Assembly: GCF_000143415.4 (NCBI RefSeq)
Contig: NW_003314297.1
Coordinates: 124,001 to 188,000, forward strand
Length of the DNA: 64,000 nt
Source: Selaginella moellendorffii
Taxonomy: Eukaryota > Plantae > Lycopodiophyta
Direction: 5' to 3'
Each line of letters starts with the position of its first letter. Position 1 is the first letter of the stretch. The notes under the pieces are model-generated. The model saw nothing but the letters and a program-made list of their open reading frames with translations, had not been told where the DNA came from and searched no databases. Positions 1 to 64,000 of this stretch are shown piece by piece. A program made the translations under genes and the position numbers.

Positions 1-214
1 AGAGTGGCCTGGGCGAACGTGGGCGTGGGAATGGAAGGAGAGAGAAGACCACAACAATTTTGGAAACTTGTTTGCACATGCTCGAATGCGATCCATGAGT
101 CGAGATCGACATAACTCGAGATGTTCGAGTTGTGGTGCACCTTCGGAAGAGCTGCATGGAAAATTACTACAACTCGCCTCCATCGCCCCTGGTGTGGAAA
201 TCTAGGGTTTTGAT

Positions 215-1261
215 GTGGGAGTACGATTGGGTGGAGCGCCACTTTTGGAGGTGGAGCGATCGCGCGTGGGCGATGTAGTGCCCAACACCAGCGAAATTCT
301 CGCCAGGATTCAAGAGAATATGAGCAGGTTTGTGAATCTTCTCGAGGAGCAGCGGCAATGGGCGGAGGGTGTCTACTCGAATGGGGAAGGATTGGAGCTT
401 TTCCTTTTCCAGGTGAACGCCATCGAAGGCGAGGGGTTTGAGTTGTATAAAGAGACCCAGGAGGCGATTGCCGCAGGCGCGCTGCTGGATGGCTCTCAAG
501 ATATGAGCCAAGAGGCTGAAGCCATGCGTTGCCTCCACAGGGCATTTGCACACCAGCTCCAAGGAAGCAATGCAAACTTGGCACCGAGGTTGAGCGTTTC
601 TGGCATTCTGGATGCGCACAGGTGCCTGATGAGCTCGAGCAAGCCAGGCATCGCCGGGAGGCTGAGGCGCGAGGACGAGGTTGCCTTCACCGTGACGACA
701 CTGAACTTGCCGCATGTTTTCATGTGGCCTTCGGACGTGGAGGGAGCTCTTCACAGGCTCGTGGATGAAACCAATGCGGAGCTCGAGGAGCTCTTCGCGA
801 GAGATTGTCACGACCGGACTGAGAGACTTCTCAAGCTCGGGGCACGGTTCTTCCTCGAGTTTGAGAACATCCATCCTTTCAAGGATGGGAATGGGAGGAT
901 CGGGAGAGTACTGCTTGCAAAGCTATTGGAGTCACTTGCGCCGTTCCCGAATACCTTGTTGGTGGAAAGTATGAAGCAGGACCCTCCGTTTGTGGACGGG
1001 GATGACTACCGAGAATGCTTCGAAAGGGCCCAGGCAGAGCAGGAGTTCGATCGTAGCGAGGAAGGTGGCGCGCTGAGGTTGACGAGAGAGGGCGCAGTGA
1101 GCAAAACTTCTCCTCCAGAGGATCTGGCGGCTTTGGTGGTGGAAGGCTTGTACGTGGGGTGGAAGCGCCTGTTTAAGGCTCTTCATGAAGTGGAAGTTCC
1201 AGTGACAAGGGCATGGAAACCAAAGTGGTGGGAATCACGGCAGTCCCTGGTCCAGGCATGA
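215..1261 (+). CDS. Fic/Fido-domain protein (putative AMPylase, class II with N-terminal inhibitory helix); intronless; true start uncertain (first in-frame ATG at 320)
   Basis: Exact Fic catalytic motif HPFKDGNGRIGR; upstream QVNAIEG resembles the (S/T)xxxE(G/N) inhibitory motif; ILDAHRCLM...AGRLRREDEV pre-catalytic segment. Confidence 0.9.
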   Translation: MGVRLGGAPLLEVERSRVGDVVPNTSEILARIQENMSRFVNLLEEQRQWAEGVYSNGEGLELFLFQVNAIEGEGFELYKETQEAIAAGALLDGSQDMSQEAEAMRCLHRAFAHQLQGSNANLAPRLSVSGILDAHRCLMSSSKPGIAGRLRREDEVAFTVTTLNLPHVFMWPSDVEGALHRLVDETNAELEELFARDCHDRTERLLKLGARFFLEFENIHPFKDGNGRIGRVLLAKLLESLAPFPNTLLVESMKQDPPFVDGDDYRECFERAQAEQEFDRSEEGGALRLTREGAVSKTSPPEDLAALVVEGLYVGWKRLFKALHEVEVPVTRAWKPKWWESRQSLVQA

Positions 1262-1304
1262 AATACTTGTTTTCCACTAGAATAGATGGCCATATAGTGC
1301 CAAT

Positions 1305-2518
1305 ATGCCGCATCCACGTCTCACAGCCGCTGAAGTTGTGAAAAAAATGCATGAGAGAAATGGAGATGAACTCACGCCTAATTTTCTCCTGGGGAGAGAT
1401 ACGATTTTGTCAGGGGTACGAACATACAGGATGCATGAAATGATAGAAAAAGGAAGGAAGAAGGTTGGTTTAACATCGGCATCATTTTGCTCTTGATCTG
1501 ATATAGCTTTTCGTCAGATCTTGGATTTGTGCTAGCTATCCTTTTGTTTTTTATCTCTCCCGGCTATATAACAGTCTTCAAAGTCCCAAGACTCAAAATA
1601 TTGCCCAAACTCGGCTTCCCGTTCTGCTCATCTCCATGACGTTGCTCACTACCTCCCAGTCGCTTGTCTTGGCTCTTACCTCTTGAGGGCGTGGAGCTCA
1701 AGTTTACATATTCGAACAGGGGCCACAGCATGCGGATATCAAGGTTGAGGCTTAGAGAATGGATTACCATTGCCATACTAGTGGAACAGTTGGGAGCAGA
1801 GACTCTCGTTGAGGTCGTGAAGTACTCATATTGTCGTGCTGTCCTATTCTGGTGATCGAGTTGGCCAGACCACATATACGAGTTCGGGGAGCTGCAACAT
1901 ACATCGACAAGCCTGCTTACCAGTTTCACTCCGTTCCTTGTTATCTACAAGTTCTTCAGGACTCTGACCATGTCCCTACACTGTCCAGGGCCTTGGCCTC
2001 CATTGGTGACCTCATGCTCTGTTTTATGGAACCTTGACTCTAGGGAAACAGAAGCCGTCAAAGATCAGGACGCTGCGAGAGCAGGAAGCAACCATCGTAC
2101 AGAGGACTCGTGCACAAGCAGCGAGTAATCTACGTCTGATGAACATTGGCAGGTCCAACCAGCTTCTGTTTAGAGTAGGGCGGCCTTGGATGTCTCCCCG
2201 TGTCATCAAGTTCTCTCAGCGATATGAAATCGACATCCAGCAGAGTTTTTCATGTGTGAGGATGGCTGGTTCATGATAGATATGGAGTTTTTCCCCGAGG
2301 AGGACGGTTGGATTCCCTCATTGCAGGCGTCTGCTGCAGCGATTTTGCAAAGAGCAGGTACAAATCACTGCAGAAACGTTTCCTTTTATAGTTCATGGGG
2401 ATTTGCGGCAAGGAAACATACTTTACAACACTGGAACGTGGGGGCTGGCCTTCATCGATTTGGATTCACTTATAACATCCAGATAATCTGGCCTCTTGGC
2501 GTTGATACTCGGTTTTAA
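1305..2518 (+). pseudogene. Fragmented ORF cluster of unknown family, probably a decayed gene
   Basis: Several short overlapping + strand ORFs with coding-like composition, stops and frameshifts; no recognisable motif. Confidence 0.25.
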
Positions 2519-3326
2519 GTGTTTGATTTCAAATAGTCTAGTACTGCAAGCGCCACCAAGATAAATTTCATTTCCTGCATTTAACTGTTTAAATAGTCTA
2601 GGTTATCGTGTCCTAGACGATCTGTACAATATAAAAATTGATTTTGATAATGAACCTGATTTGGATGTCCCTGATAGCATACTTTCCTCAACACAGCTCT
2701 CCCCATGCTTCTCCTCCCCGAGTTTCAAGCATGCCGTGAGAAGAATGCACTCGTGATGGATCTGAATGTCAAATGAGAGCTCATTTCTTCTCCATTTGCT
2801 ACATTTTCCATCAACCATCTCCAAAACAGATTACCCGGAGTGCTAAACTTTGTTGCTCTGAAGGCCAGACTATCACCTAGATGTTCTAGCACGAAGAATA
2901 AGGTTTCAAACAGCCAGATTTTCATAAACAGGGACAAAAGAAAGACAGACAAAGAAGACAAAGAAAGACAAAGAAAGACAAAGAAGCCGAATTTCGGATC
3001 CTGGAAAGTGATAGCGTGGAACCAGGAGAGTCCGTGCCGAGCGAAAATATTTCTCAGCCGACAGCTTTCTTAGGCCGACATTCTTGACAAGCGCCAATAG
3101 CAAGCGAACTGGAAAGGTAGCCCAGCTTAGATTCTCTTTAAATTTCTGAATTCCTCCAATCACGCAAGCCAAAATTGGTCCGAGTTGACCAGGGAATCTG
3201 AGTCCGCGTCAGAATTCTTGCTGACGAACAAGTCATCAACTTTCATTTATTTTATGTTGAATTGGTATCGACAAGAATAATTGGGCCTACAGTTCGGAAA
3301 ATTGTTTTGGAGCTCTAGAGCCTAAT

Positions 3327-4931
3327 CTAGCACACGCTCACTTGCCTGTAGTGGCTGGGCCTCCCATCCGGATACCTCACAAGCGCCATCTCGAACCCGT
3401 CACGCTTGAGCAGCATCTCATGCTCGAGCTCCTCGCAAGCCAAATCTCCCACACCCGATCCCCATCCCCGGATGACCTTGGAGTGCAGCAGCAAGAACTT
3501 GCCATCGGCCAGCTCCACGACTGTGTTGTGCCACGGCGTCGGTATGTGGAAGTTCCTCTCCTCGGAGGAGCGCTGTGCCGCCACGAGCGAGGAGTGAATG
3601 ACGTTGATGCCGTACTTGGGGCCGCGGTTTGGATGCGGGTGGATGGAGACGCGGAGCTGCAGTGGAAAGAGCCACTCCACCATCGCCGAGTAGGCGCGGT
3701 TCCTCAGGATCATGAGGAAGCCGACTTGGCTGCACAGCTTCTTCTTGGCCGACTTCGATGGGAGACTCTTGCAGCTCTTGTGCTCGTAGAGATCCTCAAG
3801 CATGAACCTGGAGAAGCCGCGGTACAAATTGCGCGTCTCCGGGTCCTCCTTGATGTCCCTGTGCACGGCCGACTCGTCACTTCCAAACAAGCGGATGAGA
3901 GCTCGTCTCGCTGTCTCGGCGTTGGAGGTGAGGTCGGTGGCGACGGGATGCTCCAGCTCGGTGCCGGAAACGAGCTCCTCTATGCTCTCGTCGCTGTGGT
4001 TGTCCAGCAAGAATTCGTCTAGGCGGTAGAAGCTGACCAAGCCCGGATACAAATCGTGCGCCATCTCGCGAAACATCTCTCCGTATGTATCCACGGTAGC
4101 ATCGTCAGATCCAACTGCAAGAACAGAGCTTTAGTCATGAAAAGAGCTTGGATCGATCGTATGATCTTTACCGAGATCAGAGAAGACATGGCCATCCGAG
4201 ACGACGTTGTAGTGCACACCGGGGGCGTACACGGCTTTGATGAGGTCCGCGACAATCTTCATGGAATGAATTGCGAGCTCCTCGGCCTTGTCGGGGTATT
4301 TCCCCAAAGTCTTGTCGGAGTTGCACGACTTCACCGGGAAAGCTGGAAGGATGAACTCGAGAGGAACGTTTCTTGCGACGTGATACCTCACCTTGTCCGC
4401 GAACCTCTGCTTGCCCCCGCTAGTGAACCACTGGTCGTGCCTTGGGAAGTGGATGTAATTTGCCTCGATGATGTCCACCACCTTGGAGGCGATCACGTCC
4501 ACCTCGAGTGGAGTGTGCGATGCGAATGGCTCCAGGAGGCAATCCCTCGTCATGACGCTGTTGTCCAGCAGGAGAGTGGCCAAGTAATCGGTCGCGCTCG
4601 ACTCCAGCGCTGGTTCATCCATGGAGAAAACCACGCCCTCGAATCCATTGCCAATGTATCTCTCGTACACAGTCGCCTCCCAGCTTGATGAGCTCGCGGC
4701 GTCAAGAAAGGATATATTGTACTTATGGATCTCTGGAGTGGTGGAGCGCGTGGCGTTCTTGGCCGCCTCTAATTCCGCGGCCGTGCTCGCAACCATGGAA
4801 GAAAACACGAAACCATCGCCTCCTTGATCGGCAACCGGGACATGCCATGATGCGGATTGGGAGATGAAGCACACCTCGCCCCTCTCCCTGTGGATATACA
4901 TGAACGCGATCTTGTCCTTGGGATAACCCAT
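3327..4931 (-). CDS. Dit1/PvcA-family isocyanide (isonitrile) synthase / dityrosine-precursor synthase, ~515 aa; exons 4931-4172 and 4114-3327
   Basis: Motifs LPAFPVKSCN..K.LG..PDKAEELA, VSDGHVFSDLVG, LYRGFSRFMLEDL, RNRAYS, RVSIHPHPNRGPKYGI, HIPTPWHN; a 57-nt GT..CAG intron (4171-4115) joins the two ORFs in frame; TATA-like TATAAGAA at ~5039-5032 (-). Confidence 0.93.
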
Positions 4932-6211
4932 GATGGAGAGCTGATCAATGCGTGAATTCACACTCTATGAGAATGTAGTTTGATCAAATAAGGGATTGCT
5001 AGAAATGCGTTGAGGCGGTTCTTGGGTTTCTTTCTTATAGGTGGCCAAGCCGTCCAACTCTGACGAAAATAGTTGTCCGTGGTTGGACTGTTCTCTCTGA
5101 ATAATATTGTATTATACGTTGATGGGTACGTGTGGGTACTAGAGACCAGTTCTTGAGCAAGTAGCTTCTCGCTGCTTTCCAGATCCTTTCATGCAAGCTT
5201 TGGGAAGCACATGTCTAAATTGATCAATATTAAAGAATAGAAGGTTCGTGTGTTCAAATAACTCTTAAAACATGTAAACGAGTGGCATACAAAGTTTGAC
5301 CACTCTGTGCTGCAATTGCTCAAATTTGGTTTTGATTTAGGCGGCTAAATCAACCAAACCGACTAACCGAGTAACAGAGTGACCAGGCGAGTAAACATAA
5401 AAGTCCAAAACGAGCAAAGACATTAGACATTCTTTGACCATCCCCGGTTTACGTAACCGTATCTGCCCTACGCAAATTTGCCAGCGTTCCTACGTTGACA
5501 TGAAAGCATGTATGGCGGCAAGGTTCACGACCAAATCCATTCGCAGAAAAAGCACCTTTCATGAAATGTGAACAATCCACACGTCTCAGCTTTTGATTTT
5601 GATTTCCAGCTTTGGACTTTTCCAGTGTAGTTTCTTATATGCTAGTCTCTTCTATGCTGTTTTTTCAGCCCTCTCGTTTGATAATTTACACATGTCCTTT
5701 CAGGGGAAAATGTAGTATTTGACACATAACATTTGCCTGTACACCTTTTGACATAGGAAAAATCTAGGAATCAGCAAGTCGACATGTAGGCCATAGAAAG
5801 TTTTTGTGTCCCTTATCGAGTTTTTCCGAGAACTCTCTGATAAGCTTTGATTTATACAAAATCTAGTTGATTTCAAGGATGCAGGGGGATCCCTCTCAAG
5901 CCCAACGTCATGAAATGGCGCATGAGATCAGCAGGCCTGGTCAAGGACTAGTGAGACTTCGCAACCGTTCTCGGCAACAATGACTTCCAGCTTCTCGCGT
6001 AAGAACAACATGGCGAAAACTTCCAGGATGAGGAATGTGAGTGTCATTCCCGATCCAGTCTTTGAACATCTTGGCTGGATGGAAGTCATGGCTTGGAGCT
6101 TGATCCAGCTGCAAGTGTAAGTGACCAAAATTGACCAGTCAAAGCGACTCCAGTCTAGGAATAGGTTTGATTGTTTTCGAATTCTTTGGCGGGAGACTCT
6201 AGGTAAGAGCT

Positions 6212-8101
6212 ATGGAGCGGCTCGATCCGGGCTTCGTCGCGACATTCGACGGCACCAAGGATTTCCTGTGCTTCATGTCGGCTCGATCGGGCCTGTGGCG
6301 CACCATCCCAGCGCCGTCCGTGCCCTGGGACGATCTTGTCGCCGCCGATGGCTCGCTCGTGCTGTTCCAGAGGAGGATCGCCGAGGGGGTAAGAAAAACG
6401 GTGTTTCTAGTTTTCGACCCAGGCAAGGGCAGCTGCGAGGAGCTCCCGGCGATGGATGGCGAGCCACTCCTGGCGGGATTTAGCATGGACGAAGCGTCCA
6501 GGCGGTACAGGGTCGTGGTGGATGGTATAGGCAGGGATTTTCTTCCAGAAGGAAGAATTGGGTCGATCGATGGTGATGGATTTCTCTACAAGTCAGAGGG
6601 TAAGGCGTGGAAACGGCTTGAAAGCTCTCCAACGTTTTGGGAGAAGAGACCCAATGGACCTGCGTGTAAGGATGGCGTGATTTGGTGGCGCCTGGGCAAG
6701 GAGATCCGGAGCTTCGACGTTGCCCAGGAGAAATGGTGTAAGTGATGTGCTGCCCAGGAAAAGGATGAATCGATCGACCGGGAGGAACGCAAGCGGCAGA
6801 GAAAAGAAGAGATTCCGCGAGTGCGTGTGGGCTACGCGGGAGCAAACATGGAAGTTCTCATGGATTGCGGCAACACCCTCTTTGCGAAAGGCTCTCCTCC
6901 CTGGCCTGGTCCGAAATGGCTGAGAGCTCCCGGCTGCCACGCAGAGATGCGCGTCCAAAAGCAGGAAAACCACGGCGTTTGCATCCAGCTCGCAAACAAC
7001 TCAAGCTTCGCAACCCAGGGAGATAGCTCCAGAAATCCCAAGGGCTGGGCGATTTGGCCACACTGTCCACTCCGCAAAGGCATGCTCTCCCTCTACCCTC
7101 TCAAGATCGACACAGGCAGCAGGGCCATCTCGAGATTTGTTCCGGAGGAGCAAAAGGTGGCAGGTCCTGGCTTCGTAGCCGCCTTCAAATGCATCAAGAA
7201 CTTCCTGTGCTTCTACTCGATCGAGAGCGAGACTTGGAGGAGAATGCCAGCTCCATCGCCGGCTTGCTGGGACGAGCTCGTAGCGGCCGACGCCACACTG
7301 GTCTTGCTAAAGAGGAACTCGAGAGGTGCCGGTTTGGAGTTCGTGGTCTTCAACCCGGCAACCTGTTCGTGTCTGGAGCTCCAAGCTTGCGGGTTTCTCG
7401 AGGACGAGGCCTACATCACGGGCTTCTGGGTGAGCGACGCAGTCGACGGCCTTCCATGTTTCAGCATTGTCTGCGCCAAGCATGAGGATAGCCAGGACGC
7501 CTACGTCTATACTTCCCAGAGTGGATCCTGGAGAAAGTCGCAAGCCATGCCAGAGCTCGGTGGATGCTTTGCTCTTGCCGGAGCAAGCAGCCGGCCAGGG
7601 AAGTACTCGTGGCGCCTGGAAGACGACTGCTTCGAGCTGCAAGGGCTGCTGACGTTCGACTTTGCGACCGAGGCGTGGTCGGTGCTCGCCAAGTCGGAGT
7701 GTAGTGTTCGGTTCCAGAGGAGATCTCTCAAGAACAGGGACTGGATAGAGGCCGTGTATGCGGGGGCTGGCGACTTTGGGGACCTCAAGCTTGTCCTGGA
7801 CGACGACAACCTCGACATCTACATTCTCAACGGAGATGGCACCCAAAAGTGTGCCAAGCTTGCCTCGGACGTGTGGGACTACGAATGGAGTGGCATCGCC
7901 GGGAAGACAGTGGAAGTGATTCTTCACGGAGTGCGTGCTCGGCGGCAGGGAAGCGTGGTGTGCATCCAAGTGGAGGGCCAAGAGTGCGTGGCCATGAAGG
8001 ATCTCCGGGCAGGAAATGGATCACAATGGATGATGTGGGATCACTGCCCACTTGAGAAAGAAATGTTGGATCTCCATCCTTTGAGTTTAGACTATTGTTG
8101 A
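6212..8101 (+). CDS. Tandem two-domain kelch/F-box-associated (beta-propeller-like) protein, interrupted by a single in-frame TGA at 6743-6745 (possible young pseudogene)
   Basis: ORFs 6212-6745 and 6821-8101 share a frame; two homologous halves (PGFVA.F...K.FLCF.S..S..WR..PAPS...WD.LVAAD..LVL...F.VF.P....C.EL ... W..W.HCPL.K.ML.L.PL..D). Confidence 0.65.
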
Positions 8102-8220
8102 CCAAACGGAAACAAGTCAACCTTACATAGTCAACCCAAATCAAATACCATCTTTGACTAGATTCCCAGTGCAAAGAATGGTGTTAATGGTACATACAAA
8201 ATCAGCGGTTACGAGTAGCA

Positions 8221-9853
8221 TTACATTGCTTTCATGGGCCGACCCGCGTCTTTGTCACGTCCACAACTGCGAAGAACAAACGCGAGCGTTTAGCACTGCA
8301 AGATCTCCTCCTCCTATAACGTACCGGTTACAGCATTCCCGGGATGCGTAGTTATGGTTGTCACAGTTTGTACAAATCCAATCTCCAGCGCGCCAGTGTT
8401 TGGCTCTGAAGAGCAAAACAAGTGATTCAATGGTATCAAAGCTCGAAACAACGTGAGAGATCTACGCACCCCTTTCCGACGTTTGGAGGGTTTTGCAACG
8501 CTGCCGCTGCTGCTGGATTGGGAAGTCCCAGGTTTGGGATCAAGTTGAGCCCTCCGAGGACAAGCCCTGAACGGTCGTTCCATCCTCCGCAAGAAGTAAA
8601 AGATGCCTGCAAAAGAATCAGTGAGAGCGTTTAAACAGAAAAGCATGAGTTACTTACCATGTAGGCCTGGTGCAAGAGATCAACGTGTGGACGCTTGGTT
8701 ACCCAATCGTTTGATAACTCATCAGAGGCCTGGCGCTTCACCCCAGAAACTAAAGTTTCCGGCACGAGACACAAGAGGAACGTGAGTGAGAGTTGTGGCA
8801 ATGCGTAGCTTTGAATACCTTGATATCCAACTGTACTCAAGTTTTGTTGCGGCAATGCGATCGCTGGCAAGGAATGACATTGTTTGCACTGCACAGAGCA
8901 AATCACAAACAGCTTAAGAGAAGGAATAACCAAGAAAGGGTTTAAGAGACATACCGTGGTTCTCGAAGCATAGTTCACGTAGCCGCAGGTGCACGTCCAG
9001 TCCCCAATCCGCCAGTTACCACCGCCTCCACCGCCTCCGCCACCGCCACCAACACCTCCTAAAGTGTTGTCACTCAAGCGGACGCTTCTGGCTAGAGCAG
9101 CAGCGTTCATGTTCCAAGTGCCGAGCGAGATTGGAGCCGGCATGATCCCCATGTTGAGGCCCAGCGCGGCTCCATTGGCGAGAGGCGCCGAGACCGCAGC
9201 ACCCGACCCGGCGGCGGCGGCTACAGACAGTGGCAAGGCTGCGACGTCTCTGGGCTTGCCACACTTGTTACATTTGTCTCTCGAGGCATAGTTGTTGTTG
9301 CTACAGCCTTTTGGTACGTAGTAGTAGTAGTAGTACACACACCACCACACGACGTACGCACACACCAGCACCGCGGGAGAAAGAAAGACGCTTGCACGAG
9401 CAAGCCATCATCCAGTAAGGCGTCCCCACGCAACACAGCAAAACCAGAAAACAAAAAACAAACGCACCCGGATCACGCCAGCTTGAACAGCTGAATTCGA
9501 AAAAATCGAAAGAAAAAAGAACCAAAGAAGAAGGGAAGAAAAAAAAGATGGTCTTTCTAGTGCTTGCTATTGCTACTGCTACTGCTACTACTGCTACAAA
9601 TGAGCACACACCTTTGCAGGACGCAAACACTTGAGCACGCAAACGCAAACACCAAGGGGGAGGAGAGGATTTACAGACCCGCGCATATCCAGTCGCCAAT
9701 CCGAGGAAGCCATTTGGAATCCGGGGGCGTGTCAGTGTCGACCAGAATTCTCGGCTGCTTGCAACGATTGCACAGCGACCGGAACGCGTAGTTCCGGTTG
9801 GAGCAGCCGGAGCACTTCCAATCGCCTTCCCTAGCTCCGCTGGATCTTGTCAT
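8221..9853 (-). CDS. RanBP2-type zinc-finger RNA-binding protein with 4 ZnFs (At2g17975/SRP1-like), multi-exon
   Basis: REGDWKCSGCSNRNYAFRSLCNRC, RIGDWICAG|CSNNNYASRDKCNKC, RIGDWTCTCGYVNYASRTT|..CKQC, WRAGDWICTNCDNHNYASRECCNR|C; canonical splice sites; stop TAA at 8223-8221. Confidence 0.9.
9317..9597. repeat. Intronic microsatellites: (TAG)n at ~9317-9333 and (GCTACT)n-like at ~9565-9597
   Basis: Directly visible simple repeats in the first intron of the ZnF gene. Confidence 0.7.
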
Positions 9854-10054
9854 CGCTGCAAGCAAGACGGAACGAAATCTCAGGGACTTCCGCAAGAAAT
9901 GCGAACCAAGAACAATGCGGCGGCCGTAGATCTGAGAGATTACCTGGTCGACTGTCGACAGATCCGGCAGCGCGCTCGCTCGCCCAAACTCCCACGCAAA
10001 ATGGACAAACCCTAGCTAGACCCTTTCGAAAGAGAATAGTAAAAAAAGAGAAAC

Positions 10055-10156
10055 TGCCAATGACCGGTATCGAACCCGGGACTGGTCTAGCGATCGAGAC
10101 GTTGGCTTGGCATTTTAGAGCTCGTTGTCGTTGGTTACCACTATCATATCATCGTC
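10055..10156 (-). other. Degenerate tRNA-derived sequence (pseudo-tRNA or SINE head)
   Basis: Minus strand has a D-loop-like AGTGGTA, a B-box GGTTCGATACC and partial acceptor pairing GACGATGA/TCATTGGC; no clean anticodon arm. Confidence 0.3.
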
Positions 10157-10398
10157 GTGGTTCTTCCCTATCCTATAGTATATTTTAGCTCTAGGAATTC
10201 CTCGCGAAGGCGCTGTTAGTGGCGATGCTCGTGCTCGTCGGTGATAATCCGCGTAATACTCCTCCAGCTCCAGATCTCCGGGTATTTCATTGCGATCGCA
10301 GGGATCCGGATCCGGGGGGTAGGGTTTTGTAGATTCACGCCAGGAATCGGTCATCGCCGAGCCACATTGCCGTATCGCGGAAGAAATCAGGTGAAGAA

Positions 10399-13300
10399 AT
10401 GGCGTCTCCGTCGTCTTCTCTGTCGATCACAGGTGGAAAATCCTTCCGGAAGCTCATCAGCCCGAAATCCTTCAAGACGGCGACGACTCCTTCTCCCAAC
10501 AGCAGCGGCACAAGGCGCACATCCAGCGGCCGCTACATGACGCTGTCCAAGGACGATCAAGATCTTGGAGGAGAGGTGAGCTCCGAGTTTAATCCCAGCT
10601 ATCATGTCCACATTCCTCCAACGCCGGACAATCAGCCAATGTCCTCCACACCCGCCGACCAGATCCTGGCCGCCAAGGTGGAGCAGCAGTTTGTTTCCAA
10701 CACGATCTTCAGCGGTGGATTCAACAGCGTGACGAGGGGCCATGTCTTGGAGAGGATGGTCGAGGCCGACGCATCCCATCCCCAAATGGCGTGCGCTAGG
10801 AGCGGGGTGTGCTCGGTGGAAGGCTGCGATGGGAAGTCCATGAGGGACGAGAGGGGCGAGGACATCACCCCTTGCGAATGCGCGTATAGGATCTGTCGGG
10901 AGTGCTATGTGGATGCGCTGGAGAGCACAGGGAAGTGTCCCGGATGCAAGGAGGCGTATAAGGTGATCGATCCAGACGGGGAGGTCTTGCCACTGCCGCC
11001 ACCCCCAGGGAGAGTTGACAGGAGGCTCTCGCTGCTCAGGTCCAGCAAGCCATCGCTGCTGATGAGAACACAGACGTCCGACTTCGATCACGCTCGATGG
11101 TTGTATGAGACCAAAGGGACTTACGGGTATGGGAACGCTCTCTGGCCCAAGGACGAGGCTTACATGGAGAGTGGAGATGATGGAGCTCCTCCGAAATTCA
11201 ACGAGAAGGCGAGGAAGCCGATGTCTAGGAAGACAGGGGTGTCTGCTGCGATTCTTAGTCCATACAGGTACGCACCACTGTTGCTTTTTGGTTTTTTATG
11301 TCCTGGTTCTTTACAGACTTCTCGTGATAGTCCGGTTGGCAGTGCTGGGACTTTTCTTGGAATGGCGGGTTCGACATCCCAACAGAGATGCGATGTGGCT
11401 GTGGGGAATATCGGTGGTCTGTGAGATCTGGTTCGCCTTCTCTTGGGTTTTGGACCAGCTGCCCAAGCTCTGTCCCGTCAACCGTGCCACCGACTTGAAC
11501 GCGCTCAAGGACAGGTTTGAAACGCCGAGTCCCGAAAATCCCAGGGGCAGATCGGACCTTCCAGGCATCGATGTGTTCGTGTCTACTGCTGATCCTGACA
11601 AGGAGCCAACTCTGGTGACGGCCAACACCATCTTGTCGATTCTAGCTGCCGAGTATCCGGTGGAGAAACTTTGCTGCTATCTTTCCGACGACGGTGGTGC
11701 ATTAATCTCTTTCGAAGGTCTGGCCGAAGCAGCTAGTTTTGCCAGGTTCTGGGTTCCTTTCTGCCGGAAACACGATATCGAGCCTAGGAATCCAGAGACT
11801 TACTTTCTTCTGAAGGGTGACCCGACGAAGAACAAACTGAGGTCGGATTTTGTGAAGGACAGGAGAAGAGTCAAGCGAGAATACGACGAGTTCAAGGTCC
11901 GCATCAATGGACTACCTGATGCAATCCGAAGAAGATCCGACGCCTACAATGCTCACGAGGAGATACGAGCCAAACGTTACCAGATAGAAAGTGGTGGTGA
12001 TCCAAGTGAGCCGCTCAATGTTCCGAAAGCTACTTGGATGGCTGATGGCACCCACTGGCCGGGAACTTGGACGTCTTCGAACAAGGACCACAGCCGAGGA
12101 GATCATGCTGGGATCATTCAGGTACGCAATGTTTTCTATTACATTGTCTCTTTCTTACAACTTTCCTTTTTCTCGTTGCAGGTTATGCTCGCTCCACCAA
12201 GTAGCGAGCCTCTCATGGGAAGCTCTGACGAAGACAACCTCATTGACACGTCTGAGCTTGACATCCGGCTTCCGATGCTTGTTTATGTTTCAAGGGAGAA
12301 GAGGCCGGGATACGACCACAACAAGAAGGCAGGCGCCATGAACGCGCTTGTGCGAACGAGTGCTATCATGTCCAACGGTGCCTTCATCCTGAACCTTGAC
12401 TGCGACCACTACATTTTCAACTCTCTTGCGCTGAGGGAAGCAATGTGCTTTATGATGGACCGAGGAGGCGACAGGCTTTGCTACGTCCAGTTCCCGCAGC
12501 GTTTTGAAGGCATCGATCCAAACGATCGCTACGCCAACCACAACACCGTGTTCTTCGACGTCAACATGCGGGCACTGGATGGTGTACAGGGACCAGTTTA
12601 CGTGGGGACTGGCTGTGTTTTCAGAAGGATAGCGCTGTACGCGTTCGATCCTCCACGACACAAGAGTCGTGGTTGCTGCGGTGATAGAGACAGCAAGAAG
12701 AAGTCGGCCAAGTCGGATATCGAGATAGCATCTTTGAACGGTGGAGACGACGAAGATGCGGAAGCTCAGCTGGTTCCAAAACGGTTTGGAAATTCTATCA
12801 GCTTTCTGGAGTCGATACCCGTGGCGGAATTTCAAGGCAGGCCACTGGACGCACAAGGTGTGAAGTATGGAAGACCTCCCGGAGCTTTGACAGAGCCTCG
12901 TGAACCACTGGATGCTGCAACCGTGGCTGAAGCTATCAATGCCATCTCTTGCTGGTACGAGGATAAAACAGAGTGGGGACACAGAGTAGGATGGATTTAC
13001 GGCTCGGTCACAGAAGACGTGGTAACTGGCTTCCGAATGCATGACAGAGGCTGGAGATCGGTCTACTGCGTGACCAAACGAGACGCCTTCAGGGGAAGTG
13101 CTCCTATAAACTTGACGGACAGGCTGCACCAAGTCTTGCGATGGGCTACCGGGTCAGTGGAGATTTTCTTCTCACGCAACAACGCTCTGTTTGCAAGCTC
13201 GAGGCTGAAGTTTCTCCAGCGGATAGCCTACTTGAACGTCGGGATTTATCCGTTCACGTCGATCTTCCTTCTGGTCTACTGCTTCCTCCCGGCACTGTCG

Positions 13301-13912
13301 CTCTTCACGGGCCAGTTCATCGTCCAGACGCTCAACGTCACCTTCCTGGTCTACCTCCTGACTATCACGGTGACGCTGTGCCTTTTGGCTGTGCTGGAGA
13401 TCAAGTGGTCGGGCATCACACTGGACGAATGGTGGCGGAACGAACAGTTCTGGGTCATTGGGGGAACCAGTGCGCATCTGGCAGCCGTGCTCCAGGGGCT
13501 ACTCAAAGTCATCGCTGGTGTGGACATATCTTTTACTCTGACGTCCAAAGCAGGTGGAGAAGGCGAAGATGACGCTTACGCCGACCTCTACATCGTCAAG
13601 TGGTCTGCCCTGATGATTCCTCCGATCACCATCATGATGACCAACTTGATAGCGATCGGGGTCGGAGTTTCCAGGACTATTTACAGCGAGATTCCCCAGT
13701 GGAGCAGGCTACTCGGCGGAGTGTTCTTCAGCGCCTGGGTGCTGTTCCACCTCTATCCGTTTGCGAAGGGACTCATGGGGCGACGAGGGAGGACTCCGAC
13801 CATCGTTTTCATCTGGTCGGGACTTCTCGCCATTGTCATCTCACTGCTCTGGGTGTCGATCAGCCCTCCGTCTCAAGCTCAAGGCATTGGTGGTGGCTTC
13901 CAGTTTCCGTGA
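10399..13912 (+). CDS. CSLD: Cellulose synthase-like D protein; introns 11268-11316 and 12122-12181
   Basis: CSLD N-terminus ([29 protein letters not shown], Cys-rich RING-like region), DDG, DCD, TED and QVLRW motifs, C-terminal GGGFQFP. Confidence 0.97.
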
Positions 13913-14049
13913 GTTTACTCTCAGGTATGGTTTAAATCCAACTTTCTTTTCAACTTAAGACGACGTTCTTGCTGACTTGATCTCGTGTATGCAGGGGCCC
14001 TCTGTCTGTACAAAAATGATATTCTCTCGCTTGATTCAGCCCCCGATTG

Positions 14050-15347
14050 TCAAGAGCGGCAGTCCTGGCAGTGACATTCCAGTTGCCAAGCGTCCAGCAA
14101 TTCCAGCTGCTTGATGTGCACATCGTTGTCGATCTCGAGGTGGTCTCTCAAGTCGCTTATTAGCTTCTCCTGGCCCCAAGTCAAGCCAGTGCACCTCGAA
14201 CGAAGCGCTCTCAGCACGCACGAGTAAGCCTTTCTCTGGATGTACTTGATCATGCAGTATTCCTCCCCGGGTCCTCCTTTCCCTCCCTGCTGCTTCTCCT
14301 CTTGCCGGTTTTCTTCCATTCCCTTCGATAGCTGCTGCTCCTCCTGTTGCTCTGGCTCGCGAGTCCCATTCCTCCTCTCCCCCCGATCACCAAGGTCCGA
14401 GCTTTCAAGATCCTTCCTTTTCCTCCCGTTCACGGCCGGACTGTCGAGGTCCGAGACGTTCATCCTTTCTTTACTGTTTGTTCCCGCCTGTGGTGAGCCC
14501 GGCGGTGTCAAGTTCGCATTGTCTTGCGAATGATCGCTGGGTGACTTTAGAGGCACCCCGTCGTTGAGCTCTTCTTGCTGGTTGACGTTGTGCTCCGCCT
14601 CCTCGTCATCTTCGTCGTCTCCCCTGCGCTGCTGCTGCTGCTGCTGCTGCTGCCGCCTGTCTTCTCTGTTGGACACTGGCACCCTTCTCTCCGAGTAGCC
14701 CCGAACTTGGTACTTTGGCTGGGTGTTCTTCCGGCGATAAGCCTCCAAGCACGGATTCCTCTTCTGCGGGTGGACAAGCAAGCGAGCATAGCGTCAGCGA
14801 TCCAGCGCAACGACGAAGTAACCAATGCAGGAGGAAAAAACAAAAACCAAGACCTTGGAACTCACTACTTTGGACGAGGAAGAGCAAAGAAAACTCTCAG
14901 CAAAGAAAGATCTCGGTTGAGCAGCAGTACCTCATAGACACGAATCCAGATCCCGTTGTGCCAGTCCTGCCGCAATCGCAGCAGCGCCGCCGGGTACTCC
15001 ATCTCCTCGACGCTCTCGCGGAAGTAGACCACGTACTTGTTGTCGGGCTCCACGACCCGGGTGACGGTGCCGACCCACCAGCCATCGCGGTCGTAGGCCT
15101 CGATCGCGTCCCCCTCGTCGAACTTGGCCGCCGGGGCCGCCGGGGGAACGGGCCTCACTTGCGCCAGCGGCACGCATTCCTCGAGCGGCGCGTCGGAGCT
15201 CTCCCCGATGAGCGTGCGGTAGCGCACCCAGCAGCTCTTGTTGCTCTTCTTGAGAAGCGTCGCCTCGTACCAGCTGCCCAGAAACCCCGCCTCGTCGCTG
15301 CGTACCTCCACGCGCTCGCCCTTGCGCAGCCGATTCCCCGCCGCCAT
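14050..15347 (-). CDS. Agenet/Tudor (x2) + C-terminal ENT-domain chromatin protein
   Basis: GERVEVRSDEAGFLGSWY..., GDAIEAYDRDGWWVG..LRLRQDW; ENT-like IQRKAYSCVLRALR..LTWGQEKLISDLRDHLEIDND.H; intron ~14930-14764; polyQ from (CTG)n at ~14628-14652. Confidence 0.85.
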
Positions 15348-15479
15348 GCCGCCGAGGAGCACGCGGGGCGATTGAAGCAAGACCGCTGGCGATTCGCTCG
15401 TCAGGCCATCGCGCACAAAGAGAGAGAATTTTAGGGCCCGGAAAAATATCTATCGAAATATGCGATCTGGTAGCAGAAT

Positions 15480-18400
15480 ATGCCGTTTTATGTTTTGGAT
15501 AGTTATAGTGAGCTTTTTACATCTTTTTAACATTAATAATTTTTATATTATATTTAGTATTTGAATCCAATAAAAAAAACTAGGATTTTACTAAAGTTTT
15601 TAGAAGATAAAATAAATAAACTCTTCAAGTTACCTGGAAAAAATTGAATGTTATTGCTAATTAAAATTTCAAAAATATTTTTTGTTACTTATTAAATCAT
15701 TACTTTTTTATTACTAAATTTTGAGAAATGGGAATAAAAAATTAATTAGGTCTAAAAAATTGATATTCAGTTCCAAATAAAAATGCTATAGTGTAATAAT
15801 TAATATGATACTTAGTTAAGATAATAAATGTATACACTAATTAGAGAATTACATCATATTATTTTAATAAATAACATGATTTTTCTATATGGCAAAAAAC
15901 ATTAACAGATAATATAACAATATTTAGAAAGAATAATTACATTTATAGATATAAAAATTAAAGGTTTCTATTTCCAATATCACTTTCTTTTTTTGCACCA
16001 CAATGAAAATTTAATAGCTTAAACAACTTCATAGTAAAATTTGTAAAGTTATCATTTAAATTTATAAATATTATGTGTAAAAGAAAACTTTAAACAACAA
16101 AAGTGTATTATATTTCTTCTAGAAAAAAATTTCATATGAATATCAAATAACAATATTTATTTTAAGTCTTTTTTACCTAAATTTTCAATATAAAATTAAT
16201 CACAATAGCTAAAAAAGTACAATATATTTTATTTAATTACTTCATAGTTAGAATTATTATCATTTGGTATTTTATATGTCAAACTCAAAATAATAGATAT
16301 TAAAAATTTATAATTATTTTAAATATTTATTAAAACTGTATCAAATATTGATATTAATGTGTTTAATATTACTTTTAATAATTTTAATACTTAACTTGAC
16401 TTTTATATCATCAAAGTAAAGTATCATAATCTATACTAAATAATTTATTAGAGTTGTCAGTGAAGAATTATATTAGATTACTTAAATTCTTGTATGACTT
16501 CCATAAAATATCAAAACTTAATTACAAATAAAGAAGATTTAAGAAATATATTGATTATAGAATGTTCAAATATTAAAATCTCATTATCAAATAAAGTATT
16601 ATAAATTTTGAGAAATGAAGTTTTATTTTATTTTAGTATAAAAGTTTTTTATAGTATCTAGGGGTGGGATGTTGCTTGATGAAAAGTATAGCATTAATAA
16701 TGATGACTATAATAAAAAGAAAGAGATTTTTAATAATGTCAGCACTTGACTATGAATGCACTATTGATGAGTTTTAATTATAATTTCATAATGTAGCCTA
16801 ATATTAGATGATTGTTTTTTTAATGAAACTAAAATTTTATTTTTTATGAAAATATTTTACAAATATGAATTAATAATAAATATATTACTATAAATAACTA
16901 TATAATATAGATAATAAGTATATATATTCTAATTAAGAGGATGAATAATTTGCTGGTACCTCCACTAGAAAAGGTAGAAATAAATTATAGTAATAAATGA
17001 TAAATTTGTTGAAAGGTAATATTAGAATCTAATAGTTTTTAGAGAAAAAAAGTAGTATATAACTTAAATATCTTGTTTGTTAAATATCTACAAAATATAT
17101 TTTAAATCTCATTAAATTTGAATGTTTATGGAATGTGCTTCCAAAATAGATTTATCACAGATACAAATAAAAAATTCATAGATGTATTTGCTAACTACCA
17201 GACTCTAACTATCCATGAAGTTCCTAAAGAACCTGGTAAGTTGGTTGAAGCATTTTTATGTCAAACTCATGCATTTTTTTAATGCTAAAGTTATAAATGA
17301 GTAGCAATGAAAGATTTTGGCAAAATATAATAATATCCAATTGTCCAACCTCATCTAGCAAGACCAAGGACTAATTATGAGGATCTCTTACTTTGATTAT
17401 TTTCCACAAATACCAATTCCACTATTTTTTATCTTCAGCCCCAATAAACTAGAGAGCTGTGGCCAGGTGTTTAATCTTGTCTATGCATGAAAGCAATGAT
17501 TGACTTCACTTGGAATAATAAAATCTTAGAACATACCTTACACTTTATGCTTTGATTAGGAAGATTTAAGTAATAAAAAAATAAGGAAATAACCATATGA
17601 CTTGATTTTAGTTAAGTAAGTCCAATAATGTGAAATTGAAACTTTTGGACAAAGTGTGTTACTTAAAAATTATTGAATTCTAACATTTCTCAGTTCCAAG
17701 GGATCTATATAGTGGCAATGGAATGTAATTGTTAAAGATGGGATATGACAAAATATAGGAATATTGTAAACTATTACCAAATAGTGAATTTGAATATAAG
17801 AATTTAATATTAGGCTTCTTGAATGTTTTTAGTTAAAAACTAGATAATGGATTTGGTATTTAAGCAAGAAAGAAAATATAAAAATAATTGTTACTACTCT
17901 TTTGAAATACATATTATTAATAATATCAGAAAGTAATTTCTAATTATTTCATAGTAGGAAATGGTTTTAAAATTTTATTAATTATAAATACAAGATTAAT
18001 CTAAATGAATAATAACCATTAGATGATAGAATATTGAGGTATTTTATAGGTATATCCACTACCATATAGCCAAAAATATCATGTTGAGTAAAAATTAAAC
18101 TAAGATAAACTATAAAGTTGTTGTTATGTAAAATTTTCTTGAAGTATTTTTTTATTTCTGTGGTAAAACTAGAGCTGTGATATTTTACTTATCTTTCCAT
18201 AATTTTTCATTGCACAGTATTATCTCTACATCTGCACAAAAGGCCTTGAAGATTGTTTATTTAATATATAAGAACAAAAACCTCTTAGTACACAAGGAGA
18301 AAGGTAAACAACAAATACCAACTGCTTACTTTAGATTTTTTTTATACATACACAACTAAAGTAAAACTTTTGGCAGAAGTAATAGCCAATAAGGGATAGT

Positions 18401-19120
18401 TTTCTTTCATGTATATAAAATATATGAAAAATCTGGTGGTTTTCACTCACCATGTAACTATAGCTCAAATATTAATTTTAAAGTATTGCATAATAAACTA
18501 ATAAAATAATGTATTTATAAATTATATTTCCTCTTTAACCCATAATAGTAGAGAAATTACCTTATCTTACCATCTCTTGTGTTGCAAGGAACTATTATGC
18601 ATTTCTTAGATTTTATCAATTTATATTTTCTCAATGTGTCTAGAACCATTCTCTATTGCCAACTTTGAGGTTTAATATAAATATGGTAGCAATATGGATA
18701 ACTTATGTATGTTTTTAAATGCAAAATCCAATACATAATAGAAATTTTAGTAAACTATGAATTCAGATAAAACTCATTACACACTTAAAATTATAATGTC
18801 ACCAAACCAGTTAGAAAACCTAGTTTACAATTCTTTGGTTTTGTGAAAACTCAATTGCTTTTAAAGCTTGATGTGTTTAGGGTTGTGTATCTTTTTATGA
18901 AGGCAATTAAAAAAATTCAAATTCAAATTTCATGATGATAAAATAAAATGATTTTATCTTCCCCAATACATACATTATTATCTAATTTCAGTATTGTTCT
19001 TTGGAGATAAATAGTAGCAAATTTAGATATGTATACAATCAAAATTTATACAAATCTAATTAACATATTAATTCTAACTATCAAGAACACCCTAAAACCT
19101 AAACATATATTCTTGTGAGC
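15480..19120. repeat. Very AT-rich, CpG-depleted intergenic block, probably decayed transposon DNA
   Basis: Composition and absence of ORFs; no family assignable by eye. Confidence 0.45.
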
Positions 19121-19414
19121 TAGTATGTACTGTGGTTCATGACTGGCATGTAACGAAGTTTTCTATCGTCTTTTGTAATATGTATGTTTCCTTTCTATCA
19201 ACATAACTATGTGTGCAGAATGAGAGTTTTGCCTATTGCTTCCTGGAGGAATCAATTGATCTGTGATTTTCTTTGCGATCATCATCATGCACTACTTTGA
19301 TAACCATGAGGATCCTCCACTCAGTCAAGTTCCAGATTGTCCAACCAGAACAAATAACTTGATCAATGTATGATGTATAGAGATGAGATCCTCCAGAATA
19401 TCATAACAGTTAAA

Positions 19415-22400
19415 TCTATACATATAAGTGATAGTGGGGAGGCCTGCTGGCTGTTGGATCCCAGGCCTGCTGGCCATTGGATCCCAGGCCCGGGCTAGGG
19501 TCAGTAGCCATGGTTGTGTGAGAATTTTTTCTGATGTTTGCACTGGCCAGTGGGAGACCACTACAGCTCTGGTGCTCATTGGCTCCGAGCGAGGCAAGAC
19601 AGGCATCTAACATGTGCCACCAGTGGTGTCCTATCCCCGTGCCTGTTCTTTTTAGCTCACCCTAGATGCCTTGCCACAATTGAGCTAATGCTTGCTTGCC
19701 GGATCCAGCGGCAGAGTTGGAGCCAGAGCCAGCCTTCACAGCCAAAACCATCAAAGAGTTTGCAGTTTGCAGGTAGCAGCGTCGCATGTTCCCGAAAAAT
19801 CAGCCAAGAAGTCCGGAGAGCCACGGATGGACAACCACGTTTAATCATTGGTGGCTTTAAACCACCCATATTCAGGAGGGTCTTGTCCTTCTATGAGAGA
19901 GAACAAGCCCAAGGTGAGTTCTCAACTCCACCCACCTCTCACGGCTCAAACGTCATTGTATTCTAAAAAGCATAGGAGGCTTTTTGAATGCTCACTACGC
20001 CCTGGAAAATGTGTGCCAGTCCTGTGTCTAGGTTTTATTGGTTGTTAGATTAGTCTCTTTTGTTTATAGCTTCAGGCGTGTACAGATTGTGCTCTCACTA
20101 TATAGTCTTCGATTTTTTTTTTTTTTAATTTTTTCTGGCTTTTACTTAAAACCTCTGAAAATTTTAAGATAAGTTCTTTGATTTTCTTTGATGCATCACT
20201 TGCATCTATTTCTTGCCTTAAGTTTAAATTTGCACTAGATAGGTTATTTCATTTTATTTATCAAATAAAATTTCCTCCCTAGCAAATATGCCTCAGCTTC
20301 GTGAAGTATTAAGAGGCATATGTCACCACTTGCCTCCAACTATTGACATTAGCACATATATTCATACTCACAACAACCTTGCATATGCTAATGAAGAAAC
20401 TAATTTAGACTTTGAACATGCTAATACAAAAATTACTTCAGATCTTGACAATGCTAAACATAGCACATGCTGATGAAGGTCACACAAATATAAACCTTGA
20501 AAATGCTAATGAAACTAATACAAATGCATGCAATCATCATAGTTATACTGTCTATAAGTTAGCACATCAAAAGAATTATAATAACCATACAACACATATA
20601 TTTAATATTGGAAATATGTCATTTATATGTGTTTTTTGTAATGCATTACATTTTGAAAATGAGTCAAAATCAATGTGTTGCCAGAATGGAAAGGTTTTCC
20701 TTCCCCAACTTTCATCTTTACCTACTATATTACGTATGCTTTTTAATGAAAATAAAAACTCTAACTTCAAAATTAACATAAGAAATTTCAATAGTGCTTT
20801 AGCTTTTCATCAATGGGTGCTAATGTTAATAATTTAAGTGGTAAAGGCCCATATTGCTTTAGAATACATGGTCAAATTTATCATAATATTGCTTCAACGT
20901 ATCCTGCTGCTAACATGCTACCATCATGTTTGACACATATGAGGCTACAAATATTAGAAAGCAAAACCCATTCAACACAAATTGTGATTTTAATTTATTA
21001 TTACAATTAGATCACTTGTTAAAAATAATAAACCCATATGCACAAGCTTTTCAAATGATGTATGATTTTAAATCACAAGAACAATGTTACTCAATTTGCA
21101 ATGGAATTCCAAAACATAGTGTTTACATGATTGTTAAAAGTGAAGGTACTAATCTACATTGTTATAACTTGCCACAGACTAATGATATTGCTATTGTTTT
21201 TGCTATCGATAAGGATGAGCCATTTTTTGATAGAGAAATATACATACATCTATATAACTCACAGCCAGAAAACATTTCTATTCTTAATGAAATTTGTGAT
21301 CTTATGATTTATCTTTTACTTTTGCCATTTGGTGATAAAGGTTAGCATGAAAAATTTTACCACAATGAGTCATATGTAACACTACTCTAGTACTATACAT
21401 ATCAATTATCTCAATGGGATAGCATTGACAACTCTTTCCTTTATGATCAGGTGCTACATGTTGGGAAACTCACTTAACAATTTATGGTTGATGCTTATAT
21501 AAATGTTACCTTAATTTCTTTTGCACTCATTAAAAACACTTAAAAGTGGATACTACATAGATTTTATGGACTATGTTAACAACAAAGCTACTATTAATAA
21601 TGCTGAACTTGGAAGAGTTATAATTTTGCCTTTTACATTTCCTAGTAGCCTATGAGCAATGCAACAACATCATCAAGATGCTATTATTATTGTTACACAT
21701 TTTGAAAAACCTAACTTATATATTACATTTACATGTAACCCAAAATGGCCTGAAATTATGCAGAACTTACAGCCAAATGAATCACCTGAGGATCAACTTA
21801 ATCTTATTTCAAGAGTTTTCAACTTGAAACTTAAAAAATTCCTACATGACATAAGTATCAAAGAAATTTTTAGGAAGTGCATGGCATATATTTATGTTAT
21901 TAAATTCCAGAAAATAGATTTGTCTCATTGTCATTTTTTAGCAATGTTATTAAGTGAAGACAAGATAAAAAACCATGACTCAATTGATGAATTTGTCACT
22001 ACACAGTTACCACATCCATTGCTAAAACCAGAATTGCATAACATAATTATAAATTATATAATACATGGTTCATGTGGTTATCTGAATCCTAGAAACCCTT
22101 GCATGGAAAATAACAAATGCTTTAAGAATTATCCAAAATAATTTAATATTGAGACCATTTATTGATTATCCTGATAACTATTGACCAAATAACAGATGCA
22201 CTTTCATAAAAAATGGTTGTACTATTGATAATAAATGGGTTGTTCCTTATAATAAATACATTTGTAAGAAATATAAAGCACACATCAATGTATATTAAAT
22301 ATTTATTTCAATATGTATACAAAGGTTATAATTGTGCAACATTAAAATTCCTAACCACATCTTAAGAATGAAGGACTTTAAATTGGGATGAAATCTCAAT

Positions 22401-24314
22401 CTTTGTCGATGTTCGATATATTTCTACTCCCAAAGCCATGTGGTGTATATTTAAGTTTCATATGCATAATAAATCACTAACTATTATATAGTCTATTTCA
22501 TACTAGGTCATGAATAAGAAGCACTAGAAAGAGCCACTCAAAATGAATAATGCTTACACAATAGTTCAATTTAAATATGCAAAATATTAATGTAAGGCAA
22601 TACATATATGCTTAAATTATGTTGCACTACACATATAAAAAATCTTCTCATAAATGACAATTACGCTAACAAAAAGCTAAAATCATATTAAGAATGTATT
22701 TCATATCTCCTTGTACCACTTGTGGCTTATATTACTCTATAAAAATGGTGTATTATTGAAAATTCCTCTTTTAAACAAATAGCTATGACAATGGGGCTTT
22801 TAGCAGATGATTCAAAATGGTAATATTGCATACAACTTTTAAAATGACATCCCAATTAAAATAGTTATTTGTTTTTATTTTTTTTATATTATTCATTAAA
22901 AGATCCAAATCTATTATGGGATGAATTTAAAATTGATATATCTAAGGATTACGCTAGAAATAATATAAACTATTTTGATATTGCTTTACTCAATATTAAC
23001 TCAAAATTCCAACTACACAATAAATTTAATTGTGATTTTGGTTTACCACTCCCAACTCTTACTCCCATTATTAAACATATGCTTAATACACAGATCCTTG
23101 ATCCATCACAAAACCAAATCAATGCAAACATAAATTAATTCAATCATGAACAATGTTATATTTTTTACCTCATTATGAATGTCATTGACACAAACCAACA
23201 TCAATGTTTCTTTATTGATGAACTTAGTGGTGCTAGGACAACTTTTCTACTTAATACCATCATTACAGCATTATAATTAGAAAAAATAAAAGTAATCAGT
23301 ATGGCATAGACTAGGATTGCAAACATTTGCTAAAATATGGTTAAACAGCACATACAACTTTTAAACTTTTTATTTCTTTAAATGAAACTTCTATCTCTGC
23401 TTTAATAATTAATAGTGTTGCTAGAAAAACCATTAAACAAGCAAATATTGTCATATGGGATGAAATTAGTACAGTCCACACATATACTTTCTCTACAGTT
23501 AATAAATGTTAAAGCATTTCCAATGTAATTTTAAATCATTTGGAGGTGTTATAGTGATTATAAATGGTGACTTTTGTTAAACCCTTTCTATTGTTCCCCA
23601 TGGCCATAAAACTTCTATTATTTCAAGCTTAGTTAAAATGAATAAACTATAGTCACTCTTTACAACACTAACACTAATAAAGAACATGAGTTCAAGCAAT
23701 TTTTGTTTTTTTGAATGGCTTATCAAACTTGGCAATGGTGATAATAGTTTGCAATTGCTATATCTCCCACAAGATATTATCCAAATACCACATGCACTAT
23801 CTATCTTTACACTTGTTGTAAATTTTGCTTTTCCAAATACCAATAACATTATAAAGACTTACATAGCTGCATCAAAAGTTATTCTCACCCCATTCAATGA
23901 CAACACATTTAGAATAAAAAATGACTTGGTTGGAAGACTACCAGGTGATCCATATATTTACTTGAGCATTGACATAGTTGACTCAAATCACCTTGAAGAG
24001 TTCTTAATTGAATTCTTAAATTCAATCGCCCCATCAAGACTACTACCACACAAATTAATTCTAAAACAAAATATTATTTTGATTCTTCTTAAGAATATAT
24101 CTCCACAAATTGGTTTATGCAATGGCACTCACCTCATTCTCAAGCAAGCATCCCAAAATGTTTTAGATTGTGAAATTATCATGGGACAATTCAAGGGATT
24201 GTGAGTTTTTATTCCACATATTACCCTTACACCTTCAAATGTTGAAATCGCTTTCAAAATGTCCCAAAGACAATTCCTAATTCATCTGGGTTATTACTTA
24301 ACTATTTCTAAAAC
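19415..24314 (+). mobile_element. Helitron (degenerate Rep/PIF1 helicase), 5' and central part
   Basis: Candidate 5' end A|TCTATACATATAAG at 19415; fragments CVFCNALHF..MCCQNGKV, GPYCFRIHGQIYH, PNLYITFTCNPKWPEI, KFQKIDLSHCH (HUH), IHGSCG..NP..PCM, EFLNS..P....PHKL.LK, GLCNGT, RQF.I.L.Y.LTISK; many stops and frameshifts. Confidence 0.9.
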
Positions 24315-24399
24315 CAGGAAGCAACAGAATGAAAACTGTACATCTGCCATTAGCAGCTCAATAACACGTTGCCATAACCAAAATGGCACACCACCCAAG

Positions 24400-24957
24400 T
24401 GTAGCGCATGTGATCATGGGATGAGATTTGGATATATTGTCACCGTGGATCCTTGGAACCTTGGGGGATAAATGGGGATAAAATAACCACTAAGGGCTCT
24501 TTCATCAAGCAATTGCCCCTTTTCCAGTTGGCTTAAGGGGAGAGAGATAATGTGTGCTACAGTTGGTATCGGAGCAAATGGCACGGGTTCGATTCCCATT
24601 GATTAGTGGCTACTTAAAATATAATATACCCTTGAGCAAGGTATATTCCTACCCCTAAATTTGAAATCGTACGTATTGGGCATCCATGCGTACGTCCTTC
24701 CTCTTGTGTGGAGTATCCACGGACCGTGGTTCCAAGAGTAGGGGTTGCTAGTCAATAGTCAATGAGGACATTGACATCTCTGAAGGGGGGGTGAGTGTAG
24801 CGCATGTGATCATGGGATGAGATTTGGATATACTGTCACCGTGGATCCTTGGAACCTTGGGGGATAAATGGGGATAAAATAACCACTAAGGGCTCTCTCA
24901 TCAAGCAATTGCCCCTTTTCCAGTTGGCTTAAGGGGAGAGAAATAAGGTGTGCTACA
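24400..24957 (+). mobile_element. TRIM (terminal-repeat retrotransposon in miniature), 558 bp; LTRs 24400-24561 and 24796-24957
   Basis: Two 162-bp direct repeats TGTAGC...GCTACA differing at 4 sites; PBS TGGTATCGGAGC (iMet) at 24564; PPT GAAGGGGGGGTGAG before the 3' LTR; 5-bp TSD CCAAG (24395-24399, 24958-24962). Confidence 0.96.
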
Positions 24958-24977
24958 CCAAGGCACACCAATCAATA

Positions 24978-25308
24978 CTAGCTTTGTTGTGGCCTTTGTT
25001 GTGGCATGCACTTGAAACTCACAATTGCAAGTCAATGGTGGCTAAGTAGGTAACTTTGTGGAATCATAGTTGGATTTGGAACTGTCATATATTTGTTAGT
25101 TTATTTAAGAATTTCAGCATAGACTGTATTCATAATGTAAAAGTGTTAATCATATGGTATAAGATTGTCTTGGAGGGGGGTTGTGAGCACTTGAACACAA
25201 AGTTGTTCAAGTGATCTACACCTTGAGAGAGCAATATAAAGTTGATTATGTGTGAAAATAGATTGGGGGAGGTAAATGCTAACATGGTTGAAAGTTTGGC
25301 CTTGAGTG
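24978..25308 (-). mobile_element. Inverted 3' terminus of the same Helitron (helicase C-terminal motifs, decayed hairpin, CTAG end)
   Basis: Minus strand TQGQTF...IFTHNQLYIALSR continues the + strand LTISK, then MNTVYAEIL*, then ccacaac-aaag-gccacaa-caaag-CTAG|T. Confidence 0.88.
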
Positions 25309-25718
25309 CAACTCTTATTGCAGTATAATGGTTTCCAGCTCATCCCAAAAACCTCTCTAGCAAGCTGTGAAGCAAATAGCAACACTTGCACCAAAGATGG
25401 GCTTGGAAGTATTCTTTGGGCTCTTTGTGTTCAAAATGGAGGAATGCAACTCAACAGTGATTTAATCTTAACTTATGTAATGCTCATGGGTAGAGTTCAT
25501 AAATTCCAGCATAGGAAATTTGGATTTGAGGAGTTTAGACAACATTTATAAAATAGTAATGCACATTTGGTCAAGAGAATGTCTTTCAAATGTGGAGTTG
25601 ATCAAACAGTAAACATAGCTAAACTTAGCAAACCTCTTGAAATGGCATCAAATTTGCCAACCACCTAGCAATTGCTAGTAACAGTCATAAAAACAAATTA
25701 AAGAATGTTAGGGCGGAA

Positions 25719-28130
25719 ATGGATTTACTCGCCCCGACTACGAGCGTTCGGCGCGTCTTTGTGCATCCCGCGAGGACGGTGGTTCCACAGGACGTGCCCA
25801 TCTCCGCCAATGTGTGCGAGGTGCCATCTCGTATCACAGATCAGAGCTCTTTATGGGTTTGGCTCAAGAATCTCCATCCCGATGTGGAGTCGATCTACAG
25901 AGCAGGATCGGCCATGTGGGTTGAAGTTAATGAAGTGTCCACCAGTCCTTTGCCGCCCTCGTTCACATTGCATGTCCGCAGAGCACCGCCAGGTATTCGT
26001 GTAGAATTTGGATGTAGCTTGATGCTTACTCTGCTTGTTACTCAGCTCCATCAAGTCCATTGAGCTCAACTCTTGCCAGCATTTGCCGAGATGCGGTAGC
26101 AATGGCTACCGAGTTGATAAGCTCTTATGGTGTTCATGGACAACATGAGGCTCTTACACTCCAGGCTCTCTCCGACCCTACTAAAGAGAGCATCATCACG
26201 ACCATGGAGAGCGCGGAAACGGTGGCAGTGATGGGCCGACAGTGCATCAGCTCACTTATCACTTTTATCCGGGACTCGACCGTCAGGCGCTCTAAGTTTA
26301 ACTTCGTGCTCGGATCAGCATCGTCTGGAAAGACTTACAGCGTCCGTGCTGCGTCCCTGTTCCTCTTTCTGGAGTTTGTTTCCTCGGCACACGGAAGGCT
26401 GATGCACGTCAACGGGGAGGAATTTTCGAATTATCCAGCTTTGACGCTCATCCGCTCGCTTGCCTTGGGTTATCACGACAGCAATGCCGCTCACTACTAC
26501 ATTCAGAACCTCAAGGATGACAAAGATGCCAATCAGGTGATCAAGATCATGCAGAAGATAGTTCGGGGTGATAACAATAGAAGGCTTTATCTGGTGCTGG
26601 ACGGTGGTCCTGAGATCTCTGCCGAGCATGCGGTTTTACTCCGGAGTATTGCTACTTTTGGTGCTGTAGTCTTGTGCGGGAAGTGGCAAGAGTTTCTGAA
26701 GGTGCAAGATCGCTCACTTTTCATCAACGGCGGATTCAACGTAAGCTCGATCTTCATGCTATGTTGCCTGTACTAAACTCTATCTGCTTGATTTAGGAGG
26801 TTGAAATAACAAACTACTTGGCATTCGTGAAGGCCGACGCTAATACTACAAAAGAAAGTATTTGGTGGAAGACTGGCTGGGTTCCGGGATTGGTTGCCAC
26901 CAGGAGCGATCGGAAGTACCATGAGACTCTTAAAGGGTACATCCGGAATCTACCTTCGGAAGATTGGCCCCGTTTCTCCAAGCTCATCTCGAAAGGAATT
27001 CTTGAGGATGATGGCGATGACGACATTTTTGCAGAGCAAGCCACCGGGCTGTTCTACAGGGGTGCTGACGGAATAGCGAGATGTCTCTCAGAGCAGCTTC
27101 GTTCCTACGCAGCAAACCAGTTCATGCTCGTGGCAAGTCTAGTGGATAAGGAGCAGATCGATGAGCAGATTCGGCTGTGGACATCAGTTATCCAAAGCGA
27201 TCCCGGTATTTGCTCACGAATTGGTCTGAACATAGAGCAGGCATGCATTCTTGTGGCCCGATACAAGCAACCCGTCATAGAGTATGACCAAGATGCTTCT
27301 GTGACCATAACTCCGGCAGCAGTCCGCCAATTTCGTGGGAGCTTTACAATGGCGATGACCAAAGGGATCTCCGTTGCGACGCTTTTTCTTCCTATTCATG
27401 GGACTGAGAAAGGACTCGATTGTTACTATGTTGCATATTCGCACTTCGTAGTCATCCAGTTTGCAACAGGGGCTCGAGCGATTGAGGATCACAACCATAT
27501 CAGGCCGAGAGCACGGGAATTGTTCGTCTCAGATGACAAGTCGAGGTCGCACGTCCTGGCGTGGGTGGTATACTGCACGAGTCATTGGTTTGAGACAAGG
27601 AAGCTTGATGTGGCGGGAGGTGTCTACCATGAGGTCTATCTTAACTTCGGGTGCTTTGACAAGATCTTAGCCTGTATCGACGAGAAGCTGGAGAAGCTGC
27701 GGGATGGGAAGTACGGTGGAGAGGTAATCAGCTTTCGCTTGCAGTTTTATATTATCTCATTTATTTATCTAATGCAGGCAAATCCTAGATGCTGTGTTTG
27801 TAATAATCAGGAGACTGTTGAGGACGCGCTGTGGGTGCAGTGTGAAAACTGTGAATGCTGGTATCATCAGGCTTGCGAGGATTTGAAGGTCCATTGCCAA
27901 GGTTGCTTGGAAGTTGCTCGGAAGAAGGAAGCCAAGAAGGCAGCCAAAGCCCAAAAGGAGCAGGCTCGAAAAGCAGAGGAAGTCCTAAGGGCAACTGTTG
28001 CAGCGGAGGTACAGGAGGTGGAAGTGCATGCAAGGGACAGCAGAGGTCAGTTTCATAAATTGGCATGCTCACTCCTGAAGTTCTTTTTGCTTTTGCAGCC
28101 AAGAGGAGGCGAAAAAATGCAAGCTCGTAA
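25719..28130 (+). CDS. Crinkler/CR-type protein (putative Ubl header, P-loop NTPase, PD-(D/E)xK-type REase, PHD finger, NLS), ~731 aa; exons 25719-25992, 26046-26740, 26797-27723, 27778-28045, 28099-28130
   Basis: Four GT-AG introns splice the ORFs in frame; Walker A GSASSGKT, Walker B LYLVLD, TGWVPG; G..IE helix then P....EKGLD...FVVIQFATG.....H; PHD CCVC...WVQCENCECWYHQAC...HCQGC; terminal KRRRK. Confidence 0.75.
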
Positions 28131-29096
28131 AATGCAATAAGGAAATGGTTTGTAGCCGGCAGGACTGTTGCCAGGGGTCTCTGTTCTGATGCTAAACTCG
28201 ATAAGAGACAGATTATAAAAGCGTTAGCATTTTGACCACGCTCTCCTCTCTGTACACTGGGAACAAAAAATGCATCCGCTTTGCTAAAGATTGATCGCAG
28301 CAGTGTGTCTCTAAGACACCTTAGCATAGCAGCATTACAGCACATCTGTGAGAGGTGGGCGACCAGATGATGTCGTAGGAACTCACTCAACACAAGAAGC
28401 GACCATTCAGATTTTTTTTTTCAGCTTACCTCGTCACTGCTATTGCTGGCCTCCAGGATCTTGTTTGACTTTTAACACTCCCACAAACTTCCTCTCATCT
28501 AAGCTTTAGGAATGCTAGTATGATTTAAGAACCTGCCTTTCCCGAGCTTCAAAGTGCTCCATGCATGACTGGGCAAAAGGTACCCTAAAAAGAGTTTCAA
28601 GGTTAGAGCATATTTGCTACTTTAGTATATTATTTTTATATAAGTTAAAATATAGTTGTGTAATATATAAATATAAAATGCTACTTTAGTATCTTGGATG
28701 ATTGAAGGTTTACAGTTGATGGAGATTGATGAGTCTGATGTGCCTTTATATCCATAGTAAACAATCCATTGAGTATGTACAGACACGTCTCACATCAATC
28801 CAAACATATGAGAGCACTGGCATTCAAGAAAACCAACATGATAATTGCGCACTCGCCCAAGCCCTAAAAAAAATTCCTCACTTAATATCTCTGCCGCAAT
28901 CAAAGGCGGCAGCCCTAGTGGCCTTGTAGAAATGAGCTCCATCGTTGTTCTCTTGCTCCAGTTTTTTTTAAATAATAAATACAACTATCAAGAATAAGTA
29001 AGAATATTCCTTAAAACCTAAATGTATATTCTTGTGAGGTGCTTCTTTAACTCCAGATGTCCTCAATTGTAATGTTATTTTTTGTCATCTCTGGTT

Positions 29097-29695
29097 AAAT
29101 TTGGTCACCTATAATTGTCTGAACGCTCCTGGATCAAGCTCCAAGTCATGACTTCCATCCTTGCTGGATCGGGAATGACATTCATCCCAGTAAGTTTTTG
29201 CCATATTTCTGGTCTTGTTCTTATGTGACGAGTCGAGAAGCTCCAGGGATGTTGTCAGTGTCTCGGGGCTCTTATTGTTGCCGAGCAAGGGTTTGACGTA
29301 TCACTGGTCCTTGATCAGAGGCCTGCTGATCTCATGTGCCATCTCATGACGTTGGGATTGCGCTGGCAAGCAGTGTGGGGTTTGATTATTTTCAAATTCT
29401 TTGGCAGGAGATTCTAGCGTAAGAGTGGGCTTCGTCGCAGCATTCTACGGCACCAAGGATTGGGCCTGTGGCGCACCATCCTAATGCTGTTCTTGTCCTA
29501 GAAAACACCATTTTTTTGGCCTTCAGTGATCCTCCGAGCTGGAACAGCACAAGCGGGCCATCAGATCGTCCCAGTTTTCGATCCAGGCAAGGGCAGCTGC
29601 AAGAAGCTTCCGGTGATGGATGGCAAGCCATCCTGGAGGGATTTAGCATGGACGAAGCGGGTCGTGGTGGATAGTATAGGCAGAGATTTTCTTGC
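29097..29695 (+). pseudogene. Rearranged, deleted copy of the 5901-6545 region (5' part of the kelch/FBA-like gene); 29097-29357 is inverted relative to 5901-6132
   Basis: Direct nucleotide similarity (gggcttcgtcgc..ggcaccaaggat, caggcaagggcagctgc, tttagcatggacgaagcg); reverse-complement match ctgatctcatg.gccat.tcatgacgttggg. Confidence 0.85.
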
Positions 29696-31769
29696 ATGCT
29701 TTCTTAGCCACTCACCAAATGTCTATTGTAGTTGTAAACATTATTTTGTTGTATACCTTAAGTAAAATTATTCTAAAATCCTGGTAAGATCCATTTTGCT
29801 CCAGGGAATTCATCTTTTATAAGTGTTTTTATTAAGGTGTTATCGATGAAACCTGTTAATTGTGAAGTTACAATTCTTTGGACTAAAAGTATAGATAAGA
29901 TATACAGTACGAGGTTATTTGTGCAAACAACATTATATGCCATTAGAATAAGTTAATTTGAAGCGAGATGGATTTTGAATGGTAATCTAACTTATTTGTC
30001 ATATTTTTGTAATGCTGTCAGTTCTGCAGGAGTCAATTGTAAATTGTGGGAGTGTCTCTTCTTTTATTCCAGCAAACAAAACTGCTTGAGCATGGTGTGG
30101 GGGTATTATCAAGAATTAATTTATGTGCTTGTGGTCCATTGATGATAATAAGATCATTGATATATTAACTATTCAATATCATGGTATGCCATCTTTAAGT
30201 TGCATGATATTCATAGTTAAAGAGAAATATAGTTAAAGAGAAATAAATTACACTAGGCTAGTGAATAAAAGAACCTCATTGGAATACTTACTATATATTT
30301 CTATATACAGGTGCCAAGATTTTTTCTAGTAGATTCAGTGTAAATTCTTAGTTGAAATCACTAAACAGAATGCCTTTGTTTTGATTATGCTATTCCAAGG
30401 AACTGCAATGTGTTTGAACTTTGATACGTATCCATGTTTTTTGTGTTAGTAAGCACACTCTACCAGCTTTACCACCAGAGAATACAAGGCTTTAATTTGG
30501 AAAATCAAGTGGGACTTCGGAATACTTAACTTAGACTTCCTCTTGGTTACTTGAATGTGTAAATGTATTGAACATTTCTTTGTAATTATTGAGGCCTCCA
30601 ACCCCAAAACTCCGCCAATGAGATTTGAACTCAAGACTTGCTTTATACATAGATTAGGTTTTTAGATTAGTTTCGGGTTGGAAAAAATTAGTTTTAAGAG
30701 TTTATATAAAAGTAGGGTTTGAAGACTTCAAAATGTTTAACACAAATTTAGCTTTTATTTTAGTATTTTATAAATAGTTTTGACGTCTAATCCTCTTCTT
30801 TAACTGTAGTTAATTTTTGATACTCTTGCAGAAGTTATATAAAGTATTAGAGTAATCTAATATAACACTTCATTTGTAGCTCTAAAAAATTATTTAACAC
30901 AAAAAATAGCTTTTTGGTTTAAAGATAAAGATTGGTATACCAATGAAGTTTAATAGTATGTGGTTTGAGTTTTATAATTTTCTTAGTCAAATCAAAATTG
31001 AATCACTAATACACTTTAACACAATATATCTATGAGAAAGTTTTCACTTTTCCCTTCTACAAATGCACTAAGGTGTTTCATCATTCATTTGACATAAAAA
31101 TCACTTGCATAAAGATAAAACCTCCTATTTTATATTCCTAGAATTGATGGTGCTCATTGGTAAACTTTTCCACCCTATCTTGAGTTACCTACAAAATTTG
31201 TTTTCACACCATTAGAATCTCATCAAGTTATATGATTAAATCAATTATGTCTAATCAAGTTTGTTTTAAACATCCTTACTTAAATGGAATTTTAACTTCA
31301 ATATTATTTTGAGATGCCTTCCAAATATGGAAAAGGAAAGATTTAGTTTGGTTATATTGGCTATTATTGTAGGCAAATTACAATAATGGAAATATATCCT
31401 TCACTAACTAATTCACACATTTAGTCTATTTATCTAAGGATGATTTTCACTCAAGAGCTTCAAAATCATTTGTATAGCCTTGCAGAACTTTTTAAAATCC
31501 ACTAATGAACTTTGAGTCTCAATCACTGATAATGTCATTTGGCAAACCAAAATTAGAAAATAACTTCTCTAAATAAATCATAGCTAAGTCTTCTAAAGAA
31601 CCAACAATTGCCTATACTTTGCTAAAATTTATTATAATTTACATTTGCTCCTTTTGCCTTTGTATTCATAATAAACAAATGATAAAGTATATAGAGATAT
31701 TACACCAACACTCTAAGGAATATGTAAAAGTTATAAAAGTTCTAAGACACCTCAAGCTCCTCCAGCGCA

Positions 31770-31960
31770 AGGGGCAGAAGAGGAGCATGGTCATCAACTC
31801 AATGCTGTTTGAGCCCAGTTGCAGCACTTGGATGAGCTTGTTGGCTGACTGTGAGAGGCACTTGAAGGTGGAGTTGGGCAAAAAAGCTGCAGATTAAGTT
31901 TTTAAGATGGAACCAAAGAATGCATTAGCTTACTTGATGTTTGGGAAGATCTACATCAAG
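31770..31960 (+). pseudogene. PLS-class PPR protein E-domain fragment
   Basis: INSMLFEPSCSTWMSLLADCERHLKVELGKKAAD*VFKMEPKNALAY matches the E-motif consensus and has a stop. Confidence 0.75.
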
Positions 31961-33049
31961 CTCCTCCAGCTCAAGAAGCTTATGGAGGACAGGGGTCTCA
32001 AGAGGCGCTGAGTGGTAGTAGTAGTAGTAATAGTAGTAATCTTCCTCCCTCCACCACCACCACCACAACAGACTATTGCTATTCTTCCTTGTATGATAGC
32101 AAGAAAGATCCATTGACTTTGAGACCTCCTTAACTATGAAGCTGGAAGAACCGTTTTACGAGTGAACTCGATCGAGAAGCGTAAGCTTTTAGTTGAAAGA
32201 ACTGAAATGTATATAGCAAAAACTCAACCTTCTTTGTGTACAGTTACAACTCCTTATTTTGGAAGAATGCTTCTACTTTATGAATTATAATAACTCTTAA
32301 TTTGAAGGTGTTATATTGTGTTGATTGCAAATATGTAACAATAAAATTGAAGCTTGCAACTTAAAATGGCAAGCCTAATGTAAATAAAATTGATGCAATT
32401 AAGTGTATCTTGGTTTTGCTTGCTTCCCGAGAACTTAAAGAAGTTAGTTTATGTGTATAGCAACACAAGAGTGGTGAATCATGTTGAAAGTGAAGGAATG
32501 AAATTCCTAGAAATCAATTTTGACACAATTGTCATCGAACCACAATGTATGAAAATTGTTAACATGTAAACTAAACTTCAATCTCTTGATATAAAAAATT
32601 TAGAGATGCAAGTCAAACAAGATCTTCTAAATAAGGATGTAAGGATTGTGTGAAACATAAATTCCTAAGCCCTAAAGTGGAGCCAAAAGTGTGCCATATG
32701 ATAGTGGTCAAAGCTTGAGTTTAACAAGTGTAACATATCTAGATAAAAAACTTTGACTCGAAAAGTCAAAAGCAAAAATGGAAATTCTAACAAAATTCTC
32801 AAGAAACAAATATGAAGCTATTAATGAATGAGTCTCTAGAAAGGGACACAAGAAGGATTGACACATGTGAACTGCCATGACATATAGAACTGTTGGGACC
32901 GAATCTGAGATAGAGTCCAAGATGGATCTAAGATTGAGTTTGAGATAAAGTTCAAGACAAAGTTTAAGACCAGGTCTAAATATTAATATAAATTGTGGGG
33001 TGAAAACCCAAAGCGATCGTCCCCTAAGGGGGTTTTAAAAGTATAGTAG

Positions 33050-34900
33050 GGAGAGTGTGGGGGTTAAACTTCAGTAGAACCAATTTGGCGAAGAAAGGCT
33101 ATTATGACTCAAGAAGGCTACACCCACGTTGTGGGTGACAATATAACTATTAAAGAGTTTAAGGCTAGAGTAAACATAAATAGACAAATGGGATAACATA
33201 ATAAAGTGTTCAAAAGTTGGGTTTAGCTCCCCTAAGAGATCGTGTGGTCAATGCTTTTAATTCAAGAGTGGGTGGCACTATCTACTTGGATACCTAGTGT
33301 GGCTTATCAAAACCTCACTCTAGCCATATAGCTAGAGCACTTAAAGGTAAAAGGTGGGGGGAGTACTCACAAGGCATATGTAAGGCTGTAGTGTTTCAAA
33401 ATCTTATTCTAAAGTCCTGGACTGTGGAAAAAAAAAAGAGTAGTTCTCTTAGGTAGTGACTAAGGACATAATCATATGGTAAGGAAGTCTCAAAGGTCAA
33501 TGGGATTTAATAGTCATGCTTTTAGGCCTTGACTTAAGGGTGATGTTAACGAGCATAACAATGGATGGAGAGGGATTTGGTAGAGACTAAAGAAGAGATA
33601 TTGTTGAAAGGTGTTCCCCATATCTCTAAGCATCCTAAGGATGTTAAGGTGTGGTCATGGTATGACCACTTATAGGCAGATAACCCAATCTTTAAGAGAC
33701 AAGGCTGTGGTATGTTACTAATGAGATAAAGGTGAATGAACATAGCCTTAATGTAAAGATTGATGTAAGTAACTAAAGGGAATAACTTGAAAAATGATCT
33801 ATAGGGTTCAAATATAAAAAGAAAAGGTTCATGATAAAAAATGCACCCCTTTTTCAATCTTTAAAATATTTAAGGTTAAGTGTCCTTGTGTTTGAATAAT
33901 ACTAAGTTGGGTGACTTCCAAAGAAGTCCAAATTCAGGAGTTTACATTTGGTATCAGAGCAATCTTGGGTTCAACTCTGTTAGTTGGCTAGGGAAATCTC
34001 ACCACATGTAAAATTGACATCTAGCAAATTCTATTTGCCTCTAGCTGGGCTTGACCCAAGGGGTAGCATCTTGATTTTAAAAGTATAATAAGGATAATGA
34101 GGTCTAGGAGAAAAAATTCTCTAATGGTGCTTCTAAACTAGCTTGAGGTTGGGATTGAGAGTTAGGGGCCTTGGGTGGGAGTGAACACAAATTCAAGCAA
34201 TGTTAAAGAGGCCACCAAGTGCTTAAGAGCAACTCCCACTCCAAGAAGGAAAATTGATTGTGGTGCTTTCTTGGTCCTCACTCCTTTTTATGGATTTAAG
34301 CCTTCCCTTTGGGATGAAAGTAGGGGAATAAAAGTATTTATATTGGGTTGTTAGGCTATGGTGTTTCCCCTTGGGGTCATGAAGTAAGAGATGCATATAA
34401 TGCTTGGGCTTTAAAGGGTCTTATGATTAAATCTTGTTGTACCAAGGGATGTTAAAAATCTAAAGGCTTGGTGTGCTTAAATGCTTATGCCTATAAGGAA
34501 TGTAACCGAATTTTAAGTTTAATCTAACCTGGAAAAGAGGATTAGGAGAGAATTTAGGAATTCATAAATGGATAGTTAACACTCTATTACTTGTGTAGTG
34601 AGTAGCTAAAACTAAGTAGAACCAAGTAGGAATTGGTGCAATAGGCAGGAACCTTGGCAAAGAAATTTAATTAAGGCTAGCTTGGATAGACGAGGTAAGT
34701 TGGCAAATTGGAAATGAAAAATTTGTGGCTTACAATTGATATATTAGTAGTATTTTTGAATGTCTATAAGTGAATTGGACATGTGAAGCACTTGGACCAA
34801 GTGCAAAGGCAAAATAGCATAAATGTTATTCACAAAGCTAGCAAGTCCCCAAGTTGGGAATAGAACTTATGGAGATTGTGAATGAGACTTCTCCAAGTCG
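33050..34900 (+). mobile_element. Decayed LTR retrotransposon remnant (LTR end plus PBS); boundaries approximate
   Basis: ...TTACA (33946) followed by canonical iMet PBS TGGTATCAGAGC (33949-33960); CpG-depleted flanks. Confidence 0.55.
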
Positions 34901-35136
34901 TCAAAGGTATGGTTAAATGACTATAATATAATGGAAAAATTAGTCATTTACAAATTGTTGGAAGATGCCAGAAATCTCAAGGAAGTTGCCAAAGATGTTG
35001 AAGAAGATATAATTTCTAATGCTTTAGTTTTTTTACTTTTAGTAGTTTGGTTTTTTTTTTTAAAAAAATTTAATCAAAAAAAATTTATAAACTGATTGGC
35101 CATTCAACACTTCACAGCCAATCAATAACCATGATA

Positions 35137-36045
35137 GTGATCCCACAACCTCTACTATGATCCATTTCTTGCCTAGAGATTCTTCTTGGCCCTCCACTTG
35201 GATGTACACCATGCTTCCCTATTGCTGAGCATGGACTCCATGAAGAATCACTTCCACTATCTTCTTGGTGATGCCACTCCATTTATTCCAATGCAAGTTT
35301 AGCACACTTTTTGCTACCATCTCCATTGAAAATGTGGATGTCAAGGTTGTTATTATCCACAACAAGCTTGAGGTCTCCAAAGTGACCAGCCCCCATATAC
35401 ATGGCCTCTATCCAGTCCTTATTCTTGAGAGATATCCTTTGGCCTGGAACCAAAAACTATGCTCCAACTTGGTGAGCACCAACCAGTCAGCAGCCCTTGC
35501 AACTCAAAGTAGTCATCTTCTAGGTGCCAGAAGTACTTCCTTGGCTGGCTGTGTGCTCCTGCAAGAGCAAAGCATCCACCAAGCTTAGGTCTTCAAGATC
35601 CACTCTGGGAAGTAGAGATGTAGGTGTCCTTGTGCTTGGCACAGACAATGCTGAAACTTGGAAGGTCATTGACTGCATTGCTCACCCAGAAGCCTGTGAT
35701 GGAGGCCTTGTCCTCAAGAAACCTGCAAGCTTGGAGCTCCATACATGAACAGGGAACTCTAAGCTGGTGCCTTTCAAGTTTTTCTTTAGCAAAACCAGTG
35801 TGGTGTTGGCCGCTACAAGCTCGTCCCGGCAAGCCAGTGATGGAGCTGGCATTCTCCTCCAAGTCTCACTCTTGATCAAGTAGAAGCACAGGAACTCTTG
35901 ATGCATTTGAAGGCTACTCCAAAGCCAAGACCTGCCACCTTTTGCCCCTCCAAAACAAATCTCAAGATGGTCGTGTTGCCTGCGTGAATGATCTTGAGAG
36001 GATAGAGGGAGAGCATGCCTTTAGAGTGGACAGTGTGGCCAAATC
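35137..36045 (-). pseudogene. Pseudogene copy of the second domain (~7050-8044) of the kelch/FBA-like gene
   Basis: KSETWRRMPAPSLACRDELVAANTTLVLLK, ELQACRFLEDKASITGFWVS; frameshifts and many CG>TG/CA transitions relative to 7050-8044. Confidence 0.9.
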
Positions 36046-36377
36046 ACGCAGTGACATGAATCACAGGAATATTCCAAGACTATTCCATAGCAATATATTT
36101 ACATGTATTTTTATGAAAACTTTTCCCTTTACCAAACCTGGGCTAAGCTGGCTTTGGAAAATAAACTATATGGTCAAAAAGTATAGCGTTTGCAGCCCAT
36201 TATTCTAATCAATTAACAATGATTATAGTGACTAGTCTAAATGACACTATGCTTAAGAGCCTAAGCTAACTTCAAAAATATCTAACGGAATATGCTGTTT
36301 CGTGACCGCTTATTTTATTTATTTCCGTTTGGGGTTTTTGTAGGGCAACGTGATGGTGGAGCCCTAATTTTCGATCG

Positions 36378-37757
36378 ATGGATCCGGCAGTGCTCGACGA
36401 TTTGATCGGGCGGCTGCTCGAGGTGCGCAGTGGCCGCCCGGGGAAGCAGGTCCAGCTCTTGGAATCGGAGGTGCGGCAGCTTTGTGTGGTCTCCAAGGAC
36501 ATCTTCATGTCGCAGCCCAATCTTCTGGAGCTCGAGGCGCCCATCAAAATCTGTGGTAAGCTCCGCGAATGAGCATTGCGCTCAAGTCTAGCAGAGAAGT
36601 GGACTTTGAGGTTTTGTTTTCTTTTGCCTGTTTATTGTCTTTGTTCCACTTCTCTTTGTTTGATCTGAAAATCTCTCTTTTTTCTCGTCTAGCAGAGAGG
36701 TGGACTTCATTTCTTTTTGTTCGATCGTTTCCTTTTGCCCGTGTTTATTGTCTTTGTTCTATGGCATAGCCACTTGCTCTTTGTCTGAAATTTCTTTGGT
36801 TTCTCACGAGAAGATTTTTCTTCGTGTGCTAGGTGACATCCACGGCCAGTACTCGGATCTCTTGAGACTGTTTGAGTATGGTGGCTTTCCTCCCGAGGCC
36901 AACTACTTGTTCCTGGGTGACTATGTTGATCGTGGGAAGCAGAGCTTAGAGACGATATGCCTGCTTCTGGCCTATAAGATCAAATACCCGGAGAACTTCT
37001 TCCTGCTCAGGGGTAATCACGAATGCGCCTCCATCAATCGTATATATGGCTTTTATGACGAGTGCAAGCGCAGGTTCAACATTAAGCTATGGAAGATTTT
37101 TACAGATTGCTTCAATTGCCTCCCGGTGGCTGCGCTCATCGACGAGAAAATCCTGTGCATGCACGGTGGCCTCTCTCCCCACATGAAGACCTTGGATCAG
37201 ATCAAGAGAATCCCCAGGCCCACCGACGTACCAGATTCCGGTCTCTTGTGTGATCTTCTATGGTCCGACCCCGACAAAGGTGTTGACGGCTGGGGTCAGA
37301 ATGATCGAGGTGTCTCATTTACATTTGGTAGCAACGCGGTTGCGGAGTTTCTTCAAAAGCAGGACCTCGATCTCATTTGTCGAGCTCATCAGGTATGATG
37401 CTCGTGAGTTCTTTCTTTCTCGTTGCTTTGAGCCCCATGTCTGCAATAACAATAACAGGTGGTGGAAGACGGATACGAGTTTTTCGCCAACAGACAACTT
37501 GTGACGATATTTTCGGCACCCAACTATTGTGGGGAGTTCGACAATTCAGGCGCTATGATGAGCGTTGACGACACACTAATGTGCTCGTTTCAGATACTTA
37601 AGCCAGCGGAGAAGAAGCCTAAGATGTCAACTGGCCATCCCAATCTAGCTAGACCAGGAACTCCACCTCGCGGATTAAAGGTGCGTGTTGTCATTATAAG
37701 CTCGCTTGTCAATTCTCCTCAAAGTTTTCTCAATGTTATCAGCAGGCAAGAGTGTGA
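36378..37757 (+). CDS. TOPP: Type 1 serine/threonine protein phosphatase (PP1/TOPP), 4 exons
   Basis: GDIHGQ, GDYVDRG, RGNHE, HGG, WSDP, RAHQ|[21 protein letters not shown]-terminal TPPR. Confidence 0.97.
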
Positions 37758-37989
37758 GTTTGAGATTAGGAAACGGGGATTGCGCCATCCTCAATAAAAG
37801 ACGTCGCGCTATTACTTGGTCGTGATCAGTTAAGCGAGAGGGAAGTTACTGTACAGCAGCTTTGCGTAGCGGCACTGTGGTCACTGCTGGTGGTGCTGCT
37901 GGTGGGAATCCAATGAATGACAGAACAGTGCTTGATTTGTATGTTTGTTTTTTTCTTTTTATCTGCAGTTTTCTCGAGAAGAGTTTTAC

Positions 37990-38150
37990 TTATACGAGCA
38001 AAAGGCTCAGCACCTCGAGGCTGGACAAATCGGGATGCTTGAAGCCGTGAAGAGCGTAACAAAACAAGTACGTTCTAGATTCGTGCTCAGCTCGATTTTG
38101 TCTTGGTTCAAGAGCTTGAGATGGCTGTGCTGGGATGTTGCGAGGCCACC
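37990..38150 (-). pseudogene. Short internally deleted duplicate of the GT34 3' end
   Basis: AEHESRTYL..YALHGF joined directly to HPDLSSLEV, versus TEHERRTYL..YALHGF...HPDLSSLEV in the adjacent gene. Confidence 0.7.
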
Positions 38151-38247
38151 TGTGAGTCTGCTTTTTTTTTGTCTCTTGGAGGATTGAGGGTGTCATGCAG
38201 GATCCTGAGGTAGCTGGTTTGCTAAAACATCTTCATTTGATCACACA

Positions 38248-39421
38248 CTACAACAAAGCAGACGACTCCACCACCTCGAGGCTGGACAAGTCCGGATGCG
38301 CCATTCCAGCGAGAGCCAGCACCTGGTTATCGCCAAAGTTATACGCTCGCCTGAAGCTCTCCACGCACCGCGCCGACTGCGACGTCGCGTACTCCCCGGT
38401 GCAGAGCTTGCAGCCGCAGAAGTGCGTGACGAATGGCCACTTTTGGCGATCGCCCACGTTGCCTCTGGCCGCCATCTCCTCGAAGCCGTCGACGATCACC
38501 TCCCAGAAGCCGTGGAGAGCGTACCCGGCCTCCAAGTACGTCCTCCTCTCGTGCTCCGTCTTGTTTCGTCTTAGGAGATACGCCAGCGCGCTCTGATCGT
38601 CCGCGGGCCAGTTCCTCGGACGCGTCCTGAACTCCCTGTTCAAGATCTCCGTGAGATGGTGCCTGCGCTGCGGTGAATCCGGCCGGAAGCTCATCCACTT
38701 GTCCAGGAAGTTGCGAGACCACTCGGTGTTTCTGATGAGGAAGATCCCGGCATTGAGGCCCAGCCAGTCCGGATCGTCACCATAAACCTGTAAGATCAGA
38801 TGATCACTGCTTTCTCTTGCGTTTGAATCTACGTACCTTTTCCCAGTATCCAGGAATGATCATGTCCTTGTTCCAGCTCTCGTAAGTTTCCAGCGGGATC
38901 ACGAACGACATATCGGTGAAGAGCGCGTCCGAGTCCATCCACATGAACCACTCGACGTGGGAGTTGACGAGCATGAGCCTCTTGAGCAGCGGATAGCGAG
39001 CCCAGGTTCCAGTGAAGCCCGGCTGCCACGACTCGAGGCTGTACCACACCTTGCACTGGTGTAAGTTGCAGTAGTCTACCTTGTTCTTGAGCGACATCAT
39101 GAGGAGGTGCGAGCCTTGCCTGGTCTTGCACGAAGTCGGCTGATCGGCGGTGACCAGGAGGAACTTGAGCGGCTCGGGTGGTGCTTGCTTGAGGGACTTG
39201 AGCATCCGCATCCTCGAGTAGAGGTCGGAGTGTGCCGAGGCTATGATCAGGGGAGCTGGACGGTCTGCTGCTGCTGCGTCATGCTTGGACGATTTTGATA
39301 GAGATCGAGACGGATGATCGATCGTGGTGTCCTGCAAGGTTGTGAGGAGGAGCACGACGATGAGGAAACAGGCTGCGACGAGGAGCAATCCAGCGAGCAG
39401 CGCCGGTGGTGAATTCGCCAT
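38248..39421 (-). CDS. Glycosyltransferase family 34 (xyloglucan xylosyltransferase / galactomannan galactosyltransferase-like); intron 38836-38788
   Basis: N-terminal TM, LKNKVDYC, WMDSDALFTDM, GLNAGIFLIRN, DDQSAL, PFVTHFCGCK, RAYNFGDNQ. Confidence 0.93.
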
Positions 39422-39719
39422 TTGAGTGAAGTGAGGCCTCGAAGAAGCTATGCTCGTTTCTTAGTATTTCTTTCCCCGGGCATAGAATTTGCGTGGTATC
39501 ATGCATTCGGCCCTTCCGGGAAGAAATTCTTTTCCTTCTGTCCAAAATCGGCGCGAAAATGCGCCACCGCGGGCGAGCGCTCTGTTCCTGCCGCCACCGC
39601 TGCTGCTGCGAATCGATCGGTCGAGGTATCTTTTCCATCCATCCAATGTAGGATGCGGTCATAGCTTTCCTCGTCTTCCTTCCACCAGGGCCTTTTCCTC
39701 TTATATTTTTTGACCAGGA

Positions 39720-41025
39720 TTCAACAATACATTAAAGAAATTAATTTGTAATAATAAAAAATTAATTTTTTATGTTGTAGATTTTGTATTTTTTATTTAA
39801 TTTATAAATATTAAATATGAATTTATATAAATATATTTACCATTTTCAGTAACTGGTTATACTTATTACCAAAGTTCAAGACAAATCTTTTTACCTTTTT
39901 AAAAAAATTTTAAGTTAGAAAGTCAATTGCTTTTTTATTCATTTTTTTCAATAGTTTATAAAAATTTTAAGCTCTTAGAAATATTTAATTGTTTATTATT
40001 TTAGTATAAGTTGATTAATATAAAATTTTAAATAAGCTATTTATACATAATAAAATTAAATATGATAAATTTTAACTACTATGGAATCACTATAAAAGTT
40101 AACTTTGTAAATAAATGGTACAAATAGTATTTCTTTGATATTCAACTGAATTCACAAGAGCTCAGAAGTAGATTAATACAATTATCAGTATAAATAATAA
40201 AATTTATTAAAACAAAATTACTTTAATCAAAATGTCATAAATTCATTTGGCATCTAAAGTTAAAATACCAAATCAAAGTATTATTTTTAATGAATGTGCA
40301 TCCAAATCTAAATTTAATACTAATATATAACAAAATAAATATTTATATTTTATTATTTATTTTTAGAAATTTAAATTTCCTATGTATAAAGTTATCATCA
40401 CCACTTTTATATTTCTAATGCTTTTTATTGATGATAAAAATATAATTCAATGAATTTGAAATCATTAAATCAACCTCATTTTTATTGTAAACTGTGTAAT
40501 ATAAGTGTTTTATTTACAATTTAAATTCTATTATTATATTTTATAAAATACTAAAATTACATAGTGAAATTTTATTTTAAATGTATATATATATATAAAA
40601 TTTACTACAAGTCCCTTCAACATATTTAGTATATTGAAAATAATTTAACAAAGTTAGACTTATTGTAAAAATTTGGTTCTTTCCTAGATGGTATAGTGGT
40701 ATATGCATAAGACAAGGGGCATATTTAATATATATTTATAAATATAAAAATTCATTTTTAATATAAGTAACTATGTTATAATCTTGATATGAGTGCAAAA
40801 ATGTAAAATGTGTATTATATTAATTAAGAATTTTCTTTCAACATTTTATTTTAAGATCTCTAAAAAAGAAATTGCAATTTAATAATTATGAAATTTTGAT
40901 TTTCAAGCTTGTGAGGTTTTATTTATAAGAAAATATTTTTCTCTATAGAGCAAAATAATCATAGAGCATAATAAATTTTCCTAATATATCTATCTATATA
41001 TCTCATTTCAAAGTTAATAAAACGA
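39720..41025. repeat. AT-rich intergenic block, probable decayed TE
   Basis: Composition only. Confidence 0.35.
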
Positions 41026-41058
41026 CGTCTTAGGGCTTAGGCTTACTTCTCAGGAGCC

Positions 41059-41265
41059 ATGGGCGAGGAGTATTTGGGGCACACTGGCGAGTTCTTCCGG
41101 CGGATCGATTGGTGGCGCCGCGATCCCAAGCTCCAGGTGACCGCCAAACACATGGCGCCAGGATTGGGCACCGCCGCCGTCGCCTTTGCCGCCTTCTGCG
41201 TCGGCGAGTTCGTGTGGGACAAGATCCGGGGCCCCAAGGAGCACCACGGCGACGCCCATCACTGA
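41059..41265 (+). CDS. NDUFB3: Mitochondrial complex I subunit B12 (NDUFB3)
   Basis: LGHTGEFFRR.DWWR..P.L......PGLG.A.VAF matches plant B12 subunits; single TM, 68 aa. Confidence 0.85.
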   Translation: MGEEYLGHTGEFFRRIDWWRRDPKLQVTAKHMAPGLGTAAVAFAAFCVGEFVWDKIRGPKEHHGDAHH

Positions 41266-41578
41266 CAAGAAAGAGAGAAATCAAGCCAGAGATGTGTCTT
41301 TCTTCTTTCTTGTTCTTGTTTTCTCAGAATGAAGATGCAAAATTTCTTTTGTCTTGCAAGAAAAACCTTTTTTTCTCCAAGAAGCTAGGCTTGGATGATG
41401 ATACATTTTAGCCAAAGTTTGAGCTGGATCGTCGACTCTCAAGCGGGGCTCTTGGCAAATTCACCAGCCTGTGCCGATTTTCTTCTTGAGCCAGCAGTGA
41501 TAAGAGCTTTGGACCGAGAAATATAAAAATGTATCTGACAATAAATTTTTAGGGTTCTTCGCAGTGCCCTGAGCGCCA

Positions 41579-44500
41579 ATGATGATCAATGCGGAGCGCT
41601 GCTGCGCAATCCGGAATCTTCCCGACCGCCGTTCGTCCCAGCTGCCGGCTCCTCGGCCAAGAGCTCAAGTGTTCTTTCCAAGGGTGTGCTGCGTGAATGC
41701 CGGCGCTCTCGTCATCGAGGAGCAATCCAAGAATGCGGAGAAATTTACGAGCAGTGCTGCCAGAATCCAGGTAAGGGAATCTATGGATAGCGAAGTAGTG
41801 ATGAATTAGAGAATTTCCAGGAGAAAGTGGGAAGATTTCTTCAAGAGAAGCTTAGCTTGAATCACTGGATTGTTGGCGACTATTACAATCTTGTCGCGGA
41901 TGTCAACAAGCTGGAACCCGAGATGAAAGCGTTATCGGACAAACAGGTGTGGCGATCCTTTCACTTCTCTTTCTCAAGAATTTTCTTTTTTTCCTGCAGC
42001 TAAGAGCAAAGACGGACTACTTTCGACGGCGACTCGCAGCTGGGGAGAGCTTGAATGACATTCAATCTGGTGAGATATTTCCCTCTTCCATTTCATTGTG
42101 GAGGACTGATAGCTTTCAGTGTAGAGGCATTTGCTGTTGTACGTGAAGCTGGGCGAAGGCAGCTCAATATGCGGCATTTTGACGTCCAGGTAGAAACTTA
42201 AGTCTTTGGTGGTGGGTTTTGGATTCCAAGAGTTCATGTTGGCTAGATTGTAGGTGGCGCAGTTCTCCACGATGGAAGTATTGCGGAAATGAAGACTGGA
42301 GAAGGGAAAACTTTGGTCTCCACTCTAGCAGGTTCTTTCCTGTTCGAAGAGCTGTTTTTTTTAACTTGTTCCTTGCCTTGATGCAGCCTATCTCAATGCT
42401 CTAACAGGCGAGGGCGTCCATGGTATGACTTCAAATTCTTAGCGATTATAATGTTGGGACTCACTTCAGCTTTTTCGTCCTAGTGATAACTGTCAACGAT
42501 TATCTAGCTCAACGAGACGCGGAATGGATGGGCCAAATTTACAAGTTCTTGGGGCTTTCTGTTGGCCTTGTGAAGGTAATTCTGGCTTACCTGAATTGTC
42601 TTTTCTTTGTTGAGATTAGTCTTTCCTATAGAGCTCGCTTGAGCCGGAGGAAAGAAAAGCAGCATATGCATGTGATATTACCTACGGCAATAATTCGGTA
42701 AGTTGGGCTATGGATTTATTTCAAAACTCTAGAGGTCTGGTTTTTTAGGAATTCATTTTTGACTACTTGCGGGATCACACCTGTTCGACAAAGGAAGAAA
42801 TGGTTATGCGCTGGTGCGTGTTAGTGCTTAAATTTTCAGCATGCTAATGATGTCATTCCCTAGGCCGCGTCCTTTGCACTTTGCTGTTGTGGATGAGATA
42901 GACTCGGTGCTGATTGACGAGGGAAGAAATCCTTTTTTACTCAGCTCAGAGGTACTCGCTTAAAAAGTATCTCCATTGAATACACTGGAGGAATGTTTTA
43001 TGACAGTCTTCCAAAAATGCTTCCCGGTATCCTGTTGCAGCTGAAGTTGCCGATTTTCTTATCGTGGATCGCGTAAGTTTTTTTCCTCGACAATTGCGTT
43101 TTGGTTTCAATTCTTTTTTCCCTCATGTTTGCAGCATTATACCGTTCAGCAAAAGCAGAAAACTGTGGAACTTACTGAGGAGGGTGTCGCTATGGCTGAA
43201 CTTGCTCTCGGCATTGAAAATCTGTGGGATGGAAAGGATCCCTGGGCACGGTCTGTAGTGAATTAACGGTTGTATCTAACACAACTTTATTATGCGTTCC
43301 AGGTTTGTCGTGACGGCTTTGAAGGCCAAAGAGTGTTACTTTCGTGATGTAGATTACATCGTTAGGGACGGGAAAGTGCAGATTGTCGACGAGGTTAGCT
43401 TCGTCAAAAGAGAAAAACAAATTCCTTCATTCTAACCTTTCGATTTGCAGTTTACTGGTCGCGTGGCTACTAATAGACGCTGGTCTGATGGAATTCATCA
43501 AGCTGTCGAGGCAAAAGAAGGCGTGAAAATAAATGTACGATCCTAATGTATGTCCATTTTCCCCTGATTTTCTACTTCTTGACAGCCGGAAACTGTTATG
43601 TCTGCTCATATGACGTATCAATCGTACTTCAAGCTTTACTCCAAGGTTTCAGGGATGACGGGCACTGCCAAGACTGAGGTTTTATATGTTGCTCAAATTG
43701 GCTTCGTTTTTCTGAACTATTCCGCAGGAAAAGGAATTTCTGAAACTCTTCAACATGCCTGTTGTTGAAGTACCTACAAATCTACCCAACATACGCGTGG
43801 ACTTGCCTTTACATATTTTCCCGGTGTGTAAATTTCACATGACGGGTTTATCATGACATGGCTTGTGTTGTAAGACTGCTCGTGGAAAATGGAGAAGAGT
43901 ACGGGAAGAAATCGAAATAATGCATGCTCAAGGTCGTCCTGTTCTAGTAGGAACGACGAGGTAAAATTCACAATTCGTTTTCTACATGGCAGAACTTGTT
44001 TCTTGCAGCGTAGAAGAATCGGAACTTCTTTCAGCGTTACTACATGAACACAATATTCCCCACAATGTTCTAAACGCTCGTGCAAAGGTTTGTGTTTCGT
44101 GCGGTTGCTGCGCATTGAACTCACTGTTTTACAGTACGCGGCTAGAGAAGCCGAGATAGTTGCTCAAGCTGGGAGGAAAAGCGCAATAACGATCGCCACA
44201 AACATGGCGGGGCGTGGAACGGATATTATACTCGGTGGGAATCCTGAGGTATTTGAGTCGCATATTGGCAATTTACTCCAGCATCATTTGTCTTTTAGAT
44301 GCTTGCCAAAGAGATCCTTCAGCGGAGAATACTCCCTTTTATGGCTTCTGATTCTCCGGATGTTGAAACAGATGGAGCTCCACTTTCGCAAAAGGTTTGT
44401 GATCTCACCTTGCACCTCCACTAAGAAGTTCTTTATATTACTTGATCAGGGGTTATCGACTATAAAGCTTAGTGGTGTTTCTTTTAGCAGAATATTCAGG

Positions 44501-46396
44501 GCTTGCGCTGCAGGTAACTCTTCTCGAGCTGGCCTTTCAATGACGTAAGTGCTTTTTGTTTCAGCAAAAGTTGTGTGTGGAAGTGGTGGTGAAGTCTTTA
44601 GTTATCGTGAGGCGAAGGACAAGCTACTCTACGTATTCAATAATGCTCGTTTCGAGGACGAAGATCGGCTAATCGATCTTGCGAGCGGAAGCGGTGCAGA
44701 GACGCTTTCACTTGGCCCCAGTATAGCTCTGGCTTGTCTTTCTGTTCTACGAGACTGCCGAGCTTACTGTTTGCTAGAAGGAAACGAGGTGAAACGATTG
44801 GGTGGCCTTCATGTCATCGGTACAGCTTTGCATGAGTCGCGTCGGATTGACAATCAAGTAAGACGTTTTATGTTTCTACGTCCCGCCAACATTTTATTCT
44901 GTTTTCTAGTTGCGGGGCAGAGCTGGAAGGCAAGGGGATCCAGGCTCTACTAGATTCATGATAAGGTACAAAGAATCATATCTCGATTCTCAAAGACTGA
45001 CGGCTGTTTTGTTTTTCTAGCTTTGAGGATGATATGCTACAAAAGTATGGTGGTGAACTAGCGTATAAGCTGATGAAAGCAGTAGGCGTTGAAGATGTGG
45101 ATGTTGGCTCCGGCATAACAAGACATCAGGTATGACTTTTTCAGTGCGCGAAAGCACGCCAATTCTTAATTACGCGTTCAAGGTGTTGTCTATTCAAACA
45201 AGCGTTGAGAAGTATTTCTCGGGAGTCAGGAGACACATGGTAGAATATGACGCAGTTTTGGAGGTAAAGATCGTTTGGTAACAACTATGGCTGTATGCGT
45301 TTGCTGACCGCCGCCCTTTCGGGTGGAACATCAGGTGCACAGGAGTCACGTTTTCAAGCTCCGAGAGGCCTTTGTTATGGGGACGTTTGACTCGTGCCAA
45401 CAACTGTTCTACCAGTAAGAAAATTCTGAGCTAATCTTTGGAATGCCTATATGACATGTCGAGTAGATATATCCAGGGTGTTGCTGACGAGATGGTGCTA
45501 AACCACGTCGATCCCACAAAGGTAAATAACATTTTCAGTTTTCTGGTGAGAGACTGTAGCAACCACACTTTCCAGCCACCGAGAAACTGGAACCTCGAAG
45601 GCTTTCTGGACGAGTTTGACGACTTCGCTTCTGTCACCTTCGCATTCCCTCGCGGTTCACGTACGTTAAACGATCGTATCTTTCGCTCTCTAACCCAAAG
45701 TCTTGTTCAGATCTGCTCTCTAATGTAACGAAAGAAACGATCGTGTCGGCCCTGTCCACCTCCCGGCTCATGAAAGAACTCCCAGGCTTGCCTCCAACGG
45801 GCTTGGATGCGGGTGACAGCCCCATGAAAGCAGCGTCCTTGAGCCGATGGAAACGAGATGACTTTTTGCCGTGAGTTGCTACACATTTTCCCATCATCTT
45901 AAGCACCATCTTTACTTTCAGGAGCGGGAGACACTGCCAGGAACTAGATTCTTTCCGGAGATACGTTGGTGATATACTCATCGCCGAGTACCAGAGAAAG
46001 CTCGAAAGCATCCAGGAATTCCGGGAGGACGCCAACCAAGTCGAGGTAAGTTATCTAGCGTAAGCGATCAAACCAGCTTAGCGTTTTGCACAGAGATCTG
46101 TGGCGATCAGTGCTCTGGACTACTTCTGGAGAATGCATCTCGCCAACATGAGCAGGCTTTCATCCGCCGTAAGTCTGTAAACTCTTTTTTCTCACGATTT
46201 TGATTTCGCTTGAGAGAGAGCTTTTCGTTTTTCTCACACGAGCTTTCCATGTCTCTCACAGGTCCAAATCACAGGCTTTGGCCACATGAATCCTCTGGAC
46301 GAGTATAAACTCGACGGCGCGCGATTCTTCATCAAGATGCTCAGCGCTGCGAGACGAATGACGGTGGAATCGCTACTCAAGCCGTGGGCCGACTAG
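41579..46396 (+). CDS. SECA2: Plastid preprotein translocase ATPase SECA2, many short introns
   Basis: [73 protein letters not shown]; [11 protein letters not shown] and DEGRNP favour SECA2 over SECA1. Confidence 0.9.
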
Positions 46397-46397
46397 C

Positions 46398-47095
<698 letters not shown>

Positions 47096-47489
47096 GGCGC
47101 GAGGTCGGCCATAGTCTCTAAGAATTCTTCCTCTTCTTCTTCCCTCTTCGCATTTTGTGCCTGGTTCTTTTGGAGAGTTTTCTCTGCTTTGGTTCTACTC
47201 CTGTTTCTCTTGCTTCTCTTCCTTGGTTTCATGTGGGTTGTGGTGAGATGAGATGAGGAGAAGGCTCTCTCGTTTTTGGTATCTCTCTCTTTTTTTCTCT
47301 CTCTCCCGCCGGGTGTCAATGTCCAGCAGCCATTGGCATGGTCTGGCTGAGAGTATCAATATATATTCTTCATTGAATAAGTTAAGGCTTCTCCCTCGTG
47401 TCGTGTATGGAGCTTGTAGATTCCGTGTGGTGCTTGGACTCCCAATCTCTCTTGGGTCCTTGCCACTAGCTCATTCTCGGTGTCAAGGG

Positions 47490-47590
47490 TTGTGCGTTAC
47501 TGTCGAGCTTCGTCCGGGTGAGAGCTTTTGATAAACTGCGAAAACTTCCTGGCACCAGCAAAGCGTGGAGTCATCGTTTTGCATGTACAG
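47490..47590. pseudogene. Deleted duplicate of the 3' end/flank of the IQ gene (50862-51070)
   Basis: ttactgtcgagctt..gtgagagcttt / aaaacttcctggca / ccagcaaagcgt / ggagtcatcgttttgcatgtaca occur in the same order at both loci. Confidence 0.75.
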
Positions 47591-47749
47591 GTACGTCACG
47601 ATGGATAGATGTTTTGATCACCGCAGCGGGCATGGGACCATACTAAAATCTCTAGCTACGTTTATCCTCATTTACTACATCTCTCTAAATGCTGCGTCAA
47701 TTAGGGTGTCCATACAATACACTTTATACCTTTATCAAGGTATAAGAGG

Positions 47750-48543
47750 GTTCCTCGAATGGCTGTCGCTTTGTAGATCGACCGGACAATGACGAACATT
47801 TTGGCGACGTGATAGAGAAGTTCTGCAGAGATTGCAATCTGAAGATCTTGTCTCTTGTTTGTTTTCTTTCTTTTTTATGCTCACTGTCATGATGTGTTGA
47901 TCAGCCAATCAACTACGTGGATTTCAGCAAAGGAGGGCATGAAGTGTTCGCGACGACTGAAGGAGGGCGGCTGATGGGCCATAACTATGGGTATACGGTC
48001 CTCTTCTGTCGTAAGAACATCGAGGATCTCGACGATGTTCGCCGCTACAAGCAGGTGTCCAACAAAGAGAAATTGTACCAGATTGCGAGGGCTGGAAGTG
48101 TTCTTACTTGACAGAAGACGGATACCGTCCTCTGATGCCAGGAGACGATTTGGAGGTGAATGAAACTGGCTATCCAAGCAAGAACATTGTGGTTCTGCTC
48201 GAGAAAGGTGAGGGCTCACGATCCTAGCTCTTTTCACTTGTGTTGCATGTTTAAATAGTTCATAATGAAAAGAAAAAGAGCTTTCCTGTCACTGATCATC
48301 TTCCCAATTGCTGGTCAAGGGACCTGTCCGAGAGCTTCCAATTCCAGGCGAAGAATCAGTACTATGGTGGTCCGCCGATCTCCATGGCGGGCATGTACGA
48401 GCAACAGAATCAGCACCATCTCCACCGTCACCATTTATCTGAAGGGAACTGAAAGTTCGGAGTTCCTTGTTAAGGGATCAATCTTACTTAATCAAGACAA
48501 GAAAATCGACGAAAGTAGCAATATGTCATGCATCCAAAACTAG
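47750..48543 (+). pseudogene. Exon-like fragments of an unknown gene
   Basis: Coding-like segments with splice-like boundaries that could not be joined into one intact frame. Confidence 0.25.
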
Positions 48544-49426
48544 AAACTTCGTGATGAGCAGCTCCTCACATGCGTTCAAATCTTTGAACGAATTATTGGG
48601 AGTTGTCAGAGAGAGAATTGTGGACCATCGCTAACCTTCTAGTCGGTTGTCAAGCTTAAATGTACAAGATCGATTTCAATATTGTGTTTTTGCAAACACC
48701 AGTATTCCCAATAGACTGGGTTTAAGTAGGATAGTGGTCCTAACATACACCTGAGTTGCAGATGCTTGAGAAAGAGCATAATCAGCATCTTCAACCAAAT
48801 AAAAACACTTCATCTGGATTCTTGAAAGAGAATTTCCAGCTCAGTTAATCGCTGCTTTCAAGGATTTTTTCTACGGATCCAAATTCAACCAAAAGGTCCA
48901 GGACTTGAGCAAAGAACAAACAGAAACCAGAGCAATTGCTGTGCTGCTGCCACCATCGAAGAAATAGAAATGGATGCAAACTTGTGTTGAAATTAATTCC
49001 GTGCTAGCGATTTCTTATTTTTGCAAACTTAATTTGAGGGACAGGAATATGCTCGGGATGGCTCGTGCCTCCTGGTCGCCTGCCGGCTCAACGTTGAGTT
49101 AGTCATTCATGTCATTTTATCTATACGATTGTGGTGCCCATCAAGAAGCCTGCATGAATGCATGCAATGGATACTTTGTTTTTTGTTATTACAGGTTAAG
49201 CATGATCTAAACTAAAGTCAGCATTAATTACTTTAATGCTGTGATTCGACATGATTTCAATATTATGAAGTGTTTCCAGTCCACTAGAGCAACTTGGCAT
49301 GTTCACACCATGCTAGAATATTCTATGAGCTAGAGTATATATATCAGCCCCCAAACTCAAGCTTGCCAGTGTAGTTGTGAAAGTTTCTAGCTGCGTGTAT
49401 CCAATAGCACTTGTATCTGTGTCATA

Positions 49427-49801
49427 ATGGAAGGTTCACACAAAGACATTGGTGAGATATTGCTCACCGCAAGGTCGAAGCTGCATGAGAACTACAAGAT
49501 GTATTCAAATCTATCCATTAGCAGTCAGAACGCACAGCATTACATGGTGATCACCAATGACGGCGGCACAGTTCAGGTCCAGCCGAAAGGATCAAATGAC
49601 AAGAAAGGTACTTTCTACCTCCAACTGTCACCCACAGGCCAGCTCGAGAAGTACCAGGACGATGAGGAGGAACCAGTTGATGTCAAGGGAGAAATCCTTG
49701 AGCAGAATGATGAATACGTTCTGGTTGTGAAGAACACTGGAAAGGTCTACGTCCAGCTTGATGATGAGGACAAGCAGGAGATTAAGGGACTGCCATGGTA
49801 A
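49427..49801 (+). CDS. Small acidic intronless protein, divergent bulb-type (GNA/B-lectin-like) beta-prism
   Basis: TATA at ~49336; three degenerate subdomain repeats (YMVITNDGGTV, YLQLSPTGQLEKY, YVLVVKNTGKVYV); no signal peptide. Confidence 0.5.
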   Translation: MEGSHKDIGEILLTARSKLHENYKMYSNLSISSQNAQHYMVITNDGGTVQVQPKGSNDKKGTFYLQLSPTGQLEKYQDDEEEPVDVKGEILEQNDEYVLVVKNTGKVYVQLDDEDKQEIKGLPW

Positions 49802-50905
49802 AGCCATGGCTATTGATATGTGGTTGTTTCAATGTGACGGTATTAAGTAAATAAGAATCAACCTGTGGCGTGTGGTTTGATTTTAAGCCCAGAAACAAGA
49901 AGATTCAAAGTGGCAGCCAATTGATATGCTAGTAAATCTCGTTGTTTCAGGAGCACATCTGGATTCCTAGATTTCTCTACTTATTACGACGTTTCTAATC
50001 AGCCTCGGGCTCCAAAGTAAAAACCGATTAGCAGACTATATACCCTGCTCCAAATCTCGATTCTGAAGCTCCAGGGATGGGGTGTTGTCTCAGGCAGATC
50101 TGACGAATCATGAGCGAATCATATGGTTGAAACTGAAGCGAGGCTGCAACTGGGCCACTGTGCGGCGCAGTTGAAATTGGCAGCAGCAGCATCAGCAATA
50201 GCTCTGCCGATTTCTCAGCTGCCTGTATTCCCAGCCCCTCATTACACCTTTGCAAATGTACAAGTGAATTCACATATAGTAGTTTCTTTTATTTCTTCTT
50301 CTTTTCACAGTGAGAGGCAATGTTCTTCAGTGTGTTACATCTCTCTAGCAGATTCAGAGCAGAAATCGTTAACAGCCATGCCTGTTTAGTTGATGATAAG
50401 GTTTCATCTCACATCAGGAGAGTTTTATTTAGTCGTGCGTATTGGTACGTGAATCAGTGTTGCCAAGCTTCTCCATTCTGACAAATTCTACGCAATGGGG
50501 AAGCCTTCGCAGCACATGAGGATGCGGATGCTGCTCCTGAAGCCACGGTTACAATCTTCATTGAAGTCATGACCGGAGTCACGATCAAAATGCAACGTAA
50601 GGTATGAGTTAGTCAATGCACAACAACCTTCGGATGATGGCATGGGATTTTAACGAGGAAATTGAAGTGTTCAGCGCTAGATGGTTCTCTTCGTGGTAAG
50701 AACACCGAGGATCTCTTCTCATCTTTCTCATGTTGTAGGTTCTCTTGGTGGTCACACGCGTAGTTTAGAAAGAGGCACCTCACTTGTCCTAGACTACAAA
50801 CAATTTGTATTGGTGTATGTAACTTGTAGTGTTTAGATTTCCAGTCTCTGGATCCTAAAGTTTGTGTGTTACTGTCGAGCTTGTTCCAGGTGAGAGCTTT
50901 GTGGT

Positions 50906-52873
50906 CTACTTCTTCGTAGACTGCTTTGCCCAGACAAAAACTTCCTGGCAGATGCTCCTTGTGTAGACAACCACAGCGACGAACACCACCAGCAAAGCGT
51001 TCATTCGTTTAAAGTCGATGATTTCATGGTTGGCAGAGCCGAACAAGGTGGAGTCATCGTTTTGCATGTACACAACCGAGCCGGAGGAGGCACCGAGCTT
51101 ACGTACTTCCTCGAGGAGGTAGTGTACATCCAAAACCACGTCTCCATCTCCGATCCTGTTCTTCGAGATTGTGGTTGTGTTGCTGGCGTTCGTGTTTACG
51201 TGGGAGTTCCTGTAGTGGTTTTGAGAGTTCTGTAGATGGCTCCGGTTTGGAGGGAATGGTGGTGCGTTCTTTGCGCGTTGTTGCTGAAGAGCAATGTGGT
51301 GCTGCAGTAGAAAAACTCTGGCGACTTGCTGGAGTCTCTTCTCGTTGAGGCTCTGGTGCTGTCGTGTGATCGATCCAGTGAGCTCTGGAAGAGAATGAGA
51401 ATTGAGAGTTACCGTGTGGTCTGGAGACGAGCTTGGCCGCCGCTCTAGCGGAAGAGGAGGGTTTAACGCCGCAAGGCAAGTGTCCAGGCACTGATCCAAG
51501 TGCTCCACTCTGACAGTGTTCCAATCTTCTGTAGTGGCTCCCATGGGCTCCGGCCGAGAGATGGCTTCTTTGCGTCTCCTTACGAACCTTTGAATAACGT
51601 TGGCAGCCATTTCTCTTTTTAGAGACAATCTCCACGTCCTGTACGCCGCCTGGATCCTCCCTGCGCTGCTCTTCGCCAAAAGGTACCGCCTCCTTGTTTG
51701 CAAACCTCTGTAGAACGCTTGAATCGTAGCAGCACCAGCAGCATGAGCTCGTTTCTCCTGTTCCAATTTTCTCCTTGTTTGCCACCCTCGGTAGAAGGCT
51801 TGAATCGCAGTAGCAGCAGCAGCCTGAACTCGTTTCTCCTGTTCCATTTTTCTCCTTGTTTGCAAACCGCGGTAGAAGGCTTGAATCGCAGTAGCAACAG
51901 CAGCCTGAGCTCGTTTCTCCTGTTCCATTTTTCTCCTTGTTTGCCACCCTCGGTAGAAGGCTTGAATCGCAGTAGCAGCAGCAGCCTGAGCTCGTTTCTC
52001 CTGTTCCATTTTTCTCCTTGTTTGCCACCCTCGGTAGAAGGTTTGAATCGCAGTAGCAGCAGCAGCCTGAACTCGTTTCTCCTGTTCCATTTTTCTCCTT
52101 GTTTGCCACCCTCGGTAGAAGGCTTGAATCGCAGTAGCAGCAGCAGCCTGAGCTCGTTTCTCCTGTTCCATTTTTCTCCTTGTTTGCCACCCTCGGTAGA
52201 AGGCTTGAATCGCAGTAGCAGCAGCAGCCTGAACTCGTTTCTCCTGTTCCAGTTCTCTCCTCCAACGCCGGACGAGAAGCCCGCGAGCGTGTGCCTGGAT
52301 CACGAGAGCTGATCTCCTTTCCAACAGCAGCATTTGCTCCAGAGCTTCCAGCCTCCGCTCTCTCCAAGCCCGGAAACTCTGCTGGATCCTCCCGGCGGCT
52401 CTTTGCATCCTTCTGTAGCTACTTCGATCCCTCCACATCCTGTACGTTGCTTGTACTTTCACCACACATTTCTTATTGGCTATGGCCGACCTTCTAACCC
52501 TGGATCCCCTGTAGAGAGCCTGGATCCGGAGGACAGCCGCTTCTTCGCTCGCTGGCGGTGGCGCAAATGCGTTCGCCGGTACCGGCAGAGAGGTTGCTGG
52601 TAGCGAATCCGTGGAGGGAAGGAGACGGGGACCTCCAAATTCGAGCTGATTGTGGAGAATACCTGGACTGGAGCTGGTCCTCCTGGGAATGGAATCCCTG
52701 CGCAGCCAAGCGATTGTGGAGTGGAAGTTGAGAGCCGCTGGACACGGCCTGTGAAGGATTTGCCGCTGCATTTCCATCGGGATCGACAAATCGCTGCTCT
52801 CGGCGGACAAGAGATGCATACCCGAAGTGGAATAAAGATTCCGCTTGAGCCTCTCATGCTGGCTCGAACCCAT
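50906..52873 (-). CDS. Intronless multi-IQ calmodulin-binding protein (about 13 IQ motifs) with C-terminal hydrophobic segment
   Basis: 655-aa open frame; repeated IQxxxRG motifs; ALLVVFVAVVVY near the C-terminus. Confidence 0.8.
   Translation of the reverse strand: MGSSQHERLKRNLYSTSGMHLLSAESSDLSIPMEMQRQILHRPCPAALNFHSTIAWLRRDSIPRRTSSSPGILHNQLEFGGPRLLPSTDSLPATSLPVPANAFAPPPASEEAAVLRIQALYRGSRVRRSAIANKKCVVKVQATYRMWRDRSSYRRMQRAAGRIQQSFRAWRERRLEALEQMLLLERRSALVIQAHARGLLVRRWRRELEQEKRVQAAAATAIQAFYRGWQTRRKMEQEKRAQAAAATAIQAFYRGWQTRRKMEQEKRVQAAAATAIQTFYRGWQTRRKMEQEKRAQAAAATAIQAFYRGWQTRRKMEQEKRAQAAVATAIQAFYRGLQTRRKMEQEKRVQAAAATAIQAFYRGWQTRRKLEQEKRAHAAGAATIQAFYRGLQTRRRYLLAKSSAGRIQAAYRTWRLSLKREMAANVIQRFVRRRKEAISRPEPMGATTEDWNTVRVEHLDQCLDTCLAALNPPLPLERRPSSSPDHTVTLNSHSLPELTGSITRQHQSLNEKRLQQVARVFLLQHHIALQQQRAKNAPPFPPNRSHLQNSQNHYRNSHVNTNASNTTTISKNRIGDGDVVLDVHYLLEEVRKLGASSGSVVYMQNDDSTLFGSANHEIIDFKRMNALLVVFVAVVVYTRSICQEVFVWAKQSTKK
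51686..52252 (-). repeat. Coding tandem repeat, 7 x 81 bp (27 aa, EQEKR.QAAAATAIQAFYRGWQTRRK)
   Basis: cgtttctcctgttcca recurs at 51750, 51831, 51912, 51993, 52074, 52155, 52236. Confidence 0.97.
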
Positions 52874-53123
52874 CCCTGCGTATCAGTTGGATCGCACCCA
52901 CCATAGCTTCGCTTTCTCCATAGTCAAGCATGAACCCTAGAAAACTTTAATTTGTGCGTTAGGATATTCGTTATTGCCACGTGGGTTAGTCTACCTTTTA
53001 CTTTGAAACCCTAAACTTTAGATATCATCACTTTACACTGTGACACGACACGCTATCTCTGTTTGCTTGGCACTCGTCACTTTCCATTCTCACTTTTCCT
53101 CGCGAGAAAGAAGTCGAATTGGA

Positions 53124-53528
53124 ATGGCCTCGCTCGTCTGCGCTGAGCTTCCCTCCATGATCTCCTCGATTACTCTCCACAGGTTCCAAGCTTTCGGGAG
53201 CTCCAGAACGAATCTAGCTCTTCCCAGGCAAATCTCCGCTCAGGTATCTTCCATTGGTAAGGAAAGTAGCAAATGCGACGAGATCCCAACCAGCGCTGCC
53301 GCTGAGAAGCGAGATCCGGCACCAAATTCTCCACCACTCCAACACCTCAAGCCGATGATCGCCACCAAGCTGTCCGAGCTGAGCAAATTCCTCTTCTCCA
53401 CCCGGAAGAAAGGGGACCTGACCGATGTTCTTCTGATGAGCATCTCCATGGCCGTGTTCGTTTACATATCCCAGCAGCTCGTCTGTGTCTACTGCCTACT
53501 TCGTCACCATCACTTCGACTTCTTCTAG
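53124..53528 (+). CDS. Small uncharacterised plant protein with transit-peptide-like N-terminus and C-terminal TM
   Basis: MASL.. Ser-rich leader; KKGDL.D..LMS.S.A..VYISQ.LVC.Y resembles a conserved plant unknown protein (from memory). Confidence 0.6.
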   Translation: MASLVCAELPSMISSITLHRFQAFGSSRTNLALPRQISAQVSSIGKESSKCDEIPTSAAAEKRDPAPNSPPLQHLKPMIATKLSELSKFLFSTRKKGDLTDVLLMSISMAVFVYISQQLVCVYCLLRHHHFDFF

Positions 53529-53629
53529 TTCGATCTGGAAGGAGATCAATAGATCTACAGTTGCGCCTCTTGTATATAACAAAGTAATCTAGAAAAACTA
53601 TACTCACAAATTGTCGCCAAAGGAAGAAG

Positions 53630-55051
53630 CTATGGCGATCCAGCGTCGAGTGCGAAGTGGAGCAGTGGCTGCGGGCGCTTGGGAGGCAACTTCCGCAGGG
53701 TGAAAAGAACAAGAACCGATGGTAAGATTTCTACAGCCTGAAAAAACAAAGAAGGAAAAGATAGCAAAAATGAGAAGTTGCAAGGGAAGAGAAAAGATAG
53801 ATACCCCGTAATAGATTGCGTTGAGGATGGGATGATCAGTGACATCCAGGCTGTTGCTCTTGCTGATAGCCGAGAACGCAACCTGTTGAAGAGGAGGTTT
53901 GGAGTGACGCTTAGAAAACATGTAGAAAATTCACTCACAAAAACAGATCTTATGACGAAGCAGATGGAACATATTCCTGTCACAGCTCCAACCTGGAACG
54001 AGAGATAATCACGAGCGTTTCCAAAGTTTTCAACCAATACCGACCTCACGGATTTTCTTTTCGCGCCCCTTGGACTCCACTGGAAACCTTCGAAGCATGC
54101 AATACAGGCTGGAAGCGGCAGAGTAGAGCATTACGTTGTTTTAGTCGATAAGAGTTAGACTCACCGTCCACCATAGAGCAAAAACCCAATGGCTGCTGCA
54201 AGTGAGATAGCTGCAAAGGAAAGAACAAAAACATTGTCGTATACAGTGCTTCCAAAGCAGCCACAAAGGAAATAAGTACCAGAAAATAGGATTGTCGACA
54301 AGACTTTCTCAGCCACTTTCGGAATCCAGAGCGAAACAATCCACAGAATAAGCTGGAAGTCAGTAGGGCGCAGAGCACTACGTGAAAAGAAGCATAAAAA
54401 GTACAAAGTGCTTCACCTGAATGACGTAGACGCAGACATTAATCGCGACAAACACCGTGCGGAAGCGTTCCGCGGTGATACTTCTAGCCTTTGTACACAA
54501 AAACCCAATGAGTTCTTCGTCTGTTCAGTCATCGCTCACCTGGTGATATATATCGGCCCAAAACAAGATCAAGAGCGTGTACGTTGTGAAGAACAGGAGT
54601 CCAGGGAGATCGACAAGGATGGATTGCACCACCTACAAAAAAACAAAGAATGAAGAACACATTGTCAGATGTAACTTGGAACATACCAGTGGAAGTGATG
54701 AAACCCGAATCCACAGATAAAAAACTATGGCTCGAACTGTAGAACAGTACGTGAATGAAACAGTCGATAGCCAGCGAATAAGCTACGCACCTCCATTCAC
54801 GACGAAGTTGAGCAAATGGAAGAGCTTCTGGATCGTCCATCCATACTCCGGGACCCTCCGCTCGATTCGAATCAATTGCACCTAAAGAAGGCAGAGTAAA
54901 ACAAGAAGAGAGATTTCTTTTGGAGATTTCTTACGAGAGCCCAGAGCGAGATCGCGGTGTAGGCACCGCCAAGCACAGTAAAGATCCATGTCTTGGATTG
55001 CGCCGCGTCGTGCCACCAGCTAGAAATCAGCGATGGCGGCAGCGATAGCAT
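53630..55051 (-). CDS. Tobamovirus multiplication 1/3-like multipass membrane protein (DUF1084), multi-exon
   Basis: [90 protein letters not shown]. Confidence 0.92.
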
Positions 55052-55579
55052 TTCTCGCGCGCCTCGAGCGGATTTCAGCTGGAAATGTAGCCGCTAAGAT
55101 CACGTTTCCTCGATCGAGCAAGAGACTCACCGAGAGCGCGAAGAGGAGGAGCGCACCGATCGATCGCAGTGCCGCCTCATAGCCCTGGGAATATTTTGCA
55201 AAGAAATTTATGCCACGTGGAGAGCGGCCATGCATAAAGATCCCCTGGATATCTTTTTCGTCTTCATAGAATCTTCTTCGTTGCTTTTGTAAAGGTAGTA
55301 AATGGAGGAACCAGACTGGAATTTTTGGAGCTAGAGAGCTCTCTTTGGTTCCAATCTCTTTCCTCCACCTACATAGAAGAAATAAACAAGCAAATAGCTC
55401 TCACGTTATTCCACAAAAGAGATGGCCTCTCGCAGAGAGTCTCTCAAACGCTTTCTCTTACTCGTCGCTCACTCTCTCGCGCTCTCATTCCCTCTCACAC
55501 TCTCTCCCAAGTCACTCACTAACCGATGTGTTCGTTGATTATATATGTATTGCTTGCGTCGCTCGTCGATCGTCGCGCT

Positions 55580-58504
55580 CTAACCAAATGGATTTCCCCC
55601 GGCCGCGGGTTGCACGGGGAAAGCACCGCCGTTCATGAAGCCTTGCGGGTTTCCAAACCCCCCGCGAGCTTGCCTGAAAAGAGAAGAACGAGATAAGAGA
55701 GTTTCTAGCTTGTGAAAGACGACTTACGGAGGTGGTGGCATCATATGACCAGGCATTTGCTGCGGAGGAAATCCTCCACCACCTAAACACAAAGGTATTT
55801 AGAACACTTAGATCCCGAAAAAAAGAGCTAGCCATTCTCTCTTGCCTTGCATCGATGGAGGGAAAGATGGCGGAAACGATGGCAGAAGTGACGGAGGAGG
55901 AGCCATTCCCGGCTGCTGCCAGTGCGGTGGTGGAGCACCTACGGGGCCTTGGTTGAAGCCAGGTAAAGCAGATTGGAGAGGAGCCATGCTTGGAAACTGT
56001 AAGATAAATCCCGCTTTGTCACAGCCAGTAAGAGCCAACTTAACGTACGCTTTGACTGGGATCACCAGGCAGATCAAACGGATTGCTTTTCGTTCTTGCA
56101 GGTTGTTGAGCGTAAGGCATGGCTCCCTGGAGCAAATTCATCAACACGAGAGCACAAACCGAATTTTGATACGCATACCGGCGGCATGCCTGCTCCAAAA
56201 TGGTGTGGTTGAGGTTGTGGAGGTGGGGGATATCTCATCTGCATATGCATTCCTCCTACATTGTAGGTAGGCATTTGCGGCGAGAAGAAAAGATCCTGCC
56301 GAAAAACAAACGAACATAGCTAGCTAAAGTTGCAAGAAATATTTGGAAGTACCTCTGCAATTTCACGCCGCTGTTGTTGTAATCCATTAACCACTGGTGC
56401 TTGAGGTGGAGGTGGCTGTGGCTGGCGCTGTTGTGGCGGCTGAGCGCTCCATGTTTCCTAGGTGACAAGCCCGTTAGAAACTTTGTTCGCGAGAAATTGC
56501 CTTACCTGAACTGGTTCAAAACTCTGAACTGGCTGGAAGCTCTGGACTGGCTGGACTGGCTGGAAACTCTGGACTGGCTGCGAACTCTGAAAACCATTTG
56601 GTGGCGGATTAGTCCATCCTCCAGTCGACTTTCCCTGTGCCGGGACTGGGACGTCCATTACTTGGAAAAAATCTGTAGGAGTCGGGGGTGCTGCGGGGAC
56701 TTTAGGAGGAGATAAATCGAAAGAGGCCCATCCATCACTAGAGGAAGTTACGAGGGCGGGCTGCTGAGACGTAGCAAAGGGATCAAACGGCACGTTTTGG
56801 CTAGATTTCGGAGGCCCAGACGTAGCAAAAGGGTCAAAAGGTGCATTTTGTTTCGGAGGCTCCGCAGTAGTCGTCGCAAAGGGATCAAATGCTGTGCTTG
56901 GCTTTTGAGGCTCAGCAAAAGGATCAAACCCTGTAGCTGTGGTTGTTGCCGCTTTCGGAGGCTCTGAATCCGCACTGAAGTCTATCAAGCTCTCCGAAAT
57001 GGCTGGCTGAGGAGCAGCTACAGCTGCTTTTGGAGTTCCATTGCCCATCCCATCCAAAGATTTGAACGAACGCAAACGCCCATCGCCCTGCTACCAACAA
57101 AACAAATCAGTACAAGAGTCAGAATTAAGAGTGATCACCTGTGAGCTGCTGACGGAATGAGGACTTTCGGTGTTGTCTTCCGCTCGTCCGTTCGAGCGAG
57201 AACCATCTTCCACTCGTAGTTTCGGCACGTCGTCTCCCAAGATGTCTCTGACAGATCGCATAGGAGGAGTTTCACCACCCCTATAACTAGGCGGTCGATT
57301 GAATCGTTTGTCAAGGTCCTCCGATGATCTGCGGTTATCATCCCCCCTCCTTTGATCTTCATAACGCTCTCGTTCATCATATCTCCGGTCTCGTTCTTCG
57401 TATCTCCGATCATCGTATCTCCGCTCTCGTTCGTCGTATCGTCTATCATATCGCCGATCTCTATCATCATAGCGCCTCCCACCATCCCGGTCATCATAGT
57501 TTCTATCTCTGTCCTCATACCGTCGATCACGATCATCAAAACGCCGGTCTTTCTCGTCATACCGTCTATCTCTATCCCTGTCCCTATCCTTGTCAGCCTG
57601 GTAGCCCTTCTCGTATCTATCACGCTCATCAAACCTGGCAGGACTCATCTTGTCATCAAAACCCCGGTCTGAACCACGAGATACTGGTCTGTTAGTGTAC
57701 CGGCGGTCGTCATTGCGATCATCGTACGAGGGGCTCTGACCATATCTGGAGCGATCCGGCTGCTGTTTGCGAGAGTCAAATGTATCTTCTCCATCACTCT
57801 ATACGTTTGAGACAAATGAAATTAAAAAAATGCAGCACAAAGACAAAAAGCATTCTTACCAATCGTCCTCTTCTGTCCCCAGAAAACCTTTTATCCACAT
57901 ACACAGCTCTGATAAAATCCCGAAGCTTGTCTGGGTTGCTGAAAAACAAACAGATCAAACACTAGGACAGCTATTAAGATCTCTGCAACCTTGTATCTGG
58001 CAGAGACTGGCGTGATGAATCCCACTCCTTGAGATAAGTTTCTCGTGCACGCTGGCAAAATACAAAGCATCATAAGCGCAAGTGTCTGTTTAAAACAGTT
58101 TCTCTTACTTGATTGCCACCAGCTTGCAAAGCAGACACTTCCGCTGGAGTGAAAGTCGCCATGGAGATAGACTTTACCCGGTGAGTGAATTCCCGGCTGC
58201 AAAACACAGCAATGCAAGGATGAAGAAAAAGAATGGGAAAGAAATTCACACTTACTGGATCCCGCTGCAAGTAGTGCACACAAACACAGAGAAATTCGTG
58301 CAGACATACTGAGGACCCTGAAAAACAGCGAGAAACCCTTCGTGAGCCACAGATCCGCTTCAACAAGACAAAATTTCCTGCAGTAGCAAGGAATCTGAGA
58401 CATACCAGGCTTCCGCAGTTGATGCATTTGCGATTCTCCGCGAGCTTGGTGAGGCCCCGGATAATCTTCTCGTTCTTCTCTTGCTCCTTGACCCGGCTCG
58501 CCAT
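55580..58504 (-). CDS. ArfGAP-domain protein, AGD14/HRB-like, multi-exon
   Basis: NEKIIRGL.KL..NRKCINC.SL, YVCTNF..FVCTTCSGI, REFTHRVKSISMA.FT..EV..LQ.GGNQ; DPF repeats; C-terminal GGNPFG*. Confidence 0.92.
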
Positions 58505-58888
58505 TGCTCCCCCGCCGCACACTGCGTCAGCTCCCCTCCAGCATCACGCGAGAAAACCTAGCCCCTGGCAGAGAGAGTCAATGGCGCCCCACTGTAGCCG
58601 ATGACAAAGGAAGAGGCGACCGCGCCAGAAAGAGAGCGACGGCGCGCTTAGCGCCTTCGGATCCACGCTCCTCGAGACGCCCTAAGATCTGCCACGCGCA
58701 ACGAGGCCGCCATTTCAAGACATTGCCTTGATCTCCACAAACCCTAGAAAAACAAAAAAATGCAAGCTGTGGGTCTTCCTCGGCTATAACACTGCGCACG
58801 CACAAATCTCGGGCTCGAATCTCTTCTTCTTCCCCTTTATTACTTTTTTCAAAAACTAAAGGTACCTGGTTCGATTCCCGATACTAGG

Positions 58889-59120
58889 CTAAATGGAAAT
58901 GGGATTTCTTCTGTGTCTCTTTTGGAGAGTTCTTCGTCTTTGGAGCTGCGACTCGTCCGCAACTCGCACAGAAACAACGGGAATGCTGTTCCACCGCTCT
59001 TTCATTGAGCTTCGCGTCATTTGCATATCCAAGAACACCAACAGGGCGATCCAGCGGAGTGGCAGCACCGCTAGAACCAGCGCCAGTCCTCCCAGAATCG
59101 CTGATCGGCCGCCTGTGGAG
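58889..59120 (-). pseudogene. Possible fragment of a DUF639-like membrane-protein C-terminus
   Basis: LALVLAVLPLRWIALLVFL....ERWNSIPVVSV resembles the DUF639 tail (from memory); no upstream exons evident. Confidence 0.3.
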
Positions 59121-61549
59121 AAAAACTCGAGAGTCAACACCCATGAAACTCTGGAGCCGAGGCGCGAGTCTTCAAGAGGAAGATGTTTGCCGCTTGGATC
59201 ACACCCGATGCTGTGAGTTGCTCCAGTACTAGTGTGCTTTGGCTGGTGGTGGGACGACGATCTCGTGGTCCCGTTTGCCTTTAGAGCTGTAGCGCAGCCA
59301 GGGAATGTACAAGACGATGACACGGAGAAGAAGCGGTGGAAGATAGCGGACCCAATCTCCGCATGGATTAATAGCACAGCGACTCATGCCACGAGTGGAA
59401 AACGAAAATGATCTTACGAGAAGAGCGGACAAAGCATTGCTGCCTTGAGTGGCTCCCTCTCACAGTTTACAGAAGGAATACTTAGCTCCGGTAGTTGCAG
59501 AAACGTGTGAGAAAAATCATGGAGGTACCTTCATGATTGCGACATTGGTACCGATTCCCTCAACTCTCACGCCTTCGATGCCCTTTCCAGCTGAGTGTAG
59601 TACTTCTCCCGCGAGCGTCATTGTCGAGAGCTGAGGCTCCGCTGCCTCTAGAACCACGTCTCCGCCAGCTAGTTCCTCCGTCAGCGAAAAAGTGCATGAC
59701 TAGGCTACGTTGCGAATGCTCTTGCAAACATGCTCCCACCTGGGATCACATCACACCTCGCGTTTCTAAAGAAAAGAGAAGAATTTCCAGGGTTGCCAAT
59801 TGCCGCTGGTTATGGAGAAGAGCCTCTAGCTCCCGATCGACAGTAGAGTTTCTTAAGTTTCTCTTCCTCCACGATCTAAAAAACCTTTCTTTCTTCTTTG
59901 TGGTTTTCCAGGATAAAAGAGCGCCCTCTTGTGGGTGGTGATACTCCTCACAGTCTTGGGACTTCTATCTGGTAAGGAGCTCTTTTCCATCTTTCGTTCT
60001 TAAACTCTTTTGTACGTGATTGCTTGAAGCTGTGATTGGCTGTGCCGATTTCACCGTGAGACGTCTTCCATCCACGACGATGGCTTCCACCAATGACTTT
60101 AGCTCGCTCAATGCCGAGGCTCCGTGCTTTCCTTCATTGATCTGGCAATGTTGTGTGACAGTGTGCAGCCTTTACGTTCTGGATCTCTGTGTGGATGTTT
60201 CCCGACTTACGCATCAAGGTAACTTGAAAAGGCCTTTTGTACATGTTTTTTGGAGGCGTAGCATATTTGCTTTCACCAAAAACAGACTCAATACGTAAAG
60301 GTATTTGCATCGATTCTGTTTTCGTTTCTTCAAGGTGATGGCTTTGCAGGAGGCGACTGATTGAGGCAAGCTCTCCAACGCGAAGAGAGAGGTGGGAAGA
60401 AAGGACGGAAGTTTCGGAAAAATGTGAATCCAAGGGCCACTGCGCACAGAAACGGAAAAACATGATTCAGGAGCTTGCCGTTTTGGGAGACGATGCTCAA
60501 GCTCTGAACGAGGCATTCCCACGGAGAGAAGGTACCTTCGTAGTTTTTCTATTAAGTTTCTTCTGTGCTGATTCCACTGCTGGGCAGACACATCCTGGGC
60601 TCTTACAGTTCAAGCTTGTTTTGGCATTCTCGGGTACGAAATATTTACGTTTCTCAACCAAGTCTTCTTGGGGTACTTGTTGTCGATGCCATTTCTAAGC
60701 GTGAATTCCTAGAACGTAGTGCTTTTCCTTTTCATGAAACTATAGGTACCAAGGCACGCTCGTCAACTCGTTTCTTTTCAACGTCATGGCCATCATACTT
60801 CTTATGCTCCACAAGGTATGTTTACATGGTTTCCAGCAAGCTCATTCACTGTTTGCAGCGATTAACTCGGCCGCGTCATATGCTTGCTGCAGATTCAACG
60901 TCGTCCAAAATTCTGGGGCTCCCTTTGCTACTGGACGTGCGTATCAGGTTTCTTCCTGCTTGGAAACTAAGCTGTGCAGGCCAAGTTTGCTGTCGAGCGC
61001 GAAAAAGAGAATCTATAAGGAAGAAGTGTGAGAATTCGACACACGCGAGGCAACATTCTTTACAGCTCGCTGGGGGAACACAGGGGCAACTTCCATCTTT
61101 GCCTCTGGAGTCCTCATCCAAAAGCTGTCAATGGATTCCATACCACTTTGTGATCATCCGGAAAGCTAGCTTTCGAGCTTTCTGTTTTCCAGCCAGGGCA
61201 CGAGATCTCCTTTGCTTTCTTTGCTGTCCTGGTTTCTACTCTCAATCCCTCGATCGCTTTCTCCTCTCTTGGCGATGGCTAGCGTGTCTTTGTGCTTGTG
61301 AAAAGAGGATGTTCAAACAATGAAAATTTGATGGAGAATTTTATTAAAGCATGAAGAAATTATGTCAAAAGCAACAAAAGCAATAATAAAAGTGCTCATG
61401 CTTGCAATTATAACGCCTTTATTATTTACTCCCAAACTAAGCATTAATTGCCCTTAAGAGGATTATGTGATCAGTCTGGGCTTCGTTTTAGCTTCGATTT
61501 CTTGCTTGGGATAGCAACGAATCAAGCTATCTCCTTCATCTAGCAGCAC

Positions 61550-63480
61550 ATGGAGCATTTGCTCGAGCAGCATTTGTTCCCTCGTCTAGAGTTGGGTGCT
61601 TTCCGGCAGCTTGTGGTTGAGGCGGCCATGGCTGCCTTTCACGGCGAGGGTGGCGCGAGCGCCACAGCATCGCGAGTCTCGCGAGTGGCAGGCGCCGGCG
61701 GCAATGTTACAGCGGTTACTTGTTTCCGGATCCTTCGGATCAGCGTGCTGCTGCGCAACATGACTGTTTCTTGAGCCTGCGCGAGCTCTCCAAATGGTGG
61801 TTCTATGGTTCTTTGCATTCTCTCGTTTTGATTCGCAAGACGATCACATGAGCGTTCTGGAGCGTCGGCATTAGGAAGAGTGTCAGATTTTCTCCATGCT
61901 ACTGTGTAGAGCACGACGGTGTCATCGTTCACTCTCATGTAAGCATTCCTCATGATTTCCTTGCTCCTCTTTGTTGTTTTCAAGGCAGAGTCGGCTGGAG
62001 GCAATCTCTTTTTGGTTGCGTGTTAAGTACTTTCCTCCTTTTATCTTTGAGCAGACTATGTTGCAGCCCATCCCAAGAAAAGCAATCGCTATCTGGCCAG
62101 CAGCGCAGTGCCGCAAGAGAAATTTCGTTTGCCTTCGGTTTTCATGGATGTGTCTTTGCTGATTTATAATGCAGTCTTGGCAGCGAGGATAATGAATGCA
62201 ACGCTTGTGCTGCCGGAGTTGGATTACCAACGAGAGTGCCACCACCTGGCCTCCAAAATCACCTTGTCCAGTAGAACGATATAGAAGGTCCTTTGATCTT
62301 TTGCTTTCTCGTCCTTGATCGTGATAAAGAGCAAACACTTGTGTTTCTTGCACAGGGACCGCTTTGGTGGTGTGGTTTCTCGCCATCAGCGACACCTGGT
62401 TTGTGTGTTTGTGTTGTTGTATAAATCTCACTAATAGGTGTCCACTTGCTCAGGAGCTTGGTTTCTTATCTTGTCTCCACTAAGGTAAGCAGTCATCTTT
62501 GCTTCGGGTACTAGCTTTGCCTGGAGCCGCTCTCGACTTTGGGATCAGGTAATCCTTTTAATCTGTTAGTTGCAAACGGCTAGCTTTTTTCAGCCAGCCA
62601 GAGAACGACGAGCATAGCGACTTGTTCCCGGCCATCGTTTCTACCTGGATGATTTTGGTTGTGCCGTAGATTTGAACAGGAAACAGCGGCCAATTTGCTC
62701 TACTAGAGAAGCAAGGAGCTTCGTTTTTGCTAGCTTTTTTTCCCGAGAAGGACACGCCATCTCCTGGGACACGCTCCTGCGCACGATCGAAATGGCGTCG
62801 TAATTTGCTCGCTACTTTCGATCGCATGCCACAGCACTGCGAGTTCTCGTGCTCTGTCGAATGCCGGGCCTTATGTCGGAGCTAGTGTCGGTTGCCTACG
62901 CCTGTTTGGACATGGCCGGCGGGCTTTTGCCGCCATGATCACAAGCTATACACTATAAGTCTTTGCTTCGTACCGGTCAACGGTAACGGTTAGTTCTGGA
63001 GATGATATAATCCGCCAGAATCCGAGGTTTGAATCCATGATCGTCTACCTCTTTCGTCTTGTCTTTTGGGATGCGATGGCGCAGAGGGCTTTCTGCTATA
63101 GTGGTGCTCTGTTCGAACCGATGCCAGTGATGAACCCGGCGTCCTTGACGTCTGTCAAGATTGAATTGAGCCAATGATGCCACGGCAAGAACTGTTTTTG
63201 TATCAACGTATGCCCAAAGTCCTATGTTGATTTCGCAGCGGGATATTATAACCTGACCGGTTTGATCAACCACAATACCACATCTTTCTGGATCGCCGTT
63301 GCTGGCGTGTGCATGCCCGACCACAACGAGAATCGTTCTGGCATTCTGCGAGGCAAGAGAATCGTATGGCGTCGAGCATCTCTTTTCATGTTAATCCAGC
63401 ATGTTCTTTATGTACGAGGGTTAGTTGTTTTATCGGCCTGGCCTGGCGAAAGCTGGATTATAGAATGGAAGGAATAGAGT
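61550..63480 (+). pseudogene. Decayed gene remnants, possibly F-box-type
   Basis: MEHLLEQHLFPRL start resembles an F-box N-terminus; downstream frames broken by stops. Confidence 0.2.
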
Positions 63481-64000
63481 GTGATGACCTACTTGTGAAT
63501 TAAATCCAGCTGCATGCACTCTAACTTGGTCTCCTCTCTCTCTGACCATAGCATTTGGAAAAAAATGTATGTAAATTGAATTCTCTGTAATGCATTGTTA
63601 ATTTCTTAGAAGATAAATAAGTATATAAAAAAACTATACTAAATGACTTATACAAAATAGTGAACTCTAAGTGCAAAAACATCCTGGAAAGAAAAAGATT
63701 TTTTTTTTATTATTAAAACAAAATTTCTTTAAGACATAAATATATATGATTGAATTTTGTCAAATTTATTTTTTTATTTTATTTTATGCCAAGCTCTAAA
63801 AGATTTTCTATTTAATGTCATGTATATAGGTCGTAAACTATGCATCTTATAAGCATTATAATAACAATCTTAACTACTTTAAATTTTTATTTTTAAGTTG
63901 CTTGAAATGAAAAGTATTTAATTTGATTATAACCTTAATACATGTGGCTCTTTAAATATTAAAATAATATTTTAATATTTATAATTATTTTAAAGCTGGT

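Follow-up and report, generated by a model that had tools for sequence, protein, structure and literature searches.

The window, a stretch of 64,000 nucleotides of Selaginella moellendorffii DNA, carries on its minus strand, at 4931..3327, a gene that is read from the sequence in two exons and encodes a protein of 515 amino acids. Exon 1 (4172..4931, minus strand), which opens with the ATG at 4931-4929 and is covered by RNA reads and transcript contigs, encodes residues 1-253 and one base of codon 254; it contains a Dit1-type N-terminal extension and the beginning of the isocyanide synthase (ICS) core, and its last residues are ...SDGHVFSDL. It is followed by a phase-1 GT-AG intron of 57 nt (4115..4171, minus strand), which contains an in-frame stop, and by exon 2 (3327..4114, minus strand), which encodes residues 254-515, comprising the remaining ICS core and a C-terminal tail with the final residues ...YPDGRPSHYRQVSVC, and closes with the stop TAG at 3329-3327. 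An earlier sequence-only reading of this DNA had claimed a complete frame of 515 amino acids with one 57-nt GT-AG intron, and this was borne out, as the spliced product is identical to the database protein SELMODRAFT_417826 of S. moellendorffii (here P0154), from scaffold GL377601.1. The transcribed region extends into a 5' UTR (4932..4989, minus strand), delimited by the ends of the X2 contig at 4984 and the X3 contig at 4989, which are contig ends and not mapped transcription starts, and into a 3' UTR (3280..3326, minus strand), the reach of the X2 transcript contig. The TATA-like box noted earlier is present as the putative hexamer TATAAG (5034..5039, minus strand), which was read from the sequence and lies upstream of the RNA 5' ends, with 5039-5034 placed ~45-55 nt from the furthest contig ends (4984/4989).

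RNA from three studies covers the gene with the predicted splice. The intron at 4115-4171 is skipped exactly by one raw stranded RNA-seq read and by two independent transcript contigs, the joint 4114>4172 being confirmed in X29, X2 and X3, and no unspliced contig was seen among the transcript contigs. The 38 stranded RNA-seq reads are restricted to 3201-5000 and their orientation fits minus-strand RNA; one spliced contig extends over 1648 nt, and the spliced contigs of a second study agree with it. Expression is low, and of two runs from a single study one has no reads.

As had been claimed, the gene encodes an intact Dit1-type protein of the DIT1_PvcA / isocyanide synthase family, and this is supported by the Pfam match, the frame, the invariant residues and the modelled fold. 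Against Pfam PF05141 (DIT1_PvcA), for which the cut-off is 26.4 bits, the whole protein scores 273 bits (E 3.6e-81) across profile positions 1-264/273, and both exons match this profile separately (4.7e-27 for exon 1 and 3.9e-46 for exon 2). P0154 retains every one of the 53 columns that are invariant in an alignment of 49 family sequences, and the motifs HDQW..GG, LYRGFSRFMLEDL, SIHPHPNRGPKYGI and HIPTPWHN, which had been recognised from the sequence alone, were all found, in invariant family columns. Solved isonitrile synthases were matched by sequence at 3e-29 and 1.3e-25, and a Foldseek search with the AF2 model (pLDDT 86, pTM 0.88) matched PIsnA with L-Tyr or product bound (9DH4, 9DHM) and PvcA (3E59), with E-values of 7.6e-22 to 6.7e-20 and target TM-scores of 0.83-0.87.

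The surroundings of the gene are those of a plant chromosome. A CSLD-type cellulose synthase gene with a RING domain is present at 10399-13912, 5.5 kb from the Dit1-type gene, other plant genes on the contig are ENT, IQ and Metallophos, and the scaffold, 1.75 Mb in size, has plant genes on both sides of the gene, all of which upholds the claimed residence among plant genes in a plant nuclear genome. The gene had been presented as a lone one; it is instead one of at least six diverged intact family copies, which are present on six scaffolds and are accompanied by fragments and mis-modelled copies (P0003, P0008, P0002, P0087, P0156 and P0159). The paralogs are surrounded by PPR, kinase and other plant genes and are 72-80% identical to each other, compared with a global identity to fungal proteins that does not exceed about 41%. 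The GC3 of the family is 0.67-0.78 (0.77 in the window copy), against 0.53-0.71 in neighbouring host ORFs. A broken half-copy, 42 kb away, shares the 3' flank of the gene through local duplication.

These features bear on whether the gene could derive from contaminating fungal DNA or from a chimeric assembly join, a reading to which the otherwise fungal or bacterial distribution of the family and a GC3 of 0.77, somewhat above that of neighbouring host ORFs, lend some colour. Such an origin is extremely improbable, however, for a gene flanked by plant genes on a 1.75-Mb scaffold, with paralogs among plant genes on other scaffolds that are far closer to each other than to any fungus, and with a 3' flank that local duplication has carried to the half-copy. 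It is also at odds with the spliced transcripts from three studies and with the 2024 DNA runs, which contain the stretch plus its flanks.

The gene is expressed, spliced and under purifying selection. Pairwise dN/dS among six paralogs is 0.14-0.20, and comparison of the window copy with each paralog gives 0.14-0.19, with dS of ~0.9-1.1; the dN/dS near 1 that the sequence-only reading had associated with neutral evolution was not seen. The low read depth, the lack of reads in one run of the same study and the presence of fragments and mis-modelled copies in the family could point to a decaying relic, still transcribed and no longer useful. This is very unlikely, since the frame is intact, every invariant family residue is kept, splicing is correct and dN/dS remains at 0.14-0.19 against every paralog at dS of ~0.9-1.0.

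A protein search returned 440 matches among 1.84 billion representatives. Among the matches listed, every named match above 50% identity belongs to S. moellendorffii and chytrids come next, and neither the 150 representatives listed nor the best 120 of 300 homologues include another named plant, an absence that rests on protein databases from which other lycophyte genomes or transcriptomes are possibly missing. Chytrid proteins show 36-41% global identity over the full length, including the N-terminal extension; they cover 98-99% of the paralog P0001, the query of this search, and their alignment with P0154 begins at the first residues. Bacterial proteins show 28-35% identity, limited to residues ~180-465. 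The proposed closer relationship to fungal Dit1 than to bacterial PvcA is therefore sustained, the chytrids matching in full length and the bacteria in the core.

The tree splits fungi and Selaginella from bacteria with support of 100/100 and recovers the Selaginella sequences as monophyletic (100/100), with Selaginella and chytrids grouped at 81/93, which is moderate support. An AU test did not reject fungal monophyly excluding Selaginella (delta lnL 2.05, p=0.343), and proof of nesting within fungi was not achieved by this means. The phylogeny suggested by the sequence-only reading thus confirms the separation from bacteria and does not prove a position inside fungi, and the fungus-to-plant transfer claimed there stands as the best reading of the combined evidence, which the tree alone does not prove.

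The same AU result (p=0.343) is compatible with vertical inheritance, in which an ancient eukaryotic Dit1 gene, together with its intron, would have persisted in fungi and in the lineage of Selaginella and disappeared from other plants. A phase-1 intron old enough to be common to chytrids and Pezizomycotina agrees with this history, as do the sporadic ICS proteins of oomycetes and an amoebozoan (Lim et al. 2018, PMC5974471). It would, however, need many independent losses across green plants, and it sits poorly with the restriction of named matches above 50% identity to S. moellendorffii, with no other plant named among the matches listed, and with identities that peak in chytrids (36-41%, full length) rather than being equidistant from all fungi; vertical inheritance is accordingly unlikely. 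Acquisition from a fungus accounts for these observations with good probability: the nuclear Dit1-type gene of S. moellendorffii probably stems from one acquisition of fungal genomic DNA that was later multiplied, and its product would perform Dit1/PvcA-like chemistry. The gene was most likely taken up as genomic DNA, and the transfer would have run from a fungus, possibly a chytrid-like one, to the plant.

The intron provides a second line of evidence on this history. An intron at the same codon and in the same phase (phase 1) as in P0154 is present in the paralog P0155 and in the Dit1-type genes of Powellomyces, Phlyctochytrium, Blyttiomyces and Colletotrichum, and in the chytrid genes, as in P0154, it follows SDGHVFSDL. 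This identity of codon and phase between the plant gene and fungal Dit1 genes is new here. The three chytrid genes mapped carry four or seven introns, and the plant copies one or none. Within Selaginella, the intron-bearing copies (the window copy and P0155) branch first in the tree, and the four copies without an intron group as a clade with support of 100/96. Gain of the intron in the plant, which the four intronless paralogs could suggest, is ruled out by P0155, the three chytrids and Colletotrichum; as the codon and phase are those of the chytrid and Colletotrichum genes, the intron was inherited and not gained in the plant, and it is not the mark of domestication for which it had been taken. 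Because both Pezizomycotina and chytrids have it, the common intron indicates eukaryotic ancestry and no particular donor.

The proposed course of events would begin with one acquisition of fungal genomic DNA, for which chytrid-like sequences are nearest. The acquired gene would then have multiplied in the plant, giving rise to at least six diverged intact lineages, among which the window copy and P0155 would retain one ancestral fungal intron, removed by the plant spliceosome, and the derived clade of four copies would have lost it.

Substrate, product and physiological role in the plant can be suggested by analogy. As in yeast Dit1, PvcA and PIsnA, the substrate would be an aromatic amino acid, most likely L-tyrosine, whose alpha-amino group would be converted to a formamide or isonitrile with a sugar-phosphate as carbon donor. 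The published product of yeast Dit1 is formyl-tyrosine, and PvcA cannot take the place of Dit1: yeast dit1 is not rescued by the bacterial enzyme (PMC7345447), so that in the Dit1 clade the reaction may go no further than the formamide. The plant protein probably acts in the cytosol, as it carries no additional targeting peptide.

By tblastx, the window and 10 kb beyond yielded no P450 or TauD/PvcB-like sequence, the P450 query being the one that adjoins Colletotrichum Dit1, which agrees with the earlier statement that the window contains no Dit2-like P450 or PvcB-like oxygenase, and no P450 is annotated beside any paralog. For the chytrid Dtr1-like MFS exporter, a search with the MFS part of the chytrid protein P0009, which was word-seeded and could miss distant kin, gave 177 relatives at E<=1e-10, and the 120 of these that were listed include no Selaginella protein. 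Co-transfer of partner genes was therefore rejected, with no Selaginella protein among the Dtr1-like MFS relatives listed and no P450 or PvcB-like sequence found near the gene.

Other genes in the neighbourhood are potential partners of plant origin. Downstream of the gene, past the left edge of the window, there are two 2OG-FeII_Oxy genes at distances of 3.7 and 8.2 kb, and a third accompanies the broken half-copy, 0.7 kb from it. The three are 97-98% identical in DNA and thus form a very recent array, and set against the ICS dS of ~0.9 this identity indicates that the linkage between ICS and oxygenase genes is neither old nor conserved. At none of the other paralog loci is there a counterpart to the upstream neighbour seen at the window copy, and the BAHD transferases that occur close to P0001 and to P0155 share only 25-34% identity. 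A conserved gene cluster around the paralogs is ruled out by the unmatched upstream neighbour, the divergent BAHD genes and the recent 2OG array, which together argue that no old linkage exists.

The position of these oxygenases, together with a modelled core that matches PIsnA with isonitrile product bound, could indicate a plant isonitrile pathway, in which the ICS gene works with adjacent plant-type 2OG-Fe(II) oxygenases as a host-recruited counterpart of PvcB/IsnB. This is rather unlikely given the recent origin of the array relative to the ICS copies, the lack of a 2OG oxygenase neighbour at the other paralogs, the assignment of the oxygenases to PF03171 and not to the TauD type of known ICS clusters, and the published formyl-tyrosine product of the Dit1 clade, for whose enzyme PvcA is no substitute (PMC7345447). 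A wider formulation may be offered tentatively, as a possibility with the odds against it: Selaginella could have a formamide/isonitrile amino-acid pathway, of a sort that the literature searched does not describe from land plants, that combines the multiplied fungal Dit1 enzyme with tailoring enzymes of the plant itself, such as the neighbouring 2OG oxygenases, and yields either a metabolite for metal binding or defence or a formyl-tyrosine/dityrosine-like constituent of spore walls.

The presence of the family had not gone unrecorded. RefSeq names its proteins 'spore wall maturation protein DIT1', and ICS proteins from 'one species of moss', taken here to be S. moellendorffii, and from 'plants' are given as outliers by Lim et al. 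2018 (PMC5974471), so that the novelty implied by the sequence-only reading was overstated. The literature searched yielded no paper that connects Selaginella with isocyanide synthases or with dityrosine. If the enzymes are active, a vascular plant would possess tyrosine formamide/isonitrile chemistry that is described only from microbes in that literature. On the transfer reading, the family would also be a clean example of the passage of genomic DNA from one eukaryote to another, into a plant, with a history that is traceable because a donor intron was kept, which host splicing removes and which a derived clade has since lost. The family is of limited practical value, as the genes are already annotated and their presence was mentioned in passing in 2018, and the remaining question is biochemical, not genomic.

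Among known systems, bacterial PvcA and PIsnA work with TauD-type oxygenases. The structures of PvcA (3E59) and PIsnA (9DH4, 9DHM) have the same fold as the plant model (Foldseek TM 0.83-0.87) and have the motifs PAFPxKSxN, SDGHVFxD, LYRxxxRF, RxSIHP and TPWH in common with the plant protein, but they are only ~24-25% identical to it in the Foldseek alignment and lack the N-terminal extension of ~170 residues. Saccharomyces Dit1, of the DIT1/DIT2 dityrosine pathway, belongs to the same Pfam family and has the N-terminal extension and ICS core of the plant protein, with ~34% identity in alignment and all core motifs in common. The yeast protein is reported to be cytosolic (PMC7345447), and the plant protein carries no additional targeting peptide. 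Co-localisation of Dit1 with Dit2, a P450, forms the core of the dit gene cluster (PMC10153163), whereas neither an adjacent Dit2 P450 nor a Dtr1 exporter was found in the plant in the sets searched; the plant differs further from Saccharomyces in having many paralogs and an intron in the gene, and the Ascomycota Dit1 clade stands apart in the tree from the group of Selaginella and chytrids. The nearest relatives are the Dit1-like genes of Powellomyces, Geranomyces, Phlyctochytrium, Blyttiomyces, Cladochytrium, Zopfochytrium and Irineochytrium, whose proteins align collinearly with the plant protein, beginning at the first residues and reaching the C-terminal ...DGRPSHY motif; several of the chytrid proteins are predicted to be fused to a Dtr1-like MFS exporter or are encoded beside an OPT transporter, neither of which was seen in the plant. 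As an event, the proposed acquisition is of the same kind as the fungus-to-plant transfers into early land plants described by Richards et al. 2009, for which a review (PMC12448838) lists three lycophyte cases, in that a fungal gene became fixed in a non-seed plant; in Selaginella, the ancestral intron of the donor would have been kept and the gene has expanded into a family.

The isocyanide synthase (ICS) gene occupies 4931..3327 on the minus strand, where an ATG at 4931 opens exon 1 (4931-4172), followed by a 57-nt GT..AG intron containing an in-frame stop (4171-4115) and by exon 2 (4114 to the TAG stop at 3329-3327). The spliced product is 515 aa long and agrees at every residue with the database protein P0154 (SELMODRAFT_417826) of Selaginella moellendorffii, encoded on the 1.75-Mb scaffold GL377601.1 (GCA_000143415.2), of which ~124,001-188,000 is the window. 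This confirms the observation made in the sequence-only reading, which had described a complete 515-aa frame with one 57-nt GT-AG intron. Exon 1 and exon 2 match the Pfam family DIT1_PvcA (PF05141) separately (4.7e-27 and 3.9e-46), and for the whole protein the score is 273 bits, where the cut-off is 26.4. The GC3 of this copy is 0.77, within the family range of 0.67-0.78; adjacent host ORFs have 0.53-0.71. The plant genes said to share the contig are present, including a CSLD-type cellulose synthase with a RING domain (10399-13912) and ENT, IQ and Metallophos genes, and the proposed host-like size of the intron also holds, since the annotated CSLD gene uses 3514 nt for 1134 residues, leaving ~109 nt for introns of the same short class. 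A long AT-rich stretch (16001-24000, GC 0.22-0.35) lies between gene-rich segments of GC ~0.5.

The gene is expressed and spliced. In raw stranded RNA-seq (run X29), 38 reads fall on the gene, all within 3201-5000 and all oriented as for minus-strand RNA, one of them spanning the joint 4114>4172. A second study (X2) contains a 1648-nt contig running from 4984 to 3280 that omits exactly 4115-4171, and a third, under a different organism code (X3), contains contigs with the same joint and zero mismatches, so the splice predicted from the sequence alone is found in RNA; no unspliced contigs of the gene were seen among the RNA contigs. At equal sampling depth, a second run of the X29 study (X30) gave 0 reads on the gene, whereas X29 gave 38, indicating low expression that is probably condition- or tissue-specific. 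A few RNA-seq reads of opposite orientation (plus-strand RNA) lie at 2801-3100, just past the 3' end of the transcript, an interval to which no gene is assigned. DNA runs from 2024 contain the ICS stretch together with its flanks.

An exhaustive HMMER search with exon 2 against 1.84 billion representatives returned only 440 proteins at E<=0.001. All matches above 50% identity to exon 2 were from S. moellendorffii, followed by the chytrids Blyttiomyces, Cladochytrium, Phlyctochytrium and Irineochytrium (42-50% identity over exon 2); in the full-length search, Zopfochytrium, Powellomyces and Geranomyces came next, then Ascomycota including Saccharomyces Dit1. The chytrid proteins are collinear with P0154 all the way between the initial residues (M-x-YPKD..F.Y) and the C-terminal DGRPSHY motif, so the plant protein has the fungal N-terminal extension without an added targeting peptide. 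The bacterial homologues, confirmed at 153 loci among 185,579 species genomes, have 28-35% identity and align only over residues ~180-465. A maximum-likelihood tree (57 rows, 484 columns, LG+C20+F+G4) separates bacteria from fungi and Selaginella at 100/100, unites the six intact plant proteins in one clade (100/100) that groups with chytrids (81/93), and gives Ascomycota Dit1 a clade of its own (100/100). The closer affinity to fungal Dit1 than to bacterial PvcA, first proposed from motifs, was recovered. The best tree in which all fungal sequences are monophyletic without Selaginella is nevertheless not rejected by the AU test (delta lnL 2.05, p=0.343), so the protein tree alone supports a family that is eukaryotic, fungal-type and closest to chytrids, but not its strict nesting within fungi.

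The main addition to the earlier account is the position of the intron, which lies after ...SDGHVFSDL and splits the following codon behind its first base. An intron of 55 nt interrupts the paralog P0155 at this codon in the same phase, and P0001, P0151, P0152 and P0153 are intronless. When annotated fungal proteins were mapped back onto their own genes, a phase-1 GT-AG intron was found at exactly this codon in Powellomyces hirtus, Phlyctochytrium, Blyttiomyces helicus and the ascomycete Colletotrichum truncatum, with junctions CTC A|gt..ag|TT GGC in fungi versus CTC G|gt..ag|TT GGA in Selaginella. The site falls within a motif that ranks among the family's most conserved, and none of the sequences carries additional residues at this point. 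The intron had by implication been taken as a sign of domestication in the plant, a reading that its presence in chytrids and C. truncatum contradicts. The shared intron also rules out bacteria as the source, as well as transfer by cDNA alone. Among the plant copies in the tree, the two that have the intron diverge first and the four that lack it are monophyletic (100/96). The simplest history suggested by these sequences would involve the entry of intron-containing genomic DNA from a eukaryote, the loss of the remaining chytrid-type introns (two of the mapped chytrid genes have four), the retention of one ancestral intron now removed by plant splicing, and a single loss of that intron in the ancestor of the intronless clade. 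As the intron also occurs in Pezizomycotina, it does not by itself single out chytrids as donor, and very old vertical descent is likewise compatible with it.

The family search, seeded with the paralog P0001, identified six intact S. moellendorffii proteins (P0001, P0151, P0152, P0153, P0154 and P0155; 72-80% identity to the window protein) and several fragments or mis-modelled copies (P0002, P0003, P0008, P0087, P0156 and P0159). The intact copies are spread over six scaffolds, surrounded by plant genes that include PPR and kinase genes. Two identical copies of P0151 lie 14 kb from each other (L003 and L004, GL377593.1), P0153 and a second DIT1_PvcA gene model, 550 aa long, are arranged head to head (L088 7324-9143), and the broken half-copy P0003, 42 kb from the window gene, has a 3' flank in common with it. 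Pairwise Nei-Gojobori dN/dS is 0.14-0.20 among the six intact copies, and the window copy differs from the others by a dS of 0.9-1.0, values indicating old duplications and purifying selection on the copies.

Three lycophyte cases of fungus-to-plant gene transfer were reportedly described by Richards et al. in 2009. Full-text literature searches returned no paper tying Selaginella to isocyanide synthase or dityrosine, and the Selaginella Dit1 case is absent from a 2025 review of plant horizontal gene transfer. Five of the six intact proteins are named 'spore wall maturation protein DIT1' in RefSeq, where P0154 is a hypothetical protein, and UniRef annotates the Selaginella proteins as pyoverdine/dityrosine biosynthesis protein. 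Passages of Lim et al. 2018 (PMC5974471) mention ICS proteins 'in one species of moss' and an 'outlier representation in ... plants', without further study; we take this moss, whose species those passages do not name, to be S. moellendorffii. The central claim of the sequence-only reading holds: the plant harbours and uses an intact Dit1 gene of fungal type. Its view of the intron and its estimate of novelty require correction.

From an alignment of 49 sequences, AlphaFold2 gave a model (mean pLDDT 86, pTM 0.88) with a core matched by Foldseek to PIsnA with L-tyrosine (9DH4), PIsnA with isonitrile product (9DHM) and PvcA (3E59), at E ~1e-21 and target TM-scores of 0.83-0.87; sequence matches to the same isonitrile synthase structures are 3e-29 and 1.3e-25. 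The window protein keeps 53/53 invariant columns of the family alignment (49 sequences). Residues 1-110 (4931-4602, minus strand), the Dit1-specific N-terminal extension, are modelled as an alpha/beta domain that Foldseek matches weakly to PAS domains (E 0.01-0.03, ~105-120 aligned columns), a lead rather than a finding.

P0154 would be a cytosolic enzyme of the Dit1 clade; by homology its substrate would be an aromatic amino acid, most likely L-tyrosine, whose alpha-amino group it would modify. Passages of PMC7949033 describe PvcA- and IsnA-type enzymes as forming an isonitrile whose new carbon comes from ribulose-5-phosphate. The product of yeast Dit1, for which PvcA is no substitute, is most likely N-formyl-tyrosine (PMC7345447), and in yeast Dit2 couples the Dit1 product, yielding the bisformyl-dityrosine that goes into the spore wall (PMC10153163). 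The plant enzyme may well make an aromatic amino acid formamide or isonitrile, the formamide being somewhat likelier than the free isonitrile because of the Dit1 affinity. Family expansion under purifying selection and patchy expression offer a weak argument that specialised metabolism fits better than a single structural role.

The absence of a Dit2-like P450 and a PvcB-like oxygenase noted earlier was upheld by tblastx of the window and 10 kb beyond: neither the P450 adjoining Colletotrichum Dit1 nor the downstream neighbours of two bacterial pvcA homologues had a match there. Two plant-type 2OG-Fe(II) oxygenase genes lie just past the left edge of the window, 3.7 and 8.2 kb downstream of the ICS gene, and a third adjoins P0003 (L001 15331-16510, L001 19821-20999 and L086 7637-9317, stretches of GL377601.1 left of the window). 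Their mutual DNA identity of 97-98% makes them far younger than the ICS duplications and marks them as a very recent array. BAHD transferase genes near two other ICS paralogs share only 25-34% identity, and the upstream neighbour of the window gene has no counterpart at the other paralog loci; no old, conserved cluster is seen around the paralogs. A host oxygenase could hypothetically have been recruited as ICS partner. An intact ORF of 348 codons (215-1261, plus strand), which has a Fic domain (Pfam 3.8e-14; canonical motif HPFKDGNGRIGR) and lies 2 kb past the 3' end of the ICS gene, is uncalled in the GenBank annotation of the scaffold and has eukaryotic Fido proteins as its nearest Atlas clusters.

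Among chytrid relatives, the Cladochytrium (P0005) and Irineochytrium (P0007) proteins are predicted fusions of Dit1 with an MFS, Dtr1-like exporter, as is P0009, an ENA protein that groups with them. The best 120 of 177 relatives of this MFS part include none from Selaginella. At the Powellomyces and Phlyctochytrium loci (L089 4617-7468 and L090 1691-4518), an OPT transporter gene is either the immediate neighbour of the Dit1-like gene or two genes away.
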